64,000 bases of DNA from a virus (Duplodnaviria > Caudoviricetes): the IMG/VR virus record IMGVR_UViG_3300033067_002502, positions 106,417-170,416 of that record. One strand, 5' to 3'. Of this stretch, positions 1 through 64,000 are shown in pieces. Each line of letters starts with the position of its first letter. Position 1 is the stretch's first letter. Under the pieces are notes generated by a model. The model was given only the letters and a program-made list of their open reading frames with translations, ran no database searches and was not told where the DNA came from. Both the position numbers and the translations under genes were made by a program.

Positions 1-1
1 A

Positions 2-1024
2 AACATAGATATAAATTCTTCATATTCTTCTCTTGATGTTGATTTGCGATTCTTTTTAACAACTCCACAGCCTATTTCTATTCAAAAAAATCTAACTCAG
101 TCTCTTGGCGGTTTTGTTAGTCTTGGGGAAATTTATCAAGGAGCTTTACTTCTTGATTCTTTATCTATTTATGATAGTTCTTTATCTATAAATGAAAAAG
201 AAATAAGTTCTGATTTTTCTTTATCTGATTTTCAAAGTAGTCAATATTTACAAATTAATGATGAAATAATTAAAATAGATAAATGGATAGGAAGTAAAGC
301 TTACATTTCTGAAAGAAATTCTTTTGATACTCCTTTAAGGATGCATTCAGCAAATTCTGTTATTAGAAAAATAGCAAAAAACGATTTTTTTGATAATAAA
401 TTGAGTTCTGACAGGAAACAGTATAGGTGTTTAGCTATAAAAAACACAAATAAAACTGATGTTGCTAAAAATATGAAGGTATTTCTTAGATTATATAGTA
501 GAAATAACTTGTCAGTTATACGTTTAGCTATAGAGTCCCCTATTAGCGATTATTATGAAGGCGTTTCTTCTTCAACAGGTTTAACCGCATTTTCTGTTAT
601 AGGACTAATAGGAAATTTTGAAAGTTCTCATTTTGTTGCATCTCCTATTGTTTTTACAAGTGGAGTAAATACAGGACAGATTAGGATAATAAAATCATAT
701 AATCCCACAAGTGGGACTATAGAGCTAGATCAAAGATTGCCATTTTCTATAAGCTCGGGTGATTCTTTTTACATAGACACAGCCCCTTGTCAAAGAGTTA
801 AGTCTGGAACAAAGCCTCCGAGCGGAGATCGTGTTTCTGCTTTTTTTGACGCAAATAGAGAAGAAGATGCTATTTCTATAAATATAGGCGAAAATAGGAT
901 TAGCGGGAATGATTTGCTGCCAAATGAAGTTATTTATATATGGATAGAAAGAGGCATATCTGATATAAATGATGAATTTATAAATAATAGATTTTCTTTA
1001 AGTGTAATATACAGTAAAATTTGA
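2..1024 (+). CDS. Putative virion structural protein, 5'-truncated by the window edge
   Basis: Frame is open from nt 2 (NIDINSSYSSLDVDLRFFLT...), so the TTG at 44 is probably not the start. Beta-rich sequence; abuts the giant structural genes. Confidence 0.55.
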   Translation, partial: NIDINSSYSSLDVDLRFFLTTPQPISIQKNLTQSLGGFVSLGEIYQGALLLDSLSIYDSSLSINEKEISSDFSLSDFQSSQYLQINDEIIKIDKWIGSKAYISERNSFDTPLRMHSANSVIRKIAKNDFFDNKLSSDRKQYRCLAIKNTNKTDVAKNMKVFLRLYSRNNLSVIRLAIESPISDYYEGVSSSTGLTAFSVIGLIGNFESSHFVASPIVFTSGVNTGQIRIIKSYNPTSGTIELDQRLPFSISSGDSFYIDTAPCQRVKSGTKPPSGDRVSAFFDANREEDAISINIGENRISGNDLLPNEVIYIWIERGISDINDEFINNRFSLSVIYSKI

Positions 1025-1025
1025 T

Positions 1026-2093
1026 ATGGAAACAATAAATTTAAATATAAATAAAAAAGAATACTCAAATTCTTTAATTCAAAATGTAGAATTTTTAATT
1101 AAATTCGAGTCAGTTCCTTTTAAGGAAGAATTAAGCGATCAATTATTACAGTCTAGCGGAAGTCAATATTTTTTTATAGAAAAATCGTTACAAGGTAACG
1201 GAGCAAGAATGAGACCTCAATCTTCTTTATTTCTTCCTTTGTTACTTACTAAATTAGATGAATTTTCTTTTGGATTTTGGTTAAATCCATTTTGGATTTC
1301 TCCAACTATAAGTCCTGTTACAAATATGCCTGTTTATTACAGAATGTCTTTATTTGATAAATCTAATTACTCATATTCAAGTTCTTCTGGATTTGTAAGT
1401 CCTGTAGATGGTTCTTTTTCAATATACGAAGAAAGCAGAGATGACGGATTTAATGTTATGAAGATACATCTTATATCTTTTGACGGTAAAGAAATTGTAG
1501 TTGAAACAGAGTCATATGAATCTAATAAATTCCATCATTTCTGGATAGCGTATTATGGATTAAGTAGAAAATTGAATGTATATATTGACGGAAAGCTTGT
1601 TAAATTAATTTCAGAAGACGGATTACCTATTCCAGAAAGCTTGAATAATAATTCTTCTGTTTATTTCCATATAAATAATTCTGCTATTGGATATGGATCT
1701 TTACTAAGGCATAATGCTGGATTTATTGATGAATTGGTTTTCATAAGTCAATTTATTGCTAATTCTAAAACAATATCTGATATAATAAATTTAGGAGTTG
1801 AATATGTTGTTGATCAAAAATTATTATATCAAGGATTGGTAAATAATTGTTTTGTTTTTGATGATCCAACATCTTTAGGAGTAACGTCTGTTTTAAGTAA
1901 TGGAAAGAATTTTTATGCAGGTAGAAGTGATGGATCTCTTTTTAAAGGAGATAGGACTATGTGGCAAGTTAGAAGAGATTTTTCTAATAGAGAGGAAATC
2001 AATTCTGTAAAGAAAAAAATCTTTGATGAAAATTCAGTGGTTAATATTGAGTCCGGTTCTTTAAAATTATTCAAGGCATCTGTTAGGATATAA
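1026..2093 (+). CDS. LamG/concanavalin A-like lectin domain protein (putative tail/baseplate)
   Basis: FSFGFWLNP...FHHFWIAY...LNVYIDGKLV...GFIDELVF is the typical Laminin_G_3 pattern. Confidence 0.7.
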   Translation: METINLNINKKEYSNSLIQNVEFLIKFESVPFKEELSDQLLQSSGSQYFFIEKSLQGNGARMRPQSSLFLPLLLTKLDEFSFGFWLNPFWISPTISPVTNMPVYYRMSLFDKSNYSYSSSSGFVSPVDGSFSIYEESRDDGFNVMKIHLISFDGKEIVVETESYESNKFHHFWIAYYGLSRKLNVYIDGKLVKLISEDGLPIPESLNNNSSVYFHINNSAIGYGSLLRHNAGFIDELVFISQFIANSKTISDIINLGVEYVVDQKLLYQGLVNNCFVFDDPTSLGVTSVLSNGKNFYAGRSDGSLFKGDRTMWQVRRDFSNREEINSVKKKIFDENSVVNIESGSLKLFKASVRI

Positions 2094-2095
2094 AA

Positions 2096-5000
2096 ATGGC
2101 AATAAAGATTACAAAAGTAAAAATTAATAACAAACAAATAGGAGGAGATTTACTTGTTCTTCCTTTTGATATTGTTACTATAAATTGGGAAATAAATACA
2201 ACCACAGCAGCCATAAAACAACTTTCATATGAAATTAGAATAGCAAATCATACCGTTAATTTTGGCACAGATTCTTTTATTCCTGATGTTATTAGACAGC
2301 CATATGCAAGAGATAGATCTCAGTATTGGAGATTGAAAACTAAATTTTTGCAAAGAGGTCATGTTTATTATGGACAAATTAGAGTCAAAGATACGACTGG
2401 AGAGGAAAGTGATTGGGTAACATTTAGCTTTACTATTAATCGTTTACCTTTTTTGACATATGCAAAAATAAAGCCTGAAATACCTTCTGAAAATGATGAT
2501 TTAGAATTAGATTTAGGAATTGCGTCGGAGTTAATTTCTATACAAACAAAATGGTTTAGAAACGGAATACATTATAATCAATTTGATAATTATCAAAAAA
2601 TATCTAAAGAATATGTAAGATATGGAGATTCTTGGTATTCAGAAATCGTTCCTAATGATGGTATTGAAAAAGGCTCAACTGTTTTTGCAAAAGCAGTAAA
2701 AGTTTCTAAAAAACCACCAATAGTTGATAGTCTTCAAATATTCCCAATTAATCCAAATGTTAATGACATATTGGAGGCAAGTTATACAATTAATGATCCA
2801 AACACTGCTTCTCTTTTACTTAAAGACAAAAGCCAAATAAGATGGTATATAAATAATTCAGTTATAACAGAGGCAAATGATCAGAAATTTGTTCGTTTTG
2901 CTTTAAAGCCAAATGATAATGTCTTCTTTTCTATAATTCCTAGTGATGGTATATCTTTTGGAGATATGGTGTCTTCTAAGAGTATTACCGTACAAGAAGC
3001 TGGTTTTAGAGTAACAAATTTAAAAGTATCAAATAGCCTTAATCCAACAGCAAAGTGGAGCGTAATACAGCCTTTTGATAAATATTCAAGATATGCAAGT
3101 ATAAAATTAGGAACAGCACCTGGTTCTGATAATGTATACAGTGAAATTATAGAAACTTATGATAATAAATTTACTATACCAAATAAATTAGTAAAAGCAG
3201 GTGTTGATTATTATTTATCTGTTGCGTCTAGTGATCAAAAAGATTATTTTCAATATTACGAAACTTCAAAATTCAGAGCTTTAGGTAATCTTTGGGAAAG
3301 AGAAGTTGATAACTTAAAAGGATGGACTATTGAACTTTCTGTAAGCGTTATAGGAGATAATGGTTATCATAGGATTTCAATAGGAGACGGAAATAGATTT
3401 GCCGAAATCAGATTTTATTCTAATAATATACAATTGTTTTTAGGAAGTAGTAATATTAAAACATTTATTATAGATCTTACTAAACCTAGAAATATAATAA
3501 TAGTTGGAAAAGAAAATTCAATAAAAGTATATTATGAAAATTCTTTAATACTAGATGGATCTAATATGTTTTTAGAATTTTCTAGTGATAAATTTATAGA
3601 AATTGGGTCAAATGCAGATTCAGAAGCCGTTGGTTATTTTAAGAGAATTGTTTACAGTGTAGATTCATCTTACGATCCAGGATCTTCTGTGTATTCTAAA
3701 ATAAATCTTGAAAAATTTATTGATTTTACAGGAACTTCAATATCTGATATTACTGAACACGAAGGAAATATATTGGTAGCTACTAATCCAATTAATATTT
3801 CAGAAAGTGGGCAGACTTATAAAATTGTAGAAACAGAAAAACCTATTATATCAGCAACAGAAAGCGTTGACTCTTTTGATTTAAAGGTAAATTCTTTAAC
3901 ATTATCTCCAGATGATAAAATAATGTATGTTTCTCATTCAAAAGGAGCTAGTCTTTTTAATAATTATTTTATCCCAAAATATGACAGCGAATCAAAATTT
4001 ACAGACGGAATTGATCCTGCATTAAATTACTGGGAAAATGTAAAGACAACAGGGTTTGAAGCTTCGAGTTATATTCAAGAAGGACTTGTTATAGACACAA
4101 GCATCTCCAACAGGACAACCTCTTTGTCTATTGAATCTGCTTTGATAACGGCAAATGTTAATGCTATTAGTTTTTTATCACTATATGATACTATTATTAA
4201 TTATGATTTTGAAATAGAAATAACAGAAAATAATATACTAAATATTTACCTTGCAGGAACTTCCAATTCCATATATTCAACAACTACTATTGATAAAACA
4301 ATAGAAGATCTTGTTAATGAATTGAAATCATTGACAACTTCTGAGAATTATTTCTTTGCTTTGTTTTATGACATAGTTGTACTTAATGAAGTTGGCCCTC
4401 AAGTTGCTAGTCGTTTATCTCCCATATCTAGTACAAGAATATTCCCTGAGTATAATTTTTCTGGAAGTTATCAAGTTAATGACCCTTACAATCCAAATCC
4501 TTACGGATCTTTGTCAACTGGAAAATGGTTTTATTCTCATAGAAAGAAGGGAACTCCTTGGTTTGATAGAGTTAGTAACGAAAAAGGATGGACTGTTGAT
4601 TTTGACTTAAGAATAGATGAAATGGAAGATAGCGACACTCCTTCTAATGTTTCAAATACTAAAGGAATCGGAATTTACATTAATGACGGATTGTGTTCGG
4701 AAAATATATCTTTCATGTCTCAAGAAATTATACTTGAAGGAACTAATCAGTCTTTCGTATACGACACAACGGCGATGACAAATTATAGACTTATTGGTAA
4801 AGATAAGAAAATTAAAATATATGGTAAAAAAACAGAAGATTCTTCTTACCAGTTAATAACAGAATCTCCTATTAAAGCAAATTCAACTAATCAGGGTAAT
4901 GCTGGTCGTCCTTCTATTGCTTCTGATAGTTTTGGTAATTTACATTCAGTATGGCATGATGATGGTTTTGGAGAAAATAGAAGACAATTATATTATAATA

Positions 5001-8000
5001 AATTTACAGAATCTCTTGGGTGGGGCGAGCCTGAATTAATTCCCACAGGAAATTTCAGTTCTTCAAATCCTAATATATCCATAGATTCTCTTAATAATAT
5101 TTATGTAGTATACGAAACAACAAGCTCTGATTATACAGATATTTCAGTGGTGTCTAATAATGGCCTTGGATGGTCTGATCCTTCCTTCTTAACTTCAAAT
5201 CTTTATGATTCTTTCAACCCTAAAATAGTAATTGATTCAAAAGATAATGCTCATGTTATTTGGGAAGATTATAGAAATTCAAATCCTCAAATTTTTTACT
5301 GTTCTAGAAGATCTTCTGACGGACAGTGGGATAGTGCTATTTTTGGAGGAGAAGATGTTCAAATAACGGCTGAACACATTGGAGCAAAAAGACCGTCAAT
5401 AATTTTTAATAATACAAATATATATGTTTGTTGGACATCTTTTAGCTCAAACGGATCTTCTTCTATTAAAATGGCAAATTATGATGAAGGAAATAAAAAG
5501 TGGACATCAAGCGGACAGGGAGGATCTGATTTTGCTGTTTCGGGTATTTCTTATTCAAAAGCAGATAATTCTGATATAATTGTAGATCTTAAGGGGCAAA
5601 TTGTTGTTGTTTGGAATGATGTATTAGATAATAATTATCAAATTTTTGGAAGATTTATAAATTCAAGATTGGTTTTTGCTAAGAATATTACTCAATTAAC
5701 AAAGGGAGATTTCGATTCAACTCATCCACGATGTGGATTAGATGTAAGAAATGGTGACATTTTTGTTGTTTTTGAAAAACAGCAAGAAAAAATATCTACT
5801 CCTTATGATCCTTATTCTGTAAGAGATTCTGATATTGAATACAAAAGCCCTAGTATTTTTATGCTTAAATGGGACGCTTATCATCAAAAATGGATTAGTA
5901 GCAATCAGAATGCTCCTACAAATTATATAGATAGTTTTGATTTAGAATTTGATTTCGGTCTTCCTCGTCTTTCTTATAGACCAACAATTGCTAGAAAATT
6001 TAATACAATTCTTCATATTCTTTTTGAAGGAAATGATGTTTCTTATGTTGGAGAAAATCTTCCTAGTAAGGACTTGTTTGTTCAAATTAGAGCTATTGAT
6101 TATAGCAGTAGGGCTTTTTCTCCTGTATTTGTTGTTGACTCTACAAAAGAGCTTTTAATGGATGGAGTGTTAAAAAGAAAAGAAATTAGATTTGGAGATT
6201 TTTCTGATAATCTTTCTGCTAGAATGGTTATAGGAGGAATCCGTTATTATCTTTCTGATGCAGTTGATCCTTTTTATATTAATTTGATTTCATCTGCTAC
6301 AACAAATATACCTAATGATTCTGTTTTGTGTTCTTCTCCAAATAATAATGGAGACGCTTGGTTAGGAACAGAAAATGGATTAATTTTTTATAGCAAAATT
6401 AATGGAAAAGCTTACATTGTTGATTCCGATGAATCTAACATAAAAGGTCTTTATATAAAATCAATATCTTTTGACAATAAAACTAATATGTATTTGGCGA
6501 CATCTTCTGGAGTATATGTAAGCGTAGATCATACTTATTTCTTTAAATTATTATTTGGAGAAAATGATTCGTCTTGTGTAGAATCTGATGGATTGAATAA
6601 TATTTATATAACCACAAAAAATGGTCTTTATATTGTAAATCTTAATAACATATATGATAAATTAGTTATTACTAAAAGCAATGTCAATCAGATCAGTAGA
6701 GAAATTGCTGTAGATGCTTCTGATATTACTAAAATTTCAATAGAAAATGGATTAATTTCTAACAATCTAACGGTTGTTAGGGTTGATGCTAGTGATGTTG
6801 CATGGATTGGATCAGATAGAGGTCTTATTCGTTATTTTAATGGAGAAATAAGTACATTTACTTCTGATGATGGATTGTGTTCTAATAAGATAAATGATAT
6901 ATCAATAAGAAATACAGCGATACGATATATTGCTACGTCTTCTGGTGTAAACAAGATGGTTGGTATAAGTATAAATTCTTTGAATTTTGATAATACAAAT
7001 TCACCACCATCTTCGGAAAATCAAGCAAATAAAGGAGATATAAATCTTCCTGTTTTTGTCAACGCTCTTGCTGTCAAGTGGAAAGAACCTAATATTTTAT
7101 GGATATCTTCTACTCATAATATTTTTCAAATAACATTTATTGAAGAATCTTTTACTACAGAAAAAACAGAAACAACCAAATTTATGAGTAAGGATTTTAC
7201 ACTTACTTCAGTTAATAATTACAAAAATGATGGTTTGCAAACATTCAGAATAGTAGACTTAGATGATAGAATAATTCCAAATAATGTTGTTTTTGAAGTA
7301 TTGCTTAATGGTAATAAAATTACAAGAGGTTATTCTTTTTCTCCAGAAAAGAAACTTATACGTTTTAATTATCCATTATTTGAAACAGATATTATAAATA
7401 TAAACATTCGTTTTGATGTGGAAAAGGTTGGAGATTTTTCTCAAAACAAGGCTCAACAGATTGCAATAGGTAATAAATCAACAAGAATTGAAAAAATACT
7501 ATCATCAAATGGAAATATCTATGCGATGACTGGCGGAGATATTAATACTGTTCAAATCAATGATCAAACAACAGATTTGCCTTTTGATAGAATTATTCTT
7601 GATAGGATTCCTCCAGAAGGAAAAATATCTATAGGAGAAAGAAGAGAAAGAAGCATTTTTGGTATTAATATTTCGCCTTTAGAATCAGATACTCTTGGTG
7701 TTTTTGATGAGGTTTCTGGTATTGATAAGTTGGTTGTTTCAAATTATACAAATTTCACAAGTGATGGAGAAATACCATTAGAGCCAATGGTATTTACTAG
7801 ATTTTTACTTCATAATATTGGAGACATGCTAGATAGCGTAAGTAAAGAATTTACCATTTCAAGCGGTAGAGGTAATAGAATATTCAATTATCATCCTGTT
7901 GGAGGAAATTCTTCTATAATGATTGGAACTTCAAATCCTGCTAATGTTTATAAATTTAATGGAATAACTAAAATTTGGGACAAAATAGATACTCTTGATA

Positions 8001-10336
8001 GTATTGGGGGAGTAGCAAATCCAAATGCATCTATTGAATTTTTCATTGAATATCAAGGAAGAGTTTATGTAGGAACCGGAAGCTCTAGTGGTTCTGGAAA
8101 AATATGGGTCATGAATGCTGACACTATGAAGTTTGACTTATTAAGAACTTTGCCATCAAATACTCACGCTTATTGCGCAATAGTGTTTGATGGTGTATTA
8201 TATTTTGGTGGGGGAGGAGGGAGTTATGGAGCTTTATATTCTTTTGACGGAACATCAACAACAGAAATTTTTAAAAATATTAGCGGTTCTATATATTCTC
8301 TTGTTGAGTCAGATAGAGAATTGTATGCAGCAACTGGAAGTGAAGGAAGGATTTATAAACTTGATACAAAGAATAATACTCAGCAAATAATTGAGGTTAA
8401 TCCAGATAGAAACGTTACTTGTATAGGAAAGGCTGTTGTAAATGGTCAAGGTTACATATTTGCAGGATTTGGTTCTAGTGGTCAAATAAAGAGATCTAAA
8501 GTTCCTAATAATCCTTTTGTTCATTCATTCAAAACTATTCCTTCTACTGTTTATTCAATTAAAACAATTGGAGATAAATTGTATGCAGCAATAGGGAATA
8601 CTTTGTATTATTTAGATAATGTTTGGAATTCTAAACATGTACATAAAGAAATGATTAAAGATATATCAGAAGGAGAAGATGGGAATATTTGGTTTGTATC
8701 TGATTCTTACGTTTACAGAATAGGTAAAGTAGAAAATGTTAAGAAAGTTTATCTAAAACTTATTGATAAAGCAGGCAATGAAACTAGATTGTATACAGAC
8801 GAGGCTCAAACAAAGCTTGATGATAATCTATTTGATCAAATAAATATATCTGATTTACAGACATTTATTAATAAAAATAGAATATTGCAAGTTGATAATT
8901 TCGGAAATTCAATTGCCTTGAGAGAAGGAAATGACAGGTTTTATTCTTCAGATATAATAGAAGAAGAAGTAGGGGAATATTACAGTGAGATATTTAATGG
9001 AACTAACAATCTTGTGTCATGGGATATTATATCATGGGAAGCAACTATTCCAAGTAATACTAGCGTAGATATTTATATAAGAACAGGAGCTACAAGAGAT
9101 GAAATCTTAGATAAAGAATTTAGTTTTTCATCTGGAGGAAAAGATCAAAATAGTGATATTTCTTATTTGTCAGGACAGTTTTTACAATTCAAAGTTATTA
9201 TGACTAGTAGGGTTAGAGGATTGAGTCCTTCTTTGAAAAATGTTGTTATAAAAAGTATTTCTAGCGATTCAACTCATTTCTTTACAACAAATTTTGTTTT
9301 ACCAAGTAGAGTTAAGGGAGGTATTCTTACTTCAACAAAGCTTCTTCCTGTTTCTGCAGATGTTGTTTTTGGAATAAATACAAGAAATTCTACAGATTTT
9401 GCAGAATATCAGATTGTTGACGAAAACAGAATATTTACTACGGAAAATGCTCAGATTGGAGATAATTTAAGAATAGGTATTAGACTTATAACTCCAACAA
9501 AAGCAGAAGCCGCTACTCCTATTCCTGAAGAATACAATCCATATGGTTCTGCTATATTATTTAATTCCGTAGAGTGGAGCTATAAAAACAAAAATTCCTT
9601 AGAGGGGGTTTATAATTTTATTGTAAGCTTTTATGAAGATGCAAGTCTTTCTAATCTCATCTATACATCTAGTAGTTCTGTTTCTCCTATAGGTTTTAGT
9701 TCTGATGGAGATATAATGCCAACTGGCGGTATTTCTTTCTATCCTGGTCAAGTAAGAGATTTTTCGTTTACTCCTGTTGGAGAGGTTCCTATAAAATGCA
9801 ATACATATTATTATACTAAAATAGAAGCAGTAATTGAAAATGATATTTCTTTGATTTCAGAAGATAGTCTTTTTATTGAATCTTGCGGAACAACGTTTGT
9901 CGATATTATAGTGTTTGATTTTTCTAATATGACATCTGATACAGAGACATATCATTTTAGAATAAGATTTTATAAAGATCCAGAAAGAACTGATTTGAAA
10001 TATACAGCATTTAGCGGAAATGACTTGTCTAACTGGATAGTTAATGAAGAAAGTCTTCCTGTTGCTGGATTTACATCTTCTCCTGGACAATTAGTTACCG
10101 TAAATTATGTTCCTGTATTGTCTTATATAGATGCGAATACTACATATTATCTTTCTATAGACATATATAATGGTGAAAAGTTTGAAAACAATAGTAATTC
10201 TTTTACCTTTAAGGCAAACGATCTTTCATCTCAGATATATTGTGGGTCTTTTGAAGACGTTCCTGTTGTTAAGAATTTTTCAGTTATGTTTGAACTTGAA
10301 AATAATGAATTTGTTAGCATGAAGGTAAAATTATAA
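2096..10336 (+). CDS. Giant (2746 aa) multidomain putative virion protein: Ig-like repeats, two lectin-like jelly rolls, several beta-propellers
   Basis: I.WY.N / GD.WY.EI.P.DG Ig-like repeats; two GWT(I/V) lectin-like domains; BNR-like blades (HSVWHDD, HVIWEDYR); two-component-regulator-type blades (WIGSDRGL, GLCSNKINDI); D.AGN Ig domain. Confidence 0.6.
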   Translation: MAIKITKVKINNKQIGGDLLVLPFDIVTINWEINTTTAAIKQLSYEIRIANHTVNFGTDSFIPDVIRQPYARDRSQYWRLKTKFLQRGHVYYGQIRVKDTTGEESDWVTFSFTINRLPFLTYAKIKPEIPSENDDLELDLGIASELISIQTKWFRNGIHYNQFDNYQKISKEYVRYGDSWYSEIVPNDGIEKGSTVFAKAVKVSKKPPIVDSLQIFPINPNVNDILEASYTINDPNTASLLLKDKSQIRWYINNSVITEANDQKFVRFALKPNDNVFFSIIPSDGISFGDMVSSKSITVQEAGFRVTNLKVSNSLNPTAKWSVIQPFDKYSRYASIKLGTAPGSDNVYSEIIETYDNKFTIPNKLVKAGVDYYLSVASSDQKDYFQYYETSKFRALGNLWEREVDNLKGWTIELSVSVIGDNGYHRISIGDGNRFAEIRFYSNNIQLFLGSSNIKTFIIDLTKPRNIIIVGKENSIKVYYENSLILDGSNMFLEFSSDKFIEIGSNADSEAVGYFKRIVYSVDSSYDPGSSVYSKINLEKFIDFTGTSISDITEHEGNILVATNPINISESGQTYKIVETEKPIISATESVDSFDLKVNSLTLSPDDKIMYVSHSKGASLFNNYFIPKYDSESKFTDGIDPALNYWENVKTTGFEASSYIQEGLVIDTSISNRTTSLSIESALITANVNAISFLSLYDTIINYDFEIEITENNILNIYLAGTSNSIYSTTTIDKTIEDLVNELKSLTTSENYFFALFYDIVVLNEVGPQVASRLSPISSTRIFPEYNFSGSYQVNDPYNPNPYGSLSTGKWFYSHRKKGTPWFDRVSNEKGWTVDFDLRIDEMEDSDTPSNVSNTKGIGIYINDGLCSENISFMSQEIILEGTNQSFVYDTTAMTNYRLIGKDKKIKIYGKKTEDSSYQLITESPIKANSTNQGNAGRPSIASDSFGNLHSVWHDDGFGENRRQLYYNKFTESLGWGEPELIPTGNFSSSNPNISIDSLNNIYVVYETTSSDYTDISVVSNNGLGWSDPSFLTSNLYDSFNPKIVIDSKDNAHVIWEDYRNSNPQIFYCSRRSSDGQWDSAIFGGEDVQITAEHIGAKRPSIIFNNTNIYVCWTSFSSNGSSSIKMANYDEGNKKWTSSGQGGSDFAVSGISYSKADNSDIIVDLKGQIVVVWNDVLDNNYQIFGRFINSRLVFAKNITQLTKGDFDSTHPRCGLDVRNGDIFVVFEKQQEKISTPYDPYSVRDSDIEYKSPSIFMLKWDAYHQKWISSNQNAPTNYIDSFDLEFDFGLPRLSYRPTIARKFNTILHILFEGNDVSYVGENLPSKDLFVQIRAIDYSSRAFSPVFVVDSTKELLMDGVLKRKEIRFGDFSDNLSARMVIGGIRYYLSDAVDPFYINLISSATTNIPNDSVLCSSPNNNGDAWLGTENGLIFYSKINGKAYIVDSDESNIKGLYIKSISFDNKTNMYLATSSGVYVSVDHTYFFKLLFGENDSSCVESDGLNNIYITTKNGLYIVNLNNIYDKLVITKSNVNQISREIAVDASDITKISIENGLISNNLTVVRVDASDVAWIGSDRGLIRYFNGEISTFTSDDGLCSNKINDISIRNTAIRYIATSSGVNKMVGISINSLNFDNTNSPPSSENQANKGDINLPVFVNALAVKWKEPNILWISSTHNIFQITFIEESFTTEKTETTKFMSKDFTLTSVNNYKNDGLQTFRIVDLDDRIIPNNVVFEVLLNGNKITRGYSFSPEKKLIRFNYPLFETDIININIRFDVEKVGDFSQNKAQQIAIGNKSTRIEKILSSNGNIYAMTGGDINTVQINDQTTDLPFDRIILDRIPPEGKISIGERRERSIFGINISPLESDTLGVFDEVSGIDKLVVSNYTNFTSDGEIPLEPMVFTRFLLHNIGDMLDSVSKEFTISSGRGNRIFNYHPVGGNSSIMIGTSNPANVYKFNGITKIWDKIDTLDSIGGVANPNASIEFFIEYQGRVYVGTGSSSGSGKIWVMNADTMKFDLLRTLPSNTHAYCAIVFDGVLYFGGGGGSYGALYSFDGTSTTEIFKNISGSIYSLVESDRELYAATGSEGRIYKLDTKNNTQQIIEVNPDRNVTCIGKAVVNGQGYIFAGFGSSGQIKRSKVPNNPFVHSFKTIPSTVYSIKTIGDKLYAAIGNTLYYLDNVWNSKHVHKEMIKDISEGEDGNIWFVSDSYVYRIGKVENVKKVYLKLIDKAGNETRLYTDEAQTKLDDNLFDQINISDLQTFINKNRILQVDNFGNSIALREGNDRFYSSDIIEEEVGEYYSEIFNGTNNLVSWDIISWEATIPSNTSVDIYIRTGATRDEILDKEFSFSSGGKDQNSDISYLSGQFLQFKVIMTSRVRGLSPSLKNVVIKSISSDSTHFFTTNFVLPSRVKGGILTSTKLLPVSADVVFGINTRNSTDFAEYQIVDENRIFTTENAQIGDNLRIGIRLITPTKAEAATPIPEEYNPYGSAILFNSVEWSYKNKNSLEGVYNFIVSFYEDASLSNLIYTSSSSVSPIGFSSDGDIMPTGGISFYPGQVRDFSFTPVGEVPIKCNTYYYTKIEAVIENDISLISEDSLFIESCGTTFVDIIVFDFSNMTSDTETYHFRIRFYKDPERTDLKYTAFSGNDLSNWIVNEESLPVAGFTSSPGQLVTVNYVPVLSYIDANTTYYLSIDIYNGEKFENNSNSFTFKANDLSSQIYCGSFEDVPVVKNFSVMFELENNEFVSMKVKL

Positions 10337-10337
10337 A

Positions 10338-13300
10338 ATGCCTGTTAGAACTCCCCATTTTGGATTAGAAGCTTTTATCACAGGCGATATTTATTCGTCT
10401 TCTGTAGATAAGCGTAGATTTACTATTATAGATTCTAATATGGCCTTTATATCAGAACTTGTTGGTCAAGGGAAAATAAAAGGCTGGGATTTGTCAATTC
10501 CTTCTAGCTATACTCTTATGGTTTCTAGCGGATGGGGTATGATTGACAGATCTATTGTTAGGACTTTTGGTGATTTTAATAAATCATTACTTGATAATAG
10601 TACTGTTTATGTATGGATGAGAAATAGGCCTGGAGTGATAGGACAAATAAGCGCATTTTCAAATATATCTACTATTAATTATATTGATTCTACAGCTCCT
10701 TCAAATCCAATTTCTTTATCAATAGTAAGTAAATCCACAGATTCTATAAATATTCAATGGAGTTCTTCTTCTGAAATAGATTTTAATTACTATGAAGTAT
10801 ATAGAAGTACAGATAATATTTCTTATAGCTTAATAAATAAGGTTTATTTAAATGAATTTACGGATACTGGTTTATCTGAAAATTCAATTTACTACTATAA
10901 GATTAAATCATACGATCTTAGCGAGAATTCTAGTTCTTTTTCTTCATTTTTATTGGCAATAACAGATAAAGACTTAAGTAAACCCGCAAATCCAAGTTCT
11001 GTAAAAATTATTAATTCTAAAAATTCAGTTCATGTTATATGGAACAAAGCACCTTATGGAAATATTTCTAATTATAGAGCTTATGTTACTCCTGTAAATG
11101 AAGAAAAAATAGCAATAGATTCAGAATTTGTTGTAAATAGTAGCGAAGACTCTGCTGATATGACAATAAAAAATCTTGTAAATGAACAAAGATATTTAAT
11201 TGTTTTAAAATCAGTTAGTGCTAGAGGAATTGAGTCGGATGGAGTTTCTCTTCTTGGTATTCCTGTTGACACAGGAGGGCCTCTTGATGTTTCAGAAATA
11301 ACTATTATTGACTATGTGGTTGAATCTGGAATATCAACAAACGGAATGAATATTAGCTGGATTTCTGAAATAGATCCATATTCTTATTTTAATGGTATTT
11401 CTGAAATTCTTATTGAAGAGTACAGAAATGATGGAACGGTATTAACTTCAGAATGGATTCCTACTCTTTCAGGATATCAAACAAGATCTATCGAAGTTTT
11501 TCCTTATAAAAAAAATGGGCAATCTTTTTATAAGTCTATTGAATCTAGAACAATTTATTATGTTACTATAAGAAATGTTGATTCTAATGGAATTAAAAGT
11601 GTTGGGAAAAGAGTAAGACACTATACTAAAAATTTCTTATCTCCAGATCCTGCAAGGTTTTTGTCTATAACAGATAACCCTGACAAAACTCTTGTTTTTA
11701 AATGGGAAAATTCTTCATCTATATTCAGTTACAATCTTATTTCTGTAAAGAAAACAGATTTATCAGATTCTTCTGATACATTTTTATTTACTCAAAAAAA
11801 CGTAGGAAAATCAACATTTTTCTCCTTAGATCCATCTTTTTCTAAAGAAAACAACAGATATACTTTTTCAATAATATGTGTTGATGAATTTGAAAATGAA
11901 AGTATATTATCAAGTATTGTTTATGAAACAAGCGTTTTAGTTAATCTTCCAAAACCTCCACAACCTGCACAGCAGATAGGATTTGCTGGAGATAAGCAGA
12001 ATATTATAAATTGGAGTGCTTCTTCTTCTAAAGATGTTAAAGGTTATAAAATATACAGATCTTTAGATAGCGTATCTCTTGATGCTTCTGCTTTTTCTTT
12101 GTTAGAAACAGTACCTGCAAATATATACTCATATATAGATTATGAAGTAGAGAATAATTCTTCATATATTTATTTCGTAACAACACTTAATTTATATGAT
12201 CAAGAGTCTCTAAATCCAATAGATGATAAGTATATTAATTATTCCTTAATAACATTAAAGCCTACATCTAATTCTTTATTAAATCCCCCAATTAATCTAT
12301 CATCAACTATCATAGGTAATAGTGTTCAGATTTCTTGGCAACCTACTGGTGGTCAATTTGATGGATATGAAATTTATAAATCAATTGGAAATAAATATTC
12401 ATTTGTTCTTATTGCAACTGTTTCTCCCTCTGTAACTTATTATGTTGACTATTTATCTCTTATATATACTGGCAACGTCTATTATATGGTTAGAAAATTT
12501 AAAAATGAATCAGATTTGTTTATTACAGAAAGTAGTGTTAATGTAACAAATGCAGTGTATCTTGGTAAGGTTACAACATCATCTGGAGTTTCTTCTATAA
12601 ATCTTTCTAATGTTAGAAATATATCTTTATTAGAAGATCCGGTTAGGGAAGAAACTAAATCTAGAATTAATGTTCATAAGCATGAATTTGTAGATGATAA
12701 TAATGACAAAAGAATAAATCTTGATAATAAATTAGTTGTTTCAGATTGGGAATCTAATGATAATCAGATATACACAACAATAACAGACATATCAGATACA
12801 ACTACTTATATTGTATATATAAATGGAGAAGAATCTTCTAGTTTTGGAATTTTGTATTCTCTTAATAAAGATACAGGAACTCTTGTTTTTGAGACAAAGT
12901 TATCTGCAACTGGATTTGAAATAGATGGAAGTCAGGTTTTTGCTTTTTCAGAGCCTCCGTCTATAACTGTTGAATTTGGAAATTTAGAAGAAACTCAAAA
13001 TATAATTCCAGAGAAAAGATTGAAAAGTTTAAGCTCTTCTCAAGTTTCTGTTGGAAAATTAAAGAATCCTCAAATAAATTTGCTAAATCATGATGGAAGA
13101 TTAAGAGAAAAAATTGAACCTATTCAAATATCAACAATAAAAATTGATGATGGATACAGATATGCCCCATTTGATAGTAACGAGATTATTGGAGATGCTG
13201 TTGTTTTTTATGATATAATGCAGGCTGCTGGTGATTTGGATATCTTATTAGCTTCTACAAGCGACGGAATCTATACAAGTGAAGATTTTGGAATTTCTTG

Positions 13301-14861
13301 GAATAGAAGATTTGAACCAGTTACTCCTGTTATAAAGTTTTTTTATTCAACAAAGTATGATACTTATTTTGCCGGTACTAATAGAGGAATACTGTTTGGC
13401 AGAGGAGGATCTGCTGGCGGCTTTAGCATTTGGACAGAAATAACTGGAACAGAAAATGCTAAAATTATAAGAGATATAGCTGAAGATCAAAATGGGGAAA
13501 TTTTTTGCAGTAGCGATCTTGGTGTTTATAAATTAAGAAGGGATATAGGACAGGGATCTTTTATCTTCCAACAAACTCCTATTTTGGGACCGAGAAGTAC
13601 TGAGTCTTATTCAATTCTTTTAGATAGTAATCGTGGAAGATTAATTACGAGCAACGAACTTGGCATATTTGAAAGCCATAATAGTGGGGTTCTTTGGTCT
13701 TTTAGCCAAGAATTCCCTGAGCAAAGGCCTATTCATTCTTTTGTTGAAAAGAATGGCTTTATTTATGCAATAACTGATTATATGTTATGGAGAAGAGGTC
13801 CGTCTGATTCTTCTTTTGAAAGAATTGGAGTAATAGAATCTTCTATTATGGCAAGAAAAATTTCTATATGGAATAATAGGATTTATATTTCTTCGGACAA
13901 AGGGCTTTTTGTAACTAATAGTTCTAATAATATTTTTTCTGATACAAGCGTTTCTTTTGAATTAGCTTTTTCTGGATTTAAAATAAATTCAACAGCATTA
14001 CCTGCAACTTCATTAAATGTAATAGATAATAAATTATTTGTTGGTTCTGAAGATAGATTATTTTTATCTAATAGTCCTGGTAAAATATCTTTACATAGTG
14101 AATTTAGAAGCGTTGTTATTCCTACTATTTACATAAATGGAGAAATACAGTATATTGGTTATAGATTTACAACTAGTTTAGATAGATTGAGAAAATATGT
14201 ATGTTTTGATGTTAAACAAAAGTTTGGGAATGTTGTTACTATTGCTAATCAGTATAAAAAGTTTAAAATAAAAAACGGAGGATGGGCAGATGCTAATTAT
14301 CTTTCTTCTGTTTCTTTATTTGTTGATGGAATAAAAATGAATTCAATGAGTCTTTCTGAAAAACCAGCTCAAGAAGTATCTCAAATTATTCTTCCTTCTT
14401 ATTCGGATCGAAACGCTCATAAATCTGGAGCAGATCTTGCTAAGACAAAATTTGAGATTTCAAAAAGCAATCTTCTTGAAGTAGAAAGGAATGATGCTGG
14501 TCAAATTTCTAAATTAAAAGGATTTTCAAAGGACAATGTAGTTTCTACTTTGTATGGAATTGAGAGATTCCTTTCGCAATTGTATGAAACAGCGAGAGTT
14601 ATTGAAATTACAGATGAACAGGGGAAGGTATCCGAAATACCTTTTAAAATTCCAGATTTTAGAGTTATTTTATTAACTCCAGAATCAAATAAAAATGCTA
14701 TAAAAATTAGTAATTTTGGCTCATATAAAAGCTGGTCAAGTAATCAAAATAATTCTCAATCGTCCGTAATAGGACATTTTGGAAGCGAATTAACTTCTGA
14801 CGGGAACGTTCCTGTAGAGTTAATTGGAGGATTAGGCGATTTAGGTTCTATGGGTGGTTGA
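10338..14861 (+). CDS. 1507-aa FN3-repeat and beta-propeller putative tail protein
   Basis: Several FN3 repeats (DSTAPSNP...IQW...YYEVYRS...FTDTGL...YYYKI; INW...GYKIYRS...YIDYEV); S.D.G.SW BNR motifs in the C-terminal half. Confidence 0.65.
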   Translation: MPVRTPHFGLEAFITGDIYSSSVDKRRFTIIDSNMAFISELVGQGKIKGWDLSIPSSYTLMVSSGWGMIDRSIVRTFGDFNKSLLDNSTVYVWMRNRPGVIGQISAFSNISTINYIDSTAPSNPISLSIVSKSTDSINIQWSSSSEIDFNYYEVYRSTDNISYSLINKVYLNEFTDTGLSENSIYYYKIKSYDLSENSSSFSSFLLAITDKDLSKPANPSSVKIINSKNSVHVIWNKAPYGNISNYRAYVTPVNEEKIAIDSEFVVNSSEDSADMTIKNLVNEQRYLIVLKSVSARGIESDGVSLLGIPVDTGGPLDVSEITIIDYVVESGISTNGMNISWISEIDPYSYFNGISEILIEEYRNDGTVLTSEWIPTLSGYQTRSIEVFPYKKNGQSFYKSIESRTIYYVTIRNVDSNGIKSVGKRVRHYTKNFLSPDPARFLSITDNPDKTLVFKWENSSSIFSYNLISVKKTDLSDSSDTFLFTQKNVGKSTFFSLDPSFSKENNRYTFSIICVDEFENESILSSIVYETSVLVNLPKPPQPAQQIGFAGDKQNIINWSASSSKDVKGYKIYRSLDSVSLDASAFSLLETVPANIYSYIDYEVENNSSYIYFVTTLNLYDQESLNPIDDKYINYSLITLKPTSNSLLNPPINLSSTIIGNSVQISWQPTGGQFDGYEIYKSIGNKYSFVLIATVSPSVTYYVDYLSLIYTGNVYYMVRKFKNESDLFITESSVNVTNAVYLGKVTTSSGVSSINLSNVRNISLLEDPVREETKSRINVHKHEFVDDNNDKRINLDNKLVVSDWESNDNQIYTTITDISDTTTYIVYINGEESSSFGILYSLNKDTGTLVFETKLSATGFEIDGSQVFAFSEPPSITVEFGNLEETQNIIPEKRLKSLSSSQVSVGKLKNPQINLLNHDGRLREKIEPIQISTIKIDDGYRYAPFDSNEIIGDAVVFYDIMQAAGDLDILLASTSDGIYTSEDFGISWNRRFEPVTPVIKFFYSTKYDTYFAGTNRGILFGRGGSAGGFSIWTEITGTENAKIIRDIAEDQNGEIFCSSDLGVYKLRRDIGQGSFIFQQTPILGPRSTESYSILLDSNRGRLITSNELGIFESHNSGVLWSFSQEFPEQRPIHSFVEKNGFIYAITDYMLWRRGPSDSSFERIGVIESSIMARKISIWNNRIYISSDKGLFVTNSSNNIFSDTSVSFELAFSGFKINSTALPATSLNVIDNKLFVGSEDRLFLSNSPGKISLHSEFRSVVIPTIYINGEIQYIGYRFTTSLDRLRKYVCFDVKQKFGNVVTIANQYKKFKIKNGGWADANYLSSVSLFVDGIKMNSMSLSEKPAQEVSQIILPSYSDRNAHKSGADLAKTKFEISKSNLLEVERNDAGQISKLKGFSKDNVVSTLYGIERFLSQLYETARVIEITDEQGKVSEIPFKIPDFRVILLTPESNKNAIKISNFGSYKSWSSNQNNSQSSVIGHFGSELTSDGNVPVELIGGLGDLGSMGG

Positions 14862-17800
14862 TTTTTAATTGGAGAATTATTGTGCCTACATCATTTTCAT
14901 TATTTAATTTGAGAGATCCAGGAGATTCTGGTCATCAGTCAAATATTTCTTTGAATCCACAAGATTATGGAACTAATATTGTTAGAGATTCTTCAAGTGG
15001 GATTAATTACGGAAGACCATTGGCTAGTAATAACGCCTGGTCTGTTTCTGTTACTCAGTCACTCAAAGAGTGGAGAGGTATAAATTTAACAATATCTATT
15101 ACGAATAACTCAAACGTAGTGCAGCCAGCTCCTTTCATTAGATTGTTTTCTGGAATGTATCATAAAAATTGGACAGTTTCTCAAGTAGGAACAGCATATA
15201 GACATTCAATAAATTATATGAATCACGATTCATATGGAATGAGAAGTCAATCTGTTTCATACTCATCTCCTTCAAATCCTGCAACAGATATAATAGGAAG
15301 TACAAATTCGATATATGGATACAATTGGTTTGCTCCTTGTTTTACTATTGACAATTTTACAGGAACTCAAAATGTATTTAATTGTCAAATGATGTCTGTT
15401 TCAACAAATTATCCATATCCATTTAAAATTTATGGAGATTTTAATCCAGTAACTCCAACTGTTGCTGGAGAGCCTTTTGATGCTCATTATGATGATTTGA
15501 AAGCGTTTTTTAGAATGGATGGAAATGTAAATGTTCCAGGAAGAGGGATTTTAGATCAAGTCAATCCTCAAGAAACAAGAAGTTGGACTATTTGGTTAAG
15601 ATATGAAAATTATTATAGTAATTTCTTTTTATCAGACGGCCCTCCAAATCAAAACATTATTAGATCGGGAACTCCTACTTATAGAAAAATTGCAGCCCTT
15701 AGATCTTATGAACCTTATTTTGCATGGTATTGGAACGACCCAACAAGTATTGTTTCTGAATTTCCTGTAGTTCCAAGGCCTCCTATTAATGGAGATCAAA
15801 GAGCGGGGCCTAGAGTAAGTGGAAGAGTTTATGGAATTGAATTAGCAGGAGGAGATCTTCCTACTATACCTAACAATGAAAGAAGATATTATTTATTTAG
15901 AAAATATGTACTTAATGGTACAACTATTTTTGAGAATTTAGGAGCAACAGCTCCTCAAGTTGGTCAGTCTTATATAAATCCCAATACAGTTAGTGGGTGG
16001 AGAGAGCTTCTTGATGGAATAGTTGATGTTGCTAGTTTAAAAAATAATGGATACAAAGCTGTTCTTATTATAAATCCCGCTGGATGGGGAAATGGTAATT
16101 CTGGTCAAAATCCTGCTTTCTTTACAAATCTTCCTCCTAATCTTAGAAACACATTATCTGAAATACAAGATTGGGAGAATTCAACAAATACAAGTACTGA
16201 TGTTCATATTAATAACGGTATTAGGATTTTATTTTCTGCTGAAAATGTTTTAAATAAAGTAAATCTTGGTGATTTTAATGATGCTGCTATTGATTTTAAT
16301 AGTGAAAATCCTTTGCATAATGAATTTGAAACTAATAATTTCAACGAAGGAGGTTTGCGAAATTTTAGCGGTATTTCTCTTTTTGGAATTCCCGATGGAC
16401 TTACTAAGCCTATAATAGATAATTATTTTGAAAATTGGAGAACCAATTATAGAGGATCAACCCTTTCTAGTGGTTTTAGAGTAGAGAACAAATTAATTTC
16501 TTATATGTTTCCTGGCTATCTTGATAGAGATGAATTTTTAAAAGCAACAAATTATTCAGGATCTGGGTCTGGTTGGATAGGAGGAAGAGACTGGTTTTTA
16601 GACTTGTTAACTTCAGGAACAGATCCTTGGGTTTATTGTCCAATTAAAAAATGGAAAGCAGAGTTAATTGGTACGCCTGGAATATCTACAATATTAGATG
16701 TTGAATCTGCATATGATAAGTATGTTCAAAAAATAGAGTCAGAGCATCAAGCTGTTGCAGTTACTATAGGCAGAATAGTTAGGAATAGTTGCCTGTTTCC
16801 TAAAAGACTTAATTGGAAAGAAAAATATGAAACATATACAAGTATAGTTGGAGGATTTGGAGGAGTTTGTACTTATCCAGATCCTGCTTTAGGAGTAACC
16901 TCTTGTACAAATTTTGAGATTCATACTCGATATTCAACAGGAATTCCCTCAAGTTTAAATTACAATATGATTGGACTTTATCAGGCTACTACTTTCGTTG
17001 ATTATACAACAGATCCTTGTGGGCAGAATTTTAGATTTAGAGGACATAGTTGGATTCCTTTTTTAGGACAATCTAATGAGCCTGGAGGAAAGTCTGGAGA
17101 TTGTCTTTTTTGGCTATATGATACAGATACAACAAATCCTAATAGCAAGCTTAGTAAGGCTTTAAAAACTATACAAGATAACATAAATGGAGTATATGAT
17201 GGAGGTAGACTTCAAATCCCTAATAATTACCAAGGAGGTATTTGGCTAAATTGGGAGCCAACAGCAATGGTTGCTTTTGATTCTTCTCATCCTCCTAGAG
17301 TTGATGGATCTTCTACTTTGGGAGGAAACGGTATTCCTAGGAAGTTAAATTTTGTATGTTCAGATAGAGACTCTAATGGAAACCTTTATAGATATATTGC
17401 AAAAGATTCAACAGATCCAACAATCGAAACTTGTACTACTTCGAAAAGAACAATTTTGTCTACAAGTGGAATTGCTGTTGATCCAGATAGAGAAATTGGA
17501 GTTTCTATTGGTGATAGCTTGGTTATGTATTATAAAAATCAAGCGTATCAGTGTAATCCATCAAATGCCTCATCAGTTTCTCCTAATGTATATCCGAATG
17601 AAACTGTAAAAATAAGATCTTTAGATGGTACTGTTTTTAATAGATCTTTAAGGGATTGGTGGGCTTTGGTTTTGAGTACCAATGAACCTGGCTGGGATTC
17701 TGCATTTCCAAGCGATAGGCCGTTACAAGTAGGAGAAACGCAATCTTGGATAGACAAGAGAGATATTATTTTGCAAAGAAGATGGAGCGAAAAATGGACT

Positions 17801-20800
17801 ATTTGGCTTAAGGCTATTTGTGCGAAAATAAAAGCAATAAGACCTGGTGTTGATAAAATTGGTCTTTACGGTTCTGTTCCTCAGTATGGGCAATGGGCCA
17901 TAGATGGTTTAGATTTTGGTAAAACAGATCCAGAATCACCAGATCCAGATAGAGAATTAGAATGGAATTATTGGGGAGAATGGGCTAAGACTCTTGAATA
18001 TCTAGCTCCGTCGTTGTATCTTTGGGATCCAGTTAATGATTACGATGCTCCATATTTGTATAATACGATGGCTTCTTATGGAGTAAATACAGTAAGAAGA
18101 CAACAAGATCCAATCCAATCTAGACTTTTTCAACTTCTTACCATAAGGAGTTATCAAGATAAATCAAATAAAGCAGGAAATATGTTTATTCCATTTATGT
18201 GGCAAAAACACTTAAGAGATGATCAGAATCTTGTAAATCCTAATATTATGGAATTTATGAATAAGTCCATATATACATCAGGAGGAAATGGACTTATTTG
18301 GTGGGATAGTATAGGAGGGCCAGCTGATGCAAGAAATTCAATGCAATATATACAGCAGTATTGGTATCCTACGGTTAATACAATTATTCAAGGAGATTAT
18401 TCTGCATACATAACTCCAAGAATACCATCTCTTCCTTTAACTAATCAAAATCCTGTAGCAAATGCAGGTCCAGATGCTACTATACAGATTCAAGATGATA
18501 GTAATCGCATAACATATATTTTAGACGGTTCCGGTAGCTATGATCCAGAAGGAGGTAGCCTTATTTATCAATGGATGGAAGTTCTTCCTGCAGGAAGAAC
18601 TAGTAGTGTTGCTGTTTGGTTAACTGCAAATAATATAGTAAATCCTTCCGTTAGTCTTATCTCTGGTAGTAGTTCAGATCCTTTAGCAGGAACTTATACT
18701 TTTAGATTAGTTGTTACGGATGAAAGAATGGGATCTAGTATGTCTGATGATGTTGTTATTAATGTAAATCCAAAAATAAACAGAGCTCCAATTCCTTCTG
18801 CTGGGCCTAATCAACAGAAAATAATTTCAGATTATACAGGATATGTAAGCGTAACTCTAGACGGATCTTCTAGTTTGGATCCTGATGGTAATATAACTTC
18901 TTACATTTGGAAAGAAGGTAGTACGACTATTGCAACAGGAGTAAATCCTTCGGTAAATTTTTTTAAAGGACAACATACTGTTACTTTAACAGTTACAGAT
19001 AATGGAGACTCATTTGGAAATAATGTAAGATTTGCTTCTAGTTCTGTTATTGTAGACGTAATACCAAAAGCAAATATTCCTCCAACAGCAGAAGCTGGTA
19101 CAGATCAGAACGTTACAATATCAGATAATACTGGTCATATTAATGTGTCTTTAAATGGATCATCAAGTCATGATAATGAAGATACTGGATACAATAAACC
19201 TCTTACTTATAGTTGGACACTAAATGGCGTACAAATCTCAACAGAAGCAAGTCCTACTATTTCTTTAGTTGCTGGTATTTATGACATACTTCTTACCGTT
19301 ACAGACAGTGGAGATTTTAGTGAAAATATAAATACAAGACTAACTCACAGTGATTCTGTTCGAATTACTGTAAATCCTAAACCGAATATAGCCCCAATTG
19401 CAAACGCAGGACCAGATGATACTAAAACAATTTCAGATTATACTGGTAGTATGAATTATACTTTGGATGGCTCTTTAAGTTCAGATCCTGATGGTTATAT
19501 AACTTTATATAAATGGGATGAATCTATAGCAGGTTCTATTGTTCATTTAACACAATCAACTTCTCCTACTTCTTTAGTTAATCTTTCTGTTGGTACTCAT
19601 ACTATTATATTAACAGTTACAGATAATGGCGATTATGCAGGAGCAAAAAAATCAAATAGTGATACTGTTTTTGTTACAATAAATCCATCTCCTAATCTGC
19701 CTCCAATATGCAATACAGGAAATCCTCAAACAGTTACAGACACGGATGGAGATGGTTTTGTAATTGTTACTTTGGATGGTTCTGGAAGTTATGATCCTAA
19801 TCCTCATGGTTCTATAATTTCTTATTTATGGAAAGAAGGATCTACTGTTTTAGGAAGTACTTCAATTTTGTCTCATTCTTTTTCTGTTGGAACTCATACT
19901 GCAACTCTTACTGTAACAGATAATGGAGATTTTTACGGATTAGCTAATTTGAGTACAAGTAAAGATGTATATATTACCATTTTACCAAAACCACTTAGGC
20001 TTCCTATTGCAAATGCAGGAATAGATCAAGAAGTAACAGATACAGATAATAATTTAATTGAAAACGTTCAATTAGACGGAAGATTAACTTACGACCCAGA
20101 TAATAATATTTCTTCTTATGTTTGGAAAGAAGGAGTAACAACTATTGGAACAGGGTCTTATCCTATGGTTTCTTTTTCAATAGGAACTCATACTGTAACT
20201 CTTACTGTTACGGCAAATGATTTATCGACTACAACTGACGATGTAATTATAATAGTAAATCCAATAGGAATAGATCCTCCACCTCCAAATGTTCCACCAG
20301 TTGCTAATGCAGGACCAGATCAATTAACGGTTATAGATACAGATGGAAGTGGTAGCGAAATCGTTACTCTAGATGGTTCTGGTAGTACTGATTCAGACGG
20401 AACTATTGCAAATTATCATTGGACAGAAATAATTTTAGGAACAAGAACTACTTTAGCAACAACAAGTAGTTCCTTAGTTTCTTATAATTTTACAGTAGGA
20501 ACTCACGTTGTTACTCTTGTTGTTACTGATAATAGTGGAGCCTTGAGTCAGGGAGATGATATTACTATTACAGTGAATCCCAAACCTAATGTAGCTCCAA
20601 CAGCAAATGCAGGACCAGATCAAGAAGTTACAGATACAGACGGAAGCGGTTATGAATCTGTTACTTTAGATGGTTCTGCTAGTACCGATTCAGATGGAAC
20701 TATTTCTTCTTATAGTTGGATATTGAATGAGGTTGAAATATCTACCATATCTAATCCAACAGTATCTCTTCCTGTTGGACAAAACATAATTGTTTTAGTA

Positions 20801-23164
20801 GTTACAGATAATCAAGGCTTAATTGGATCTGATTCAGTAACTATCAATGTAAAGCAAAAAATTAATATTCCACCAGTTGCAAATGCAGGACCAGATCAGT
20901 TAAATTTAATTGATACAGACGGAGATGGATATGTATCTGTTACTTTGGATGGTTCTGGTAGTACTGATTCAGATGGGACTATTGTGGGTTATATTTGGAT
21001 GGAAGACGAATCTCTTCTTAATACAACTCCTACAGCAAGTCCGTCTATTTTTGTTTGTAATTTTGGGATAGGTATTCATCATGTAACTCTTAAGGTTGTA
21101 GACGATAACGGATCTTTTAGTTTTGATTTTGTTGATATCTATGTTTTTCCAAGAATAAATCACGCTCCTTATGCTGATGCAGGACCGGATCAATTGAATT
21201 CAATTGTTGATACAGATGGAGGAGGAGGCGAATTTGTCACTTTAGATGGTTCTGGAAGTAATGATAATGATGATTATCCTTATGGGTACATTGCTGCATA
21301 TAATTGGTCTAATAACGGGTCTTCTATAGCTTCTATAGTAAATCCTATTCCTTATATTGAGGTTGGGCAGCATTCTATTATACTTACTGTTACTGATAAT
21401 GGAGGTCTTACTGCTTCTGATTCTGTTATGATAAGCGTTTCTCCAAAAGAAAATGAAATTCCTATTGCAAATGCTGGAGGAAATCAAACAGTTACAGATA
21501 CAGATGGTAATGGTTTTGTAATTGTTACTTTGGATGGTTCTGGAAGTTATGATCCTGATGGGTCAGTCGTTACTTATTCTTGGATGGAGGATGGATTAAT
21601 TTTATCTACAATAAGCAATCCTTCTATTAATTTTACCATTGGATTACATATTGTTATATTAATTGTTACTGACACTTCTGGAGCTTCTAGTAGTGATTAT
21701 ATTTTTATTAATGTAAATCCTAAACCTCAAGATCCAATTCCTCCTGTTCCTGGAACAGGCGGTGGTTCGGCAATTGGAGAAAGTCAGAATTTTTTAGCAA
21801 GATTAGGTAAGGTAAAAGTTACATCTCTTGGAGGATCTGAAAGAAGAGATAAAATTGAAGGATTTGGAGTTCAAAGATACACGCCAACTCCTTCTGGTTC
21901 TGTTGGAGATTCTTTCCCAGAAGATTATTCTAATTACTCTGTTGTTGCTATAGCCAATTCTATTGATGGAACTATTGAGCTATCTGATTCTGTTAGTAAG
22001 TATAGTAAATTAGAAGCAAATATAGTTAATCCATCTTTTAAAAACGTAGGTATGCCTCATTGGTCTATAGAGGATACAATGGAGTGGGTTAATTCAGGAA
22101 TGCCTTCTCATTTAAGTCAAGTTCATCATTCTAATATAATATTAAGCGGAATCGCTTCTGAAAAGATTGCTCCAGGATTACAAGAATCTGCAGCTCCTTC
22201 TTTTCAAGCAAAATACATTGTTCCTTGTAATAGTGATTGGTATGATAAACCAAATTCTACTATTGATTATAATCTTTCTTTGGATAATGGAAATGTAAAT
22301 TTATCTATTCCTTATGCAAATTGCATATTATCTGTTCCAGAATTAAATTGTGTTTTAGTTGGAGGATTTGGAGGAGTTGTTTCTATAGATATAACTACTA
22401 AAAATATAACAAAATTTATTATTGATTCTGATAGGGATTTGCTTGTTAAAGATATAAAAAAATATCAAAACACTATATACATTCTTGATGAATCAAAATT
22501 ATATTTTTATGATATTACAACAGGTACTGTTTCTAATGATACATCTGTTGGTCTTCCTAGTAAAATACATAGTATAATTAGTATTTTTGGAAGTAATATA
22601 TCTGTTGGAGCAGAAGATGGAATTTATGCAAGAAAATTATCATCTTCTTCTTGGAGTAAAGTAGTTTCAACAGATAAACCTGTAAATGTAATGTCATCTC
22701 CTGATGCTGCTTTGGCTGTCTCTGATGATGGAGGGTGTTATTATTCAACAGATGGTTTTAATTGGAATAAAGTAGGAGTTATAAGTAATAAGATTGTAAA
22801 TAAGATAAAGAAACATCGTTCTCAGATTCTTTTTGCAACAACAAATGGACTCTACCAGGACGGCGGTTCTTTTTATACAAAAAATATTTCATTACAATTA
22901 CTAGATGTATTGAATGATATTGAGTCTTCGTCTTCTATATCAGTTAACGACATTGATTCTGATTTTGATAAAGCTGTTATAGGCTTATCAGATGGTCGAT
23001 ATTCTGTATATACGGATGATTTCGTTATATATTCGGATTCAAAGATGTCAAATATACATAAGGTTCTTATTTTAGGAAATGATATTTGGTTATTTAGTTA
23101 TAATCAGTTTAGAATTATTTCAGAATCATTTATTAGAAAAATAGCAACAGGTACTAAGATATAA
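14858..23164 (+). CDS. Giant (~2760 aa) putative receptor-binding/depolymerase protein: GH56(hyaluronidase)-like barrel, 11 PKD repeats, C-terminal propeller
   Basis: GIWLNWEP...KAIRPGVDKIGLYG...LAPSLY...GGNGLIWW, then 11 P.A.AG.DQ...LDGS.S.D.DG...Y.W...H...LTVTD repeats. Start is either TTG 14858 (overlapping the upstream TGA) or GTG 14882 (GGAGA SD 6 nt upstream). Confidence 0.65.
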   Translation: MIFNWRIIVPTSFSLFNLRDPGDSGHQSNISLNPQDYGTNIVRDSSSGINYGRPLASNNAWSVSVTQSLKEWRGINLTISITNNSNVVQPAPFIRLFSGMYHKNWTVSQVGTAYRHSINYMNHDSYGMRSQSVSYSSPSNPATDIIGSTNSIYGYNWFAPCFTIDNFTGTQNVFNCQMMSVSTNYPYPFKIYGDFNPVTPTVAGEPFDAHYDDLKAFFRMDGNVNVPGRGILDQVNPQETRSWTIWLRYENYYSNFFLSDGPPNQNIIRSGTPTYRKIAALRSYEPYFAWYWNDPTSIVSEFPVVPRPPINGDQRAGPRVSGRVYGIELAGGDLPTIPNNERRYYLFRKYVLNGTTIFENLGATAPQVGQSYINPNTVSGWRELLDGIVDVASLKNNGYKAVLIINPAGWGNGNSGQNPAFFTNLPPNLRNTLSEIQDWENSTNTSTDVHINNGIRILFSAENVLNKVNLGDFNDAAIDFNSENPLHNEFETNNFNEGGLRNFSGISLFGIPDGLTKPIIDNYFENWRTNYRGSTLSSGFRVENKLISYMFPGYLDRDEFLKATNYSGSGSGWIGGRDWFLDLLTSGTDPWVYCPIKKWKAELIGTPGISTILDVESAYDKYVQKIESEHQAVAVTIGRIVRNSCLFPKRLNWKEKYETYTSIVGGFGGVCTYPDPALGVTSCTNFEIHTRYSTGIPSSLNYNMIGLYQATTFVDYTTDPCGQNFRFRGHSWIPFLGQSNEPGGKSGDCLFWLYDTDTTNPNSKLSKALKTIQDNINGVYDGGRLQIPNNYQGGIWLNWEPTAMVAFDSSHPPRVDGSSTLGGNGIPRKLNFVCSDRDSNGNLYRYIAKDSTDPTIETCTTSKRTILSTSGIAVDPDREIGVSIGDSLVMYYKNQAYQCNPSNASSVSPNVYPNETVKIRSLDGTVFNRSLRDWWALVLSTNEPGWDSAFPSDRPLQVGETQSWIDKRDIILQRRWSEKWTIWLKAICAKIKAIRPGVDKIGLYGSVPQYGQWAIDGLDFGKTDPESPDPDRELEWNYWGEWAKTLEYLAPSLYLWDPVNDYDAPYLYNTMASYGVNTVRRQQDPIQSRLFQLLTIRSYQDKSNKAGNMFIPFMWQKHLRDDQNLVNPNIMEFMNKSIYTSGGNGLIWWDSIGGPADARNSMQYIQQYWYPTVNTIIQGDYSAYITPRIPSLPLTNQNPVANAGPDATIQIQDDSNRITYILDGSGSYDPEGGSLIYQWMEVLPAGRTSSVAVWLTANNIVNPSVSLISGSSSDPLAGTYTFRLVVTDERMGSSMSDDVVINVNPKINRAPIPSAGPNQQKIISDYTGYVSVTLDGSSSLDPDGNITSYIWKEGSTTIATGVNPSVNFFKGQHTVTLTVTDNGDSFGNNVRFASSSVIVDVIPKANIPPTAEAGTDQNVTISDNTGHINVSLNGSSSHDNEDTGYNKPLTYSWTLNGVQISTEASPTISLVAGIYDILLTVTDSGDFSENINTRLTHSDSVRITVNPKPNIAPIANAGPDDTKTISDYTGSMNYTLDGSLSSDPDGYITLYKWDESIAGSIVHLTQSTSPTSLVNLSVGTHTIILTVTDNGDYAGAKKSNSDTVFVTINPSPNLPPICNTGNPQTVTDTDGDGFVIVTLDGSGSYDPNPHGSIISYLWKEGSTVLGSTSILSHSFSVGTHTATLTVTDNGDFYGLANLSTSKDVYITILPKPLRLPIANAGIDQEVTDTDNNLIENVQLDGRLTYDPDNNISSYVWKEGVTTIGTGSYPMVSFSIGTHTVTLTVTANDLSTTTDDVIIIVNPIGIDPPPPNVPPVANAGPDQLTVIDTDGSGSEIVTLDGSGSTDSDGTIANYHWTEIILGTRTTLATTSSSLVSYNFTVGTHVVTLVVTDNSGALSQGDDITITVNPKPNVAPTANAGPDQEVTDTDGSGYESVTLDGSASTDSDGTISSYSWILNEVEISTISNPTVSLPVGQNIIVLVVTDNQGLIGSDSVTINVKQKINIPPVANAGPDQLNLIDTDGDGYVSVTLDGSGSTDSDGTIVGYIWMEDESLLNTTPTASPSIFVCNFGIGIHHVTLKVVDDNGSFSFDFVDIYVFPRINHAPYADAGPDQLNSIVDTDGGGGEFVTLDGSGSNDNDDYPYGYIAAYNWSNNGSSIASIVNPIPYIEVGQHSIILTVTDNGGLTASDSVMISVSPKENEIPIANAGGNQTVTDTDGNGFVIVTLDGSGSYDPDGSVVTYSWMEDGLILSTISNPSINFTIGLHIVILIVTDTSGASSSDYIFINVNPKPQDPIPPVPGTGGGSAIGESQNFLARLGKVKVTSLGGSERRDKIEGFGVQRYTPTPSGSVGDSFPEDYSNYSVVAIANSIDGTIELSDSVSKYSKLEANIVNPSFKNVGMPHWSIEDTMEWVNSGMPSHLSQVHHSNIILSGIASEKIAPGLQESAAPSFQAKYIVPCNSDWYDKPNSTIDYNLSLDNGNVNLSIPYANCILSVPELNCVLVGGFGGVVSIDITTKNITKFIIDSDRDLLVKDIKKYQNTIYILDESKLYFYDITTGTVSNDTSVGLPSKIHSIISIFGSNISVGAEDGIYARKLSSSSWSKVVSTDKPVNVMSSPDAALAVSDDGGCYYSTDGFNWNKVGVISNKIVNKIKKHRSQILFATTNGLYQDGGSFYTKNISLQLLDVLNDIESSSSISVNDIDSDFDKAVIGLSDGRYSVYTDDFVIYSDSKMSNIHKVLILGNDIWLFSYNQFRIISESFIRKIATGTKI
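18443..21727 (+). repeat. Tandem array of 11 PKD/Ig-like domains (~95-105 aa each), many with DTDG.G Ca-binding-like loops
   Basis: Repeat starts NQNPVANAGPD, NRAPIPSAGPN, NIPPTAEAGTD, NIAPIANAGPD, NLPPICNTGNP, LRLPIANAGID, NVPPVANAGPD, NVAPTANAGPD, NIPPVANAGPD, NHAPYADAGPD, NEIPIANAGGN; a 47-nt identical DNA repeat at 19752-19798 and 21510-21556. Confidence 0.9.
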
Positions 23165-23186
23165 TTAATAAGGTGTTTTAAAATTC

Positions 23187-26100
23187 ATGAATACTGCAAT
23201 AACTAAGGTTTCTGTTTTCTTAAGAACAGTTGGAAATTCTAAAAATACAATATCAATACCGAAAAACGGTGCAGCATTTGACGCATCTAATTTTTCAAAA
23301 CTTGATCAAGGAAACCCAAATGCTATTTTTGATAATTCTATTTCAGGATATTATGGTTCTGGATATATGAAAATTGAACCCAAAGAGGGTTCTAGTGTTT
23401 ATTTGTTTCCTTCTTTTACTTATCCAATTAAAGTTGAAGAATATGGGAAGTATAAGCTTTTTATAAGAATAAAATCAGATGAAAATTCTTCATTTAGTTT
23501 TTCAATTATAATTAATGATATTAGTGTTTCAGATCATGAAGTTGTTGTAACAGATTCTTGGTCATGGATTTATGTTGATTTAGTTATACCAGATACTAGA
23601 GATTTTGATCTTACATTTGTTCCAAAAACAGAAAATTCATATATAGATTCGTTTTATATAACAAAAGAAGAAATTCCTGTAAGTTTTAGTTATGTTTCTT
23701 CTTATATAACTTTACATGAAAGAATATTTAAGATTGAATCAGAATCCGTTGGTGAGTCTTTACCAACTTATCAGTATAAAACAACTATTGAAGAAATTGT
23801 TGATGATAATTGGTATAATTTTGAAACTACTCCTCTTCTGGGGCATTCTTCTATAGTTTTTGATAGCACCTATGCTATTGCTCTTTTTTCTTCTGGAGAT
23901 AGTGAAGAAAGATACTTAATATGGGATTACGGAGATGAGAAAAATGCAGATTCTACTAGTTCTTTTTGTGGTTTAACTTTTAATAAAGATAACAATACAT
24001 GGGATCTTGATTGTAGTAAAAATTATTCTATAAGAGCTTACTCTTTTAGAGATTCTCTAGATGAATCTGCTTGTAAGATAGTCGTACCTGCTTCTGCTTT
24101 AGAAATCAAAAAAATTCAAAGATTTGATACGGATAATTTATTACCTATTTTTGTTCAAACAAAAGTTGTTGATGAAGGTAATAATATTAACAAGGTTTCG
24201 CTTAGCTTGCCTGACAGAATTGTATCTTTTATTGAAGATCAAAGTGGTTCTATGAGCTGGAATGACAAAGACGGTCTTCGTCATACGATGACGCAAAGAG
24301 TTGTAGATCGTCTTGAGTCAACGTATCCTGGCGAAGTTAAGTATAATCTTATTGGCTTTGGTTCAACTCCAATAAAGATAAATTTTTATGCTGTTGTTGA
24401 AAGCGATCAAGTAAATACAAGCAATGCAGCAAATGTTGCAAGTAGTTATTTTTTTGATCAAGAAAGCGGATATGCCGGTGTTAGGGTAATTAGAAAAAAA
24501 GACTCTTACCCAACTAGTCCTTTAGATGGAGAAATCGTAACTGAAGGATTTGTTGAAAGAGCTTATGATGAAGGATTAGATGAGGGAGAAAACTATTTCT
24601 ATGCAGCATATACTTTTAATTCTAATGGAATTTTTAGTGACGGAAGGTTTATAAATTCTTTTCCAAGATTAAAAATTGTTCCTTATGGAGTTGGTGGTTT
24701 TACTTACAGAGTTATTACTGGATCTGGTTCAAGAAGAGATGAAAATCTTATAGGAGCTTGGCATCTTAATGAGTCTTATGGCTTTGATGCGTATGACTTT
24801 AGTGACAATCCTATTTCTTTATCTTCTTCCGAAGATCTTATTTGGCTTAATTCTACAGACGTTCCTAGCGGAGTAAGTGGCATAAGGTTTGATGGATCTT
24901 CTACAAGACTATCTGGGTTAGACTCTGGTAGTAAATTAATTCAAGATAAATATACATTTATGGCTTGGGTTTATCCATTTAATTTTGCAAGCAAGAGAAC
25001 TATTATTTCTAGAGAAGATTCTTCTAATAATAAAATTTCATTTAATCTTGGAATAAATTCTAATGGAACTTTGTTCTTTAATATGGACAATATTTTAACA
25101 GCATCCTCATCTGGATCTCTTGTTGAAAATGAATGGAATCATATCGCTATTACTGTTAATTCTTCTGATGTTAAATTCTATATAAACGGTTCAATAGAGG
25201 GCGTTGGTTCAATAAGCAGATTAGGCAACTATAGTTCTGAGTCAATGAATTTTTATATAGGAGGAGAAGATTCTTCTTTCTTTGGAAAAATAACAGAAGT
25301 AAGCATTCATAACACAATTAAATCAGATGGTTATATTTCTATGATGTCTATTATGCCTCAATCATCTTCTGAAAAAATCAATGATAATGGAGATAGGATA
25401 ATTGTATTAAAATATACAGTTCCAGATGATTTTAATTACGACGGAGGTCAAGTTTCTATTGTTAGAAAAGAAGAAAAAGGTACTGCAATTTTTGATTATG
25501 AATCAAATAATTTAGTTTTTAAGGGTTTTGGAGAAAAGCCTTCAAGTGAAATTGATGGAGAAATGGTTTATAATCAAACAGCTTCTGTAGGATTTCATTC
25601 AGTTGTTCTTCCTTATGATTATATTCATAACAGAACCTATAATTTTAGAATTTATTCTAAAAATTCAATAGGTAATTATAGCTTATCTTCTGATTCTCCA
25701 ATTCTTTCTATAGAAATACCTTCATTTGAAACAAAAGCAACTAGAGATGAAGTAATTCCAATTCCTTCTATAAGTAAAATCGAAAATGTTACAATTAGAG
25801 CAGGAAATCATAAAACTTATATACAATGGAGTCCTTCAACAGATCCAGAAACAAAACAAATTCTTGTTTATTGGTCAAGCTCTGGATATCCTATAATAAA
25901 CAACGAAACTGGTGTTGATTCAACAGCTTTACTTGTATTTAGTGGAGATCCTTCTTCTTCTGAATTAGTTGATAGAAATTTAGAAAATGAAACAGTTAAT
26001 TATTATGCAATTGTTGCTGCTGATAGGTATGGGAATATGTCTATTCCTGTTTATGTATCAGAGATACCTCTTGATACAGCAGATGAATCTGGCATACCTC

Positions 26101-29100
26101 TTCTAGAAGTTAAGCAATTTAGATATGAGATTGTAGATGAAAATACTCTTAGTCTTGCTTGGGACGCTCCTGTAAAATTCCAAAACGATATACAATCATG
26201 GTTTGATCAAAGAGTTGTTTTATATGCAGAAATAACGGACGAATTTGGTTCTCCAATAACAGATGCAAGTAACATATCTTTTGTTGCAAATGCTTCTATA
26301 AAATCTACTGGATTAGCAGAAGACGTATTTGCTGAATCAATAAATAGAGAAGTAGTTGTTCCTAAAGTAGAAAATTGTTATGTATTATCTTCAACGGTTA
26401 TTAGTAATGGATTGATTAAAGGCTTTTTTAGGATGACGACAGACCTTGATATCCTTTCTTCCATTAATTCTTTATCTGCAGACATAGTTGTATCTTATAA
26501 AATACCTGACAGGAATAATCCATCTGTAAATGTTTTTGAATTTACATCATTACCAGTTCATATAGAAATGCTAAATCCATTTTCTATGGAACTTGTTAAT
26601 ATTGGAGACAATTCTTTTAATTTTGGAACAATAGCAACTCTTTCTGGAGTTAAGAGAAAATCAAAGAGAAGGAATCCGTTATCTTCAACAGATCCTGTTT
26701 CTCTTCAAAATACAAGAGGAGATCTTGTTAAATTTCTTTGCAAACAAACTGTCCCTTTAGATGATCAGTCTTTTATATCAAGTGGTGGTTTATTGTTTGA
26801 TCCAGATAAATTTAAGGAATTTAATGGATGTTGGATAAGAAGAAGTAAGCCTTTTGTTGCTCGTATTGTTGTAACATATAGAGGTCAAGCAATACCTGCT
26901 GGTAATAGTTGTAATGCTGCTGTTTTTGAAGCATTAGACCCTCAGTGCGATCCAGATGAAGAACAGCCAGAAAATCCTTGTTCTCAATTAGGATCAACTC
27001 CTGCCGCTCCAGTTCCTTTTGTTCCTGGTTTTTCTAATAGAAGAAGTAGAACAGTTCAACCTCCTTCTACTTCTATATTGTTTAAAACAGGATTACAAAG
27101 ATTGGAAGATGGATCTACTAAGCAGATTTCTTATGCGGATATTCCTCTTACAGTTCCTCGCTCTCCTCATGCTGTTATGTTGTTTGGAAAGACTTCTTAT
27201 AATGGATATTATTCTCGCAAAAAAATGTATATTGTTTTTGACAATATATTAAGAATAGAAACAACAGTGGAATCTCCAGAAACTAATTGTATTGATGTTG
27301 CAGAACAAAAATCTATTGTTTATATGATAGATCCTAATAGTCCAAATGTTGATTCTCCAATTAAGATAGCAATTCCAGATCAGCAAATTGTTCGTTGGAA
27401 TTTAAGGAAAGGAAGAAATTCAAAAGATAGACCGTTTTATTCAACAGATAATGTTTCTTCCGGTCCTGGTGTTTTTTCTTATACTAGATCTGGTTCTGCC
27501 AAAAAAGTATTTTTTGGACCAGCCTGCGGTGTTACTTGGGAAGTTTACGTTCCTTGCCCTGGAAATATTATTTATCTTCCAGAAATGTATGCAATAAAAG
27601 CTTCTGTTGTTTATGACGGTCTTTCTGCTTTTGAAGAAAGGCCTTCAATACTTTATCCTCCAAATTTCACTGGAATAGGTTTTGGTTCTAGGTTCTTAAT
27701 GTCAATGACTCAATATGTCAACGTTTTATATGCTGACGGATATGATTTAGCAAGAGTAACTATTTATCATGATCCAAATATAACTGGAGGAATTGAGGCA
27801 GAATGTTTTAGGGATTGTGCTACAAATTCAAACAGACCTATATTTGTTTTGGATAATGGGCAAATAGTTGATATAGAATCTGGTAGTGATTTTGAAATAC
27901 TTTATGGAGACGATTTAGTAACAAATTACGATGAAACGTTAGGAGAATATGTTGTTACCCAAGCAAATCAGACTGTTGGATTTGCTCAAGTTCCTCTTGC
28001 TAGTACAGGTAGTAGTACTTCTTTTTATCTTAGAATTAATAAATTTATAGGAAAACCTAAATCTGAACCACCTGTTGATAACAATTCTAGTCCAAGTCCA
28101 AATCCGTGTGATTGTATACAAACACCTCCTGGCTTATCTAACAAGAAAGATCTTTTTGTTGTTAATGGAAGAACTACAATTAATTTTAATGGAGAAACAC
28201 GATATCTAAGAGGTGGGGGTGATATTAAAACTGGAGTTCCTCCAACAACTATTGATTTAAGAGAACCTTTAGATATATTAATCGTTGATATAAGAAGAGA
28301 AGGTAAAAGCGTTAATAAAGTTCTTTGTGATGGACATTCTGTTCATGAATTTTTAGTAGAAGTAACATTTAAACACAAGCCAGTTCCTAATGGAACTCCT
28401 ATTTTCTTAACAATAGGTGGGAAAAATCCTGAAAAAATAATATTGCTAAGTGATACGATTTATACAGAAAAAGTAAATGACAGTATATTAAATCCAACAG
28501 GAGATGTTAGAAGTTTTGCTTCTTTTTTCATTGAATCAATTAATTCAGAGTCATCTTTTGAATCTCAAATACAAGCAGAGACTAATTATGATAAAAGAGG
28601 AGACGTAGAAAGAAGTATGACTACTTGTATAACAATCAAGTATGATTCGTCTCAACCAAAAGAAGAACCAGTAAAGAGTTTAGAAGGAGAGATTAGTAAT
28701 ATTTATAGTTCTTCTTTAGATATATATGATACAATTGATAATAATTGGACAACAAAATCATCAATGAATTACCCTAGAGGCTGTTTAACTCTGAATTGGA
28801 CATTTAGTGCATATTCAGAGATGTTGTACGCAATAGGAGGTATTAACGGAAAATCAATATTGTCATATAATGAAATGTATGATATAGATGCCGATTCTTG
28901 GACAAGTAAAAAGTCAATGATAACTCCAAGATTTTATCACATGTCAGCTCAAGATGGTAACTATATCTATATTTTTGGAGGAATAACTGCAACAGGATCT
29001 AATCTTTCTATAACTAATTCCGTTGAAAGGTATAATATAGAAACGGATGAATGGGAATTGCTTGAAGAAATGCCTTCTTTTGGTCAAGACACATATGGTG

Positions 29101-32100
29101 TTGCTTTAGGTTCTTGCGTCGTTTCTCTTGGTAAAGCTTATATTATAGGTGGTATTAGGAGAATAGGTCAAAGCGGTTCTATTGATGCTATGAATGACAG
29201 AGTTCTTGTATTTGATTTTGATTCATTATCTTGGGAATGGAGTGATGCTTTTGTAGATAACAATCTTGTTCTTTATGAAAGGATTTCTCCTTTTGCTTTT
29301 GTTTCTTTTGATTCTTCTTCTATCAGGGTTCTTGGAGGAGCTGTGTCTGGTGTGTTAAATACAATAACAGGAGAAATCCCTCTTGAATTTATTACTGATT
29401 CATTTAAATTAGATTTATCTAATCTTTCTATAAGTCTTGATGATTTTGTATACAGTCATCTTCCTTCTCCAAGATATAGAGGATCTTCTGTAAGTATTTA
29501 TGATAAGCATTATTTCCTTGGAGGAACAAATAGTAAATCAAGCGTTCTTAATATTTTTGATATAGTTTCAGAAGGAAGTCCAACATACTCTTATGAAAGT
29601 TTAAATAGAATGCCTGTGGCAAAGACTTCTTTTGGTTCATCAAGTGATAATTGGAAAAATATTTATGTAGCAGGAGGACTTACTAGCGGTCGTCCTGCTG
29701 GTTTCTTGCAAATAAAAGCAAAAGTAAATCCTTCTTCTATTAGGCTTGATGGTAAGCAGTCTTCAACAGTTTCTATTGAATTATTGAATGATATAGGAGA
29801 GCATCCTTCTAAAACAGTAAGAGCTATTGTTCAAGGAATCTTAATGTTTCCTGGTTCTTCTATAGATACAACATTAACTGGAGGAGATCAATCTCAACAG
29901 CAGTCTAGTAATTCTGCATTGAGAGATGCTTTAGTTTATCCAGTTATATTTAGTTCTAATGATTTTAATATTAATGAAGGACTAGGTTCTACTATAATGT
30001 TTCCAAGAGCAGATGATATACTTAAAAAGATTTCAGAGATTCAAAAATCTCTAGGTATAGAAGATACAACCCTTAGTGGAAACCAAGATAATACATTAAA
30101 AATTATTGAGGGAGAAATAAGAAATCCTTATAAGATAAAAGTAAGAATAACAATTATAGATGATTTTTATTATGGACAAACAGTTGTTGATATTAAGGAT
30201 AATGAAGATGTTAAAAATTCTACTTCAACACCTACTAGTGGAGCAACTGGGTCTCCAACAAGCACATCAGGCAATACAGGAAATCCTGTAGTTGGTGTTG
30301 TTTTTGATGGGTGTAGAAGTATAAATGCAAGTCAGTTTATTGAATCGAGTTCAAATACAGGAAATCAGAATACAGGAAGGGACAATGAAAATAATCAACC
30401 AATAGATCAAACATTAAAAGATGGAGATAATCCTGTTTTTGACTTAAATCCTCCTCAGACTCCACAGTTTGATAGTCCTGAAGTTTCTTATTATAGTGAT
30501 ATAGAATGGATTCCTCAAGTAATAAATTATGTTAATAATGGAGAATATTCTGATATAACCAATTATATTGGAAAACTTAGAAATAGTGTTCCATTTGGAG
30601 CTTCTCCTTTGTATGATGCTCTAGTAAAAAATGCTTCTATTTTACTTGATGAATCTTTAGATAAATATGTAAAAGTTATTTATGTAAATACAGATAATGA
30701 AGAGAACCTTTCTGTTTATTCATTGAATACGGTTATAGAAGATATTCAATCAATTGATGGGTTTGGAAGAGTTCCTGTTGTAATAAACAATTTTTCAATA
30801 GTATTTCCTGTTACTCTTTCTGCTCTAGTAAGCAGGACTGACACTGATTCTCTTGATAGTATTTCAAATGAAACGGGAGGAGAAAGTCAAACCATTTTAG
30901 ATGAAAAATTTGTTGATGAAGTTTTAAATAATTCAATTGGAAGAGTAGAGGGGTCTATTGGTTGGGGTTTATATGAATGTATTGTTGATTTAAATTCAAA
31001 TAGTATTATTAATAGTATTTCTTTAGATTATGAGCTTTTTTCAAATACAGATGGTAATTGGAGCTTTGCTACAAGTGAAGATGGATTTAATTACTCCGAA
31101 TATAGTGACAATTTTAATCCTAATACAGAGGTAGAATTTACTGGGGTAAATGCAAGATATTTGAAGTTTAAAATTGCATTATTAAGCGGATTAAGTTCTT
31201 CTATTGTTGAAGAATATGAAACAATTCCAACACCAGGATCTCCTTCTTTGACATCTATTAACGTAAAATATAGCATACCAACAGAGAGCTACATATACTT
31301 CAATCCAGAAATACTTGATTATAGCCCTCAGCAAATTGCTGTGTCAATTTCTGCAACAAGACCTGAATTGTCACAAATACAAATTGGAGCAACAACAAGC
31401 AATTCTCATAATTGGATAGATTATCAAAGCGGAGCCCAACCTTCTGTTAATAGGTACGGAAAAATTGTTATTCCTATTAGATATAATCAAGACAATAAAG
31501 ACTTAAATGAACCTCTTGAAAATATTAATGGATTTATGTGGAGAACTAAATATGGTAGATGGGATTCAACTTCAACAGTAGTTATTAGAGATGAAAATAA
31601 TAATATAATTGATACGTCAATATATAAGACTTATCCGCAAGAAGGAATTGTAGTATTTAATTCTAATCAATCTGGTCCTTTTTCTGTGTCTATTGAAAAT
31701 GCCGGGAAATTAAAAATTGGAGTTAAGATAATCAATATGGATTCTGTAAATCCATTAATTATTGATGGATTAGGATACATGTATAATACTAATGTATTTT
31801 TGCCTCCTCCTTTATCTCAAAGGCCTCCTGCTGTTTCAGAACTTAGAATAACTCCTTCAAATGTAACTGTTTATCAAAAAATAGGTTTATCTTATAAGTA
31901 TTTTGATATAAATCAATTGGAAGAAAATAAGTCAGAATCTGAAATAAAATGGTATATAAATGGAGTTGAAATAGAGTATCTTAGAAATCTTAGAACTTGG
32001 AACGATATAGAAAACACAAATGATCCTGTTTGGATATATTCTTTTTCTTTCACACAAAGTGATATACCATCAGGAACAAGCACAGAACAATTTGCTAGAC

Positions 32101-32879
32101 AAAGACAAGAAAGTTTATTGAAAGTTAATGATTCCATATACGTTACAATGAAAGCAAGCGATGGAGTCCTTTATAGCTCTTTAGTAAGGTCTCCGTCTTT
32201 GGTTGTTATAGAGGCTCCTCCTTTTGTTTCTAGTGTAGTAATTAAAGGAAAAAAGAATGATGGTTCAGTTCAGAATTCTGTTACATCTGCAACAAGAGCT
32301 TTTGCTGAGTTTGCGTATTTTCAAGACAGCAGCGATAGTACTAAATCTCAAATTATATGGTATGTAAATGGTCTTGAGTTCAAGAGAGGAGACTTAAATG
32401 CAACTGTTGGTGGTATTTCAAATAATGAGATTTTAGTTGGAGAGATAAAAAATAATATTCTTGGTATTTCTCTTGGAAATATTCTTGAAGTTACAATACT
32501 TCCTGCTTCTCAAAATATAATAGGTAATCCAGTTTCTAGTCCATCTATTTCTGTAGAAAACGATCCTCCTTCTGTAAGGAGTGTTACTATATCTCCGAAT
32601 CCAAAAGTTTTATCATCTTCTTCTCTTCAATTATCTTATACATACGTTGATACAGAGTCTCAAAAACAAGGAGGAACTCAGAATGATCAAAGTTCAGTAA
32701 GATGGCTTAAGTCTAGTAAAGGCTCTAGTAGTTTTATTGAAGTTCCTTCATTGCAAAATGCGAGAAATGTTTCTGCTGTGAATACTTCATCTGGAGACAA
32801 GTGGTATGCCGAAATTATACCTTTTGATGGGATAAGTGTTGGAAATGTAGTAAAGAGTAATGTTGTTGAAATATTATAA
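23187..32879 (+). CDS. Giant (3230 aa) putative virion protein: vWA (discontinuous), FN3, LamG, six-blade Kelch, Ig-like repeats
   Basis: MIDAS DQSGS at ~24237; LamG (GAWHLNE...YTFMAWVYP...WNHIAIT...FYING); Kelch blades (LYAIGG, IYIFGG, AYIIGG, RVLGG, YFLGG, YVAGG) at ~28700-29690; vWA C-half PFGASPLYDAL...VNTDNEEN at ~30590-30710; three C-terminal Ig-like repeats. Confidence 0.7.
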   Translation: MNTAITKVSVFLRTVGNSKNTISIPKNGAAFDASNFSKLDQGNPNAIFDNSISGYYGSGYMKIEPKEGSSVYLFPSFTYPIKVEEYGKYKLFIRIKSDENSSFSFSIIINDISVSDHEVVVTDSWSWIYVDLVIPDTRDFDLTFVPKTENSYIDSFYITKEEIPVSFSYVSSYITLHERIFKIESESVGESLPTYQYKTTIEEIVDDNWYNFETTPLLGHSSIVFDSTYAIALFSSGDSEERYLIWDYGDEKNADSTSSFCGLTFNKDNNTWDLDCSKNYSIRAYSFRDSLDESACKIVVPASALEIKKIQRFDTDNLLPIFVQTKVVDEGNNINKVSLSLPDRIVSFIEDQSGSMSWNDKDGLRHTMTQRVVDRLESTYPGEVKYNLIGFGSTPIKINFYAVVESDQVNTSNAANVASSYFFDQESGYAGVRVIRKKDSYPTSPLDGEIVTEGFVERAYDEGLDEGENYFYAAYTFNSNGIFSDGRFINSFPRLKIVPYGVGGFTYRVITGSGSRRDENLIGAWHLNESYGFDAYDFSDNPISLSSSEDLIWLNSTDVPSGVSGIRFDGSSTRLSGLDSGSKLIQDKYTFMAWVYPFNFASKRTIISREDSSNNKISFNLGINSNGTLFFNMDNILTASSSGSLVENEWNHIAITVNSSDVKFYINGSIEGVGSISRLGNYSSESMNFYIGGEDSSFFGKITEVSIHNTIKSDGYISMMSIMPQSSSEKINDNGDRIIVLKYTVPDDFNYDGGQVSIVRKEEKGTAIFDYESNNLVFKGFGEKPSSEIDGEMVYNQTASVGFHSVVLPYDYIHNRTYNFRIYSKNSIGNYSLSSDSPILSIEIPSFETKATRDEVIPIPSISKIENVTIRAGNHKTYIQWSPSTDPETKQILVYWSSSGYPIINNETGVDSTALLVFSGDPSSSELVDRNLENETVNYYAIVAADRYGNMSIPVYVSEIPLDTADESGIPLLEVKQFRYEIVDENTLSLAWDAPVKFQNDIQSWFDQRVVLYAEITDEFGSPITDASNISFVANASIKSTGLAEDVFAESINREVVVPKVENCYVLSSTVISNGLIKGFFRMTTDLDILSSINSLSADIVVSYKIPDRNNPSVNVFEFTSLPVHIEMLNPFSMELVNIGDNSFNFGTIATLSGVKRKSKRRNPLSSTDPVSLQNTRGDLVKFLCKQTVPLDDQSFISSGGLLFDPDKFKEFNGCWIRRSKPFVARIVVTYRGQAIPAGNSCNAAVFEALDPQCDPDEEQPENPCSQLGSTPAAPVPFVPGFSNRRSRTVQPPSTSILFKTGLQRLEDGSTKQISYADIPLTVPRSPHAVMLFGKTSYNGYYSRKKMYIVFDNILRIETTVESPETNCIDVAEQKSIVYMIDPNSPNVDSPIKIAIPDQQIVRWNLRKGRNSKDRPFYSTDNVSSGPGVFSYTRSGSAKKVFFGPACGVTWEVYVPCPGNIIYLPEMYAIKASVVYDGLSAFEERPSILYPPNFTGIGFGSRFLMSMTQYVNVLYADGYDLARVTIYHDPNITGGIEAECFRDCATNSNRPIFVLDNGQIVDIESGSDFEILYGDDLVTNYDETLGEYVVTQANQTVGFAQVPLASTGSSTSFYLRINKFIGKPKSEPPVDNNSSPSPNPCDCIQTPPGLSNKKDLFVVNGRTTINFNGETRYLRGGGDIKTGVPPTTIDLREPLDILIVDIRREGKSVNKVLCDGHSVHEFLVEVTFKHKPVPNGTPIFLTIGGKNPEKIILLSDTIYTEKVNDSILNPTGDVRSFASFFIESINSESSFESQIQAETNYDKRGDVERSMTTCITIKYDSSQPKEEPVKSLEGEISNIYSSSLDIYDTIDNNWTTKSSMNYPRGCLTLNWTFSAYSEMLYAIGGINGKSILSYNEMYDIDADSWTSKKSMITPRFYHMSAQDGNYIYIFGGITATGSNLSITNSVERYNIETDEWELLEEMPSFGQDTYGVALGSCVVSLGKAYIIGGIRRIGQSGSIDAMNDRVLVFDFDSLSWEWSDAFVDNNLVLYERISPFAFVSFDSSSIRVLGGAVSGVLNTITGEIPLEFITDSFKLDLSNLSISLDDFVYSHLPSPRYRGSSVSIYDKHYFLGGTNSKSSVLNIFDIVSEGSPTYSYESLNRMPVAKTSFGSSSDNWKNIYVAGGLTSGRPAGFLQIKAKVNPSSIRLDGKQSSTVSIELLNDIGEHPSKTVRAIVQGILMFPGSSIDTTLTGGDQSQQQSSNSALRDALVYPVIFSSNDFNINEGLGSTIMFPRADDILKKISEIQKSLGIEDTTLSGNQDNTLKIIEGEIRNPYKIKVRITIIDDFYYGQTVVDIKDNEDVKNSTSTPTSGATGSPTSTSGNTGNPVVGVVFDGCRSINASQFIESSSNTGNQNTGRDNENNQPIDQTLKDGDNPVFDLNPPQTPQFDSPEVSYYSDIEWIPQVINYVNNGEYSDITNYIGKLRNSVPFGASPLYDALVKNASILLDESLDKYVKVIYVNTDNEENLSVYSLNTVIEDIQSIDGFGRVPVVINNFSIVFPVTLSALVSRTDTDSLDSISNETGGESQTILDEKFVDEVLNNSIGRVEGSIGWGLYECIVDLNSNSIINSISLDYELFSNTDGNWSFATSEDGFNYSEYSDNFNPNTEVEFTGVNARYLKFKIALLSGLSSSIVEEYETIPTPGSPSLTSINVKYSIPTESYIYFNPEILDYSPQQIAVSISATRPELSQIQIGATTSNSHNWIDYQSGAQPSVNRYGKIVIPIRYNQDNKDLNEPLENINGFMWRTKYGRWDSTSTVVIRDENNNIIDTSIYKTYPQEGIVVFNSNQSGPFSVSIENAGKLKIGVKIINMDSVNPLIIDGLGYMYNTNVFLPPPLSQRPPAVSELRITPSNVTVYQKIGLSYKYFDINQLEENKSESEIKWYINGVEIEYLRNLRTWNDIENTNDPVWIYSFSFTQSDIPSGTSTEQFARQRQESLLKVNDSIYVTMKASDGVLYSSLVRSPSLVVIEAPPFVSSVVIKGKKNDGSVQNSVTSATRAFAEFAYFQDSSDSTKSQIIWYVNGLEFKRGDLNATVGGISNNEILVGEIKNNILGISLGNILEVTILPASQNIIGNPVSSPSISVENDPPSVRSVTISPNPKVLSSSSLQLSYTYVDTESQKQGGTQNDQSSVRWLKSSKGSSSFIEVPSLQNARNVSAVNTSSGDKWYAEIIPFDGISVGNVVKSNVVEIL

Positions 32880-33617
32880 ATGAGTCATCCATATACTGCT
32901 ATAGTTGTTTTGTCACATAATAATGTAGAAGTAACTAAAAAGTTTCTAGAACTATTGTTTAGTAGGACTAAAAATTTTTATCTTATTATGATTGATAACG
33001 GATCTACAGATTCTACTGTAGATTATCTTGAAACTAAGTCATATATTAGTGAAGATAACCAAAATATATTATTGGTTTATAATCAGCAAAATCTTGGAGT
33101 TATTGGAGGAAGAAATCAAGGACATGCCTTGTATTCTACTTTAGAAAATATTCCTGAATATTTGTGCTTTCTTGACAATGATCAATTTGTTAAAGAAGGG
33201 TGGCTTGATCAGCATCACGATTTTATGCAAAAAGGCAAATATGATATTGTTGGAATAGAAGCTTGGCTTATGAATTCGGCATACAAGCCTGTTCGTATTT
33301 GTAAAAAGCCTGGTGATGCTTTTTCCTATGTTGGTTGCGGAGGTATGATGGCTAAAAAATCAGTCCTTGACAAAATTGGATTATTTGATGAACAATTCAA
33401 TCCTGCTTATTTTGAAGATCCAGATTTAAATTTTAGAGCAAAGGAAAATGGATTTAGTATTGGCTGGAATTATTCTGCAAAAATAGATCATTTTCCTCAT
33501 CAAACTTTAGGTAGAGATAAGAACAAAATGATTTATTTCTTTAAAAGTTATGAATATTTTATTAAAAAATGGCAAGGAAAAAAAATCCTTCCTACTAGAC
33601 AAAATCCGATTACATAA
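32880..33617 (+). CDS. Glycosyltransferase family 2
   Basis: IVVLSHN...IDNGSTDST...NLGVIGGRNQG...FLDND...GLFDEQF...YFEDPDL. Confidence 0.9.
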   Translation: MSHPYTAIVVLSHNNVEVTKKFLELLFSRTKNFYLIMIDNGSTDSTVDYLETKSYISEDNQNILLVYNQQNLGVIGGRNQGHALYSTLENIPEYLCFLDNDQFVKEGWLDQHHDFMQKGKYDIVGIEAWLMNSAYKPVRICKKPGDAFSYVGCGGMMAKKSVLDKIGLFDEQFNPAYFEDPDLNFRAKENGFSIGWNYSAKIDHFPHQTLGRDKNKMIYFFKSYEYFIKKWQGKKILPTRQNPIT

Positions 33618-33619
33618 AT

Positions 33620-34735
33620 ATGAAACTTCTTATATGTACAAATTTTGCTCAACCATTTCACACTGGAGGAGCAGAAAGAGTAGTTCAGCAAATAACTGAA
33701 TCAATGGTTCAAGATGAAAATTTTTCTTGTACAGTATTTTGTCAATACGGTTCATCTCCAAAGATTTTTAATGGAGTCAATGTTGTTCCTGTTGGTAATC
33801 TAAGCGAAAGTCAATTTGTAAATAAGATTATTGAAGAGAACCCAGATCATCTATTTATTTATAGTGATTGGTTTTTTATGTGGCCTGCAATTTTGAAAAA
33901 TTTAGATAAATTAGCCATGAAAAAAAGTATTGGTCTTGTTGGTATGAATAGAATGAGATCTCTTATTCCTTCTAATAAGATAGTCGCAGATTTATTTATA
34001 AAAAATCACCAACATTTTAAAGTCTTAGCTCATGCAGAAAGTTATATAGACTTTATTGTTTGCAAAAAATTAGGCATTCCTGTAACGGTTATTCATAATG
34101 CTATTAATTTGAAAGAGTTTATAAAATCTGATTTTGACTTTAAGAAGCATTATGGGATAAATTCTGAAAAAATGTTACTTTGTGTTTCTAACTTCTTTCC
34201 AGGCAAGGGTCAAGAATTTTTAGTTCCAATAATAAGTAAATTGAGAGAAAAGAACAAAGATTTTACTTTTGTTTTTATTTCTTCTACTTTGGCTTTTGAA
34301 CCAGGAAATAGACTTAGAAAAACAATAAAAGATTCTTGCGAAAGAATGAATCTTCCTGTTAAATTTTTAAATGACATACCGAGAGATCACGTTGTTCAAT
34401 CTTATTTTGCTTGTGATGCTTTTGTTTTTCCTTCTCAACAAGAATGCGGTCCAATAGTTGTTTTAGAGGCAATGGCTGCTAAAAAACCGTGGGTTTCTAC
34501 AAATGTAGGGCATATTAAGGAATTAGAAGGAGGCCTTACTGTTGGAGATCTTCCTCCTAATGGTGAAATGTTAAAATTTAAAAATAACGAATTTTATTCT
34601 TTTTGTTTGTACATACAAGATTTATTAGATAATAAAGAATCAAGAATTTCTCTAGGAAATATTGGTAGAGTAAAAATTGAAAATGATTATAATTGGGAAA
34701 AAATAAAAAAACAATATAGTTTGTTTTTTAAGTAA
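33620..34735 (+). CDS. Glycosyltransferase family 4 (GT-B)
   Basis: GGAERVV...VIHNAI...KGQEFL...DAFVFPSQQECGPIVVLEAMAAKKP. Confidence 0.9.
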   Translation: MKLLICTNFAQPFHTGGAERVVQQITESMVQDENFSCTVFCQYGSSPKIFNGVNVVPVGNLSESQFVNKIIEENPDHLFIYSDWFFMWPAILKNLDKLAMKKSIGLVGMNRMRSLIPSNKIVADLFIKNHQHFKVLAHAESYIDFIVCKKLGIPVTVIHNAINLKEFIKSDFDFKKHYGINSEKMLLCVSNFFPGKGQEFLVPIISKLREKNKDFTFVFISSTLAFEPGNRLRKTIKDSCERMNLPVKFLNDIPRDHVVQSYFACDAFVFPSQQECGPIVVLEAMAAKKPWVSTNVGHIKELEGGLTVGDLPPNGEMLKFKNNEFYSFCLYIQDLLDNKESRISLGNIGRVKIENDYNWEKIKKQYSLFFK

Positions 34736-34736
34736 A

Positions 34737-35462
34737 ATGAGTAAAGTAAGCGTTATAACTTCTGTGTATAATTGTGAGTCTTTTATTAAAGAATCTATTA
34801 ATTCAATACTTAGTCAGTCTTTGGAAGATTTTGAATTTATTATAATTAATGATGGTTCGACAGATAAGACTTCTGAAATAATTTCATCATTTAAAGATAA
34901 AAGAATAATTTTTATAGATCATTGTAAGAATAAAGGAGTTATGCTTTGTTCAAGGGAAGCAATAGAATTATCTACTTCAAAATATATTGCAATTCATGAT
35001 GCAGACGACATAAGCATGCCAAATAGGTTAGAAATTCAATATAATTTTTTGGAATTAAATTCTGATATATTTTGTGTTGGAGGTAGAGCTAAGAAAATAG
35101 AAGTAAATGGTTCTTTTATTGGGAATTGGGACTTTCCTCCATTATCTCATAGGGATATCGTGACTATGTTGATTATATATTCAAAATGTCCGATTATTAA
35201 TCCAACAGCCATGTATAGGCGATCTGATTATGATGAAATTGGAGGATATTCTCCTGATGGTTCTGTAAAATTTACGCACGATTTGGATTTTTGGTGCAGA
35301 GCTATTTTTTGCAACAAAAAATTTGCTAATTTAGAAGAATACCTAATAAATTATAGGATAAATCCATTAAGTATGAGTCGTAAAAATAAGTTTGCTCAGT
35401 TAGCCGATCATAATAAGATTATGATCGAATTTAAAAAAAGGATTAAAGATGTCAAATTTTGA
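34737..35462 (+). CDS. Glycosyltransferase family 2
   Basis: VSVITSVYN...SILSQS...FIIINDGSTDKT...AIHDADDIS.PNRLEIQ. Confidence 0.9.
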   Translation: MSKVSVITSVYNCESFIKESINSILSQSLEDFEFIIINDGSTDKTSEIISSFKDKRIIFIDHCKNKGVMLCSREAIELSTSKYIAIHDADDISMPNRLEIQYNFLELNSDIFCVGGRAKKIEVNGSFIGNWDFPPLSHRDIVTMLIIYSKCPIINPTAMYRRSDYDEIGGYSPDGSVKFTHDLDFWCRAIFCNKKFANLEEYLINYRINPLSMSRKNKFAQLADHNKIMIEFKKRIKDVKF

Positions 35463-36642
35463 TAAAAAGTGGACGGAACAAGAATTAGAAGTCCTTTATA
35501 CAGAAAGATTAAAGGGTGTTCCTTACTCTGTTATAGCTTCTACATTAGATCGAACTCCTGATTCTTTGAGAAAAAAATACAATAGATGCACTGATTGGTC
35601 TGTATATTCTTTTTACGACGAAGATGCAAAAGAGCAAAAAAAACTTGAAATAGAAGACGCTGCTATAAAAAGAACAGAAAGTATAAATAAAAGTCTTGAT
35701 AAATACAGACTTAGAGCTGATATTATTGGAGATAAATTAGAGCAAGCAGCTCGTAAACTTCCATTAGCTCCTCCTCCTTGTTATGTTCCTTCTAATAAAG
35801 CTAATAGAACTTCTGAAGATATGGGTCTTATTTTTAGTGATTTGCATGTTGGTCATGAACATACTATGGAGGAAACAGGTAATATTTCTGAATACAATAT
35901 TGATATTTTTCATAAAAGATTAGAAAATCTTAAAAAAGCTATTACTGATATCAAAGAATTGCATTCTAAATTATACAAGATACCTAAATTGCATATTTTT
36001 GCATTAGGAGATATGGTTGAAGGAGCTAATACAGCAGGGGCATGGTCTCAGGTATGGATTGATACTCCAATATACGATCAAGTAATGATTGGATATAGAG
36101 CTATTTCTGATTTTATCTATTATATGTTGACTTTATTTGATGAAGTTGAATTTTATGGTATTTATGGAAATCATGGAAGAATTGCCCCAAGTGGAGCCGA
36201 AAAGAAATATAACAATTTCGACTTATTTTGTTACAAATATATTGAATTGGAATTTAAAAACAATCCAAGAATAAAATTCAATATTGAAAAAACTTGGTGG
36301 ATGATGACAACTGTTCAAAATCATAATTTTTTATTATTACATGGAGATGACATTAAAGCAAAGAATCCACCTGTTACAACTTTCTTAGACTTAGAAAGAA
36401 AAATGACAGGAATGATCAAACAGATACCAAACTATACTCTTTGCGGACATTTTCACAATTGTTCTGAATATACAACACATAATGGCAGAGTTCTTATGAA
36501 TGGCAGTTTTGTTGGTAGCGATGTTTATTCTATAAGCAATTATATGCCAGGCAACGTTCCTGAACAAAAAATATTTGGAATACATCCAAAAATAGGCATT
36601 ACATGGACTTATAATATAAACTTAAACCACGAAAGAGCCTAA
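35449..36642 (+). CDS. Calcineurin-like metallophosphoesterase/nuclease with N-terminal HTH
   Basis: Motifs SDLHVG, LGDMVEG, GNHGR, HGDD, GHFH; N-terminal WTEQE...YSVIASTLDRT...LRKKY helix-turn-helix. Confidence 0.8.
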   Translation: MSNFDKKWTEQELEVLYTERLKGVPYSVIASTLDRTPDSLRKKYNRCTDWSVYSFYDEDAKEQKKLEIEDAAIKRTESINKSLDKYRLRADIIGDKLEQAARKLPLAPPPCYVPSNKANRTSEDMGLIFSDLHVGHEHTMEETGNISEYNIDIFHKRLENLKKAITDIKELHSKLYKIPKLHIFALGDMVEGANTAGAWSQVWIDTPIYDQVMIGYRAISDFIYYMLTLFDEVEFYGIYGNHGRIAPSGAEKKYNNFDLFCYKYIELEFKNNPRIKFNIEKTWWMMTTVQNHNFLLLHGDDIKAKNPPVTTFLDLERKMTGMIKQIPNYTLCGHFHNCSEYTTHNGRVLMNGSFVGSDVYSISNYMPGNVPEQKIFGIHPKIGITWTYNINLNHERA

Positions 36643-36649
36643 GAGGATT

Positions 36650-36658
36650 TGTTATAAT
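36650..36658 (+). promoter_or_regulatory. Extended -10 sigma70-type promoter (TGTTATAAT)
   Basis: Perfect TGnTATAAT in a short intergenic gap, 18 nt before the ATG at 36677. Confidence 0.45.
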
Positions 36659-36676
36659 TTTGCAGAATATTAGTAC

Positions 36677-37717
36677 ATGGAACATAAAATAAGTGATTTT
36701 GCTATTGTTTATAAAGCTTTGCAGATTTTTTGCAAACAGGTTGATTGTGATTTTGTAGATCTTCCTATTATTTTTGACAAAATAGAACAACCTAACTTTA
36801 AAGACGGTTCTATTTATTTGCAAGAAGGAGGAAATCTTCTTGACACGTTATCTTCTATTTATTCTGTTTATATGAATTATTTAGGTCAAATATGTGGAAG
36901 AAATATAGATAATAATGAATGTAAAAACTCATTAATGAATTTCTTTTTATCTTTATTGAGAGATTTCAAGACAGAATATGGAGATAAATCTTCATATGAA
37001 AAAGAAGATGTTATTTCTATGAGATTGGATCAATTTCATATTGTATGGATGTTGTTAAAAAATATCTTCTGCCCATACAAAAGCATACGACTTAAAAACA
37101 TTAAAGTTGTTGCAAAATATTCTGAAAAATTTGATGTATCTTTAGCTGTTTGCGAAGTGGAAGATCCTTATGTTTTTGTTAATCTAAGTATAGAAAAAAA
37201 TTCAGTTCGTTCTGCTTTTGTTTTAGTTGAATCTTTGAGGGTCTTGTTAGATGGCGATTCTCCAGAACCTATTATTAGAGAAGTTTTTTCTAATTTCTTT
37301 TTAAGAGATAAAATACTAGATTTTTTGGGAATTGCATTTCCTGATGATAAAGAAATTTCTAATTTTTTAGCAACTCTTTCTATTCTTTGTCAATCTATAG
37401 ACTTAGAAAATTTAGCATTAGATACGGTAAAGAAAAATAAAACAAAAACAGCACAAAGTAATCCTTTTGTAGGGAATTTTTGGTTTTTAGGTCTTACTGA
37501 AAAAATGATGGATTCTGTAAGAGGAGCAGACTGGTCTACTACAAAGAACATGAAAGACTTTACTAAGGATTTGTGGGATAGAGTGGAAGACGAAAGAAAA
37601 AGCAGAGGTTTGTCCGAACTTCCATTTGAGCTATTACTGAGAGTTCAAAGTGAAAATTTAGAAACACCTCCTAATCAAACAATGCAAGAGTTGTTATCAA
37701 AAACAAGAATATGGTAA
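36677..37717 (+). CDS. Hypothetical protein (346 aa)
   Basis: Long ORF on the coding strand; no recognisable motif. Confidence 0.7.
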   Translation: MEHKISDFAIVYKALQIFCKQVDCDFVDLPIIFDKIEQPNFKDGSIYLQEGGNLLDTLSSIYSVYMNYLGQICGRNIDNNECKNSLMNFFLSLLRDFKTEYGDKSSYEKEDVISMRLDQFHIVWMLLKNIFCPYKSIRLKNIKVVAKYSEKFDVSLAVCEVEDPYVFVNLSIEKNSVRSAFVLVESLRVLLDGDSPEPIIREVFSNFFLRDKILDFLGIAFPDDKEISNFLATLSILCQSIDLENLALDTVKKNKTKTAQSNPFVGNFWFLGLTEKMMDSVRGADWSTTKNMKDFTKDLWDRVEDERKSRGLSELPFELLLRVQSENLETPPNQTMQELLSKTRIW

Positions 37718-37729
37718 AGGATGTAATAT

Positions 37730-37981
37730 ATGGCAGATATTGATTTAAAATCTCTAAATGATGTTGATTTTTTGAAAAAAATGATATTTTCTTTACAGAA
37801 GCATGTCGCTAATCTTGAAAACGTTGTTAATATGATGAGAATTGGTCATTTTATTGATGCAAATGATAGAGTAAAAGGATCAAAAGAAGGTCTTACTCAT
37901 ATCAAAATATCTTTGGAAGAAAGAATGCATTCTAAAATGCTATTAGAGGTAAATGATAATGAAAATAATCACAACTCCTAG
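37730..37981 (+). CDS. Hypothetical protein (83 aa, coiled-coil-like)
   Basis: AAGGA SD upstream; tight gene packing. Confidence 0.6.
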   Translation: MADIDLKSLNDVDFLKKMIFSLQKHVANLENVVNMMRIGHFIDANDRVKGSKEGLTHIKISLEERMHSKMLLEVNDNENNHNS

Positions 37982-38177
37982 CTTTGAAAAAATATCTGCA
38001 TGGGACTTTAATAGAAAGCCAACTTTTTTACCAGAAGAAGAAAACGTTACTCAAGATTCTTTGTTCAATCAAGAAAAAAAAGATAAAGATTCCATAATTA
38101 ATAAATGGAAAAAGAACAAAAGTGTTCCTACTAAGAAGATATATCAATTTGGTTTAGATGTTCCATCTGTAAAATAA
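37953..38177 (+). CDS. Hypothetical protein (72-74 aa)
   Basis: GAGG SD upstream (start may be 37959); fills the gap before the helicase. Confidence 0.55.
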   Translation: MIMKIITTPSFEKISAWDFNRKPTFLPEEENVTQDSLFNQEKKDKDSIINKWKKNKSVPTKKIYQFGLDVPSVK

Positions 38178-38185
38178 GAAATAAT

Positions 38186-40738
38186 ATGTCAGAAATAGAA
38201 ATAGAAAAAGAAAATCCATATATATGTTTAAGAGTTACAGATTCTACTACATTTATTATAGGTAAGCTATCTAAAGATATTTATAAAGAGTTAAAAACAA
38301 CTCTTGGTTATAAAGATCCTACTGCTGCGTGGAAAAATATTGATCCTGAAAAATGGGATGGATATGTAACTACGGTTTGTTATAATAAACAATGGTGTAG
38401 GTGTTCTATAAAGAAAGATGGAGTTCATTTCCCAACTGGTCTATATAGTAGAGCTATTGATTTTTTTAAAGCCTACAGTATTCCAGTTACTGTTGTTGAT
38501 GATCGTAGTAAATTTTCTAATAATAAAATTGACATTAGGACTAGTTCTTCTTTTCAGACTAGAGATTATCAACAAACTATTATTAATGATTCCGTTCAAA
38601 GACAAAGAGGTATTATAAAACTGGCCACTGGGGGCGGAAAGTGTTTGGGAAAAGGTACTCCTGTATTAATGCATGATGGTAAAATCAAAAATGTAGAAGA
38701 TATAAAGTCAGGAGATCTTTTGATGGGACCAGATTCCACTCCTAGAAAGGTTCTTTCTACTATTTCTGGTTATGATCAAATGTATAGAATTGTTCCTAAA
38801 AGAGGAACTCCGTTTATTGTAAATGAACCTCATATACTTTCTCTTAAAATGACTCGCGGCAGTAAAAAAGATGGTCAAATAGTAAATATATCAGTTAAAG
38901 ATTATCTTGAAAAAAATAAAACCTTTAAACATGTTGCAAAAGGTTATCGAGTTCCTGTTGATTTTACTTTGAAAAAAGTGCCACTTGATCCATATTTTAT
39001 AGGAATTTGGCTTGGAGATGGTAGATCTGATTCTCCAGAAATTAGTTCTAAAGATTCAGAAATAGTTGAGTATTTGAAGCATTTTGGTTCTTTACATAAT
39101 CTTAAGTTAATAACTAAGGTTTATGGCAATAGGTGTCCTCAGCATGCTATTTCTAACGGTCGTAAGGGAGGCGTAGTTGTTAATTCTGTTTTGAATTCTT
39201 TAAGAAAATTAAATCTTATTAATAATAAACATATTCCATTTATTTATAAAGTTAATGGAAAAAAGCAACGATTGCAATTATTAGCAGGACTTATTGATAC
39301 GGACGGAAGCCTTCATAATGGAGGATATGATTATATTTCAATTAGCGAAACACTAGCTAATGATGTTGCTTTTGTAGCAAGATCTCTAGGTTTAAAAGCC
39401 GTGGTTTCTCCATGTATAAAAACATGTTGTAATAATGGTAAAAAGGGTAATTATTATCGAGTATCTATTAGTGGAGATTGTAGTATTATTCCTGTAAAAA
39501 TTGAAAGAAAAAAAGCTCATGTAAGAAAACAAAAAAAAGATTGTTTGATGTTTGGATTTAATGTTGAAAAACTTGGAATTGATGAATATTTTGGTTTTGA
39601 AATAGATGGTGATAGGCTTTTTTTATTAGGCGATTTTACTGTAACTCATAATACGGCAGTAGGAGCAGGAATTATTAGTAGTTTAGGAGTTGCTCCTTTT
39701 ATTTTTTATGTTACATCTCAAGATTTGCTTACTCAAGCAAAAAACGAGTTTGAAAAGTTTTTAACAGTAGATGGAAAGCCTATTGAAATTGGCGTAATTG
39801 GAGCAGGACAGTGTAACATTAAAGATGTTAATATAATGACAATCCAAACAGCAATTAGAGCTTTGGGAGAAAAATTTACTAAGTTTGATGAAGAAGACGA
39901 ACCAGAGAAAATATCTGAAGCAACAAAATCCAGATACGAAGCAATTGCTGATTTGATTCATAATGCAAAAGCTTTTATTGCAGACGAAACACAACATTGG
40001 GCTGCTGAAACTTGTCAAGTCATTGCAGATCATTCTTATAATGCAAGATTCAGGTTTGGAATGTCAGCTACGCCTTGGAGAGATCTTGGAGATGATCTTT
40101 TAATTGATGCATGTTTTGGTAGAGTAATTGCGGATATAAATGCATCTTTCTTGATTAAGAAAGGAATTCTGGTAAGACCAACAATCTACTTTGTTCATAC
40201 AAAAAAGAAATTTGATGATTATGATATTACTTATTCAACTGCTTATAAAGAAGGAATTGCTGAAAATGAAGAGCGTAATTTAATTATTGCTAATATAGCT
40301 CAAAATATGGTTAAAGAAGGTAGAAATATTCTTATTCTAATAAAGCATATACCTCATGGACTTCTTTTAGAATCTCTTATTCCTGATAGCATTTTTCTTC
40401 ATGGATCTCACTCAGGTAAAGCAAGAAAAAAACATCTTGATAAAATGAGAGATAAAAAAGTTTCAGTTACAATAGCTACAAGTATATTTGATGAAGGTGT
40501 TGATGTTAAGTGTCTTGATGGTCTTATTTTGGGAGGATCGGGTAAGTCTCAAACTCGTGCATTGCAAAGGATTGGTAGAGTTATTAGAACTTATGAAGAT
40601 AACTTAACTGGATTCGTTAAAAAAGATGCATATGTTGTTGATTTTCATGATAACATGAAATACATGTATACTCATAGTAAAGCAAGAAGAACAATATACG
40701 AAACTGAACCAGAATTTATCATTAAGGATTTTAGGTAA
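38186..40738 (+). CDS. Superfamily 2 DNA helicase (UvsW/ResIII-like), intein-containing
   Basis: RDYQ Q-motif, ATGGGK|T Walker A interrupted by an intein, DETQH, MSATP, IFDEGVD, QRIGRVIR; ~513 aa after splicing. Confidence 0.9.
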   Translation: MSEIEIEKENPYICLRVTDSTTFIIGKLSKDIYKELKTTLGYKDPTAAWKNIDPEKWDGYVTTVCYNKQWCRCSIKKDGVHFPTGLYSRAIDFFKAYSIPVTVVDDRSKFSNNKIDIRTSSSFQTRDYQQTIINDSVQRQRGIIKLATGGGKCLGKGTPVLMHDGKIKNVEDIKSGDLLMGPDSTPRKVLSTISGYDQMYRIVPKRGTPFIVNEPHILSLKMTRGSKKDGQIVNISVKDYLEKNKTFKHVAKGYRVPVDFTLKKVPLDPYFIGIWLGDGRSDSPEISSKDSEIVEYLKHFGSLHNLKLITKVYGNRCPQHAISNGRKGGVVVNSVLNSLRKLNLINNKHIPFIYKVNGKKQRLQLLAGLIDTDGSLHNGGYDYISISETLANDVAFVARSLGLKAVVSPCIKTCCNNGKKGNYYRVSISGDCSIIPVKIERKKAHVRKQKKDCLMFGFNVEKLGIDEYFGFEIDGDRLFLLGDFTVTHNTAVGAGIISSLGVAPFIFYVTSQDLLTQAKNEFEKFLTVDGKPIEIGVIGAGQCNIKDVNIMTIQTAIRALGEKFTKFDEEDEPEKISEATKSRYEAIADLIHNAKAFIADETQHWAAETCQVIADHSYNARFRFGMSATPWRDLGDDLLIDACFGRVIADINASFLIKKGILVRPTIYFVHTKKKFDDYDITYSTAYKEGIAENEERNLIIANIAQNMVKEGRNILILIKHIPHGLLLESLIPDSIFLHGSHSGKARKKHLDKMRDKKVSVTIATSIFDEGVDVKCLDGLILGGSGKSQTRALQRIGRVIRTYEDNLTGFVKKDAYVVDFHDNMKYMYTHSKARRTIYETEPEFIIKDFR
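38642..39652 (+). mobile_element. Cis-intein (337 aa) with LAGLIDADG homing endonuclease, in the helicase Walker A
   Basis: Starts CLGKGTPV, block B VNEPHIL, ends FTVTHN followed by Thr; LAGLIDADG motifs IGIWLGDG and LAGLIDTDG. Confidence 0.95.
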
Positions 40739-40741
40739 TAA

Positions 40742-41845
40742 ATGGCACGTAAAAGAGAACATTATGATAATATATTTGCAGAAACAGATAAAGATAAATT
40801 TCTTGTTAATGCTATAAACTCGCAATCTGATTTTGCTTCAACATCAAACCCTTATGTTGGGAATAAGAGAAAAATACTTGTTGATATAGTTATGACTGTC
40901 TACGAGAATCTTCGTTATGACGAGATTAATTATGTATGTGACCTTTTTGCTGGAAGCTCTGTTGTTGGCTCTTTCTTTAAGAAGTTAGGCAAAACCGTTT
41001 ATTCTAACGAGTTGCTTAAGTCTTCTTATATGAATGGAGTCGCTTTACAAAATAGCGATGGCTCTGAAATAACTCCTAATGCTTGGGAGTTTATGCTCAA
41101 CAATAAAAACAAGAACGCTGATAAGTTTGTTGAGGCTAAGTATGCTGGTAAGAGGTTTACTCAAAAGGAAGCAGAGTTTATAGACAACTATTACGCAAAT
41201 GCGGAAGAGTTGTATGGCAAAACTGATGGCGGTAAGTATTGTATTTTGCAATCCACTATCATGCAGTTTATAATGTCTCATTGCTTTGTTGGAGGTAGAC
41301 TCAATAGTGGGCAAGTTATAGCTTCCCTTGACCATAGATTGCAACATCAAAGAAATAATAACTGCGAAATGAATTTTAGTAAGATGAAGCCATTTGCTTT
41401 CAATTGTGGAGGTCCACAATCTTACTTTTCAAACTCTGATGTTTTTGATTTCCTTAAAAAAGGATTTGACAAGAATCCAGATCTTATATACATAGATCCT
41501 CCTTATGGTGGTCAGCAAAGCGATTATGCTTCTATGTATCAGTTTTTTGAGGAATATTTAGCTAGAACAAATTTTGATAATATTTCATATTTAAAGGGCA
41601 CTTCTGATAAGTTTTCTAAGTCCAAAACTTATAAGGATTCTTTTGCAGAAGTGTTAATAGCGTTGCCGAAGGAGTCTTGCTGGATGATTAGCTACAATGA
41701 TAGTAGTTGGGCAGATATTGATATAATCGTAGATATGCTTCGTAAACATAAGACAATAGTAACCGTTAAAGAGATAAAATACTCATACAAGCATCGTTCA
41801 TCAGAAAATGTATCAGGTTTTGAATATTTAATTATTGGACAGTAA
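40742..41845 (+). CDS. DNA adenine methyltransferase (D12/FokI-like class)
   Basis: NPYVGNKRK, DLFAGS, YSNE, IYIDPPY, ISYN, EYLI. Confidence 0.85.
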   Translation: MARKREHYDNIFAETDKDKFLVNAINSQSDFASTSNPYVGNKRKILVDIVMTVYENLRYDEINYVCDLFAGSSVVGSFFKKLGKTVYSNELLKSSYMNGVALQNSDGSEITPNAWEFMLNNKNKNADKFVEAKYAGKRFTQKEAEFIDNYYANAEELYGKTDGGKYCILQSTIMQFIMSHCFVGGRLNSGQVIASLDHRLQHQRNNNCEMNFSKMKPFAFNCGGPQSYFSNSDVFDFLKKGFDKNPDLIYIDPPYGGQQSDYASMYQFFEEYLARTNFDNISYLKGTSDKFSKSKTYKDSFAEVLIALPKESCWMISYNDSSWADIDIIVDMLRKHKTIVTVKEIKYSYKHRSSENVSGFEYLIIGQ

Positions 41846-42788
41846 CATGTCAAGAAAGAATAAAAAAATGAAAGTAGAAGATCCTATGTTTGATTTGATT
41901 TCTATTAGTCAAAAAAACGCAATAGAAGGGATTGGTCCTAAAAATAAGAAAAAACAGCCTTCTATTTTTGATGTTATTGGAAATAATTCTTTAGAAATCA
42001 CAAATTCAGAAATATCTGAATCTAAAAATCTTCCAGATAAGAAATTTCTTAAATCAGGAATTTCGGATTGGAAAAATCTTCCAATAAAAAGGGCTGTTTC
42101 TTCTATGAATAAACCTGTTGAAGATTGGCATTCTGAGCAATTTTATATTTATTTTTCAAGATTATATAAGGAAAAATATCCTCTATCTAATCTTGAAACA
42201 TCAACTAGAGCTGGTATTACTTTTATGAAAAAGTTATTAGAAGATTTTAAAGAAACTCTTAATAGGGAGTTTAATCCAGAAGTAATAAAAAAATATCTTG
42301 ATTGGTTTATTAAAAACGAGCTTGATATATTTATTTCCCAAAAAGGAAAATTTGTATTACAAGATCTTCGTTCAAAAAAAGCAATGAGAAGGTTTGATAA
42401 TCAACACAGAATAGAAGAATCTGCAATTGTCGTTGATGAAGTTGTTTCTGTAGTCCCTGATAATGCATTTAAAAGAATGACATTGATATTTAAAGCAAGT
42501 CGAATCAATTTTATAATGAAATACGGAGTTGTTATATCTCTTTATTGGCTTATAAATGAAAAATCAATAAAACCAGATGAAGCAAAAGATATTATTATAG
42601 CTATACTAAAGGATACAAATAAAGAAGGAGAATCAAGTATTGAAAAAGTAAAAATTATTACTTCTTCTTTTTCTCCTTATCCATTGACGTATAATAATAA
42701 TCTCTTAAAAGATATATTTAGTTTTCTTAAAATGGAAATTAGTGATATTCAATTTTCAGAAAAATCCAAAGATATTATTTTTGGATAA
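41835..42788 (+). CDS. Hypothetical protein (317 aa) in the replication module
   Basis: Long ORF overlapping the MTase stop; helical, Lys-rich; function not recognised. Confidence 0.65.
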   Translation: MDSNMSRKNKKMKVEDPMFDLISISQKNAIEGIGPKNKKKQPSIFDVIGNNSLEITNSEISESKNLPDKKFLKSGISDWKNLPIKRAVSSMNKPVEDWHSEQFYIYFSRLYKEKYPLSNLETSTRAGITFMKKLLEDFKETLNREFNPEVIKKYLDWFIKNELDIFISQKGKFVLQDLRSKKAMRRFDNQHRIEESAIVVDEVVSVVPDNAFKRMTLIFKASRINFIMKYGVVISLYWLINEKSIKPDEAKDIIIAILKDTNKEGESSIEKVKIITSSFSPYPLTYNNNLLKDIFSFLKMEISDIQFSEKSKDIIFG

Positions 42789-42838
42789 CGCTTTTGAGCG
42801 TATTAGTTTAAAGTGCATTTAAATATTTTATAAAAACG

Positions 42839-42847
42839 TGATATACT
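42839..42847 (+). promoter_or_regulatory. Extended -10 promoter candidate (TGATATACT) upstream of the AAA ATPase
   Basis: TGnTATACT in a 137-nt intergenic region, preceded by a small ACGCT/AGCGT hairpin at ~42788-42801. Confidence 0.4.
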
Positions 42848-42925
42848 TTTGACAAGAGATCTCATAAGACGATCTATTTGTAGTAAATCTTATTTAATTC
42901 ACTAAAAATAGTAGAAAAGAGAATT

Positions 42926-43936
42926 ATGCCTAAAGAAGAAGAACTGGATTTTAGAAAAAAACATATTAGTATGGCTACGAAAGAGTTTAACAACAATTTT
43001 ATAGCGTTGCTTAGAACCAGAACTCAGGTTATTTATATATCTAGTAATGAAGAAAAAAGGCTTATTGAATATCTTCATAGCGTTTCTATGGATAGAGGAT
43101 ATGAAGCCTTTGAATGGGATTGTTTTTCTCTTTTAAGGAAATTAGGTTCAAAAGAAAAGATAACGATTACTTCGGGTTTAGATATTAGATATCCAGAACC
43201 AATTCTTACTTTCATTATAGAAGAATTAGAAAAAAGAGAAAAGAAGAAAGAAGATGGTAATGGTGCTTTATATATATTGTGTGATTTTTATAGATATCTA
43301 TCTCCAGATAGGTGTAATCCTCAAATAGAAAGACAAATAAAGCATATCAATAATCTTACTACAAATTGTCATGTTATATTTACAGGTCCAACTTATATAA
43401 ACAATCAATCTCTTGAAAAAGAAATATCTGTTTTAGATTTTCCTTTTCCTAATGAAAAAGAGATAAAAGAAGTATTAACAAGTCTTACAAATGCTGAAAA
43501 AGTAAAAACAGGAATACCTGGTATCAGCAAAATAATGGAAAAAAATGAAGAAGAATTGATTAATTCAGTAAAAGGACTTACTTTGATGGAGTCTCGCCAT
43601 GCTTATTCTAAGTCTATTGTTATGGCTAATCAATTAGGAATAAAGCCTTTAGATATAAATTTAATATTACAAGAGAAAAAAGAAATTATCAAAAAAACTG
43701 ATATTTTAGAATATGTTGATTCTAATAATACTACAATAGATAATGTTGGAGGACTTGACGATCTTGTTCGTTGGTTGAATATTCGCAAGGTATCTTTTTC
43801 TAAAGAGGCTATTGATTACGGACTAAAACCTCCAAAGGGAGTTTTGCTATTAGGGCTACCAGGATGTGTATTAGGAAATACAAAAATAAGAATTAGAAAG
43901 AAAAAAGAAGGGAAACATCTCATATACGTTTTGTAA
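42926..43936 (+). CDS. Ycf46-like AAA+ ATPase, N-terminal fragment ending in a split-intein N-part
   Basis: Ycf46 signatures (NEEKR, LDFPFP, EKKEIIKKTDILEY, VGGLDDL, YGLKPPKGVLLLGLPG), then CVLGNTKIRIR... and a stop. Confidence 0.9.
   Translation: MPKEEELDFRKKHISMATKEFNNNFIALLRTRTQVIYISSNEEKRLIEYLHSVSMDRGYEAFEWDCFSLLRKLGSKEKITITSGLDIRYPEPILTFIIEELEKREKKKEDGNGALYILCDFYRYLSPDRCNPQIERQIKHINNLTTNCHVIFTGPTYINNQSLEKEISVLDFPFPNEKEIKEVLTSLTNAEKVKTGIPGISKIMEKNEEELINSVKGLTLMESRHAYSKSIVMANQLGIKPLDINLILQEKKEIIKKTDILEYVDSNNTTIDNVGGLDDLVRWLNIRKVSFSKEAIDYGLKPPKGVLLLGLPGCVLGNTKIRIRKKKEGKHLIYVL
43865..43933 (+). mobile_element. Split intein N-fragment, 23 aa (CVLGNTKIRIRKKKEGKHLIYVL)
   Basis: Intein block A (C-V-x-G-x-T-x-I) begins exactly within Walker A (GLPG|C); strongly basic. 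Confidence 0.85.
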
Positions 43937-43958
43937 TCAGAATAATTTAGAGTACAGA

Positions 43959-44081
43959 ATGGTTGATGTTAGAATTATAGAAATTTCCCAATTAGCTGAA
44001 ATGTATTTTTCAAAACAGATAAGACTTAATAAAATATCAGAAGAACGATTTTTAACTTTAATTAAGAGAATTAACAAATGA
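43959..44081 (+). CDS. 40-aa mini-ORF between the split-intein halves (not in the ORF track)
   Basis: ATG 43959 to TGA 44081, MVDVRIIEISQLAEMYFSKQIRLNKISEERFLTLIKRINK; its stop overlaps the next start (ATGA). Confidence 0.4.
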   Translation: MVDVRIIEISQLAEMYFSKQIRLNKISEERFLTLIKRINK

Positions 44082-44455
44082 ATTTATATGAAGAAATAGA
44101 AATTGAAATACAAGATTTTTTTGCTATGGCAGAAAAAGAAGAAGGAATTTATGAAATAGATACTCCTGACGGTTGGCAAGAAATAGGATCTTTGATTAAA
44201 AAAAACAAAAAAGAGTGTTATATATTGCGAATGAGTAATGGAATTGAACTAGGATGCTCTAGTGAACATTTGGTTTTAACTGAAAATGGGTGGAAAAAAA
44301 CTAAAGATTTGGATGTTCAATTCGATTCGGTTTTATCTAAAAATGGAAGTACTTCTCTAATTGCAAAGGAATATGTTGGAATAAAAAATACATATGATTT
44401 GGAAGTTTTACACGAAAATCATAGATATTATTCTAATTCTATTATTTCACATAAT
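44078..44455 (+). mobile_element. Split intein C-fragment, 126 aa, endonuclease-free
   Basis: Lacks block A but has DTPDGW, block B CSSEHLV, block F TYDLEV and block G YYSNSIISHN followed by Cys. Confidence 0.88.
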
Positions 44456-46495
44456 TGTGGAAAGTCTCTAACAGCAAAAGCAACAGCAAGTGCGTATAAC
44501 ATGCCTCTTCTTCGTTTAGATTTTGGTAAAATGTTTAATTCTCTTGTTGGAGAAAGTGAAAAGATAGCTCGTCATGCAATTAAGCTTGCTGAAACAGTTG
44601 CTCCTTGTGTTAGCGGAGAATCTATAGTATATGATGATAATGGTAAATCTTATAAAATAAAAGATCTTGTAGAAAACGGCAATGGTGATAAGCCTATGTA
44701 TACATATTCTTTAAATGAAAAAACATGGAAATTAGAAAAAACTAAAGTAAAAGCAGTTATCAAGCATGCAGAAAAAAAGAAAATGCTTAGGATCTCTTCA
44801 TCTACAGGTTCTATTGATGTTACAGAAGATCACAAGATGATGGTAAATAGAGAAGGAAATCTTTTATGGGTTGAATCTAAAGATTTAACAAAGTCAGACG
44901 TTCTTGTTGTTTCTAAGACACTTGTTCGTACACAAAAGATTTTGAATATTAGAGAAATATTTCCTAATAAGAAAGACAAGAATATAACACTAAGATCTGG
45001 TGGGAAAATGCATTCAGCTGATGTTTCTGTATCACTTATTAGTCTTATGCATTTGGCTGTTATATCTGGAATGATTGATTCTAGCGGTTCGTGTAATGAA
45101 GAAACTGGAGATATTTTGTTTTCTCATGCAAATATCTCTATTTTACATTTTTTGGCATCTATGATGAGCGAGGCTTTTTTGACTGAGCCTCACGTTGGTA
45201 AAGATTTTGTTAAATTAAATAACAAAGTTGTTGCAAAAATGATTTCTCATTTTTTAGATAATGTTGGATCTCAAAATGAAGAAATAATTGGATGTTATTT
45301 GGGTGGGCATTTCCACGCTAGTGGAATCTTTGGCTTTGTTGATAAGGATGAAGATCCTTCAAGAAAACCATATGTTCAATTTTCTATTTTAACAGAAGGT
45401 GTATTTGATAGGATTCGTAAATCTTTGCTTGTTTATGGTATTATATCTTTTAAGTCTTTAAAAACAATGATTATCATAGATAATAATCATATTGAAACAT
45501 TTTTCCAAAAAGTTCCTATTCTTACAAAAAAAAGAGCTGTAGAAGTAAACAATTTTATAAATCATATTGAAAAATATCCTCCAAAATCAATAAATATGTT
45601 TGGATATAAATTTGGTAAATCGTTATTAAGTTTAAAGTCTGATTTTGGAATTACAGATGAAAAGTATGATAGCATATCTATGTTTGAAGAAAGCAATGCT
45701 GTTATGCAATATGATGTTGCTTCTTATTTGAATAGAGAAATTAAGAAAAATAGAAAAGAAAAAATAGATTGTCCTATTACTAAATTAGTTGAATCAGATA
45801 TAGTTTGTGTAAAGATTTATTCAATAGATTCTGTTGAAGAGCAGTGGGCTTACGATTTATCTTGTGAGGGTAATAATAATTTCTTTGCTAATGGATTTCT
45901 TTGCCATAATTGCATTCTTTGGGCTGATGAAATAGAGAAAGGTTTAGCTGGTGGAGTTGGTTCTGGATCTGGTGATAGCGGAACAACAAAAAGAGTTATT
46001 GGAACTTTTTTGACTTGGCTTCAAGAAAAGACAGCTCCAGTTTTTGTTATATGTACAGCTAATAATGTTCAAGATATTCCTCCAGAATTTATGAGAGCAG
46101 GTCGTTTTGATGAGGTATTTTTTGTTGATTTGCCAAGCAGTAAGGGTAGAGAGCAAATATTCAAAGTATTACTTAAAAAATTCAAATACGATCCAAATCT
46201 TTTTGATATTAAGGAATTATGTCTTTATACAAAAAATTATAGCGGTGCTGAAATCGAAAAAGCTATAGAAAATGCAATGTTTGAATGCTTTTGTGATAAT
46301 AAAAAAGAAATGCAAACAATAGATCTTGTTTTATCTTGCAGAAGCATAACTCCTTTATCAGAAACAAGAGATAAAGAATTCCAAGAAATGAGAACTTGGG
46401 CTAAGACTAGATGCAAATTTGCAAATACAGAAGAGTATGGTGGAAACGAAAAAGTAAATAAAAAAGAAATTGTAGATCTTGATTTCAATCAGTGA
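44078..46495 (+). CDS. Ycf46-like AAA+ ATPase, C-terminal fragment (split-intein C-part plus a second cis-intein)
   Basis: IntC ...SHN|CGKSLTAKA completes Walker A; LAETVAP|intein|CILWADEIEK Walker B; TANN...PPEFMRAGRFDE second region of homology. Confidence 0.9.
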   Translation: MNLYEEIEIEIQDFFAMAEKEEGIYEIDTPDGWQEIGSLIKKNKKECYILRMSNGIELGCSSEHLVLTENGWKKTKDLDVQFDSVLSKNGSTSLIAKEYVGIKNTYDLEVLHENHRYYSNSIISHNCGKSLTAKATASAYNMPLLRLDFGKMFNSLVGESEKIARHAIKLAETVAPCVSGESIVYDDNGKSYKIKDLVENGNGDKPMYTYSLNEKTWKLEKTKVKAVIKHAEKKKMLRISSSTGSIDVTEDHKMMVNREGNLLWVESKDLTKSDVLVVSKTLVRTQKILNIREIFPNKKDKNITLRSGGKMHSADVSVSLISLMHLAVISGMIDSSGSCNEETGDILFSHANISILHFLASMMSEAFLTEPHVGKDFVKLNNKVVAKMISHFLDNVGSQNEEIIGCYLGGHFHASGIFGFVDKDEDPSRKPYVQFSILTEGVFDRIRKSLLVYGIISFKSLKTMIIIDNNHIETFFQKVPILTKKRAVEVNNFINHIEKYPPKSINMFGYKFGKSLLSLKSDFGITDEKYDSISMFEESNAVMQYDVASYLNREIKKNRKEKIDCPITKLVESDIVCVKIYSIDSVEEQWAYDLSCEGNNNFFANGFLCHNCILWADEIEKGLAGGVGSGSGDSGTTKRVIGTFLTWLQEKTAPVFVICTANNVQDIPPEFMRAGRFDEVFFVDLPSSKGREQIFKVLLKKFKYDPNLFDIKELCLYTKNYSGAEIEKAIENAMFECFCDNKKEMQTIDLVLSCRSITPLSETRDKEFQEMRTWAKTRCKFANTEEYGGNEKVNKKEIVDLDFNQ
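44606..45910 (+). mobile_element. Cis-intein (435 aa) with degenerate LAGLIDADG domain, just before Walker B
   Basis: CVSGESIV...VTEDHKM...AYDLSCEGNNNFFANGFLCHN|C; endonuclease motifs read GMIDSSG and GHFHASG (acidic residue lost). Confidence 0.92.
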
Positions 46496-46534
46496 TTTTG
46501 TGGATATAAACCCTTTTTAATCCGAACTAGAAAA

Positions 46535-47389
46535 ATGGACTTAAGCTCAATAATAAAATTTTATCGTTATAACTTTTATAAAACAGTAGGAACAGATCCT
46601 TACGGAATGCCTGCTTTTTGCAAACACTACAAAGGAAATGATCAATGCGATAGAGATAAGGGTTGTTATTGTAAAAAACTTGCAGAAGTTAGGGGTCATA
46701 TTGATTATGTTATACCCTCTGAATATAGAGATTTGACAGTAGATAGTGCTAGAGGGTGGATAAAAGATAAAAATGGAAAATCACAACAAGTTTGGTCTGA
46801 TGAAAATCAAATTGAAATTCAAGAAATATTAAGATCCTATCTTTTTGGTAATATAGATTCTACTTCATTTAAGTGTAGAGAAGATTATAATAAAGCCTCA
46901 AAAATGGATATAAGGTTTGCAGAAGGAGAAAATCTTATTATTCACGGAAATGCTGTTCGTTCAAAAAAAGCAGGACTTCCTTCTCAACCAATGCCTGCTG
47001 GTAAGACCTTAATAGGTTGTCTTGTTTTAAAAGAGGCTATATGGAGACGATTGTATATTACAAACAGAGCTGATACTTACGCTCTTACTTCTTATCAAAC
47101 GCTAAGACAAGATTTAAAATTAAAAACAGAAAAGGGAAATAATTTAAAAGAATGCGATTGGCTTGTTATAGATGATATAAGTTTACCAGTTAATGAAAAC
47201 GATTTTGCTCATCAGAACTTTCTATCTTTATTTGATGATTTTTTAATGACAAGAATGGAAGCAAAACTTCCAACTGTTCTGATTTGTGAGTTTAATGTTT
47301 TGTCTAAAGATTATACTAATATACTTGGTTATAGTTTTCAAAAAATGGTTACTGCAAAAAATACATGGCTGATATCGGTGGGAGAGTAA
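46535..47389 (+). CDS. DnaC/IstB-like AAA+ helicase loader
   Basis: N-terminal Cys cluster (C..H...C....C.C), IP.EY, LIIHG...AGKT, WLVIDDI, R.EAKLPTVL; directly upstream of dnaB. Confidence 0.65.
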   Translation: MDLSSIIKFYRYNFYKTVGTDPYGMPAFCKHYKGNDQCDRDKGCYCKKLAEVRGHIDYVIPSEYRDLTVDSARGWIKDKNGKSQQVWSDENQIEIQEILRSYLFGNIDSTSFKCREDYNKASKMDIRFAEGENLIIHGNAVRSKKAGLPSQPMPAGKTLIGCLVLKEAIWRRLYITNRADTYALTSYQTLRQDLKLKTEKGNNLKECDWLVIDDISLPVNENDFAHQNFLSLFDDFLMTRMEAKLPTVLICEFNVLSKDYTNILGYSFQKMVTAKNTWLISVGE

Positions 47390-47390
47390 A

Positions 47391-48968
47391 ATGGCAATAA
47401 CAGAATCAGAAGCTCAGGAAAAATTAATTAATTTATTAGTCAACAACCAATCTTTTATACCTGAATTCTTATCTCAAGATTTTGGACCAGAATATTTTGA
47501 TGCTAAATACAAGCCGCTACTTTCTGCTATAGAATATTCTCATCAGAAATCTCAGCCTTTTACGGAAAATTATTTTTTAGACTTTATAAGTACTTCTGTT
47601 TCTAATGGTAATTATAAAGAATGGACTGGTAACGATGTTTCTAGTATTATAATTTCTCATACAAACGAAAAAAGAATATATCAACTTGTTGTTAACTTAG
47701 ACAAAGTAGATCCAGCTGATTTTCAGTTGATATGTCGTAAAGTTAAAGAATCTTATGTAAAAGAAAAAAGCGGCGACTTAATGAGTAAATTCCAAAAAGA
47801 GCAATCTAATGGATACTTACCAGCATTACAGAAATTCTCTGAAAATTTAAGCAATCTTATTGTAAGTTCTAATGACGGAAACGCTGCTACGTGGACAACT
47901 GTTGATGATTTTGGAGATGAATGGTATAAGAATCTTGAAAACGATATACTTAATCCAAAAAAAGTATTATCTACAGGAATAAAGCCTTTTGATGAAACTA
48001 TGCCTATGGGATTAAATATAGGATCTTTAACTTTAATTGTTGCAGATGTTGGTGGATTTAAATCTGCATCTATGATAAACATAGGTCTAAATGTTTGTAA
48101 AGAATTTAATGAAAATGTTCTTTATGTTTCTTTAGAAATGCCAAAAGATATGTTAATGAATCGTATTATTGCCAGAGAGTCTGGTGTTGATACGGAAAAG
48201 ATAAATAAGCCTAATCTTCTTTCTACTGTGGAAAAACAAAAGATTGTAGATTCAATATCATCTTTTAGGAATATTAGTCCTAAATTTGCTATAATAGATG
48301 CTCAAGAGAGAATGGCTGTATCAAAAATTAGAGCCGAACTAGAAAAAAGAAAACATTTCTTTAAGCCAAGACTTGTTATTGTTGACTATATTTCAATTCT
48401 TAGTCCAGAAACTTGGTATCAAAAACTTGCAGAACATTCCTGGTACGGACAGATGTGTAAAGATCTTCGTACTCTTGGCAGAAAAATGGGTTTTGGCGTT
48501 CTTTCTGCTGTGCAGTTGAATAGAGAGGCAATTAAGTCTCTTAGGGCTCAAAAGGACGGAAAGCAATCTGTTGGTTCTGACGCTCTTAGGGGTTCTCATG
48601 ACTTTTCAGCAGATGCTGATAATATTTTTGTTCAGTTTCCTCATCCTGATCAGCCAAAAGAAAAGCTTTATTTATTTTGCGTTAAATCAAGAAATGGTTC
48701 AACAATGTTTGGACCATTTAAAAATCAAACAAAAGCAACTCTTGATGTTTATCCAAGTATAGGTAGAATATCAGCTTGCGTTGATGCTTCTGTTTGGCCC
48801 AATTCTAGTGATTCTGAAGTTTCTGGATTTATAAAAAAGGGAGATGAAGCTGCTCCTATAAATCCAGATTTGGATTTATCTTTTGATCCAACTCCTCCAC
48901 CAGCTCCTTTGGCAAAAAAACCAAAAGTATCTCAAAAGACTAATGACGAATTGTTGGGATTTTTATGA
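47391..48968 (+). CDS. dnaB: Replicative DNA helicase, DnaB family
   Basis: STGIKPFD, LIVADVGGFKS, YVSLEMP, VIVDYIS, SAVQLNR, DAD, KSRNG. Confidence 0.88.
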   Translation: MAITESEAQEKLINLLVNNQSFIPEFLSQDFGPEYFDAKYKPLLSAIEYSHQKSQPFTENYFLDFISTSVSNGNYKEWTGNDVSSIIISHTNEKRIYQLVVNLDKVDPADFQLICRKVKESYVKEKSGDLMSKFQKEQSNGYLPALQKFSENLSNLIVSSNDGNAATWTTVDDFGDEWYKNLENDILNPKKVLSTGIKPFDETMPMGLNIGSLTLIVADVGGFKSASMINIGLNVCKEFNENVLYVSLEMPKDMLMNRIIARESGVDTEKINKPNLLSTVEKQKIVDSISSFRNISPKFAIIDAQERMAVSKIRAELEKRKHFFKPRLVIVDYISILSPETWYQKLAEHSWYGQMCKDLRTLGRKMGFGVLSAVQLNREAIKSLRAQKDGKQSVGSDALRGSHDFSADADNIFVQFPHPDQPKEKLYLFCVKSRNGSTMFGPFKNQTKATLDVYPSIGRISACVDASVWPNSSDSEVSGFIKKGDEAAPINPDLDLSFDPTPPPAPLAKKPKVSQKTNDELLGFL

Positions 48969-49600
48969 GTCTAATTTTTGACACTATAGTTAAGTCTATT
49001 AAAATTACAGACTATCTTTCATCTAAGAATATTAAGTATGATATTCATAATGGAAATAGGTATCGTTATAAATGCCCTCTGCCAGGTCATAAAAAAGATA
49101 ATACTCCATCATTCTTTGTTTATGATAAGTCAGATAGACAGGATTTTTGCTGTTTTGGATGTAAAACATCAGGCAGTATTATTCAACTAGTTTCTGCTTA
49201 TGAGCAAAAATCAATAAAGGATACAGTAAAGAAATTAGCAGATGGTTTGAATATAAATATAGATGATGTTATTGATACTTTGCTTAGAGAAATTATAAGT
49301 ACAATAAATTCAGAAGAAAAAAGCGATAAATCCGAACAGATACTTTCCACTTCTTTGTTTATAGGAGTTCATATTCATGATTTTCTTGTAAAAGTGAATT
49401 TCGACTCAGAAGAGTTAGTAATTGCTGAAAAAGTTTTTTCTTTAGTGGATAGTCTTGTTAAAATACAGAATATTGACGAATTAGAACAATTGTCGCTTTC
49501 TCTTCCGTTAAAAACTAAACAAAGATATCAAATGTATTTAGAGAGAGTAAAATCAGAAGAAATACAAAACTTAAAAAGAATAAAATTATATGCAGATTAA
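48965..49600 (+). CDS. CHC2 zinc-finger (DnaG primase zinc-binding domain) protein lacking TOPRIM
   Basis: CPLPGHKKDNTPSF...FCCFGCKTSGSIIQLV followed only by a ~110-aa helical tail. Confidence 0.8.
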   Translation: MSLIFDTIVKSIKITDYLSSKNIKYDIHNGNRYRYKCPLPGHKKDNTPSFFVYDKSDRQDFCCFGCKTSGSIIQLVSAYEQKSIKDTVKKLADGLNINIDDVIDTLLREIISTINSEEKSDKSEQILSTSLFIGVHIHDFLVKVNFDSEELVIAEKVFSLVDSLVKIQNIDELEQLSLSLPLKTKQRYQMYLERVKSEEIQNLKRIKLYAD

Positions 49601-50357
49601 ATACGAATTACATAATCTTGATTGTAAAGATTTGGTAACAGATCCTGTTTCTCTTGTTTATATGGACCCTCCATATAGTTGTTTATCTGAAGATATCTAT
49701 TATGGGGTAGGAGATACTTTGGATGAATTTGTTGAATACATGAAGGTTAGATTAACTAATATAAAAAGTATAATGGCTAAGAATTCAAATATTCTTGTTC
49801 ATATGGATTATAAAGCTATTCATTATATAAAAGTAATGATGGATGAACTTTTTGGTAGGGATAATTTTAGAAATGAGATTATATGGTGCTTTAGCAACCC
49901 TGCAAGTACTAAAAGATGGCTTCCTAGAAAGCATAATACTATTTTGTGGTACGGTATGGGCGATTATTCATTCAATCAGCCTCGTATACCATATAAGACA
50001 AAAATGAACGTTGGAGGAGATTCTGCTTGGTCTAAGGAAAAAATTCCTTGGGAACATTATGAAAAAAAGGGAAAGCTGCTTGAAGATTGGTGGATAGATA
50101 TCCCGGCTATTTGTCGTAATGAGCCAGAAAAAAACGGATATGCAACTCAAAAACCATTTCAACTTATGAAAAGAATAGTAGATACCTGGAGTAATGAGGG
50201 AGATCGTATTTTAGATCCATTTTGCGGTAGCGGTTCTTTATTAGAAGCAGGTGCTTCTATTGGAAGAATTGCTGTTGGGAGCGATAAGAATCCAGCAGCT
50301 ATAGAAATTGCAAAAACAAGATTAGAATCATTGAAGAATAATATTTTTTCGGAATAA
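49590..50357 (+). CDS. DNA N6-adenine/N4-cytosine methyltransferase (beta class)
   Basis: YMDPPY...NEIIW...YATQKP...ILDPFCGSGS. Confidence 0.9.
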   Translation: MQIKYELHNLDCKDLVTDPVSLVYMDPPYSCLSEDIYYGVGDTLDEFVEYMKVRLTNIKSIMAKNSNILVHMDYKAIHYIKVMMDELFGRDNFRNEIIWCFSNPASTKRWLPRKHNTILWYGMGDYSFNQPRIPYKTKMNVGGDSAWSKEKIPWEHYEKKGKLLEDWWIDIPAICRNEPEKNGYATQKPFQLMKRIVDTWSNEGDRILDPFCGSGSLLEAGASIGRIAVGSDKNPAAIEIAKTRLESLKNNIFSE

Positions 50358-50359
50358 AA

Positions 50360-51235
50360 ATGACAAATAATATTGAAGAAATTTTGAATACAATCATATT
50401 AGATGATGTTCTTTTAGGTCTTGCTAAAATTCCAGATGAATCTGTTCATTTAGTAGCGTCGTCACCTCCTTACAATGTTGACTTAAAAGGCTACAAGAAT
50501 AGAGATGATAATGAACTTTATAGTGTTTATTTAGAATGGCTAAAAGATATTATGATTCATTGTAAAAGGATTCTTGTTGATGGTGGTAGGTTGGTCATAA
50601 ATATAGATGCAATGACTAATAGACAAGAAGATTCTGATAAGGAATATGTTAGACCAATATATGCAGATCTTGTTAATATAGGAAGAGAAATAGGATTGAA
50701 TTTTCGTACAGAGATATGCTGGTATAAGCAAAATGGAGTAGGAAGAAAGACTGCTTGGGGTTCATATTGCTCTTGTTCTAATCCTATTATAAGAAGAAAT
50801 CATGAGTATCTTTTGGTTTGGTCAAAAGGTGATTGGAAACTTGATGGAGATCCTGAATTATCAGATATGACCGCTGAAGAATTTCAAAAATGGACATTTT
50901 CAACTTGGTTTGTTCAGCCAGAAACTAGAAATAGAAACAACCATCCAGCTCCATTTCCAGAAGAGCTAATAAAAAGAGTAATAAAGCTTTTTTCATATAG
51001 AGGAAATACAGTTCTTGATCCTTTTAGCGGAACAGGTACTACGGCTGTTGTTGCAAAGATGTTTGGAAGGAATTATATTGGTATTGATAATTCTAAATCA
51101 GATGTTGAGTATTCTGTAGATAGAATATCTTCTGTTGTTAATATATTTGACAATTACGTTCCTCGTTCTAAACGAATGGAAATAGAAAAGTCAGATAAAA
51201 ATGTCGAAGATATAGGTATGAATGAGGTTTTTTGA
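50360..51235 (+). CDS. DNA methyltransferase, beta class, probably N4-cytosine (SPPY)
   Basis: SSPPYN...HEYLLV...HPAPFPEEL...VLDPFSGTGTT. Confidence 0.9.
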   Translation: MTNNIEEILNTIILDDVLLGLAKIPDESVHLVASSPPYNVDLKGYKNRDDNELYSVYLEWLKDIMIHCKRILVDGGRLVINIDAMTNRQEDSDKEYVRPIYADLVNIGREIGLNFRTEICWYKQNGVGRKTAWGSYCSCSNPIIRRNHEYLLVWSKGDWKLDGDPELSDMTAEEFQKWTFSTWFVQPETRNRNNHPAPFPEELIKRVIKLFSYRGNTVLDPFSGTGTTAVVAKMFGRNYIGIDNSKSDVEYSVDRISSVVNIFDNYVPRSKRMEIEKSDKNVEDIGMNEVF

Positions 51236-51705
51236 TGGAATTTGAAATACAATTTTCAGATCGAACTTTACTTGAAGCAAATGGAGAATTTGCTAAAGTT
51301 TGTAAAATTATGAAAAAAGAAGCAATAGAAAGAGGCTCTATTGGTAGTAGGGAAGAATGGGTTATTCGTTCTAAAATATCTATATTAAATCCATTTGGAT
51401 TTACTATGTTTATTTGTAGTTTTTATAATACTGGGAAGGTTTACATATCTGAATACATGCCTTCTAGTAAAGATATACATAATACAGATATTAGATCTCT
51501 GACCTATTGGTGTAATGAATTTGGTTGGAAAACTCCAGAGCCAATGCCTTCTATTGTTGAATCATGGCCTGATTTTTGGAAAAAAGAGTGGGAAACTTTT
51601 ATTGTTGATTCTTCTTTTTTAGATAAAAAATTTGGTACAAGAAAAGAAATGCAATTTGAAGATAAAACAGATAGTCAAAATGAAGATAATGACGATAATG
51701 AATAA
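51232..51705 (+). CDS. Hypothetical protein (157 aa)
   Basis: Overlapping start/stop with its neighbours; Trp-rich with an acidic tail. Confidence 0.65.
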   Translation: MMEFEIQFSDRTLLEANGEFAKVCKIMKKEAIERGSIGSREEWVIRSKISILNPFGFTMFICSFYNTGKVYISEYMPSSKDIHNTDIRSLTYWCNEFGWKTPEPMPSIVESWPDFWKKEWETFIVDSSFLDKKFGTRKEMQFEDKTDSQNEDNDDNE

Positions 51706-51931
51706 TATGAGTTTCTTATGTCATTCATGCGGTTTTGAAAACAATAAAAGAGATAATGTTTATGGAACTATTTGTATAAATTGTAATAAGTATGTTCCGC
51801 CAGAAAACAAATCTCAATTAGTTAAAGAATGCGAAAATAGATTTAAGAGAAATCAGTTAATAATATTACAGTATTTGAAGAAAAAAATATTAGGAGAAAA
51901 GAATGGCAATAAAATCAAAAAAGAAGATTGA
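51698..51931 (+). CDS. Small zinc-ribbon protein
   Basis: CHSC...CINC; ATG 51698 or 51707 is more plausible than the track start at 51632. Confidence 0.5.
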   Translation: MNNMSFLCHSCGFENNKRDNVYGTICINCNKYVPPENKSQLVKECENRFKRNQLIILQYLKKKILGEKNGNKIKKED

Positions 51932-52523
51932 CTTTGAATATGAATTTGAATCACAAAATGTGTCTTATACAATATCTTTGAGATTTTATCATACAGATGA
52001 TTATGGTCCAACTATTGCAGTACTAGATGATTCTGGAGAGCCTGTTATGAATCTCCCAGTTGCTATTTTTCCAGAAGTTTCAGATTTTCTTACTGAACAA
52101 GGAATAATAGAAAGCAAAAAAACTCTTGCAATACCTAGTATTCCTGCAAGATTACAGAAACCTTTACCTTCTCTTAGTAAACCTAATACTATTCCAAAAC
52201 AAAGGCTTATTGCAACAAGGACAGTTATTAATCCTTTAAAAATAGGTAATAAAAATATTGAAAATGCAGTACCAGTTGATCTTGAAAGTGAAGAAGAAGA
52301 TCAAATAGATGCTCCAGATGATATGAAAGCAGCTTTAATCGCAGAAAAAAATAGATTAGAAGGAATACAGTCCGCTATTGAAGACTCTGTGCCAGCCCAA
52401 TCTCTTTCTTCTACTGCTAATCAAGAATCGCTTTCTGATGAAGAAATTGAGCAAATGTTAAATGATAGAAAAAAAGCATCTACTAAGCAAAAATCTACAG
52501 AAAGCTCTATTCGTAGGAAGTAA
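51903..52523 (+). CDS. Hypothetical protein (206 aa) with a disordered C-terminal half
   Basis: AGGAG SD upstream of ATG 51903. Confidence 0.7.
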   Translation: MAIKSKKKIDFEYEFESQNVSYTISLRFYHTDDYGPTIAVLDDSGEPVMNLPVAIFPEVSDFLTEQGIIESKKTLAIPSIPARLQKPLPSLSKPNTIPKQRLIATRTVINPLKIGNKNIENAVPVDLESEEEDQIDAPDDMKAALIAEKNRLEGIQSAIEDSVPAQSLSSTANQESLSDEEIEQMLNDRKKASTKQKSTESSIRRK

Positions 52524-52525
52524 TA

Positions 52526-52750
52526 ATGAGCTTATATAAGTGTAAATTAATTCCCATAGATAGACTTCTTGTTGGGCCAACGGGAGTTATTACTCCTTTA
52601 TGTAACGATTGTCAAACAAAAGATTGTTCAAATCCAATTGAGCCAGTTAGTTTTACTGTTTTTGGCAAAAAAGTCTCATGGAGAATATATAAGAAATATG
52701 CATCTGCTTCTATCGTTGTGCAGTGTGCCGGTCATAGTAGAGATGGATAA
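52526..52750 (+). CDS. Small Cys-rich hypothetical protein
   Basis: CNDC...C...C; starts 2 nt after the upstream stop. Confidence 0.6.
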   Translation: MSLYKCKLIPIDRLLVGPTGVITPLCNDCQTKDCSNPIEPVSFTVFGKKVSWRIYKKYASASIVVQCAGHSRDG

Positions 52751-52761
52751 GAGAGGTAAGT

Positions 52762-53040
52762 ATTCCTTTATATAAATATGAAATTCTAGATGAAAAAGGT
52801 AATTCTACAAATGAATTTGTAGAAATTATGCAAAAAATGAGCGAAGACCATCTAACTATAGATCCTGACACAGGAAAACCGATTCGTCGTGTTATATGCT
52901 GTCCAACAGTTAGAGATGGACGACCAGCTTGGGAAAGGTGTTCTGATGTTAGAGATCATATTCGCAGAACTAAACCTAAATGGGTTAATGATAAAGAAAA
53001 AGGCATAAAAGAAAAGTTCGATCCTAAGAAGCATGGATAA
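52762..53040 (+). CDS. FmdB-family regulatory protein (Cys-free variant) with probable ATT start
   Basis: Extending the 52828 ORF gives (M)PLYKYEILDEKG...FVEIMQKMSEDHLTIDPDTGKPIRRVI, matching the FmdB MPxYxY...FE..Q.M....L...P...RVI pattern; GAGAGG SD 5 nt before ATT. Confidence 0.7.
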   Translation: MPLYKYEILDEKGNSTNEFVEIMQKMSEDHLTIDPDTGKPIRRVICCPTVRDGRPAWERCSDVRDHIRRTKPKWVNDKEKGIKEKFDPKKHG

Positions 53041-53042
53041 TC

Positions 53043-53390
53043 ATGAGATATGTTCGCAAACAAATTACAACTCAAATAATAGCTGATGAAGTCGTTGATG
53101 ATGTCGAAGTTATCAAAGGAATACTTAAGACGTTTAATCAAGTAAAAACAGACGTATCAATTAGCTATAGAAAAAATAAAATGGATATGCTTTCTTCTCA
53201 CGAAAGAGTAAGAATTGTGTCTGTATTTGAAGATACTTTTGATATAACCGTTATAAATACAACAAGTAGTATGATAGTTAGAAAAATACCAATTTCAAAT
53301 ATTGAATATCTTGCTTCTACAATATCTCCTTCAGAGATATTTCTAAAAAAAGATTGTGTTAGCAAGGGCGATACACTAGATATGTCATAA
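53043..53390 (+). CDS. Hypothetical protein (115 aa), possibly YolD/WYL-like SH3 fold
   Basis: VSISY...VRIVSV...FDITV...IPISNIEYL beta pattern; lies directly upstream of dnaE. Fold call is weak. Confidence 0.55.
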   Translation: MRYVRKQITTQIIADEVVDDVEVIKGILKTFNQVKTDVSISYRKNKMDMLSSHERVRIVSVFEDTFDITVINTTSSMIVRKIPISNIEYLASTISPSEIFLKKDCVSKGDTLDMS

Positions 53391-53438
53391 AGCAGTGTTT
53401 TACAAGAAATATTGCCTAATTATTGACGAATAATAATA

Positions 53439-56048
53439 ATGAGTAAAACGTTATCTAATGCAGATTTTGTACATTTACATTGCCACTCGGAATATTCATC
53501 TTTTGATGGATTGAATAAAATTTCCCAATTCCCAAAAGCTGCAAAAGAAATGGGATTTAATGCACTTGCTCTAACAGATCACGGCAATATGGGCGGAGCA
53601 ATAAAATTTATGCAGGGCTGCAAAGCTGTTGATATAAAGCCTATTGTTGGTACTGAATTTTATCTTTCTAAAAACAGAAAAGTCAATTATACTGAAAAAA
53701 GAGAAGGAACTAAGATTACAAAAGGTCAAACAGATGGCCGTAAGGGTAATAGGCACCTTGTCTTAATAGCTAAAAATTGGGAAGGATGGCAAAATTTATG
53801 TACTCTTTCCCAAAGATCGTGGACAGAAGGATATTACATCGATCCAAGAATTGATATAAATCTACTTGCCGAATTTAGCGGAGGTTTGATTTGTAATTCA
53901 GCTTGTTTATCAAGCGTGATTAATGGCAACCTACTTCACGGAAGGTATAAAGAAGCACTAACTGCTGTGGGGATTTTTAAAGACATTTTTAAGGAAGATT
54001 TTCACCTTGAGGTGATGTATCATGGAATTGATGCAGAGGGAATGATAATACCTGATGTTATAAAATTAAGTAAAGAAATGAATGTTCCAATAATTGCAAC
54101 AAATGACTGCTTTGTTGCGGGGACAATGATTCGATCTCAGGGTGGCGTGATCCCAATAGAAAATATTTCAAAAAGAGATTTAGTTTTAACACATAAAAAT
54201 CGTTTTAGTCCTGTAGAATTTACAAATCAAAGAGTTGTTGATAAAACTTTCGTAGTAAAAACTGTATTAGGAACTTCCGCCTTTGAAACAACTGCAGAAC
54301 ACCCTGTATTAATTGTTCATAAAATTGGGACGAAATTTTCCGAACCAGAATGGAAATCTATTTCTTCTATAACAAATAATGATTATTTGTTACTACATAA
54401 GAATTATTCTGAAAAACAAGCATACGAATCTAGACCTGATATAGAATCAATTTATATTCCTGAAATAATTGGGGATAAATACAATTCAGATATCTTGGAA
54501 GATTCATATTATTTTACTCAGCAAGGTTTTGGAGGAAGAAAAGGACAAATTAAAATTCCTACAAATCTTGAACTTTGTGATGATTTACTGTTTATTATTG
54601 GAAGATTTATTGCTGAAGGATATTCAGACCAATCTTCTCATCAAATAGGGTTTGCGGCTAATTGCTCAGAAAAGCATATTCAAGACCGTATTGAATCTTA
54701 TTTTGCAAAATTTGGAGTTACGTCTTATAGGCCAGAAAAGGGTAAAGATTGTAAACTTGTTTTTACTTCTAAGATTTTTAAGGCTTTATTTACTTCTCTA
54801 TGCGGAATAGGTGCGGAAAATAAGCATTTACCATTAATAAATGGAAGTTATTTTACCTATTCTCGTAGACAAATGTTGAAAATCCTTGAAGGATACATTG
54901 GAGGTGATGGGCATATCGCAACAAAACCAGATAGGACTTCTGTTTTATGTGCAACAACTTCCAAACTTCTTGCATATCAAATTTCTGATGTTTTTCATGC
55001 TTTGGGTTTTATTTCATTACCAACCGTTAGGGACTTTAGTAAAGTAAAACATAAAAATCCAAAAGCAAATCCACAAAATTGGTCTCCTTTGTACGTTTTA
55101 CATATGAGTGAAATAGATATAAAACAATTTTGTAATCTGATAAATATAAAAAGAGAAATAATAGAGACAAAAAAAGTATCTCGTAGAAAATTTATTGATA
55201 TTGGTGATTACTTTGCTGTTAAAGTAAAATCCGTAATAGAAAATACAGAACAAAAAGTTGTATACAATATTCAAGTGCATGGAGATGAAAGTTATACAGC
55301 AAATTCTTATGTAGTACACAATTGTCATTATTGCAAAAAAGAGCAAGGACTTTCTCAAGAAATTCTTATGTGTATGTCTACGAGTAAGTGCCTTCATGAT
55401 CCAAAGCATTTGCATTTTCCATATCATGAATTTTATCTTAAATCTGCTGCTGAAATGGGCAAAATTTTTGGGTCTAATCCAGAGTTTTTGTTAAATACAG
55501 TTGCTGTTTCTGATAAAGTTGATTTCAAAAATATTTGGGAAAATCTAACTTCGGGAATGAGACTTCCTAGATATAAGATCCCAGAAAATTACTCATCTCC
55601 ATTAGATTATCTTACTAAATTATCATGGGAAGGTATGAAGAAATTAGGATGGGATAAAAGTCAGCCTCATATAGAAAGATTAAATATTGAGCTAGAAGAT
55701 GTTAGAGTCGCTTGGGAAAACAATAAGTATGATTTTGCAACTTATTTCCTTATTGTTAGAGATTATATACAAAAAGCAAAAGATAATAATATATTAACTG
55801 GATGCGGAAGAGGATCTGGTTATGCTAGTGTTTTATTGAGAACCATTGGCATTACATATGGTCCAGATCCTTTGAAATATGATCTTATTTGGGAAAGATT
55901 TCTTGGATTTGACTCGAAATATTTTGTTCAAGAACAGGATTTCTTTGGGGAAGCAGCAAAGGTTTCTGTTGAAGAAAAATCTACGCATGAAGAATTGTTT
56001 AAAGATAGAGATGTTGTAGATGATGCTGGTGGAGTAGATAGGTATTAA
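53439..56048 (+). CDS. dnaE: DNA polymerase III alpha, fragment 1 (PHP and first part of palm), intein-containing
   Basis: FVHLHCHSEYSSFDG, ALTDHGN, HLVLIAKN, ATND|CHY, YFLIVRDYI, GCGRGSG, DPLKYDLIWERFL, then a 47-aa non-DnaE tail. Confidence 0.92.
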   Translation: MSKTLSNADFVHLHCHSEYSSFDGLNKISQFPKAAKEMGFNALALTDHGNMGGAIKFMQGCKAVDIKPIVGTEFYLSKNRKVNYTEKREGTKITKGQTDGRKGNRHLVLIAKNWEGWQNLCTLSQRSWTEGYYIDPRIDINLLAEFSGGLICNSACLSSVINGNLLHGRYKEALTAVGIFKDIFKEDFHLEVMYHGIDAEGMIIPDVIKLSKEMNVPIIATNDCFVAGTMIRSQGGVIPIENISKRDLVLTHKNRFSPVEFTNQRVVDKTFVVKTVLGTSAFETTAEHPVLIVHKIGTKFSEPEWKSISSITNNDYLLLHKNYSEKQAYESRPDIESIYIPEIIGDKYNSDILEDSYYFTQQGFGGRKGQIKIPTNLELCDDLLFIIGRFIAEGYSDQSSHQIGFAANCSEKHIQDRIESYFAKFGVTSYRPEKGKDCKLVFTSKIFKALFTSLCGIGAENKHLPLINGSYFTYSRRQMLKILEGYIGGDGHIATKPDRTSVLCATTSKLLAYQISDVFHALGFISLPTVRDFSKVKHKNPKANPQNWSPLYVLHMSEIDIKQFCNLINIKREIIETKKVSRRKFIDIGDYFAVKVKSVIENTEQKVVYNIQVHGDESYTANSYVVHNCHYCKKEQGLSQEILMCMSTSKCLHDPKHLHFPYHEFYLKSAAEMGKIFGSNPEFLLNTVAVSDKVDFKNIWENLTSGMRLPRYKIPENYSSPLDYLTKLSWEGMKKLGWDKSQPHIERLNIELEDVRVAWENNKYDFATYFLIVRDYIQKAKDNNILTGCGRGSGYASVLLRTIGITYGPDPLKYDLIWERFLGFDSKYFVQEQDFFGEAAKVSVEEKSTHEELFKDRDVVDDAGGVDRY
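54108..55322 (+). mobile_element. Cis-intein (405 aa) with LAGLIDADG endonuclease, in the DnaE PHP TND-x-HY motif
   Basis: CFVAGTMI...TTAEHPV...VYNIQVHGDESYTANSYVVHN|C; motifs IGRFIAEG and EGYIGGDG. Confidence 0.95.
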
Positions 56049-56053
56049 TAAAT

Positions 56054-56599
56054 ATGGAAATGAAAATGGAAATAGATAAGAGTTTAAAAGGCAAAGAAGC
56101 TTCTCGTTTTCGCAAAGAAGATTTTGAATGCGATGTTCTTGCGAAGATGACGGTCTTTAGCTTATTGCATAGACTTGGTGCTAATAATTTGATTGCCGAA
56201 GCAGGTTCTGAAATTAATTTACCCTATTATCGAGATATTGAATGTGATTTGAATGGGAAGCATTTAATTATAAGTGCAGAGATTAAGACAATCTGGAAAT
56301 TTGGAAATGGATTTTTCCCTTTTGATACAATTCAGATTCTAAACAGAAAAGCAAAGGAAGCTCCTCATAATAAGAATAAATTTACAACGTTTATGATTTG
56401 TAGTGACGACTTAAAGGGTGTAGCAGTAATTAAATACGAATCATATGACAAGATTAACCCAGTGAAAATAAATACAAGTCGTGGAGAAGATTACGTTCGG
56501 CAAGTTCCTATTTCTGAAGTTACTTTTTATAGGTTGACTAATTATAGAAAAAATGAATGGGAAATTCTTAGAGATAAAACATGGCAGATACTATCGTAA
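56054..56599 (+). CDS. Putative PD-(D/E)xK nuclease (restriction-endonuclease-like)
   Basis: RDIECD...ISAEIKTIW...FPFDTIQILNRK gives a D-x14-E-x-K catalytic pattern. Confidence 0.5.
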   Translation: MEMKMEIDKSLKGKEASRFRKEDFECDVLAKMTVFSLLHRLGANNLIAEAGSEINLPYYRDIECDLNGKHLIISAEIKTIWKFGNGFFPFDTIQILNRKAKEAPHNKNKFTTFMICSDDLKGVAVIKYESYDKINPVKINTSRGEDYVRQVPISEVTFYRLTNYRKNEWEILRDKTWQILS

Positions 56600-57420
56600 A
56601 AAGGGTTGGAGGTAAAATAAAGATTAGGAAATGGATAAAAAGTTTATTTCCTATTCATAGTCTTTATTGCGAACCTTTTGGAGGTAGTTTTGCTGTTGGG
56701 TTTCTTATGCCAAAACAAGATGCAAAATATAGGCTTGTTTATAATGATTTAGATGGAAATGTTTGGAATCTTTTCAAGGTTCTTAGAGATCATGAAAAAG
56801 AATTTATAAGAATGGTATCTCTCACTCCATATAGTAGAAGAGAATTTGATGAAGCAAATGATTACATAGATAATAAAAAATTTCTTTTGAAAGATGAACC
56901 AGTTGAGTGGGCTAGAAATTATTTAGTATATAACAGACAATGCATGTTTGGTAAAGAAGATGGATCTTGGTGCGTCTCTAGGGTTGGAGAGAATATCTGC
57001 CTTACTTGGGCTAATTTGCCGAGTCTAATTAAAGATAATATCAAATTTCTTCGTAATGTGTATATAGAAAATTTGGATTATAAAAAATGTATTGAAAAAT
57101 GGGACTGTCCTGAAGCCTTGTTTTATTTAGATCCTCCGTATGAAGGGGTTGAGAAAGACTTTTATAAGGTCAATAAAAAAGAAGGCTTTGATCATGTTGA
57201 TTTTTCTAAATTTGTAAAAACAGTAAAAGGAAGCTGTGCAATCTCTTATTATGATTCCGAATTTGTCCGAAATCTATATCAAGAAAAAGATGGATTTACT
57301 ATTTATGAAAAATCTGTCGTAAAAAGCATGCAGACTAAAAAAGAAAAAGATACAGTAACGGAATTGTTAATAGTCAAAGAAAGCAATTGGGCCAAGAGTG
57401 TAGAAAAATCTATATTTTAG
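56581..57420 (+). CDS. Dam-like DNA adenine methyltransferase (D12, alpha class)
   Basis: GGK, YCEPFGGS, VYNDLD, IENLDY, FYLDPPY, TELLI. Confidence 0.9.
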   Translation: MADTIVKRVGGKIKIRKWIKSLFPIHSLYCEPFGGSFAVGFLMPKQDAKYRLVYNDLDGNVWNLFKVLRDHEKEFIRMVSLTPYSRREFDEANDYIDNKKFLLKDEPVEWARNYLVYNRQCMFGKEDGSWCVSRVGENICLTWANLPSLIKDNIKFLRNVYIENLDYKKCIEKWDCPEALFYLDPPYEGVEKDFYKVNKKEGFDHVDFSKFVKTVKGSCAISYYDSEFVRNLYQEKDGFTIYEKSVVKSMQTKKEKDTVTELLIVKESNWAKSVEKSIF

Positions 57421-57427
57421 GAATAAT

Positions 57428-58414
57428 ATGTCAGAAATAAAACAAGAAATAATTGATGCAGTAAAAGATAAAAGTTTGCTTTCAAAAGTTCAAGAAGAAC
57501 TTAATCAAATGGAGGCTACTGACGGTTTAGATGATAAGCCTATTCTAAATAAGTTTCATGGTCTTTGGAAGAACTCAAAAGGAAACATAGGTCATCGTAA
57601 TGACATTAATTCATGGACAGCATATGCGATAGGCATGACAGATAAAAAGCCAGAAGAAGGCTCTTCTTTTTTGCAAAAAAGACGGGCTTTTGCTCGTAAG
57701 GGCTTTCCTGATATTGATTCTGATTTTGACTACGAACATCGTGATAAAATTTACGAATACATAATTGAAACATACGGAAGAGATCATGTAGGTAATATTG
57801 GAACTTATTCTGGTTTGAAGATGAAAAGTTTTATTCGTAGAGCGGTTAAGGCTACAGATCCAGAGCGAACATTTTTCAAGGGGTTTGATGAATGGAAAAC
57901 GTCAACAAATTTGCTTGGCGATGAAATATTAAAATCACTGCCTGATCAATACGGAGCTTTCTTAAAAGTAAAAGATAAAAATGGAGAAGAACATGAAATT
58001 AGAACCGTTGAAGATGCTAATAAGTGGTGCAAAAACTTTCGCTATTATATTGATAAGTATCCCGATTTGCTTACGCATTCTCGTAGTATTGAGGGACTTT
58101 TATCCACTTTTGGATGTTTGTCAGCCAATACTCCTATTCTTACTTCAGATGGCTGGATAAGAATAGATCAACTTAATAATCACAAAATAGCCTTTTTAGA
58201 TAAAAACAGTAATCTATCTTATTCTGATAAATATATTTGCAAATTTACAGGAATTAAAAAAACTTATAAACTTAGACTGAAGAATGGTAATTTTATTGAA
58301 GTTACTGATGAGCATTTAATTTTTACGAATAAAGGACTTAAAAAATTCAAAGAAATTAGAGAAAATCCAAAGGAATTTTTACTGTATTCATTGAATACAG
58401 ATCCTGCTGCATGA
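57428..58414 (+). CDS. dnaE: DNA polymerase III alpha, fragment 2 (catalytic PDID palm and thumb) ending in a split-intein N-part
   Basis: ~88-aa extra N-terminus, then GFPDIDSDF...YG.DHV..IGTY...IEGLLSTFG|CLSANTPI. Confidence 0.9.
   Translation: MSEIKQEIIDAVKDKSLLSKVQEELNQMEATDGLDDKPILNKFHGLWKNSKGNIGHRNDINSWTAYAIGMTDKKPEEGSSFLQKRRAFARKGFPDIDSDFDYEHRDKIYEYIIETYGRDHVGNIGTYSGLKMKSFIRRAVKATDPERTFFKGFDEWKTSTNLLGDEILKSLPDQYGAFLKVKDKNGEEHEIRTVEDANKWCKNFRYYIDKYPDLLTHSRSIEGLLSTFGCLSANTPILTSDGWIRIDQLNNHKIAFLDKNSNLSYSDKYICKFTGIKKTYKLRLKNGNFIEVTDEHLIFTNKGLKKFKEIRENPKEFLLYSLNTDPAA
58115..58411 (+). mobile_element. Split intein N-fragment (99 aa)
   Basis: Block A CLSANTPILTSDG and block B IEVTDEHLIFT; no block F/G before the stop. 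Confidence 0.92.
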
Positions 58415-59283
58415 AGTATGCTGTAGGAGACATTAAAATGGAAAAATGCAATATTTGTAACAAAGAATTTAGTAGTGAAATTGGATTAAAAAGACACGTA
58501 ACTATAATGTTTGGAAAAGACAGTACTCATTGTCCTTGGTTAGTATATTTATCAAAATACAAAAATATAGATAAATATAGTAAAAATTCTTTAGAAAAAA
58601 TGTATTTAATTGAAAAGAAAACAACTCCTCAGATTTCTCAAGAATTGAATGTTCAAAAATTAACATTATTAAGAACAATGAAATATTATGATATTAAATT
58701 AAGAAATCGCTCAGAGTCTACAAAGAATCAAATTACTAGAGACGGAGTATGGAATGCTGGAAAAACAAAATATAATAATAAATCTATTGCTAGATATTCT
58801 CGTTCTAGATTGGGCAAATTGAATCCATTTTATACTGCTCCTGGATATGAAGAAAGATATAAAAAACTAATGAATGTTGCCAAAAAGGGTATTGCAAAAT
58901 TTTGCGCAAATAGAAATCCAAAAACAACAGAAGATCGTTTATCTAAAATATTAAAAAATGTAAATATTAATTATGTAAGAAATTTTTCTATAAATTACAA
59001 CCAAACATGGAGATTGTTTGATTTTCTTATAGAAGGAAATCTTCTTGTAGAAATGCAGGGTAATTATTTTCACGCTAATCCTAAATTTTATAAATCAAAT
59101 GATATTGTTGTAATAGGTTCTGAAAAAAGATTGGTAAGAGAAATTTGGGAAAAAGATAAAGAGAAGGCTTCTCTTGCAATTAATAGCGGTTATTCTTTAT
59201 TAGTGATTTGGGAAGATGATTTTTGTGACATGACCGACGAAGAAGTATTGTTAAAAATAAAGGAAGAACTACATGATAATTGA
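58411..59283 (+). CDS. Free-standing homing endonuclease, Vsr/DUF559-like, with Zn-finger, HTH and NUMOD3-like DNA-binding modules
   Basis: CNICNKEF...LKRH; LEKMY...ISQELNV; WNAGKTK...KLNPFY; TTE...LFDFLI...LVEMQGNYFH...DKEK...GYSLLVIWE. Overlaps both dnaE fragments. Confidence 0.8.
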   Translation: MKYAVGDIKMEKCNICNKEFSSEIGLKRHVTIMFGKDSTHCPWLVYLSKYKNIDKYSKNSLEKMYLIEKKTTPQISQELNVQKLTLLRTMKYYDIKLRNRSESTKNQITRDGVWNAGKTKYNNKSIARYSRSRLGKLNPFYTAPGYEERYKKLMNVAKKGIAKFCANRNPKTTEDRLSKILKNVNINYVRNFSINYNQTWRLFDFLIEGNLLVEMQGNYFHANPKFYKSNDIVVIGSEKRLVREIWEKDKEKASLAINSGYSLLVIWEDDFCDMTDEEVLLKIKEELHDN

Positions 59284-59413
59284 TTTTGTTGAAATAGATT
59301 CTATAACTGAAATTAAAGAACAACCAGTTTATGATATATCTTTTGGAGATACAAAACTTGATTTTTTTCAAAAAGAGCCAAATTATTTTGCTAATAAGAT
59401 ATTAGTACATAAT
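59273..59413 (+). mobile_element. Split intein C-fragment (47 aa)
   Basis: MIIDFVEIDSI...PVYDIS...PNYFANKILVHN followed by Cys; blocks F and G only. Confidence 0.92.
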
Positions 59414-60697
59414 TGTCATGCTGCTGGAATTGTGATTTCTAGTGAACCTTTGTCAAAAATATCTCCTCTTAGACAAACTAAGATTGCATCAGAAGATGCA
59501 GATGGCACTCCTAAATATGCATTTGCTACTCAGTTTGAGTATAATGACTTAGAATTTATTGGTCTTATTAAGTTTGATATCTTGGCATTAAGTACTTTGT
59601 CTGTTATAAATAGGTGTTGTAAATTAATTAAAGATAATTATGATATAAATATAAATCTATGGGATCTTCCCCTTGATGATAAAAAAACATTTGATCTTTA
59701 TAAGAGTGGTAAATTGTCTGGAGTTTTCCAATGCGAAGAACCTGGAATGCAAAAAACAATGATAAACATGGGAGTTGACTCTCTTGATGATATTATGGCA
59801 GGAATTGCATTGTACCGTCCTGGTCCTATGGATTCTATTCCTACTTATTGTGGAAGAAAACACGGAGTAGAGCCAATTGACTATTTTCATTCTTCTCTTA
59901 AGAAATATATTGAACCTCATGTAAGAAAAACGTATGGTCTTTTGGTTTATCAAGAACAAGTTATGAATATATGTAACTCTGTTGCTAATTTTTCAATTCC
60001 AGAAGGTTATGTTGTTATCAAAGCAATCGGTAAGAAAGATCCAAAACTTTTAGCAAAATATAGAAGTAAATTTGTTTCTGGTGCTAAAGAAAACGGTATT
60101 GAAGATAAAGTATCTCAAGATTACTGGGATAGAGTTATTACTCCATTTGCTAGCTATGGATTTAATAAGGCACATGCTTGTTGTTATGCTTATAATTCTT
60201 ACATAACTGCTTATTTGAAAGCAAATTATCCAGAAGAATTTTTGACAGCCTATTTCAACGTTGAAGTCGGTAGGGCAAATTATGATAAAATTTATGTTCT
60301 AGAAAAGGTTGCTCATGAAATGAATATTGAGATTGTAAATAGAAACATAAATCATTGTAAAGTTTTGTATTCTATTGCAAAAAAAGCAGATCCAGCTAAC
60401 GGTATTCCAAAATCTCAAATTATTCCATCTCTTAAATGTAAAGGATTGAGTGATGGTGCTGCTACCGAGATTGTAAGTAAGCAACCTTTTTCTAGTCTTT
60501 TGGATTTTGCAGAAAAAACAAGCACTAAACTTGTTGATATAAAAGCTTTTGATGCTTTGTTGGATGCAGGTTTTTTTAGGCCAAAAGAGGGAAGAGGAAA
60601 GGGAAAGGAGTCTATTATGAAAGAATTTACTATTATTAGGGATGATTTAAAAAGAGCAAGAAAAAAAGGATTAGATACGGGTAATATATTTGAGTGA
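59273..60697 (+). CDS. dnaE: DNA polymerase III alpha, fragment 3 (split-intein C-part, palm end, fingers, HhH)
   Basis: IntC|CHAAGIVIS, GLIKFDILAL, GVFQCE, ALYRPGP, TYGLLVYQEQVM, YGFNKAHA, AYLKANYP.EF. Confidence 0.92.
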   Translation: MIIDFVEIDSITEIKEQPVYDISFGDTKLDFFQKEPNYFANKILVHNCHAAGIVISSEPLSKISPLRQTKIASEDADGTPKYAFATQFEYNDLEFIGLIKFDILALSTLSVINRCCKLIKDNYDININLWDLPLDDKKTFDLYKSGKLSGVFQCEEPGMQKTMINMGVDSLDDIMAGIALYRPGPMDSIPTYCGRKHGVEPIDYFHSSLKKYIEPHVRKTYGLLVYQEQVMNICNSVANFSIPEGYVVIKAIGKKDPKLLAKYRSKFVSGAKENGIEDKVSQDYWDRVITPFASYGFNKAHACCYAYNSYITAYLKANYPEEFLTAYFNVEVGRANYDKIYVLEKVAHEMNIEIVNRNINHCKVLYSIAKKADPANGIPKSQIIPSLKCKGLSDGAATEIVSKQPFSSLLDFAEKTSTKLVDIKAFDALLDAGFFRPKEGRGKGKESIMKEFTIIRDDLKRARKKGLDTGNIFE

Positions 60698-60735
60698 ATA
60701 ATTTGAAATAATATATTTTTTGGACGATTATGTTT

Positions 60736-60744
60736 TGATATAAT
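60736..60744 (+). promoter_or_regulatory. Extended -10 promoter (TGATATAAT)
   Basis: Perfect TGnTATAAT in the intergenic gap after dnaE, followed by an AAGGA SD and ATG 60764. Confidence 0.5.
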
Positions 60745-60763
60745 CATTTTAAAGGAAACAAAA

Positions 60764-61123
60764 ATGGCAACACCAAAGACTCCAGCAGTAGCACAAAGTA
60801 CACCTCAATCAACAGTAGAAATGCCAAAAGATCGTAAATCTGTTATTAGAAAGAGTATTACAAGAAAATACATTACAGCAAAATACGAAACAATGGATGT
60901 TACAGTAGATCATCAGCATGAAATAGAGTGGGATACTATAGAAAATCTAAGAAAAAAATGTAATAATTTAACTTTGCTTGTTACTAAGGATTTTGAAGAA
61001 ACAGTAGAAAAAGTAAAAGAAGAGTTAAGGGTTTTAAGTTTTGCTGCTGTTGTAAATACAGCAGAACCAGCCCGTAGAGGATTAACTATAGAAGAAAAGA
61101 AAGATTTTGATAAATTATCTTGA
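60764..61123 (+). CDS. Hypothetical protein (119 aa)
   Basis: AAGGA SD and promoter candidate upstream. Confidence 0.7.
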   Translation: MATPKTPAVAQSTPQSTVEMPKDRKSVIRKSITRKYITAKYETMDVTVDHQHEIEWDTIENLRKKCNNLTLLVTKDFEETVEKVKEELRVLSFAAVVNTAEPARRGLTIEEKKDFDKLS

Positions 61124-61140
61124 ATTTAAAGGAAGAAGAA

Positions 61141-62340
61141 ATGAGTTTGCCAATAAACGATCAGTTAGATGCTATTTTCGGTATTCCTAAAGATGGTTCG
61201 AATATAAAAGAAGAAGAAGATTCTGGTCAAGAAACTTCATATGCGGAAGTTATTGTTGCAGATGAAAAAGTTGATTTTGAAGTAAAAGCTAAAAAGATTT
61301 CTGATCAATTGGCAAAAGATGAGCCTCAAATAAGTATGATTACTGCTAAAAAAGAGGAGATATCTAATGTCAAAATCGAGCCAACCAGAGTCGAACCTGG
61401 GTCAACCAGAATCGAACAAAAAGGCAACAGCTTCGAAAAAATACTCACGGAGTCAATTCGACCTAAAAATACTATCAGCAAAGAGGTACAACCCGTGGTG
61501 CAGCAACAAGCCATTAATTATAAAGATACAGAATCGGAAGAAGAGGAAAAGGAGACTGTTCCGGTTAGCGATGCTGTAAGAAACACTCCTTCTGTTTCCC
61601 CTATTTTTGATCATAAAGCTGATGCAGATGGGTGGTTTTTGAATCCTCCATCTCCAATGTTTAATCATTTTTATTCAGAAAAATCAAATTTTATTCGCAT
61701 TATTACAAAAGGATGCAAGCCTCTTGATTTTAATAAATTAACATCAGAACTTATTTCTTCAACAGTAAGCACTAATGTTGAACTTTCAGATCTTCCTGGC
61801 ATGGCTGAAAAATTAACTCGTATTCAAGATTTCCTTGATAGAGTTGTTCAAATTAAAATACAAGCAACAAGTCAATGTGCTTCTTCAAAAAGAGGCGTTG
61901 AACTGCTTAGAGGCGTATTAGCTAAAGTAAGCTATGAAAAGCCTGCAGCCAGACAAGATGGAGTTATTTATGATCATATGAGAGATATAGAAATGTATGC
62001 TTCTAGTCTTGAATCTTTAGAACAAAACGCAAAAGATGTTTATCATAATTTATTAGAAGCTAAAGAAATACTAAGTCGTAAAATAAGCATTTCAATAGAA
62101 TTGGTAAAAGAACAAAATAAATTAGATATTTTAGAAAAAACATTTAATAATCTTCCTGAAAATGCAAAAACAGAGAGTCTGAAAAAGATTATTTCTACGC
62201 CAACAGAAACTCCTATAGTAAGTAGATTGGCTAATGAAGGTTATGATAGGCTTGAAGTTCAGGAAGCTGTTGTAAAATCTCAAATTACTACTGATAAAAA
62301 ATCTAATAAAAAATCTGGATCAATGTCGTGGTTAGACTAA
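61141..62340 (+). CDS. Hypothetical protein with acidic disordered N-terminus and coiled-coil C-domain (possible UvsY-like mediator)
   Basis: ATG 61141 preferred over TTG 61120; long amphipathic helices; lies directly before SSB and RecA. Confidence 0.6.
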   Translation: MSLPINDQLDAIFGIPKDGSNIKEEEDSGQETSYAEVIVADEKVDFEVKAKKISDQLAKDEPQISMITAKKEEISNVKIEPTRVEPGSTRIEQKGNSFEKILTESIRPKNTISKEVQPVVQQQAINYKDTESEEEEKETVPVSDAVRNTPSVSPIFDHKADADGWFLNPPSPMFNHFYSEKSNFIRIITKGCKPLDFNKLTSELISSTVSTNVELSDLPGMAEKLTRIQDFLDRVVQIKIQATSQCASSKRGVELLRGVLAKVSYEKPAARQDGVIYDHMRDIEMYASSLESLEQNAKDVYHNLLEAKEILSRKISISIELVKEQNKLDILEKTFNNLPENAKTESLKKIISTPTETPIVSRLANEGYDRLEVQEAVVKSQITTDKKSNKKSGSMSWLD

Positions 62341-62557
62341 TGAAATCTAAAGAAATAGACGATATAATAACTTACAAAAGGAGATTAAAAAACGACACAA
62401 TATAAAATAATAAAGGTATAGGATAGTTATAATAAATCAGAGTTCAGAGAATTGAGAAAAGTCTGAGTGTTTCAGATTATTCAGAGAAGACGTAAAATAA
62501 AAAAGACGAACTTAATAAAAACAGAGTTCCAGAGTTCTAGAGATTAGGAGATTTTAA

Positions 62558-63235
62558 ATGGGTACGATAATTGAGTGGGGCGAGGTTGATTCGGGAATGA
62601 AGAAGGGTGGAGGCGGCGGTAGTGGTGGAGCAGGCGGTCCTTTTGACAAGTTCTTAAAGCTTGTTCCTGGTAATACTTATACAGTAAGACCAGTAGGTAA
62701 TCCATGTGCATTTCATGCTTATTGGGTTGCTTCTCCAACAGATCCTAAACGCTTTAATAGAGCGATTACGGAAGATCCAAATAATTGCGTAATTAACCAA
62801 AAATACCAAATCGTACCTAAAACTAGGTACGCAGTCAATGTAATTGACAGAGCCGATGGTAAATTAAAAATAATGGAAGCTCCTCCTTCCGTTTTTGATA
62901 AAATCAAAGATTGGGCAAAAGCTTCTCGTCAAGATCCAGGAGCTAAGGGTGGAGCTGACTTCCAGATACAAATCGTTGTTCCTCCAAATGGAGATAAGAA
63001 ACGTAGCGAGTATAGAACTACTCCAATCGTTCAGACTCCTTTTACAGAAGAAGAAAAGGCAATGTTGACAGAAAAGGGTCTTTACGATTTAGAAGAGCAT
63101 TACAAAGCTATTCCTCAAAACGAAATTGAATCGAAGCTTTACGGAACAGTAGAAACTTCATCAAAAGCACCTGTTACGGCAGGAGCAGGGACAGCAGCAA
63201 AGGCTCGTCCAAGCAATAATGCTCTTGATTTTTGA
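62558..63235 (+). CDS. Single-stranded DNA-binding protein, T4 gp32-like
   Basis: FLKLVPG...VRPVG...YAVNVIDRADGKLKI...DP...GADFQI...EY; C-terminal LDF; strong AGGAG SD; adjacent to recA. Confidence 0.7.
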   Translation: MGTIIEWGEVDSGMKKGGGGGSGGAGGPFDKFLKLVPGNTYTVRPVGNPCAFHAYWVASPTDPKRFNRAITEDPNNCVINQKYQIVPKTRYAVNVIDRADGKLKIMEAPPSVFDKIKDWAKASRQDPGAKGGADFQIQIVVPPNGDKKRSEYRTTPIVQTPFTEEEKAMLTEKGLYDLEEHYKAIPQNEIESKLYGTVETSSKAPVTAGAGTAAKARPSNNALDF

Positions 63236-63267
63236 AAATAAGTAATAATTAAATAAGTAAATAAAAG

Positions 63268-63301
63268 GAAGGCCGTGGTAGTTTTATGTGCCACGGCTTT
63301 C
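63268..63301 (+). terminator. GC-rich hairpin, probable intrinsic terminator or processing site between ssb and recA
   Basis: GAAGGCCGTGGTA-(GTTTTATG)-TGCCACGGCTTTC, 13-bp stem with two G-U pairs, followed by an imperfect T-rich run. Confidence 0.6.
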
Positions 63302-63332
63302 TCGTTCTTACATTTTATGTAAAAGGGAAAAT

Positions 63333-64000
63333 ATGGCAAATAAGAAAAATATAGGATTAGATAATTTTGCTGGTTTCGAATTTGGAGATGATGGAAATCC
63401 AACAGAATTTATTCCAAGCGGTCATGCTGAATTAGATTATACAATTGCAAGTGGACTTCTTAGTGGAGAAAACGCAGAATTAGCTGATCAATTAATGGGA
63501 GCAGGCGGGTTTCCTACAGGCAAATTGGTTATGTTCTTTGGAGAGCCTGGTGGTGGAAAATCTTCATTAGCTTATGCAGTATGTGGCTCTGCTCAAAGAA
63601 TGGGAAAAGTCCCAATTTGGATTGATGTTGAAAATTCTTTTAGCGAGTCACTTGCTAAAATAAATGGCGTAGACTTGAAAAAACTTGGTAGAAAAGGAAT
63701 GTATGATAAGAATGATCCAGATAAGGTTTTTAGCGGAGAATATGCTTTAGAAGCCGTTATGGAGGCTTGTAAAAAGGGGGCAGGAGTTGTTGTTCTTGAT
63801 TCTGTAGCATCTCTTGTTCCAAAGTATGTTATGGACAATCCTGCTGAAAAAGAAACAATGGCTATTTTAGCAAGACTTCTTGGACGAACAGTTAATAAGA
63901 TATGTAGTTTAGCTGCTGCAAATAATACTCTTGTTATTTTCATTAATCAACTTAGAGTAAATCCTGGAGCTATGTTCAAGAATCCAGAAGGTTATCCAGG
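63333..64000 (+). CDS. recA: RecA/UvsX recombinase, 3'-truncated by the window edge (absent from the ORF track)
   Basis: Manual translation: MANKKNIG...FIPSGHAELD...GGFPTGKLVMFFGEPGGGKSSL...WIDVENS...VVVLDSVASLVP...VIFINQLR. Confidence 0.92.
   Translation, partial: MANKKNIGLDNFAGFEFGDDGNPTEFIPSGHAELDYTIASGLLSGENAELADQLMGAGGFPTGKLVMFFGEPGGGKSSLAYAVCGSAQRMGKVPIWIDVENSFSESLAKINGVDLKKLGRKGMYDKNDPDKVFSGEYALEAVMEACKKGAGVVVLDSVASLVPKYVMDNPAEKETMAILARLLGRTVNKICSLAAANNTLVIFINQLRVNPGAMFKNPEGYP

Follow-up and report, generated by a model that had tools for sequence, protein, structure and literature searches.

In the window, the 64-kb stretch of phage DNA analysed here, a gene for an AAA+ ATPase is broken within its Walker A loop, and the break is occupied by what we take, with a probability of roughly 85%, to be a naturally split class 1 intein of the S1 type, resembling VidaL and predicted from its sequence to splice. 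Two adjacent genes on the same strand each carry one half of this host gene together with one part of the intein, the arrangement of a fractured gene, and the ATPase halves would most likely be joined by the intein after translation. Gene 1 (42926..43936, + strand; 336 aa) comprises a 313-aa N-extein (42926..43864) ending in G-L-P-G, the first half of Walker A, followed by a 23-codon IntN (43865..43933, or 43865..43936 with the stop; C-V-L-G-N-T-K-I-R-I-R-K-K-K-E-G-K-H-L-I-Y-V-L), which starts with the Cys1 codon at 43865-67 and runs directly into a TAA stop at 43934-36. Beyond a gap of 141 nt (43937..44077), gene 2 (44078..46495, + strand; 805 aa) opens with the IntC, whose 126 codons (44078..44455) extend from the ATG start to S-H-N, with the +1 Cys codon at 44456-58. 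There follow, all on the + strand, a 50-aa middle extein immediately preceding position 44606 (44456..44605; C-G-K-S, the rest of Walker A, to T-V-A-P), a second, contiguous intein of 435 aa (44606..45910) and a C-extein of 194 aa plus stop (45911..46495) with Walker B, the remaining AAA domain and the lid. Intein 1 lies between Walker A residues four and five, G-L-P-G/C-G-K-S. An earlier note on this DNA had described an atypical split into a 23-aa IntN and a 126-aa IntC, and every anatomical detail of it proved correct, including the many in-frame stops of the gap (nine in the frame of gene 1), the Walker A junction that the predicted trans-splicing would restore, and an ATPase of ~557 aa, a length obtained (313 + 50 + 194 = 557 aa) once the second intein is also removed.

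The host protein is a phage classical-clade AAA+ ATPase. Its N-extein matches positions 17-315 of the 568 positions of phrog_8638 and shares 30-68% identity with the corresponding region of relatives that are intein-free or split, while the C-extein matches positions 366-558 of the same family (E 2e-59) as well as Pfam AAA and AAA_lid_3. The best NCBIfam matches of the exteins were PAN, CDC48 and FtsH, which belong to the classical clade of AAA proteins and all scored far below the cut-offs, and no Ycf46 model was listed among these matches. The gene had first been labelled a Ycf46-like AAA+ ATPase; the AAA part of that label is borne out by Pfam AAA, and the more specific matches seen were phrog_8638 and, below their cut-offs, PAN, CDC48 and FtsH. 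One relative is named "SpoVK/Ycf46/Vps4 family" in a JGI record. A blastn comparison of the locus with 50,697 phage records returned no match. No second copy of the ATPase was found in the 170-kb record, so that function would depend on joining the pieces; the record is ~34% complete by CheckV, and an intact second copy may lie elsewhere in the genome.

The second intein (C-V-S-G-E-S … F-L-C-H-N, followed by the +1 Cys of C-I-L-W-A-D-E-I-E-K) sits just before Walker B and matches Pfam Intein_splicing at E 7e-24, and at both ends it resembles inteins of solved structure in the PDB. The closest relative of the gene (L016) reads through Walker A uninterrupted as G-M-P-G-C-G-K-S, and is 68% identical to the window in the N-extein and 90% identical in the middle extein; where the window has its second intein, this relative carries one that is 37% identical. 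The central 267 aa of the second intein matched no Pfam family even at E 10. By eye, this central domain may hold two LAGLIDADG-like stretches, I-S-G-M-I-D-S-S-G and L-G-G-H-F-H-A-S-G, in both of which Ser replaces the acidic residue.

The same gene is broken at the same residue in at least nine other metagenomic loci. In L001, L004, L006, L007, L008, L009 and L010, and also in L018 and L019, the N halves are 320-353 aa long and end with the pattern G-x-P-G/C-V-L-G-x-T-K-I-x-[IV]-K-K-I-…-stop; on the other side of the break, 19 C halves start with the IntC. Independent contigs in JGI, ENA and Logan assemblies show the break again with the same motifs, far beyond chance: the split is real. Relatives retrieved by tblastn, the check suggested in the earlier note, included intein-free, split and contiguous alleles alike.

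Sequence features of intein 1 are those of a class 1 intein. Cys1, the class 1 nucleophile, stands directly after G-L-P-G and is invariant in eight IntN sequences, the aligned tails of which share invariant C, V, K-I, K, G and I. The IntC of the window carries block B as C-S-S-E-H, block F as T-Y-D-L-E-V and block G as S-H-N. Across 19 IntC sequences M1, C60, S61, H64, T105, D107, L108, S124, H125 and N126 are invariant, so that block B (C60, S61, H64; n = 19) fits the [TS]-x-x-H pattern of class 1 inteins, and all 19 have Cys or Thr at +1 (Cys in the window). The position of the split is that of the S1 type, with an IntN of 23 aa (24-36 aa in relatives) at the end of its ORF, then TAA, and an IntC that has its own start codon (M1), the first helix I-Q-D-F-F-A-M-A-E and the later HINT elements. 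A basic IntN facing an acidic IntC head, noticed at the outset from the window alone (7 K/R and 1 E in the IntN), holds throughout the family: in six loci, net charge ranges from +1 to +6 in the IntN and from -4 to -9 in the first 28 residues of the IntC. Mean identities were 64% for the IntN, 54% for the IntC, 54% for the C-extein and 40% for the N-extein, with protein-level identity among the compared sequences at 35-65%, a divergence at which synonymous sites would be saturated. Intein 1 is thus conserved to the same degree as the AAA core, and this parity in the alignments points to purifying selection on the intein. The recurring break, the invariant catalytic residues and homology to VidaL together support the original reading as an atypically split intein.

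Among solved structures, phmmer of the IntC against the PDB placed VidaL first (6vgv, E 3.6e-15, query residues 3-129), followed by the DnaX and gp41-1 inteins; the 33-aa IntN tail alone gave no match, as expected at that length. VidaL, which is naturally split at the S1 position and already characterised, has an IntN of 16 aa (Neugebauer 2017 and Burton 2020, as cited in PMC13014065; PDB 6vgv/6vgw). It shares the split point of the window intein, its IntC start aligning within two residues, and it too seems to sit in a P-loop, as judged from the end of its solved chain (…S-H-A/S-G-K). It differs, presumably, in host protein, and also in a +1 Ser where the window has Cys and in the length of its IntN, which at 23 aa here includes an extra G-K-H-L-I-Y-V-L tail. 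Since the nearest solved relative is VidaL, the window intein is VidaL-like rather than AceL-TerL-like; the comparison with AceL-TerL drawn in the earlier note was apt for the short-IntN kind but not for the closest relative. AceL-TerL and GOS-TerL are natural split inteins from environmental phage, with IntN of 25 and 37 aa, that have been used for semisynthesis (PMC11766414, PMC13014065). Like these and the consensus intein Cat-TerL (PDB 6dsl), the window intein is naturally split with a short IntN; unlike AceL-TerL and GOS-TerL, which sit in the large terminase, it sits in an AAA ATPase. AceL-TerL and GOS-TerL, moreover, have an S2 split after the first helix, which AceL-TerL keeps in the IntN, whereas here the helix is in the IntC, and CatC (Cat-TerL) is only weakly similar to the IntC (E 0.005). 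Membership of the AceL-TerL/GOS-TerL type was rejected on these three points (AAA host, helix in the IntC, CatC at E 0.005). PolB16 OarG, from a gut metagenome, is likewise a natural S1-type split intein with a very short IntN of 15 aa (Pasch 2023; PMC10189870), but it is cysteine-less (Ser1), has a PolB host and is absent among the PDB sequence matches of the IntC.

In most relatives (L001, L006, L008, L009, L010, L019 and the P0033 contig) the halves are separated by a free-standing gene for a homing endonuclease, encoding NUMOD3 plus a TnsA-like PD-(D/E)xK domain. Adjacent same-strand ORFs with split-intein halves and a free-standing homing endonuclease between them were described as fractured genes (Dassa, London, Stoddard, Schueler-Furman and Pietrokovski 2009; PMC2677866), and six sequenced relatives and the P0033 contig share that layout exactly. 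The fractured genes of that study differ in having eight DNA synthesis and repair hosts, with no AAA, ATPase, P-loop or Walker mentioned, in that all inteins but one break at the canonical endonuclease-insertion site (PMC2677866), and in their GIY-YIG or Vsr-like endonucleases. They also differ in that the endonuclease gene of the window is deleted down to a 50-codon tail: no intact endonuclease ORF lies between the halves here, and a ~50-codon 3' remnant (43929..44081, + strand) takes its place. Within it, a 40-codon ORF (43959..44081) ends on an ATGA that also supplies the IntC start. With the endonuclease proteins of five relatives as queries, tblastn across the 64 kb matched this remnant and nothing else (E 1e-6 to 2e-4), and when all 170 kb of the record were searched independently, the one match was 43914..44048 (E 1e-6). 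An alignment shows the similarity, which may begin as early as 43899, there in a different frame that overlaps the end of the IntN. The 141-nt gap, described earlier as rich in stops, does contain them, but it is no plain spacer; by its homology it is the last ~50 codons of the homing endonuclease gene, left by deletion. The deletion removed ~0.75-0.95 kb of that gene, and the codons that stayed include the sequence immediately before the IntC start codon. Because only this remnant is left, the window locus is a derived, endonuclease-less form, a decayed fractured gene.

Decay might also have reached the ATPase, the halves of which would then, after the loss of the endonuclease, be a pseudogene pair whose fragments are unjoined or unmade. 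We consider this improbable. It would be in keeping with the clear decay of the endonuclease gene in the window, with an intein 2 central domain that matches no family, as general decay of mobile parts might produce, and with the closest relative, which does without intein 1. Moreover, the Shine-Dalgarno-like motif before the IntC start (A-A-G-A-G-A) is weaker than the G-G-A-G of most relatives, and expression of the IntC could therefore be low. However, the frames are fully open (336 + 805 codons) in very AT-rich DNA where random frames are short, the catalytic residues of both inteins and the Walker A, Walker B and lid motifs are all intact, and the record has no other ATPase copy to take over. 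Split alleles without the endonuclease have furthermore arisen at least three times independently by deletion (the window, L007 and L018), with differing junctions, and their frames have remained open each time.

Joining after translation thus remains the preferred reading, and the steps that we propose for it draw on the sequence and on the known behaviour of these families. Genes 1 and 2 would be co-transcribed. A scan of 43700..44300 found no terminator-like site, and promoter-like sites in the same interval did not exceed those in shuffles (4 vs 2.6 ± 1.9). Upstream of the IntC starts, a DNA alignment revealed no conserved hairpin; the one recurrent feature, present in most relatives, was a purine-rich motif resembling G-G-A-G. 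Rfam, including its group I introns, gave no match in 43600-44400, and an intron acting at the RNA level was rejected for the gap on that ground. Gene 1 would yield the 313-aa N-extein followed by the 23-aa basic IntN, and gene 2 the 126-aa IntC with its acidic head, followed by the remaining ATPase with the cis-splicing intein inside it. The IntN strand T-K-I-R-I-R would dock between the IntC strands E-I-E-I-E-I and Y-E-I-D and complete the HINT fold, upon which trans-splicing would follow its standard course, with Cys1, the His of block B, the His-Asn at the end of the IntC and the +1 Cys as catalytic residues. Once intein 2 had also spliced in cis, the product would be a single ATPase of 557 aa whose P-loop is intact.

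A model of the IntN-IntC complex places the IntN strand G-N-T-K-I-R-I-R-K (chain residues 17-25) between IntC residues 8-11 and 25-28. Its score of 0.81 (best control 0.02; at least 90% of contacts agreeing between runs; partner pLDDT at least 68), a mark reached in benchmarking by 58 of 80 solved complexes and by 2 of 110 mismatched pairs, may echo solved inteins, and because complexes of related inteins have been solved we take it as a likeness to known inteins rather than as independent proof of binding. The tight docking that the model suggests would also suit intein halves that merely hold the ATPase pieces together non-covalently and do not splice, an arrangement reported for a phage ribonucleotide reductase that is likewise in fragments (PMC3045599). 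That reading is very unlikely here: the break interrupts the P-loop four residues ahead of its Lys, such that ~150 intein residues would remain in the nucleotide pocket, and 19 sequences keep without exception Cys1, the His of block B, the terminal His-Asn and a +1 Cys/Thr, none of which docking alone requires. An assembly or sequencing error, with a continuous real gene or a chimeric join at the gap, is conceivable for a contig of metagenomic origin but hardly credible, given that at least nine loci, which differ in sample and assembler, share the stop after the IntN and the IntC start Met, and given a gap that is a coherent object, an endonuclease tail at the exact place where relatives carry that gene.

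With trans-splicing as the favoured reading, the intein is a well-supported addition to a kind of element that is already known, though its members have rarely been characterised. The literature searched holds no split intein in the Walker A of a phage AAA ATPase; of the earlier claim of a new split intein in a new host protein, the host is accordingly absent from that literature, while the kind was already known. Natural short-IntN split inteins in the literature searched were AceL-TerL, GOS-TerL, VidaL and PolB16 only (PMC13014065). The rarity first ascribed to them holds among characterised inteins but not in metagenomes, where the family is large, with 79 starting at the protein N-terminus among the best 149 IntC clusters, and has most of its members in P-loops. 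When the IntN of a natural split intein is short enough to be made by peptide synthesis, the intein is a valued tool for protein semisynthesis and for editing proteins in living cells. To such tools the locus contributes a group related to VidaL, ~20 diverged natural sequences that have IntN pieces of 23-24 aa, a native +1 Cys or Thr and conserved charge complementarity; these charge-zippered IntN variants suit consensus design or a search for orthogonal pairs.

For the phage, the predicted consequence is an ATPase whose nucleotide pocket would form only after splicing in trans and splicing in cis had both taken place. Considered with its relatives, the locus shows the fate of a fractured gene after its homing endonuclease has decayed. 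Intein-free alleles (P0004, with G-M-P-G-C-G-K-S, and P0007, L016, L017 and L022-24) stand beside the split alleles with an endonuclease, alleles in which the endonuclease is fused in frame to the IntC (P0057, P0058), the split alleles that have lost it, and contiguous alleles (P0045, L020), where in L020, and perhaps in P0045, the linker is a piece of the endonuclease core. In others (P0032-34, P0040) the gene is in three pieces, with a second, canonically split intein. We lean, with some reserve, towards reading these alleles as a natural series, with the states empty, split with endonuclease, fused, orphan split, contiguous by in-frame re-fusion, and three-piece. If the series is true, transitions between split and contiguous inteins go both ways in nature, and a split intein persists longer than its endonuclease because its removal needs an exact deletion.

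The split feature in the window is a genuine and conserved VidaL-like atypically split intein that breaks an AAA+ ATPase inside its Walker A motif. Gene 1 (42926..43936, + strand) ends in …G-V-L-L-L-G-L-P-G, then C-V-L-G-N-T-K-I-R-I-R-K-K-K-E-G-K-H-L-I-Y-V-L and a TAA stop, and gene 2 (44078..46495, +) starts with M-N-L-Y-E-E-I-E-I-E-I-Q-D-F-F… and runs through …S-I-I-S-H-N/C-G-K-S at residue 126/127 (ORF list and raw sequence). Borders computed by script place a 23-aa N part (IntN) at 43865..43933 (+) and a 126-aa C part (IntC) at 44078..44455 (+), and the 141-nt gap between the halves holds nine stops in the frame of gene 1. Extein lengths of 313 + 50 + 194 give a 557-aa ATPase, so that the gene ends, fragment lengths, junctions, gap stops and ~557-aa product claimed in the earlier note were all correct. 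Gene 2 also contains a second intein, 435 aa long and contiguous (44606..45910, +; …T-V-A-P/C-V-S-G-E-S … F-L-C-H-N/C-I-L-W-A-D-E-I-E-K), which lies just before Walker B and has intact splicing blocks; in relatives this site is either empty or occupied by a mini-intein or by a canonically split intein. No Pfam family matched its central ~270 aa, even at E 10, and two LAGLIDADG-like stretches picked out by eye have Ser in place of an acidic residue, so its endonuclease may be dead.

A gene 1 query retrieved intein-free full-length relatives of 553-572 aa, such as P0004 (intact G-M-P-G-C-G-K-S) and P0007 (G-A-P-G-T-G-K-S), together with four shorter proteins (320-350 aa) that, like gene 1, end ~24 residues past G-x-P-G/C-V-L-G. 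The contigs of the N halves, and those of C halves that an IntC query had retrieved, yielded complete loci (L001, L006, L008, L009 and L010) and partial ones (L004 and L007), while L018, L019 and L020 were recovered by scanning viral contigs; the N gene of every such locus has the conserved IntN at its end. Across 19 aligned IntC-bearing C halves, the start Met, block B (C-S-x-x-H), block F (T-[FY]-D-L) and terminal S-H-N are invariant, and the first residue after the intein is Cys or Thr in all 19, followed by G-K-S. The loci with this break were obtained from different samples, through three sources of assemblies, and share only 35-65% identity, which for practical purposes excludes an assembly artefact. 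Mean pairwise identity is 64% for IntN, 54% for IntC, 54% for the C-extein and 40% for the N-extein. Conservation of the intein at least equal to that of the ATPase core argues for selection on splicing.

When IntC was compared with all PDB chains (phmmer), VidaL (6vgv) ranked first (E 3.6e-15, query residues 3-129), with the starting Met of its C fragment aligned two residues from the start of the window IntC, and the Spl DnaX mini-intein, gp41-1 and DnaB inteins came next, with CatC as a weak match (E 0.005). Atypical splits known from nature are of two kinds, S1 just after the early strands (VidaL, 16-aa IntN; PolB16, 15 aa) and S2 after the first helix (AceL-TerL, 25 aa; GOS-TerL, 37 aa) (PMC13014065). 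The earlier note had the AceL-TerL type in mind, which was not borne out: AceL-TerL and GOS-TerL are split after the first helix, whereas in the window that helix (I-Q-D-F-F-A-M-A-E) lies in IntC, pointing to an S1-type, VidaL-like split. The charge complementarity that it described did hold, with IntN carrying a net +1 to +6 and the first 28 IntC residues a net -4 to -9, a contrast conserved across six loci. We also modelled a complex of two chains, one made up of IntC and five extein residues and the other of IntN preceded by the last 13 extein residues, supplying an alignment for each. The model scored 0.81 against 0.02 for the best of three controls, passing a mark attained by 58/80 solved complexes and 2/110 mismatched pairs, but structures of related inteins are already solved and the pass therefore indicates likeness to those rather than proof that this pair binds. 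At least 90% of contacts agreed between runs, partner pLDDT was at least 68, and in the contacts of lowest error the strand of IntN (G-N-T-K-I-R-I-R-K, chain residues 17-25) lay between IntC 8-11 (E-I-E-I) and 25-28 (Y-E-I-D).

The gap itself preserves the remnant of a gene for a homing endonuclease. Between their halves, L001, L006, L008, L009, L010, L019 and the P0033 contig have a 302-368-codon gene with NUMOD3 and Tn7_TnsA-like_N / PD-(D/E)xK matches. This is the same layout as that of the fractured genes of Dassa et al. 2009 (PMC2677866), although the endonucleases there are GIY-YIG and Vsr-like rather than NUMOD3/TnsA-like, and the terms AAA, ATPase, P-loop and Walker do not occur in its text. 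When the endonucleases of five relatives were searched against the whole window (tblastn), they matched a single place, 43899/43929..44042/44069 (E 1e-6 to 2e-4), and when all 170 kb of the record were searched independently, that place came up again (E 1e-6) and no further copy was found. In the alignment, F-C-N-Q-N-N-L-E-Y-R-M-V-D-V-R-I-I-E… in the window corresponds to …[FY]-C-K-[KQ]-N-N-L-[EQ]-Y-[RQ]-[MI]-[VT]-D-[AIV]-[KR]-I-[IL]-[DE]… within the last ~50 residues of the endonucleases, a match that identifies the 40-codon ORF at 43959..44081 (+) as the tail of a deleted homing endonuclease gene, of which ~250-310 codons have been lost. The stop of this tail overlaps the IntC start (ATGA), and in most relatives the G-G-A-G motif for IntC lies inside the 3' end of the endonuclease gene; it is reasonable to infer that the tail was retained for the sake of IntC translation. 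No Rfam family matched the gap, so it holds no group I intron, and no terminator-like site was found in it.

A sequence search for relatives recovered all three states that the earlier note had suggested looking for, namely contiguous, split and absent inteins. Intein-free alleles are represented by P0004, P0007, L017 and L022-24, as well as by the Walker A site of the closest relative, L016 (170,562-bp contig; 68% N-extein and 90% middle-extein identity), which reads an uninterrupted G-M-P-G-C-G-K-S; its Walker B site does have an intein, 37% identical to the second intein of the window. Alongside the split loci that keep the endonuclease gene, the window, L007 and L018 lack it, each with a different junction: the 141-nt gap with an endonuclease tail in the window, an N ORF extended by 12 residues resembling an endonuclease tail and overlapping the IntC start by 4 nt in L007, and a gap of ~52 nt in L018. 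The window intein is thus an endonuclease-less derivative of a fractured gene. In P0057 and P0058, a NUMOD3/TnsA-like endonuclease is fused in frame with IntC and the C-extein, which could be the step whereby a free-standing endonuclease becomes part of an intein fragment. In L020 (3020-3580) the intein is contiguous, its IntN and IntC being joined through a linker of 23 residues (Y-S-P-D-F-I-V-D-G-K-V-L-V-E-V-K-P-K…) whose Y-S-P-D-F … E-V-K-P matches the free-standing endonuclease in its PD-(D/E)xK core. This form looks like the outcome of a deletion in frame by which a split intein was fused again; P0045 is also contiguous, with a 15-residue linker. Three-piece genes (P0032-34 and P0040) combine the atypical split at Walker A with a canonical split at Walker B, the piece ending in the long N part of that second intein; the P0033 contig includes the third gene piece, which an additional ORF of 223 aa separates from the second.

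An exhaustive phmmer search with IntC of 1.84 billion representative proteins gave 790 matches at E ≤ 1e-3 (114 at E ≤ 1e-10). Among the best 149 analysable matches, IntC stands at the protein N-terminus in 79, which would accordingly be split at about the same point with a short IntN encoded elsewhere, and 47 of these 79 directly precede the rest of a P-loop ([CTS]-G-K-[ST]); in 13 of the 149 the intein is clearly contiguous, and several of these 13 interrupt DnaB-like P-loops. These counts show that short-IntN split inteins are few among characterised examples, not few in nature. Many IntC relatives (e.g. P0077, P0081, P0086, P0087 and P0094) have 35-60 preceding residues without intein block A, then T-G-K-[ST] after IntC; this stretch is a separate, recurrent N-terminal extension on split-intein C fragments.

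Both ATPase halves match one functionally unannotated phage family, phrog_8638 (N-extein to profile 17-315, C-extein to 366-558). The AAA domain belongs to the classical clade, with PAN, CDC48 and FtsH models best and all below their cut-offs, and the architecture, together with the name of a relative in one JGI record, makes the label 'Ycf46-like' plausible. The ATPase gene is part of a conserved replication module, which in relatives runs D12 methyltransferase, hypothetical protein, IF3, the ATPase, another hypothetical protein (faintly DnaC-like), DnaB and primase. The IF3 homologue (IF3_N + IF3_C) lies directly upstream of the ATPase gene in five relatives (L001:4037-4549, L006:918-1418, L008:2512-3015, L009:2337-2879 and L010:2304-2801), and is absent from the corresponding place in the window. 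The 170,416-bp IMG/VR virus contig has no second copy of the ATPase and is 34% complete by CheckV, so the phage may be very large, in the huge-phage size class. Elsewhere, the window has four consecutive giant ORFs (2096-32879, +; 2746, 1507, 2768 and 3230 codons), an 850-aa ResIII/Helicase_C helicase (38186-40738) with an intein bearing Hom_end_hint, Hom_end and LAGLIDADG_3 at ~residues 150-430, whose L004 homologue has an intein as well, and DnaE (Pol III alpha subunit) pieces in several genes (53439-60697), the first of which (869 aa) contains a LAGLIDADG-bearing intein; between the DnaE pieces is a gene for a D12 methyltransferase (56581-57420).

Sequence evidence strongly supports a mechanism in which the short basic IntN would dock into a largely complete IntC, standard class-1 trans-splicing would follow, and the second intein would be removed by cis-splicing. 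This host protein does not occur in the literature searched. The relatives supply a diverse set of natural inteins with 23-24-aa IntN, which is of practical value, and form an unusually complete allele series that displays endonuclease loss and re-fusion.

Follow-up and report, generated by a model that had tools for sequence, protein, structure and literature searches.

The window, that is, the whole stretch of 64,000 nt that was analysed (positions 106,417–170,416 of the IMG/VR record IMGVR_UViG_3300033067_002502), derives from an uncultured giant phage and carries at 53439–60697 a bacterial-type replicative DNA polymerase (DnaE, C-family) spread over three genes. The coding sequence is broken at a cis intein site, at a split-intein site, and at one further, intein-free position inside the active site. 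This three-gene layout had been proposed in a preliminary description and was confirmed at these positions, and the mature products after removal of the cis and split inteins (464 aa for chain 1, 656 aa for chain 2) equal the lengths estimated there. All reading frames are open and all catalytic motifs are intact across genes 1, 2, and 3. The features of the locus are as follows (slashes mark intein junctions):

53439–56048, plus strand: DnaE gene 1, 869 aa (mature 464 aa), with PHP domain, cis intein, palm N-segment, and acidic tail
54108–55322, plus strand: cis intein, 405 aa (gene 1 residues 224–628), with a LAGLIDADG homing-endonuclease domain (Pfam Hint_2, Intein_splicing, LAGLIDADG_3)
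55806–55820, plus strand: GRGSG, nucleotide-binding GS loop of chain 1 (E. coli G363-S364), invariant in 43 N-half homologues
55890–55904, plus strand: WERFL (E. coli ERFL, R390), final canonical residues of chain 1 by alignment and homologue conservation
55905–56045, plus strand: acidic tail, 47 aa, consisting of GFDSKYFVQEQDFF, a variable acidic linker, and DRDVVDDAGGVDRY at the C-terminus
56054–56599, plus strand: ORF181, candidate PD-(D/E)xK endonuclease, based on homologous ORFs and invariant acidic/Lys residues
56581–57420, plus strand: Dam-family (D12 class) N6-adenine DNA methyltransferase, overlapping the end of ORF181 (MethyltransfD12, 4.3e-23)
57428–58414, plus strand: DnaE gene 2, 328 aa, with extension, catalytic DxD strand, thumb, and split-intein N-part
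57428–57685, plus strand: N-terminal extension, 86 aa to ...FLQKRR (88 aa before ARKGF), a diverged second copy of the palm N-segment
57707–57727, plus strand: PDIDSDF, catalytic aspartates of chain 2 (E. coli D401, D403) by alignment, invariant in 31 homologues
58115–58411, plus strand: split-intein N-fragment (IntN), 99 aa, STFG/CLSANTPIL... (weak match to Pfam Intein_splicing, 0.0057)
58411–59283, plus strand: ORF290, free-standing between the split-intein halves, with an N-terminal C2H2-like zinc finger, putative homing endonuclease
59273–60697, plus strand: DnaE gene 3, 474 aa, with split-intein C-fragment, second palm part, fingers, and HhH
59273–59413, plus strand: split-intein C-fragment (IntC), 47 aa, ...ILVHN/CHAAG, the extein junction fitting that of relative L004
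59570–59584, plus strand: KFDIL, third catalytic aspartate (E. coli D555) by alignment to E. coli and T. aquaticus DnaE

The Pfam family DNA_pol3_alpha was matched piecewise by the three genes (profile positions 1–97 in gene 1, 69–158 in gene 2, starting at residue 61, and 212–260 in gene 3), together with PHP in gene 1 (3.6e-41) and, in gene 3, DNA_pol3_finger (2.5e-49) and HHH_6 (9.5e-8). The N-half of a close relative aligned with E. coli DnaE 224–417, across the GS loop, its C-half with 344–446 (the DxD strand was also aligned with T. aquaticus DnaE), and the gene 3 extein with 514–632 (glikfdilal opposite glvkfdflgl) as well as with T. aquaticus 575–692; matches to the solved E. coli and T. 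aquaticus DnaE chains ranged from 1e-13 to 8e-18. By these alignments the E. coli numbering given earlier holds: chain 1 provides the GS motif and R390, chain 2 provides R396 (its equivalent lies in the ARK just before PDIDSDF), D401, and D403, as well as D555 after splicing. The DnaE-type palm motifs GRGSG, PDIDSDF, and KFDIL are therefore all present, but on two different gene products, as the catalytic core is interrupted by a stop codon (56046–56048), 1.38 kb with two conserved protein genes, and a new start codon at 57428.

The cis intein sits in the D-x-H metal motif of the PHP domain, with the junctions IIATND/CFVAGT...YVVHN/CHYC. At the break between genes 2 and 3, IntN starts with Cys, IntC ends with HN followed by Cys at +1, and ORF290 lies between them, with matches to HNH-endonuclease families among the PHROGs (1e-5 to 1e-3) and to phrog_22677 (6e-15). 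Relative L004 is uninterrupted at exactly both sites (NDCHYC and STFGVHAAG), which supports the one cis-splice and one trans-splice that had been suggested for this locus. Going by these motifs and the intein-free relatives, the cis intein would excise to leave chain 1, with an apparently intact PHP exonuclease domain, the first palm half, GRGSG, and ERFL, while the split intein would join genes 2 and 3 into chain 2, with the three catalytic aspartates, thumb, fingers, and HhH. The STFG/HAAG insertion site presumably differs from that of the cyanobacterial split DnaE intein. Both inteins are absent from L004, L010, and other relatives, and are later additions than the intein-free break. The gene 2 / ORF290 / gene 3 junction (a 99-aa IntN, an endonuclease-like gene, a 47-aa IntC, HN/C) resembles the published 'fractured genes', where the two parts of a split intein are set apart by a free-standing endonuclease gene (Dassa et al. 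2009, PMC2677866); this layout applies to the second break only, the first being devoid of intein parts.

At that first break (55905–57691) the tail begins with G, and the extension ends in KRRAF, with neither HN nor a Cys/Ser/Thr at +1. The acidic tail and the gene 2 extension matched no Hint/intein family, even at E ≤ 10, in agreement with the earlier observation that neither carries intein motifs, and an Rfam search of 53000–61000 returned no intron and no match at E ≤ 1. The genes of the locus are packed 5–7 nt apart or overlap, and no plus-strand terminator was found between them. The two halves might nevertheless be joined into one polypeptide by RNA splicing, translational bypass, or a cryptic protein-splicing element, a reading for which it could be said that the phage genome is rich in inteins and that natural fused homologues prove an insert-bearing single chain viable. 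We consider it very improbable: besides the lack of an Rfam intron and the two conserved genes intervening in the window, the conservation of tail and extension is at the protein level, and they come with a stop codon, a ribosome-binding site, and start codons of their own; in relative L010 the halves lie 14 nt apart, with a stop codon, an AGG resembling a Shine-Dalgarno sequence, and an ATG start. Moreover, tail and extension lack Hint motifs, the Cys/Ser/Thr nucleophile, and HN, and the extension is homologous to palm rather than to an intein. As no covalent mechanism was detectable at the intein-free break, we regard the enzyme as two-chained (464 + 656 aa), and the polymerase most likely works as two separate proteins.

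The 1.38 kb between the halves hold as cargo a candidate PD-(D/E)xK-like nuclease and a Dam methylase. ORF181 had no match in Pfam, NCBIfam, or PHROG; homologous ORFs are found at the corresponding position in L004 (29% identity, E 2e-10) and L013, and E53, D61, E76, and K78 are invariant. Its AF2 model (pLDDT 65) showed a weak structural likeness to I-Ssp6803I, Hjc, and NhoI (all E ≥ 0.1), the best Foldseek rows being the homing endonuclease I-Ssp6803I at a non-significant E of 0.1. The methylase, whose assignment is clear, further matched phrog_56 (4.4e-56) and, below the cut-off, TIGR00571; together with ORF181 it might form a type II restriction-modification pair.

The N-half with its tail was found in at least 255 protein clusters (90% identity) and the C-half with its extension in 63. 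Since tail and extension are kept in hundreds of homologues, their open frames are not due to chance. The layout varies among relatives: the halves may lie 14 nt apart, be separated by up to 8 cargo genes, be fused, or lack the insert. Fused homologues carrying the extensions as an insertion, which the preliminary description had proposed to look for, thus exist, and in insert-free relatives that are not split, the only palm segment is the one of the chain 1 type. In two relatives whose genomes are complete and terminally repeated (498,568 and 460,978 bp, CheckV 100%), the split DnaE pair is accompanied by no other DnaE, PolA, or PolB; likewise, the partial records G000 and G001 have only the split pair and no PolA or PolB. 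The window's contig is about 34% complete, and the sole-polymerase statement rests on the complete relatives. That incompleteness, together with three mobile-type insertions at this locus (the intein, the split intein with its free-standing endonuclease gene, and the nuclease-methylase cassette), could suggest that mobile DNA has broken up the polymerase gene, which is now decaying, and that the phage is replicated by another polymerase. The open frames and intact catalytic motifs throughout, the recurrence of this split in hundreds of clusters, where purifying selection is strong, and the complete relatives in which no other DnaE, PolA, or PolB was detected make such decay highly unlikely, and the pseudogene alternative raised at the outset was rejected on the last of these grounds.

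Gene 2 has 88 extra residues before ARKGFPDIDSDF. When an extension-only profile was aligned with one built from 51 palm N-segments of canonical phage DnaE, HHalign gave a probability of 95% (P 2.5e-8), and an extension-only HMM hit one canonical DnaE at the correct collinear place (hmmsearch p 2.5e-5). This palm likeness emerges only in such targeted tests: the extension alone found no DnaE in library-wide searches and did not match the palm segment of its own gene 1. The suspicion that the extension is a degenerate palm copy was thereby borne out by comparison with the canonical phage segments, and the palm segment that ends chain 1 is present here as a second, diverged copy. Its GS loop has decayed to G-x-x-N-x-I-N-S, with R-G-S aligned to x-x-N, and G58, N61, S65, A68, T74, P78, R88, and R89 are invariant among the homologues. 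Across the family, the part 58–92 shows 64% identity versus 56% in the core; the catalytic core (56–62%) is less conserved than either this part or the end of the tail (72%).

On the side of chain 1, G-x-G-R-G-S-G and E-R-F-L are invariant across 43 diverse N-half homologues, as are H14, H16, D23, H61, E91, H124, C174, D241, and H243 of the PHP domain, which we take to be metal ligands from knowledge of DnaE1. The acidic tail is kept in more than 100 homologues, with a mean pairwise identity of 59% in its first 15 aa, 16% in the linker, and 72% in its last 14 aa, and no copy of anything was detectable in it. Its mean net charge is –10, against +4.9 for the basic end of the extension in gene 2. 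As some relatives have shorter or differing tails (14, 23, or 38 aa), the long tail is not essential to the architecture. For the far tail end (the acidic linker and GGVDRY), a conserved role is proposed.

The complex was modelled on the halves of a relative (74% and 69–83% identical to those of the window), not on the intein-bearing proteins of the window. The model reached an ipSAE of 0.87 in 3/3 runs versus 0.15 for the best control (a mark attained by 58/80 solved complexes vs. 2/110 mismatched pairs), with a partner pLDDT ≥ 82 and a contact agreement ≥ 88%; because the halves have a known fold, this result partly reflects likeness to solved single-chain DnaE. In the model, the interface is formed by N-half residues 398–409 (GS loop) and 432–450 (ERFL and tail start), and C-half residues 31–63 and 85–104 (extension and DxD strand). 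The extension and the first ~18 tail residues contact the partner chain; the position of the conserved GGVDRY end is uncertain. For a naturally fused homologue, the AF2 model (pLDDT 90.8) shows both palm copies repeating helix, helix, loop, short helix, and strand, separated by a disordered linker of 10 residues. It superposes over ~880–900 of 1106 residues on solved DnaE (Z 41–46, rmsd 4–6 Å), the unmatched residues amounting to about the length of the insert.

A second palm copy that is palm-homologous, confidently predicted to fold, and very conserved, next to a chain 1 in which every PHP metal-ligand position is invariant, could also point to a division of labour, with chain 2 self-sufficient through its own palm copy and chain 1 acting as the PHP proofreading exonuclease, docked by a palm remnant. 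We hold this to be unlikely, as the nucleotide-binding residues of the GS loop are replaced in the extension, the invariant G-x-G-R-G-S-G and E-R-F-L of chain 1 would be needless in a mere docking piece, unsplit insert-free relatives retain only the chain 1 type of segment, and in the complex model it is the GS loop of chain 1 that meets the DxD strand at the interface. The explanation we favour, and judge to be quite probable, is an ancient split in which two non-covalently docked chains rebuild one active site, with the extensions at the interface and probably stabilising it. According to this two-chain reading, the mature chains would dock non-covalently and restore a single active site across their interface, presumably yielding an active polymerase; a folded helical module, the decayed palm duplicate, would open chain 2 at the interface, where this module and the first ~15–18 tail residues would probably stabilise the assembly. 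The non-covalent heterodimer of the preliminary description is thus in line with the anatomy, the lack of a joining device, and the complex model, while the mutual clasp of the two extensions that it envisaged is at most a possibility: the contacts reported for the model are those of each extension with the partner chain as a whole, and the tail of some relatives is as short as 14 aa.

Single-chain DnaE (E. coli 2HNH/5FKU, T. aquaticus 2HPI/3E0D, M. tuberculosis DnaE1 5LEW/7PU7) has the same domain order as the phage enzyme (PHP, palm, thumb, palm, fingers, HhH) and shares its GS loop, ERFL, DxD, and KFD motifs. In contrast to it, the phage enzyme is encoded and, leaving the intein sites aside, made as two polypeptides. 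The cut falls between the positions of E. coli R390 and R396 and is flanked by two additions, a degenerate palm copy of ~86 aa and an acidic tail of 47 aa; both an OB-fold and a tau-binding C-terminal region are missing. Among published systems, two come nearest: the split Pol III alpha found in T4-like jumbo phages, and the 'genes in pieces' NrdA of Aeromonas phage Aeh1. In group 2.2 (T4-like) jumbo phages, a split 'minimal' Pol III alpha is encoded as two proteins, one with the NTP-binding subdomain (N-terminal), the other with the subdomain that binds Mg2+ and template (C-terminal); it is a minimal core without PHP, its genes lie far apart, and it occurs alongside a family B polymerase (Iyer et al. 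2021, PMC7824862). The cut follows the same topological boundary there as in the window; however, the window's enzyme is full-size with PHP, its halves are neighbours, a duplicated palm module flanks the cut, and DnaE of this type is the only polymerase detected in the complete relatives. In Aeh1, NrdA was split by the mobE endonuclease and its tails are needed for activity (Crona et al. 2010, PMC3045599). Both are essential phage enzymes cut in the active-site region without RNA or protein splicing, with a nuclease gene between the halves (mobile in Aeh1) and oppositely charged C- and N-terminal tails at the cut. Whereas the Aeh1 split belongs to a single lineage and its tails are of foreign or unknown origin, the split of the window's DnaE is clade-wide, the N-terminal 'tail' of gene 2 duplicates the enzyme's own palm segment, and the cargo between the halves varies and can be absent. 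The intein-free break is an ancient trait of a large clade of uncultured phages of ~0.45–0.55 Mb, in which accessory or selfish genes have come to settle in the gap between the polymerase halves.

The window comprises the final 64 kb of an IMG/VR virus record of 170,416 bp, estimated by CheckV to be 34% complete, with a GC content of about 30% and nearly all genes on the + strand; as genomes of its relatives reach 0.45-0.55 Mb, the uncultured phage is huge and the record holds only a fragment of its genome. Six co-oriented, closely spaced genes occupy positions 53439-60697, and three of them encode pieces of DnaE: gene 1 (53439-56048) carries the PHP domain and positions 1-97 of the Pfam DNA_pol3_alpha profile, gene 2 (57428-58414) covers profile positions 69-158, and gene 3 (59273-60697) covers positions 212-260 together with the fingers and HhH regions. 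This placement and the exact boundaries of the elements listed here confirmed the three-gene DnaE that the preliminary description had read at this locus.

Elements of the three-gene dnaE (slashes mark intein boundaries)
54108-55322 (gene 1 residues 224-628), + strand: cis intein, IIATND/CFVAGT...YVVHN/CHYC, with a LAGLIDADG domain inside
55806-55820, + strand: GRGSG of gene 1
Ending at 55904, + strand: WERFL, then 47 residues (the tail) up to the gene 1 stop
Gene 2 N-terminus, + strand: 88 residues (the extension), then ARKGFPDIDSDF
Gene 2 end, + strand: 99-aa N-fragment of a split intein, STFG/CLSANTP
Gene 3 start, + strand: 47-aa C-fragment of the split intein, ILVHN/CHAAG
Gene 3, + strand: KFDIL motif

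Once the intein parts are taken out, mature products of 464 and 656 aa are obtained, the same figures as had been proposed approximately before the boundaries were fixed. In alignments to solved DnaE chains, the N-half (gene 1 counterpart) of a close relative covered E. coli DnaE residues 224-417, its C-half (counterpart of genes 2 and 3) residues 344-446, and the gene 3 extein of the window residues 514-632. The GS loop and R390 therefore lie on gene 1, R396, D401 and D403 on gene 2, and D555 on gene 3, exactly as previously assigned. The cis intein (54108-55322) interrupts the D-x-H metal-binding motif of the PHP domain between its Asp and its His (ATND/CHY). [quoted passage not shown]

Genes 2 and 3 are parted by the split intein, and the break between genes 1 and 2 is intein-free. 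Neither the tail nor the extension, searched alone, matched Hint or intein families even at E ≤ 10; the first residue of the tail is Gly, and the extension ends in KRRAF, with neither an HN nor a nucleophile, which bears out the view that both lack intein motifs. A search of 53000-61000 against Rfam found no intron, and no + strand terminator was seen among the genes of the locus, which are separated by gaps of 5 and 7 nt and otherwise overlap their neighbours.

The proposed single cis-splice and single trans-splice gained support from L004, a 258-kb contig of a relative at about 70% identity, which has neither intein and reads NDCHYC and STFGVHAAG uninterrupted. At the first break, L004 shows the same stop behind a conserved tail; a nuclease-like ORF homologous to that of the window, a Dam gene and two further ORFs come next, and then a 661-aa C-half with the same extension. 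Database searches returned 63 clusters (90% identity) of extension-bearing C-halves and at least 255 clusters (90% identity) of tail-bearing N-halves. The tail follows the pattern GFD-x-K-x-F-[VI]-x-E-x-D-F, a variable acidic linker (16% mean pairwise identity), and a C-terminal [DE]R[DE]V-x-[DE]D-x-GGVDRY. Invariant positions include GRGSG and ERFL in the N-halves, and the DxD strand and G58, N61, S65, A68, T74, P78, R88 and R89 of the extension in the C-halves. Mean pairwise identity is 64% for extension residues 58-92 and 72% for the last 14 residues of the tail, both above the 56-62% of the catalytic core. Taken together, these comparisons indicate that the first break is old, conserved and under selection. 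Because all nine PHP metal-ligand positions are invariant across the clade, the PHP domain probably functions as a proofreading exonuclease.

A decaying pseudogene, with an intact polymerase encoded elsewhere, would be another way to read a gene in pieces. In two relatives with direct terminal repeats and a CheckV completeness of 100% (498,568 and 460,978 bp), the split pair is the sole C-family polymerase and no family A or B polymerase was found; two more partial genomes agree, and nothing beyond the split pair was detected in the L004 record or in the window's own record (34% complete). Complete relatives thus carry the split pair alone; the split gene is not a relic, and among the genomes compared the dnaE split is a trait of the clade and not peculiar to the window.

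The extension had also been described as resembling a degenerate copy of the palm segment. Pfam and PDB alignments continue from the true palm into it; as this could be over-extension, the extension was tested alone. On its own it had no match in Pfam, nothing relevant at E ≤ 10 in a PDB profile search, and, among 1.84 billion representatives, only matches to extension-bearing proteins and none to canonical DnaE; it is N-terminal in most of these matches and internal in two. The specific resemblance claimed to gene 1's own palm segment was not recovered directly (HHalign, P 0.19). At the level of the family, the duplication was borne out: an HMM of 61 extensions matched a canonical 1216-aa DnaE (p 2.5e-5), with extension residues 9-82 on the collinear segment 316-390, and the extension profile aligned with a canonical palm profile (built from 51 canonical phage DnaEs, taking the 103 residues ahead of the DxD strand) over 64 columns (HHalign probability 95%, P 2.5e-8), with flat reversed and shuffled controls. 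This alignment takes in the RL-x-x-EL and FLIV helices, the GS loop, which in the extension has decayed to G-x-x-N-x-I-N-S, and the SLVAY-x-LGIT helix. A fixed-register BLOSUM test gave z up to 5.9 only for members with canonical spacing, and failed family-wide because of indels of 1-2 residues. An AF2 model of a naturally fused homologue (pLDDT 90.8) has the order helix, helix, loop, short helix, strand in both palm copies, with a linker of 10 low-confidence residues between them. Of the 1106 residues of this model, about 880-900 can be superposed on solved DnaE (Z 41-46), and the unmatched remainder is about as long as the insert (tail plus extension). The idea that the tail is itself a decayed copy of the DxD strand (FVQEQDFF against FPDIDSDF, by eye) was not supported (fixed-register z -0.8, HHalign P 0.15); the AF2 model only hints at a short strand in the tail equivalent to the strand of the DxD region.

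For the assembly of the two chains, an L004-type N-half (480 aa) was modelled with residues 1-500 of the C-half. All three runs gave an ipSAE of 0.87 (best control, 0.15), a mark reached among solved complexes by 58 of 80 and among mismatched pairs by 2 of 110. The halves belong to a fold with solved single-chain structures, so that this pass partly reflects the known fold. Partner pLDDT was ≥82, and contacts agreed among runs to ≥88%. On chain 1 the confident interface includes the GS loop (398-409) and ERFL with the initial ~18 residues of the tail (432-450, 452); on chain 2 it includes residues 31-63 and 85-93 of the extension, together with the DxD strand (96-104). The clasp envisaged between the two extensions is partly supported: the gene 2 extension and the proximal tail each take part in the interface with the partner chain, and the model gives no confident position for the distal tail. 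Mean charge is -10 for the strongly acidic tail and +4.9 for the basic end of the extension. Comparative evidence and modelling together make a two-chain enzyme, formed after one cis-splice and one trans-splice, well supported.

Among 18 loci surveyed for variants, dnaE is split in 15, and the spacing of the halves is highly variable. They are 14 nt apart in L010; in L015 (5940-6120) the N-half ends 14 aa past ERFL (GFDTKRFVKEQDFV) and the C-half apparently begins in the +1 frame, at a TTG overlapping the stop; this minimal-tail form may have translationally coupled halves. Elsewhere the gap holds SAM methyltransferases, ClpP, Dam or genes with no assigned function: a ClpP protease gene in L014 (5352-5978), a SAM methyltransferase in L006 (5380-6042), and eight small ORFs in the 2.9-kb gap of L016 (3058-5961). 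Because this cargo differs so much among the three loci, it suggests that the gap is an insertion hot spot. The cargo of both breaks in the window is as follows.

Cargo of the two breaks
Window 56054-57420, L004 5780-7176, L013 3770-5143, first break: two-gene cassette, PD-(D/E)xK-like ORF (ORF181) overlapping a Dam-family methyltransferase gene
58411-59283, between the split-intein halves: ORF290, start and stop overlapping its neighbours, with an N-terminal C2H2-like zinc finger

The Dam assignment is clear. Homologues of ORF181 occupy the equivalent position in L004 and L013, with E53, D61, E76 and K78 invariant, and the cassettes of both relatives carry in addition a MazG/HisE-like 103-aa ORF and a ~200-aa ORF. 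ORF181 fell into no family in Pfam, NCBIfam or PHROG; its low-confidence model (a helix, then strands) gave no significant Foldseek match, the best rows being the PD-(D/E)xK homing endonuclease I-Ssp6803I, Hjc and NhoI. ORF181 and Dam could make up a restriction-modification unit; alternatively, the nuclease could be a homing enzyme and the methylase protective. The second break, with ORF290 between genes 2 and 3, is laid out as a 'fractured gene' (Dassa et al., PMC2677866). Pfam and PDB searches identified no family for an ORF290 nuclease domain, and its C-terminal stretch (LVEMQGNYFH...) looks Vsr/DUF559-like by eye, which the family searches did not confirm.

One or two N6/N4 DNA methyltransferase genes also lie within a few kb upstream of dnaE (window 50360-51235; L004 505-2135; L006 209-1784), so that, with Dam, several DNA methylases surround the replication module of these phages. 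Downstream synteny is kept clade-wide (window 60764-63998): proteins of ~105-120, ~400 and ~225 aa, then a RecA-like ATPase (from 63288, truncated where the window stops), followed in relatives by a Toprim primase and a SpoVS-like protein.

Homologues in which the extension is fused as an insertion do exist: single chains of about 1100-1117 aa retain the proximal tail and the whole extension internally, without the acidic linker or GGVDRY. Other single chains, of about 990 aa, have no insert and read ERFL-[AG]F-...-GKR-x-FAR-x-GFPDID. Two trees built on the C-terminal part intermix split, fused and insert-free forms, and well-supported branches force at least 4-5 changes in each; such a pattern may come from losses or fusions that happened repeatedly, from the insert spreading, or from recombination. 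An unlikely reading is that the insert, here taken as tail, extension and anything lying between them, is a self-propagating 'gene-splitting' module, a nuclease cassette homing into the ERFL/DxD loop of an unsplit dnaE together with a spare palm copy. If it were true, the carried copy would let the halves reassemble and make the insertion harmless, and the interspersion of the three forms would be explained.

The split varies a known theme, that of 'genes in pieces' and of split polymerases. In T4-like jumbo phages, a minimal Pol III alpha is divided at the same boundary, between NTP-binding and Mg-binding subdomains, but the two genes of that enzyme lie far from each other, it has no PHP domain, and it stands beside a family B polymerase (Iyer et al., PMC7824862), whereas the DnaE of the window is full-size, with adjacent halves and a duplication-flanked cut. 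The acidic tail and basic extension end recall the oppositely charged, essential tails of the split NrdA of phage Aeh1 (PMC3045599); those tails are of foreign or unknown origin, while what is left at the DnaE cut duplicates part of the enzyme itself. In surveys of bacterial C-family polymerases, the only broken genes mentioned are intein-split or frameshifted, and we found no account in the literature of a full-size, adjacent, duplication-flanked DnaE split. None of the GenBank phages in the collection searched carries it: blastn gave no match, and tblastn only canonical DnaE at ≤36% identity.

In a widespread clade of phages of ~0.5 Mb, the split DnaE appears to be the sole replicase. As a replicative C-family polymerase it would have, in nature, the nucleotide-binding loop and the catalytic metal ligands on separate polypeptides, which would mean that the DnaE active site tolerates assembly in trans, and it documents a gene fission with the enzyme's own duplicate at the cut. 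Annotation pipelines call one half 'PHP domain protein' and the other 'DNA polymerase III alpha', and could miss the single enzyme. For these phages, the gap between the halves is a conspicuous landing site for selfish or accessory genes, and the enzyme itself offers a natural system for studying how palm closure is coupled to PHP proofreading.
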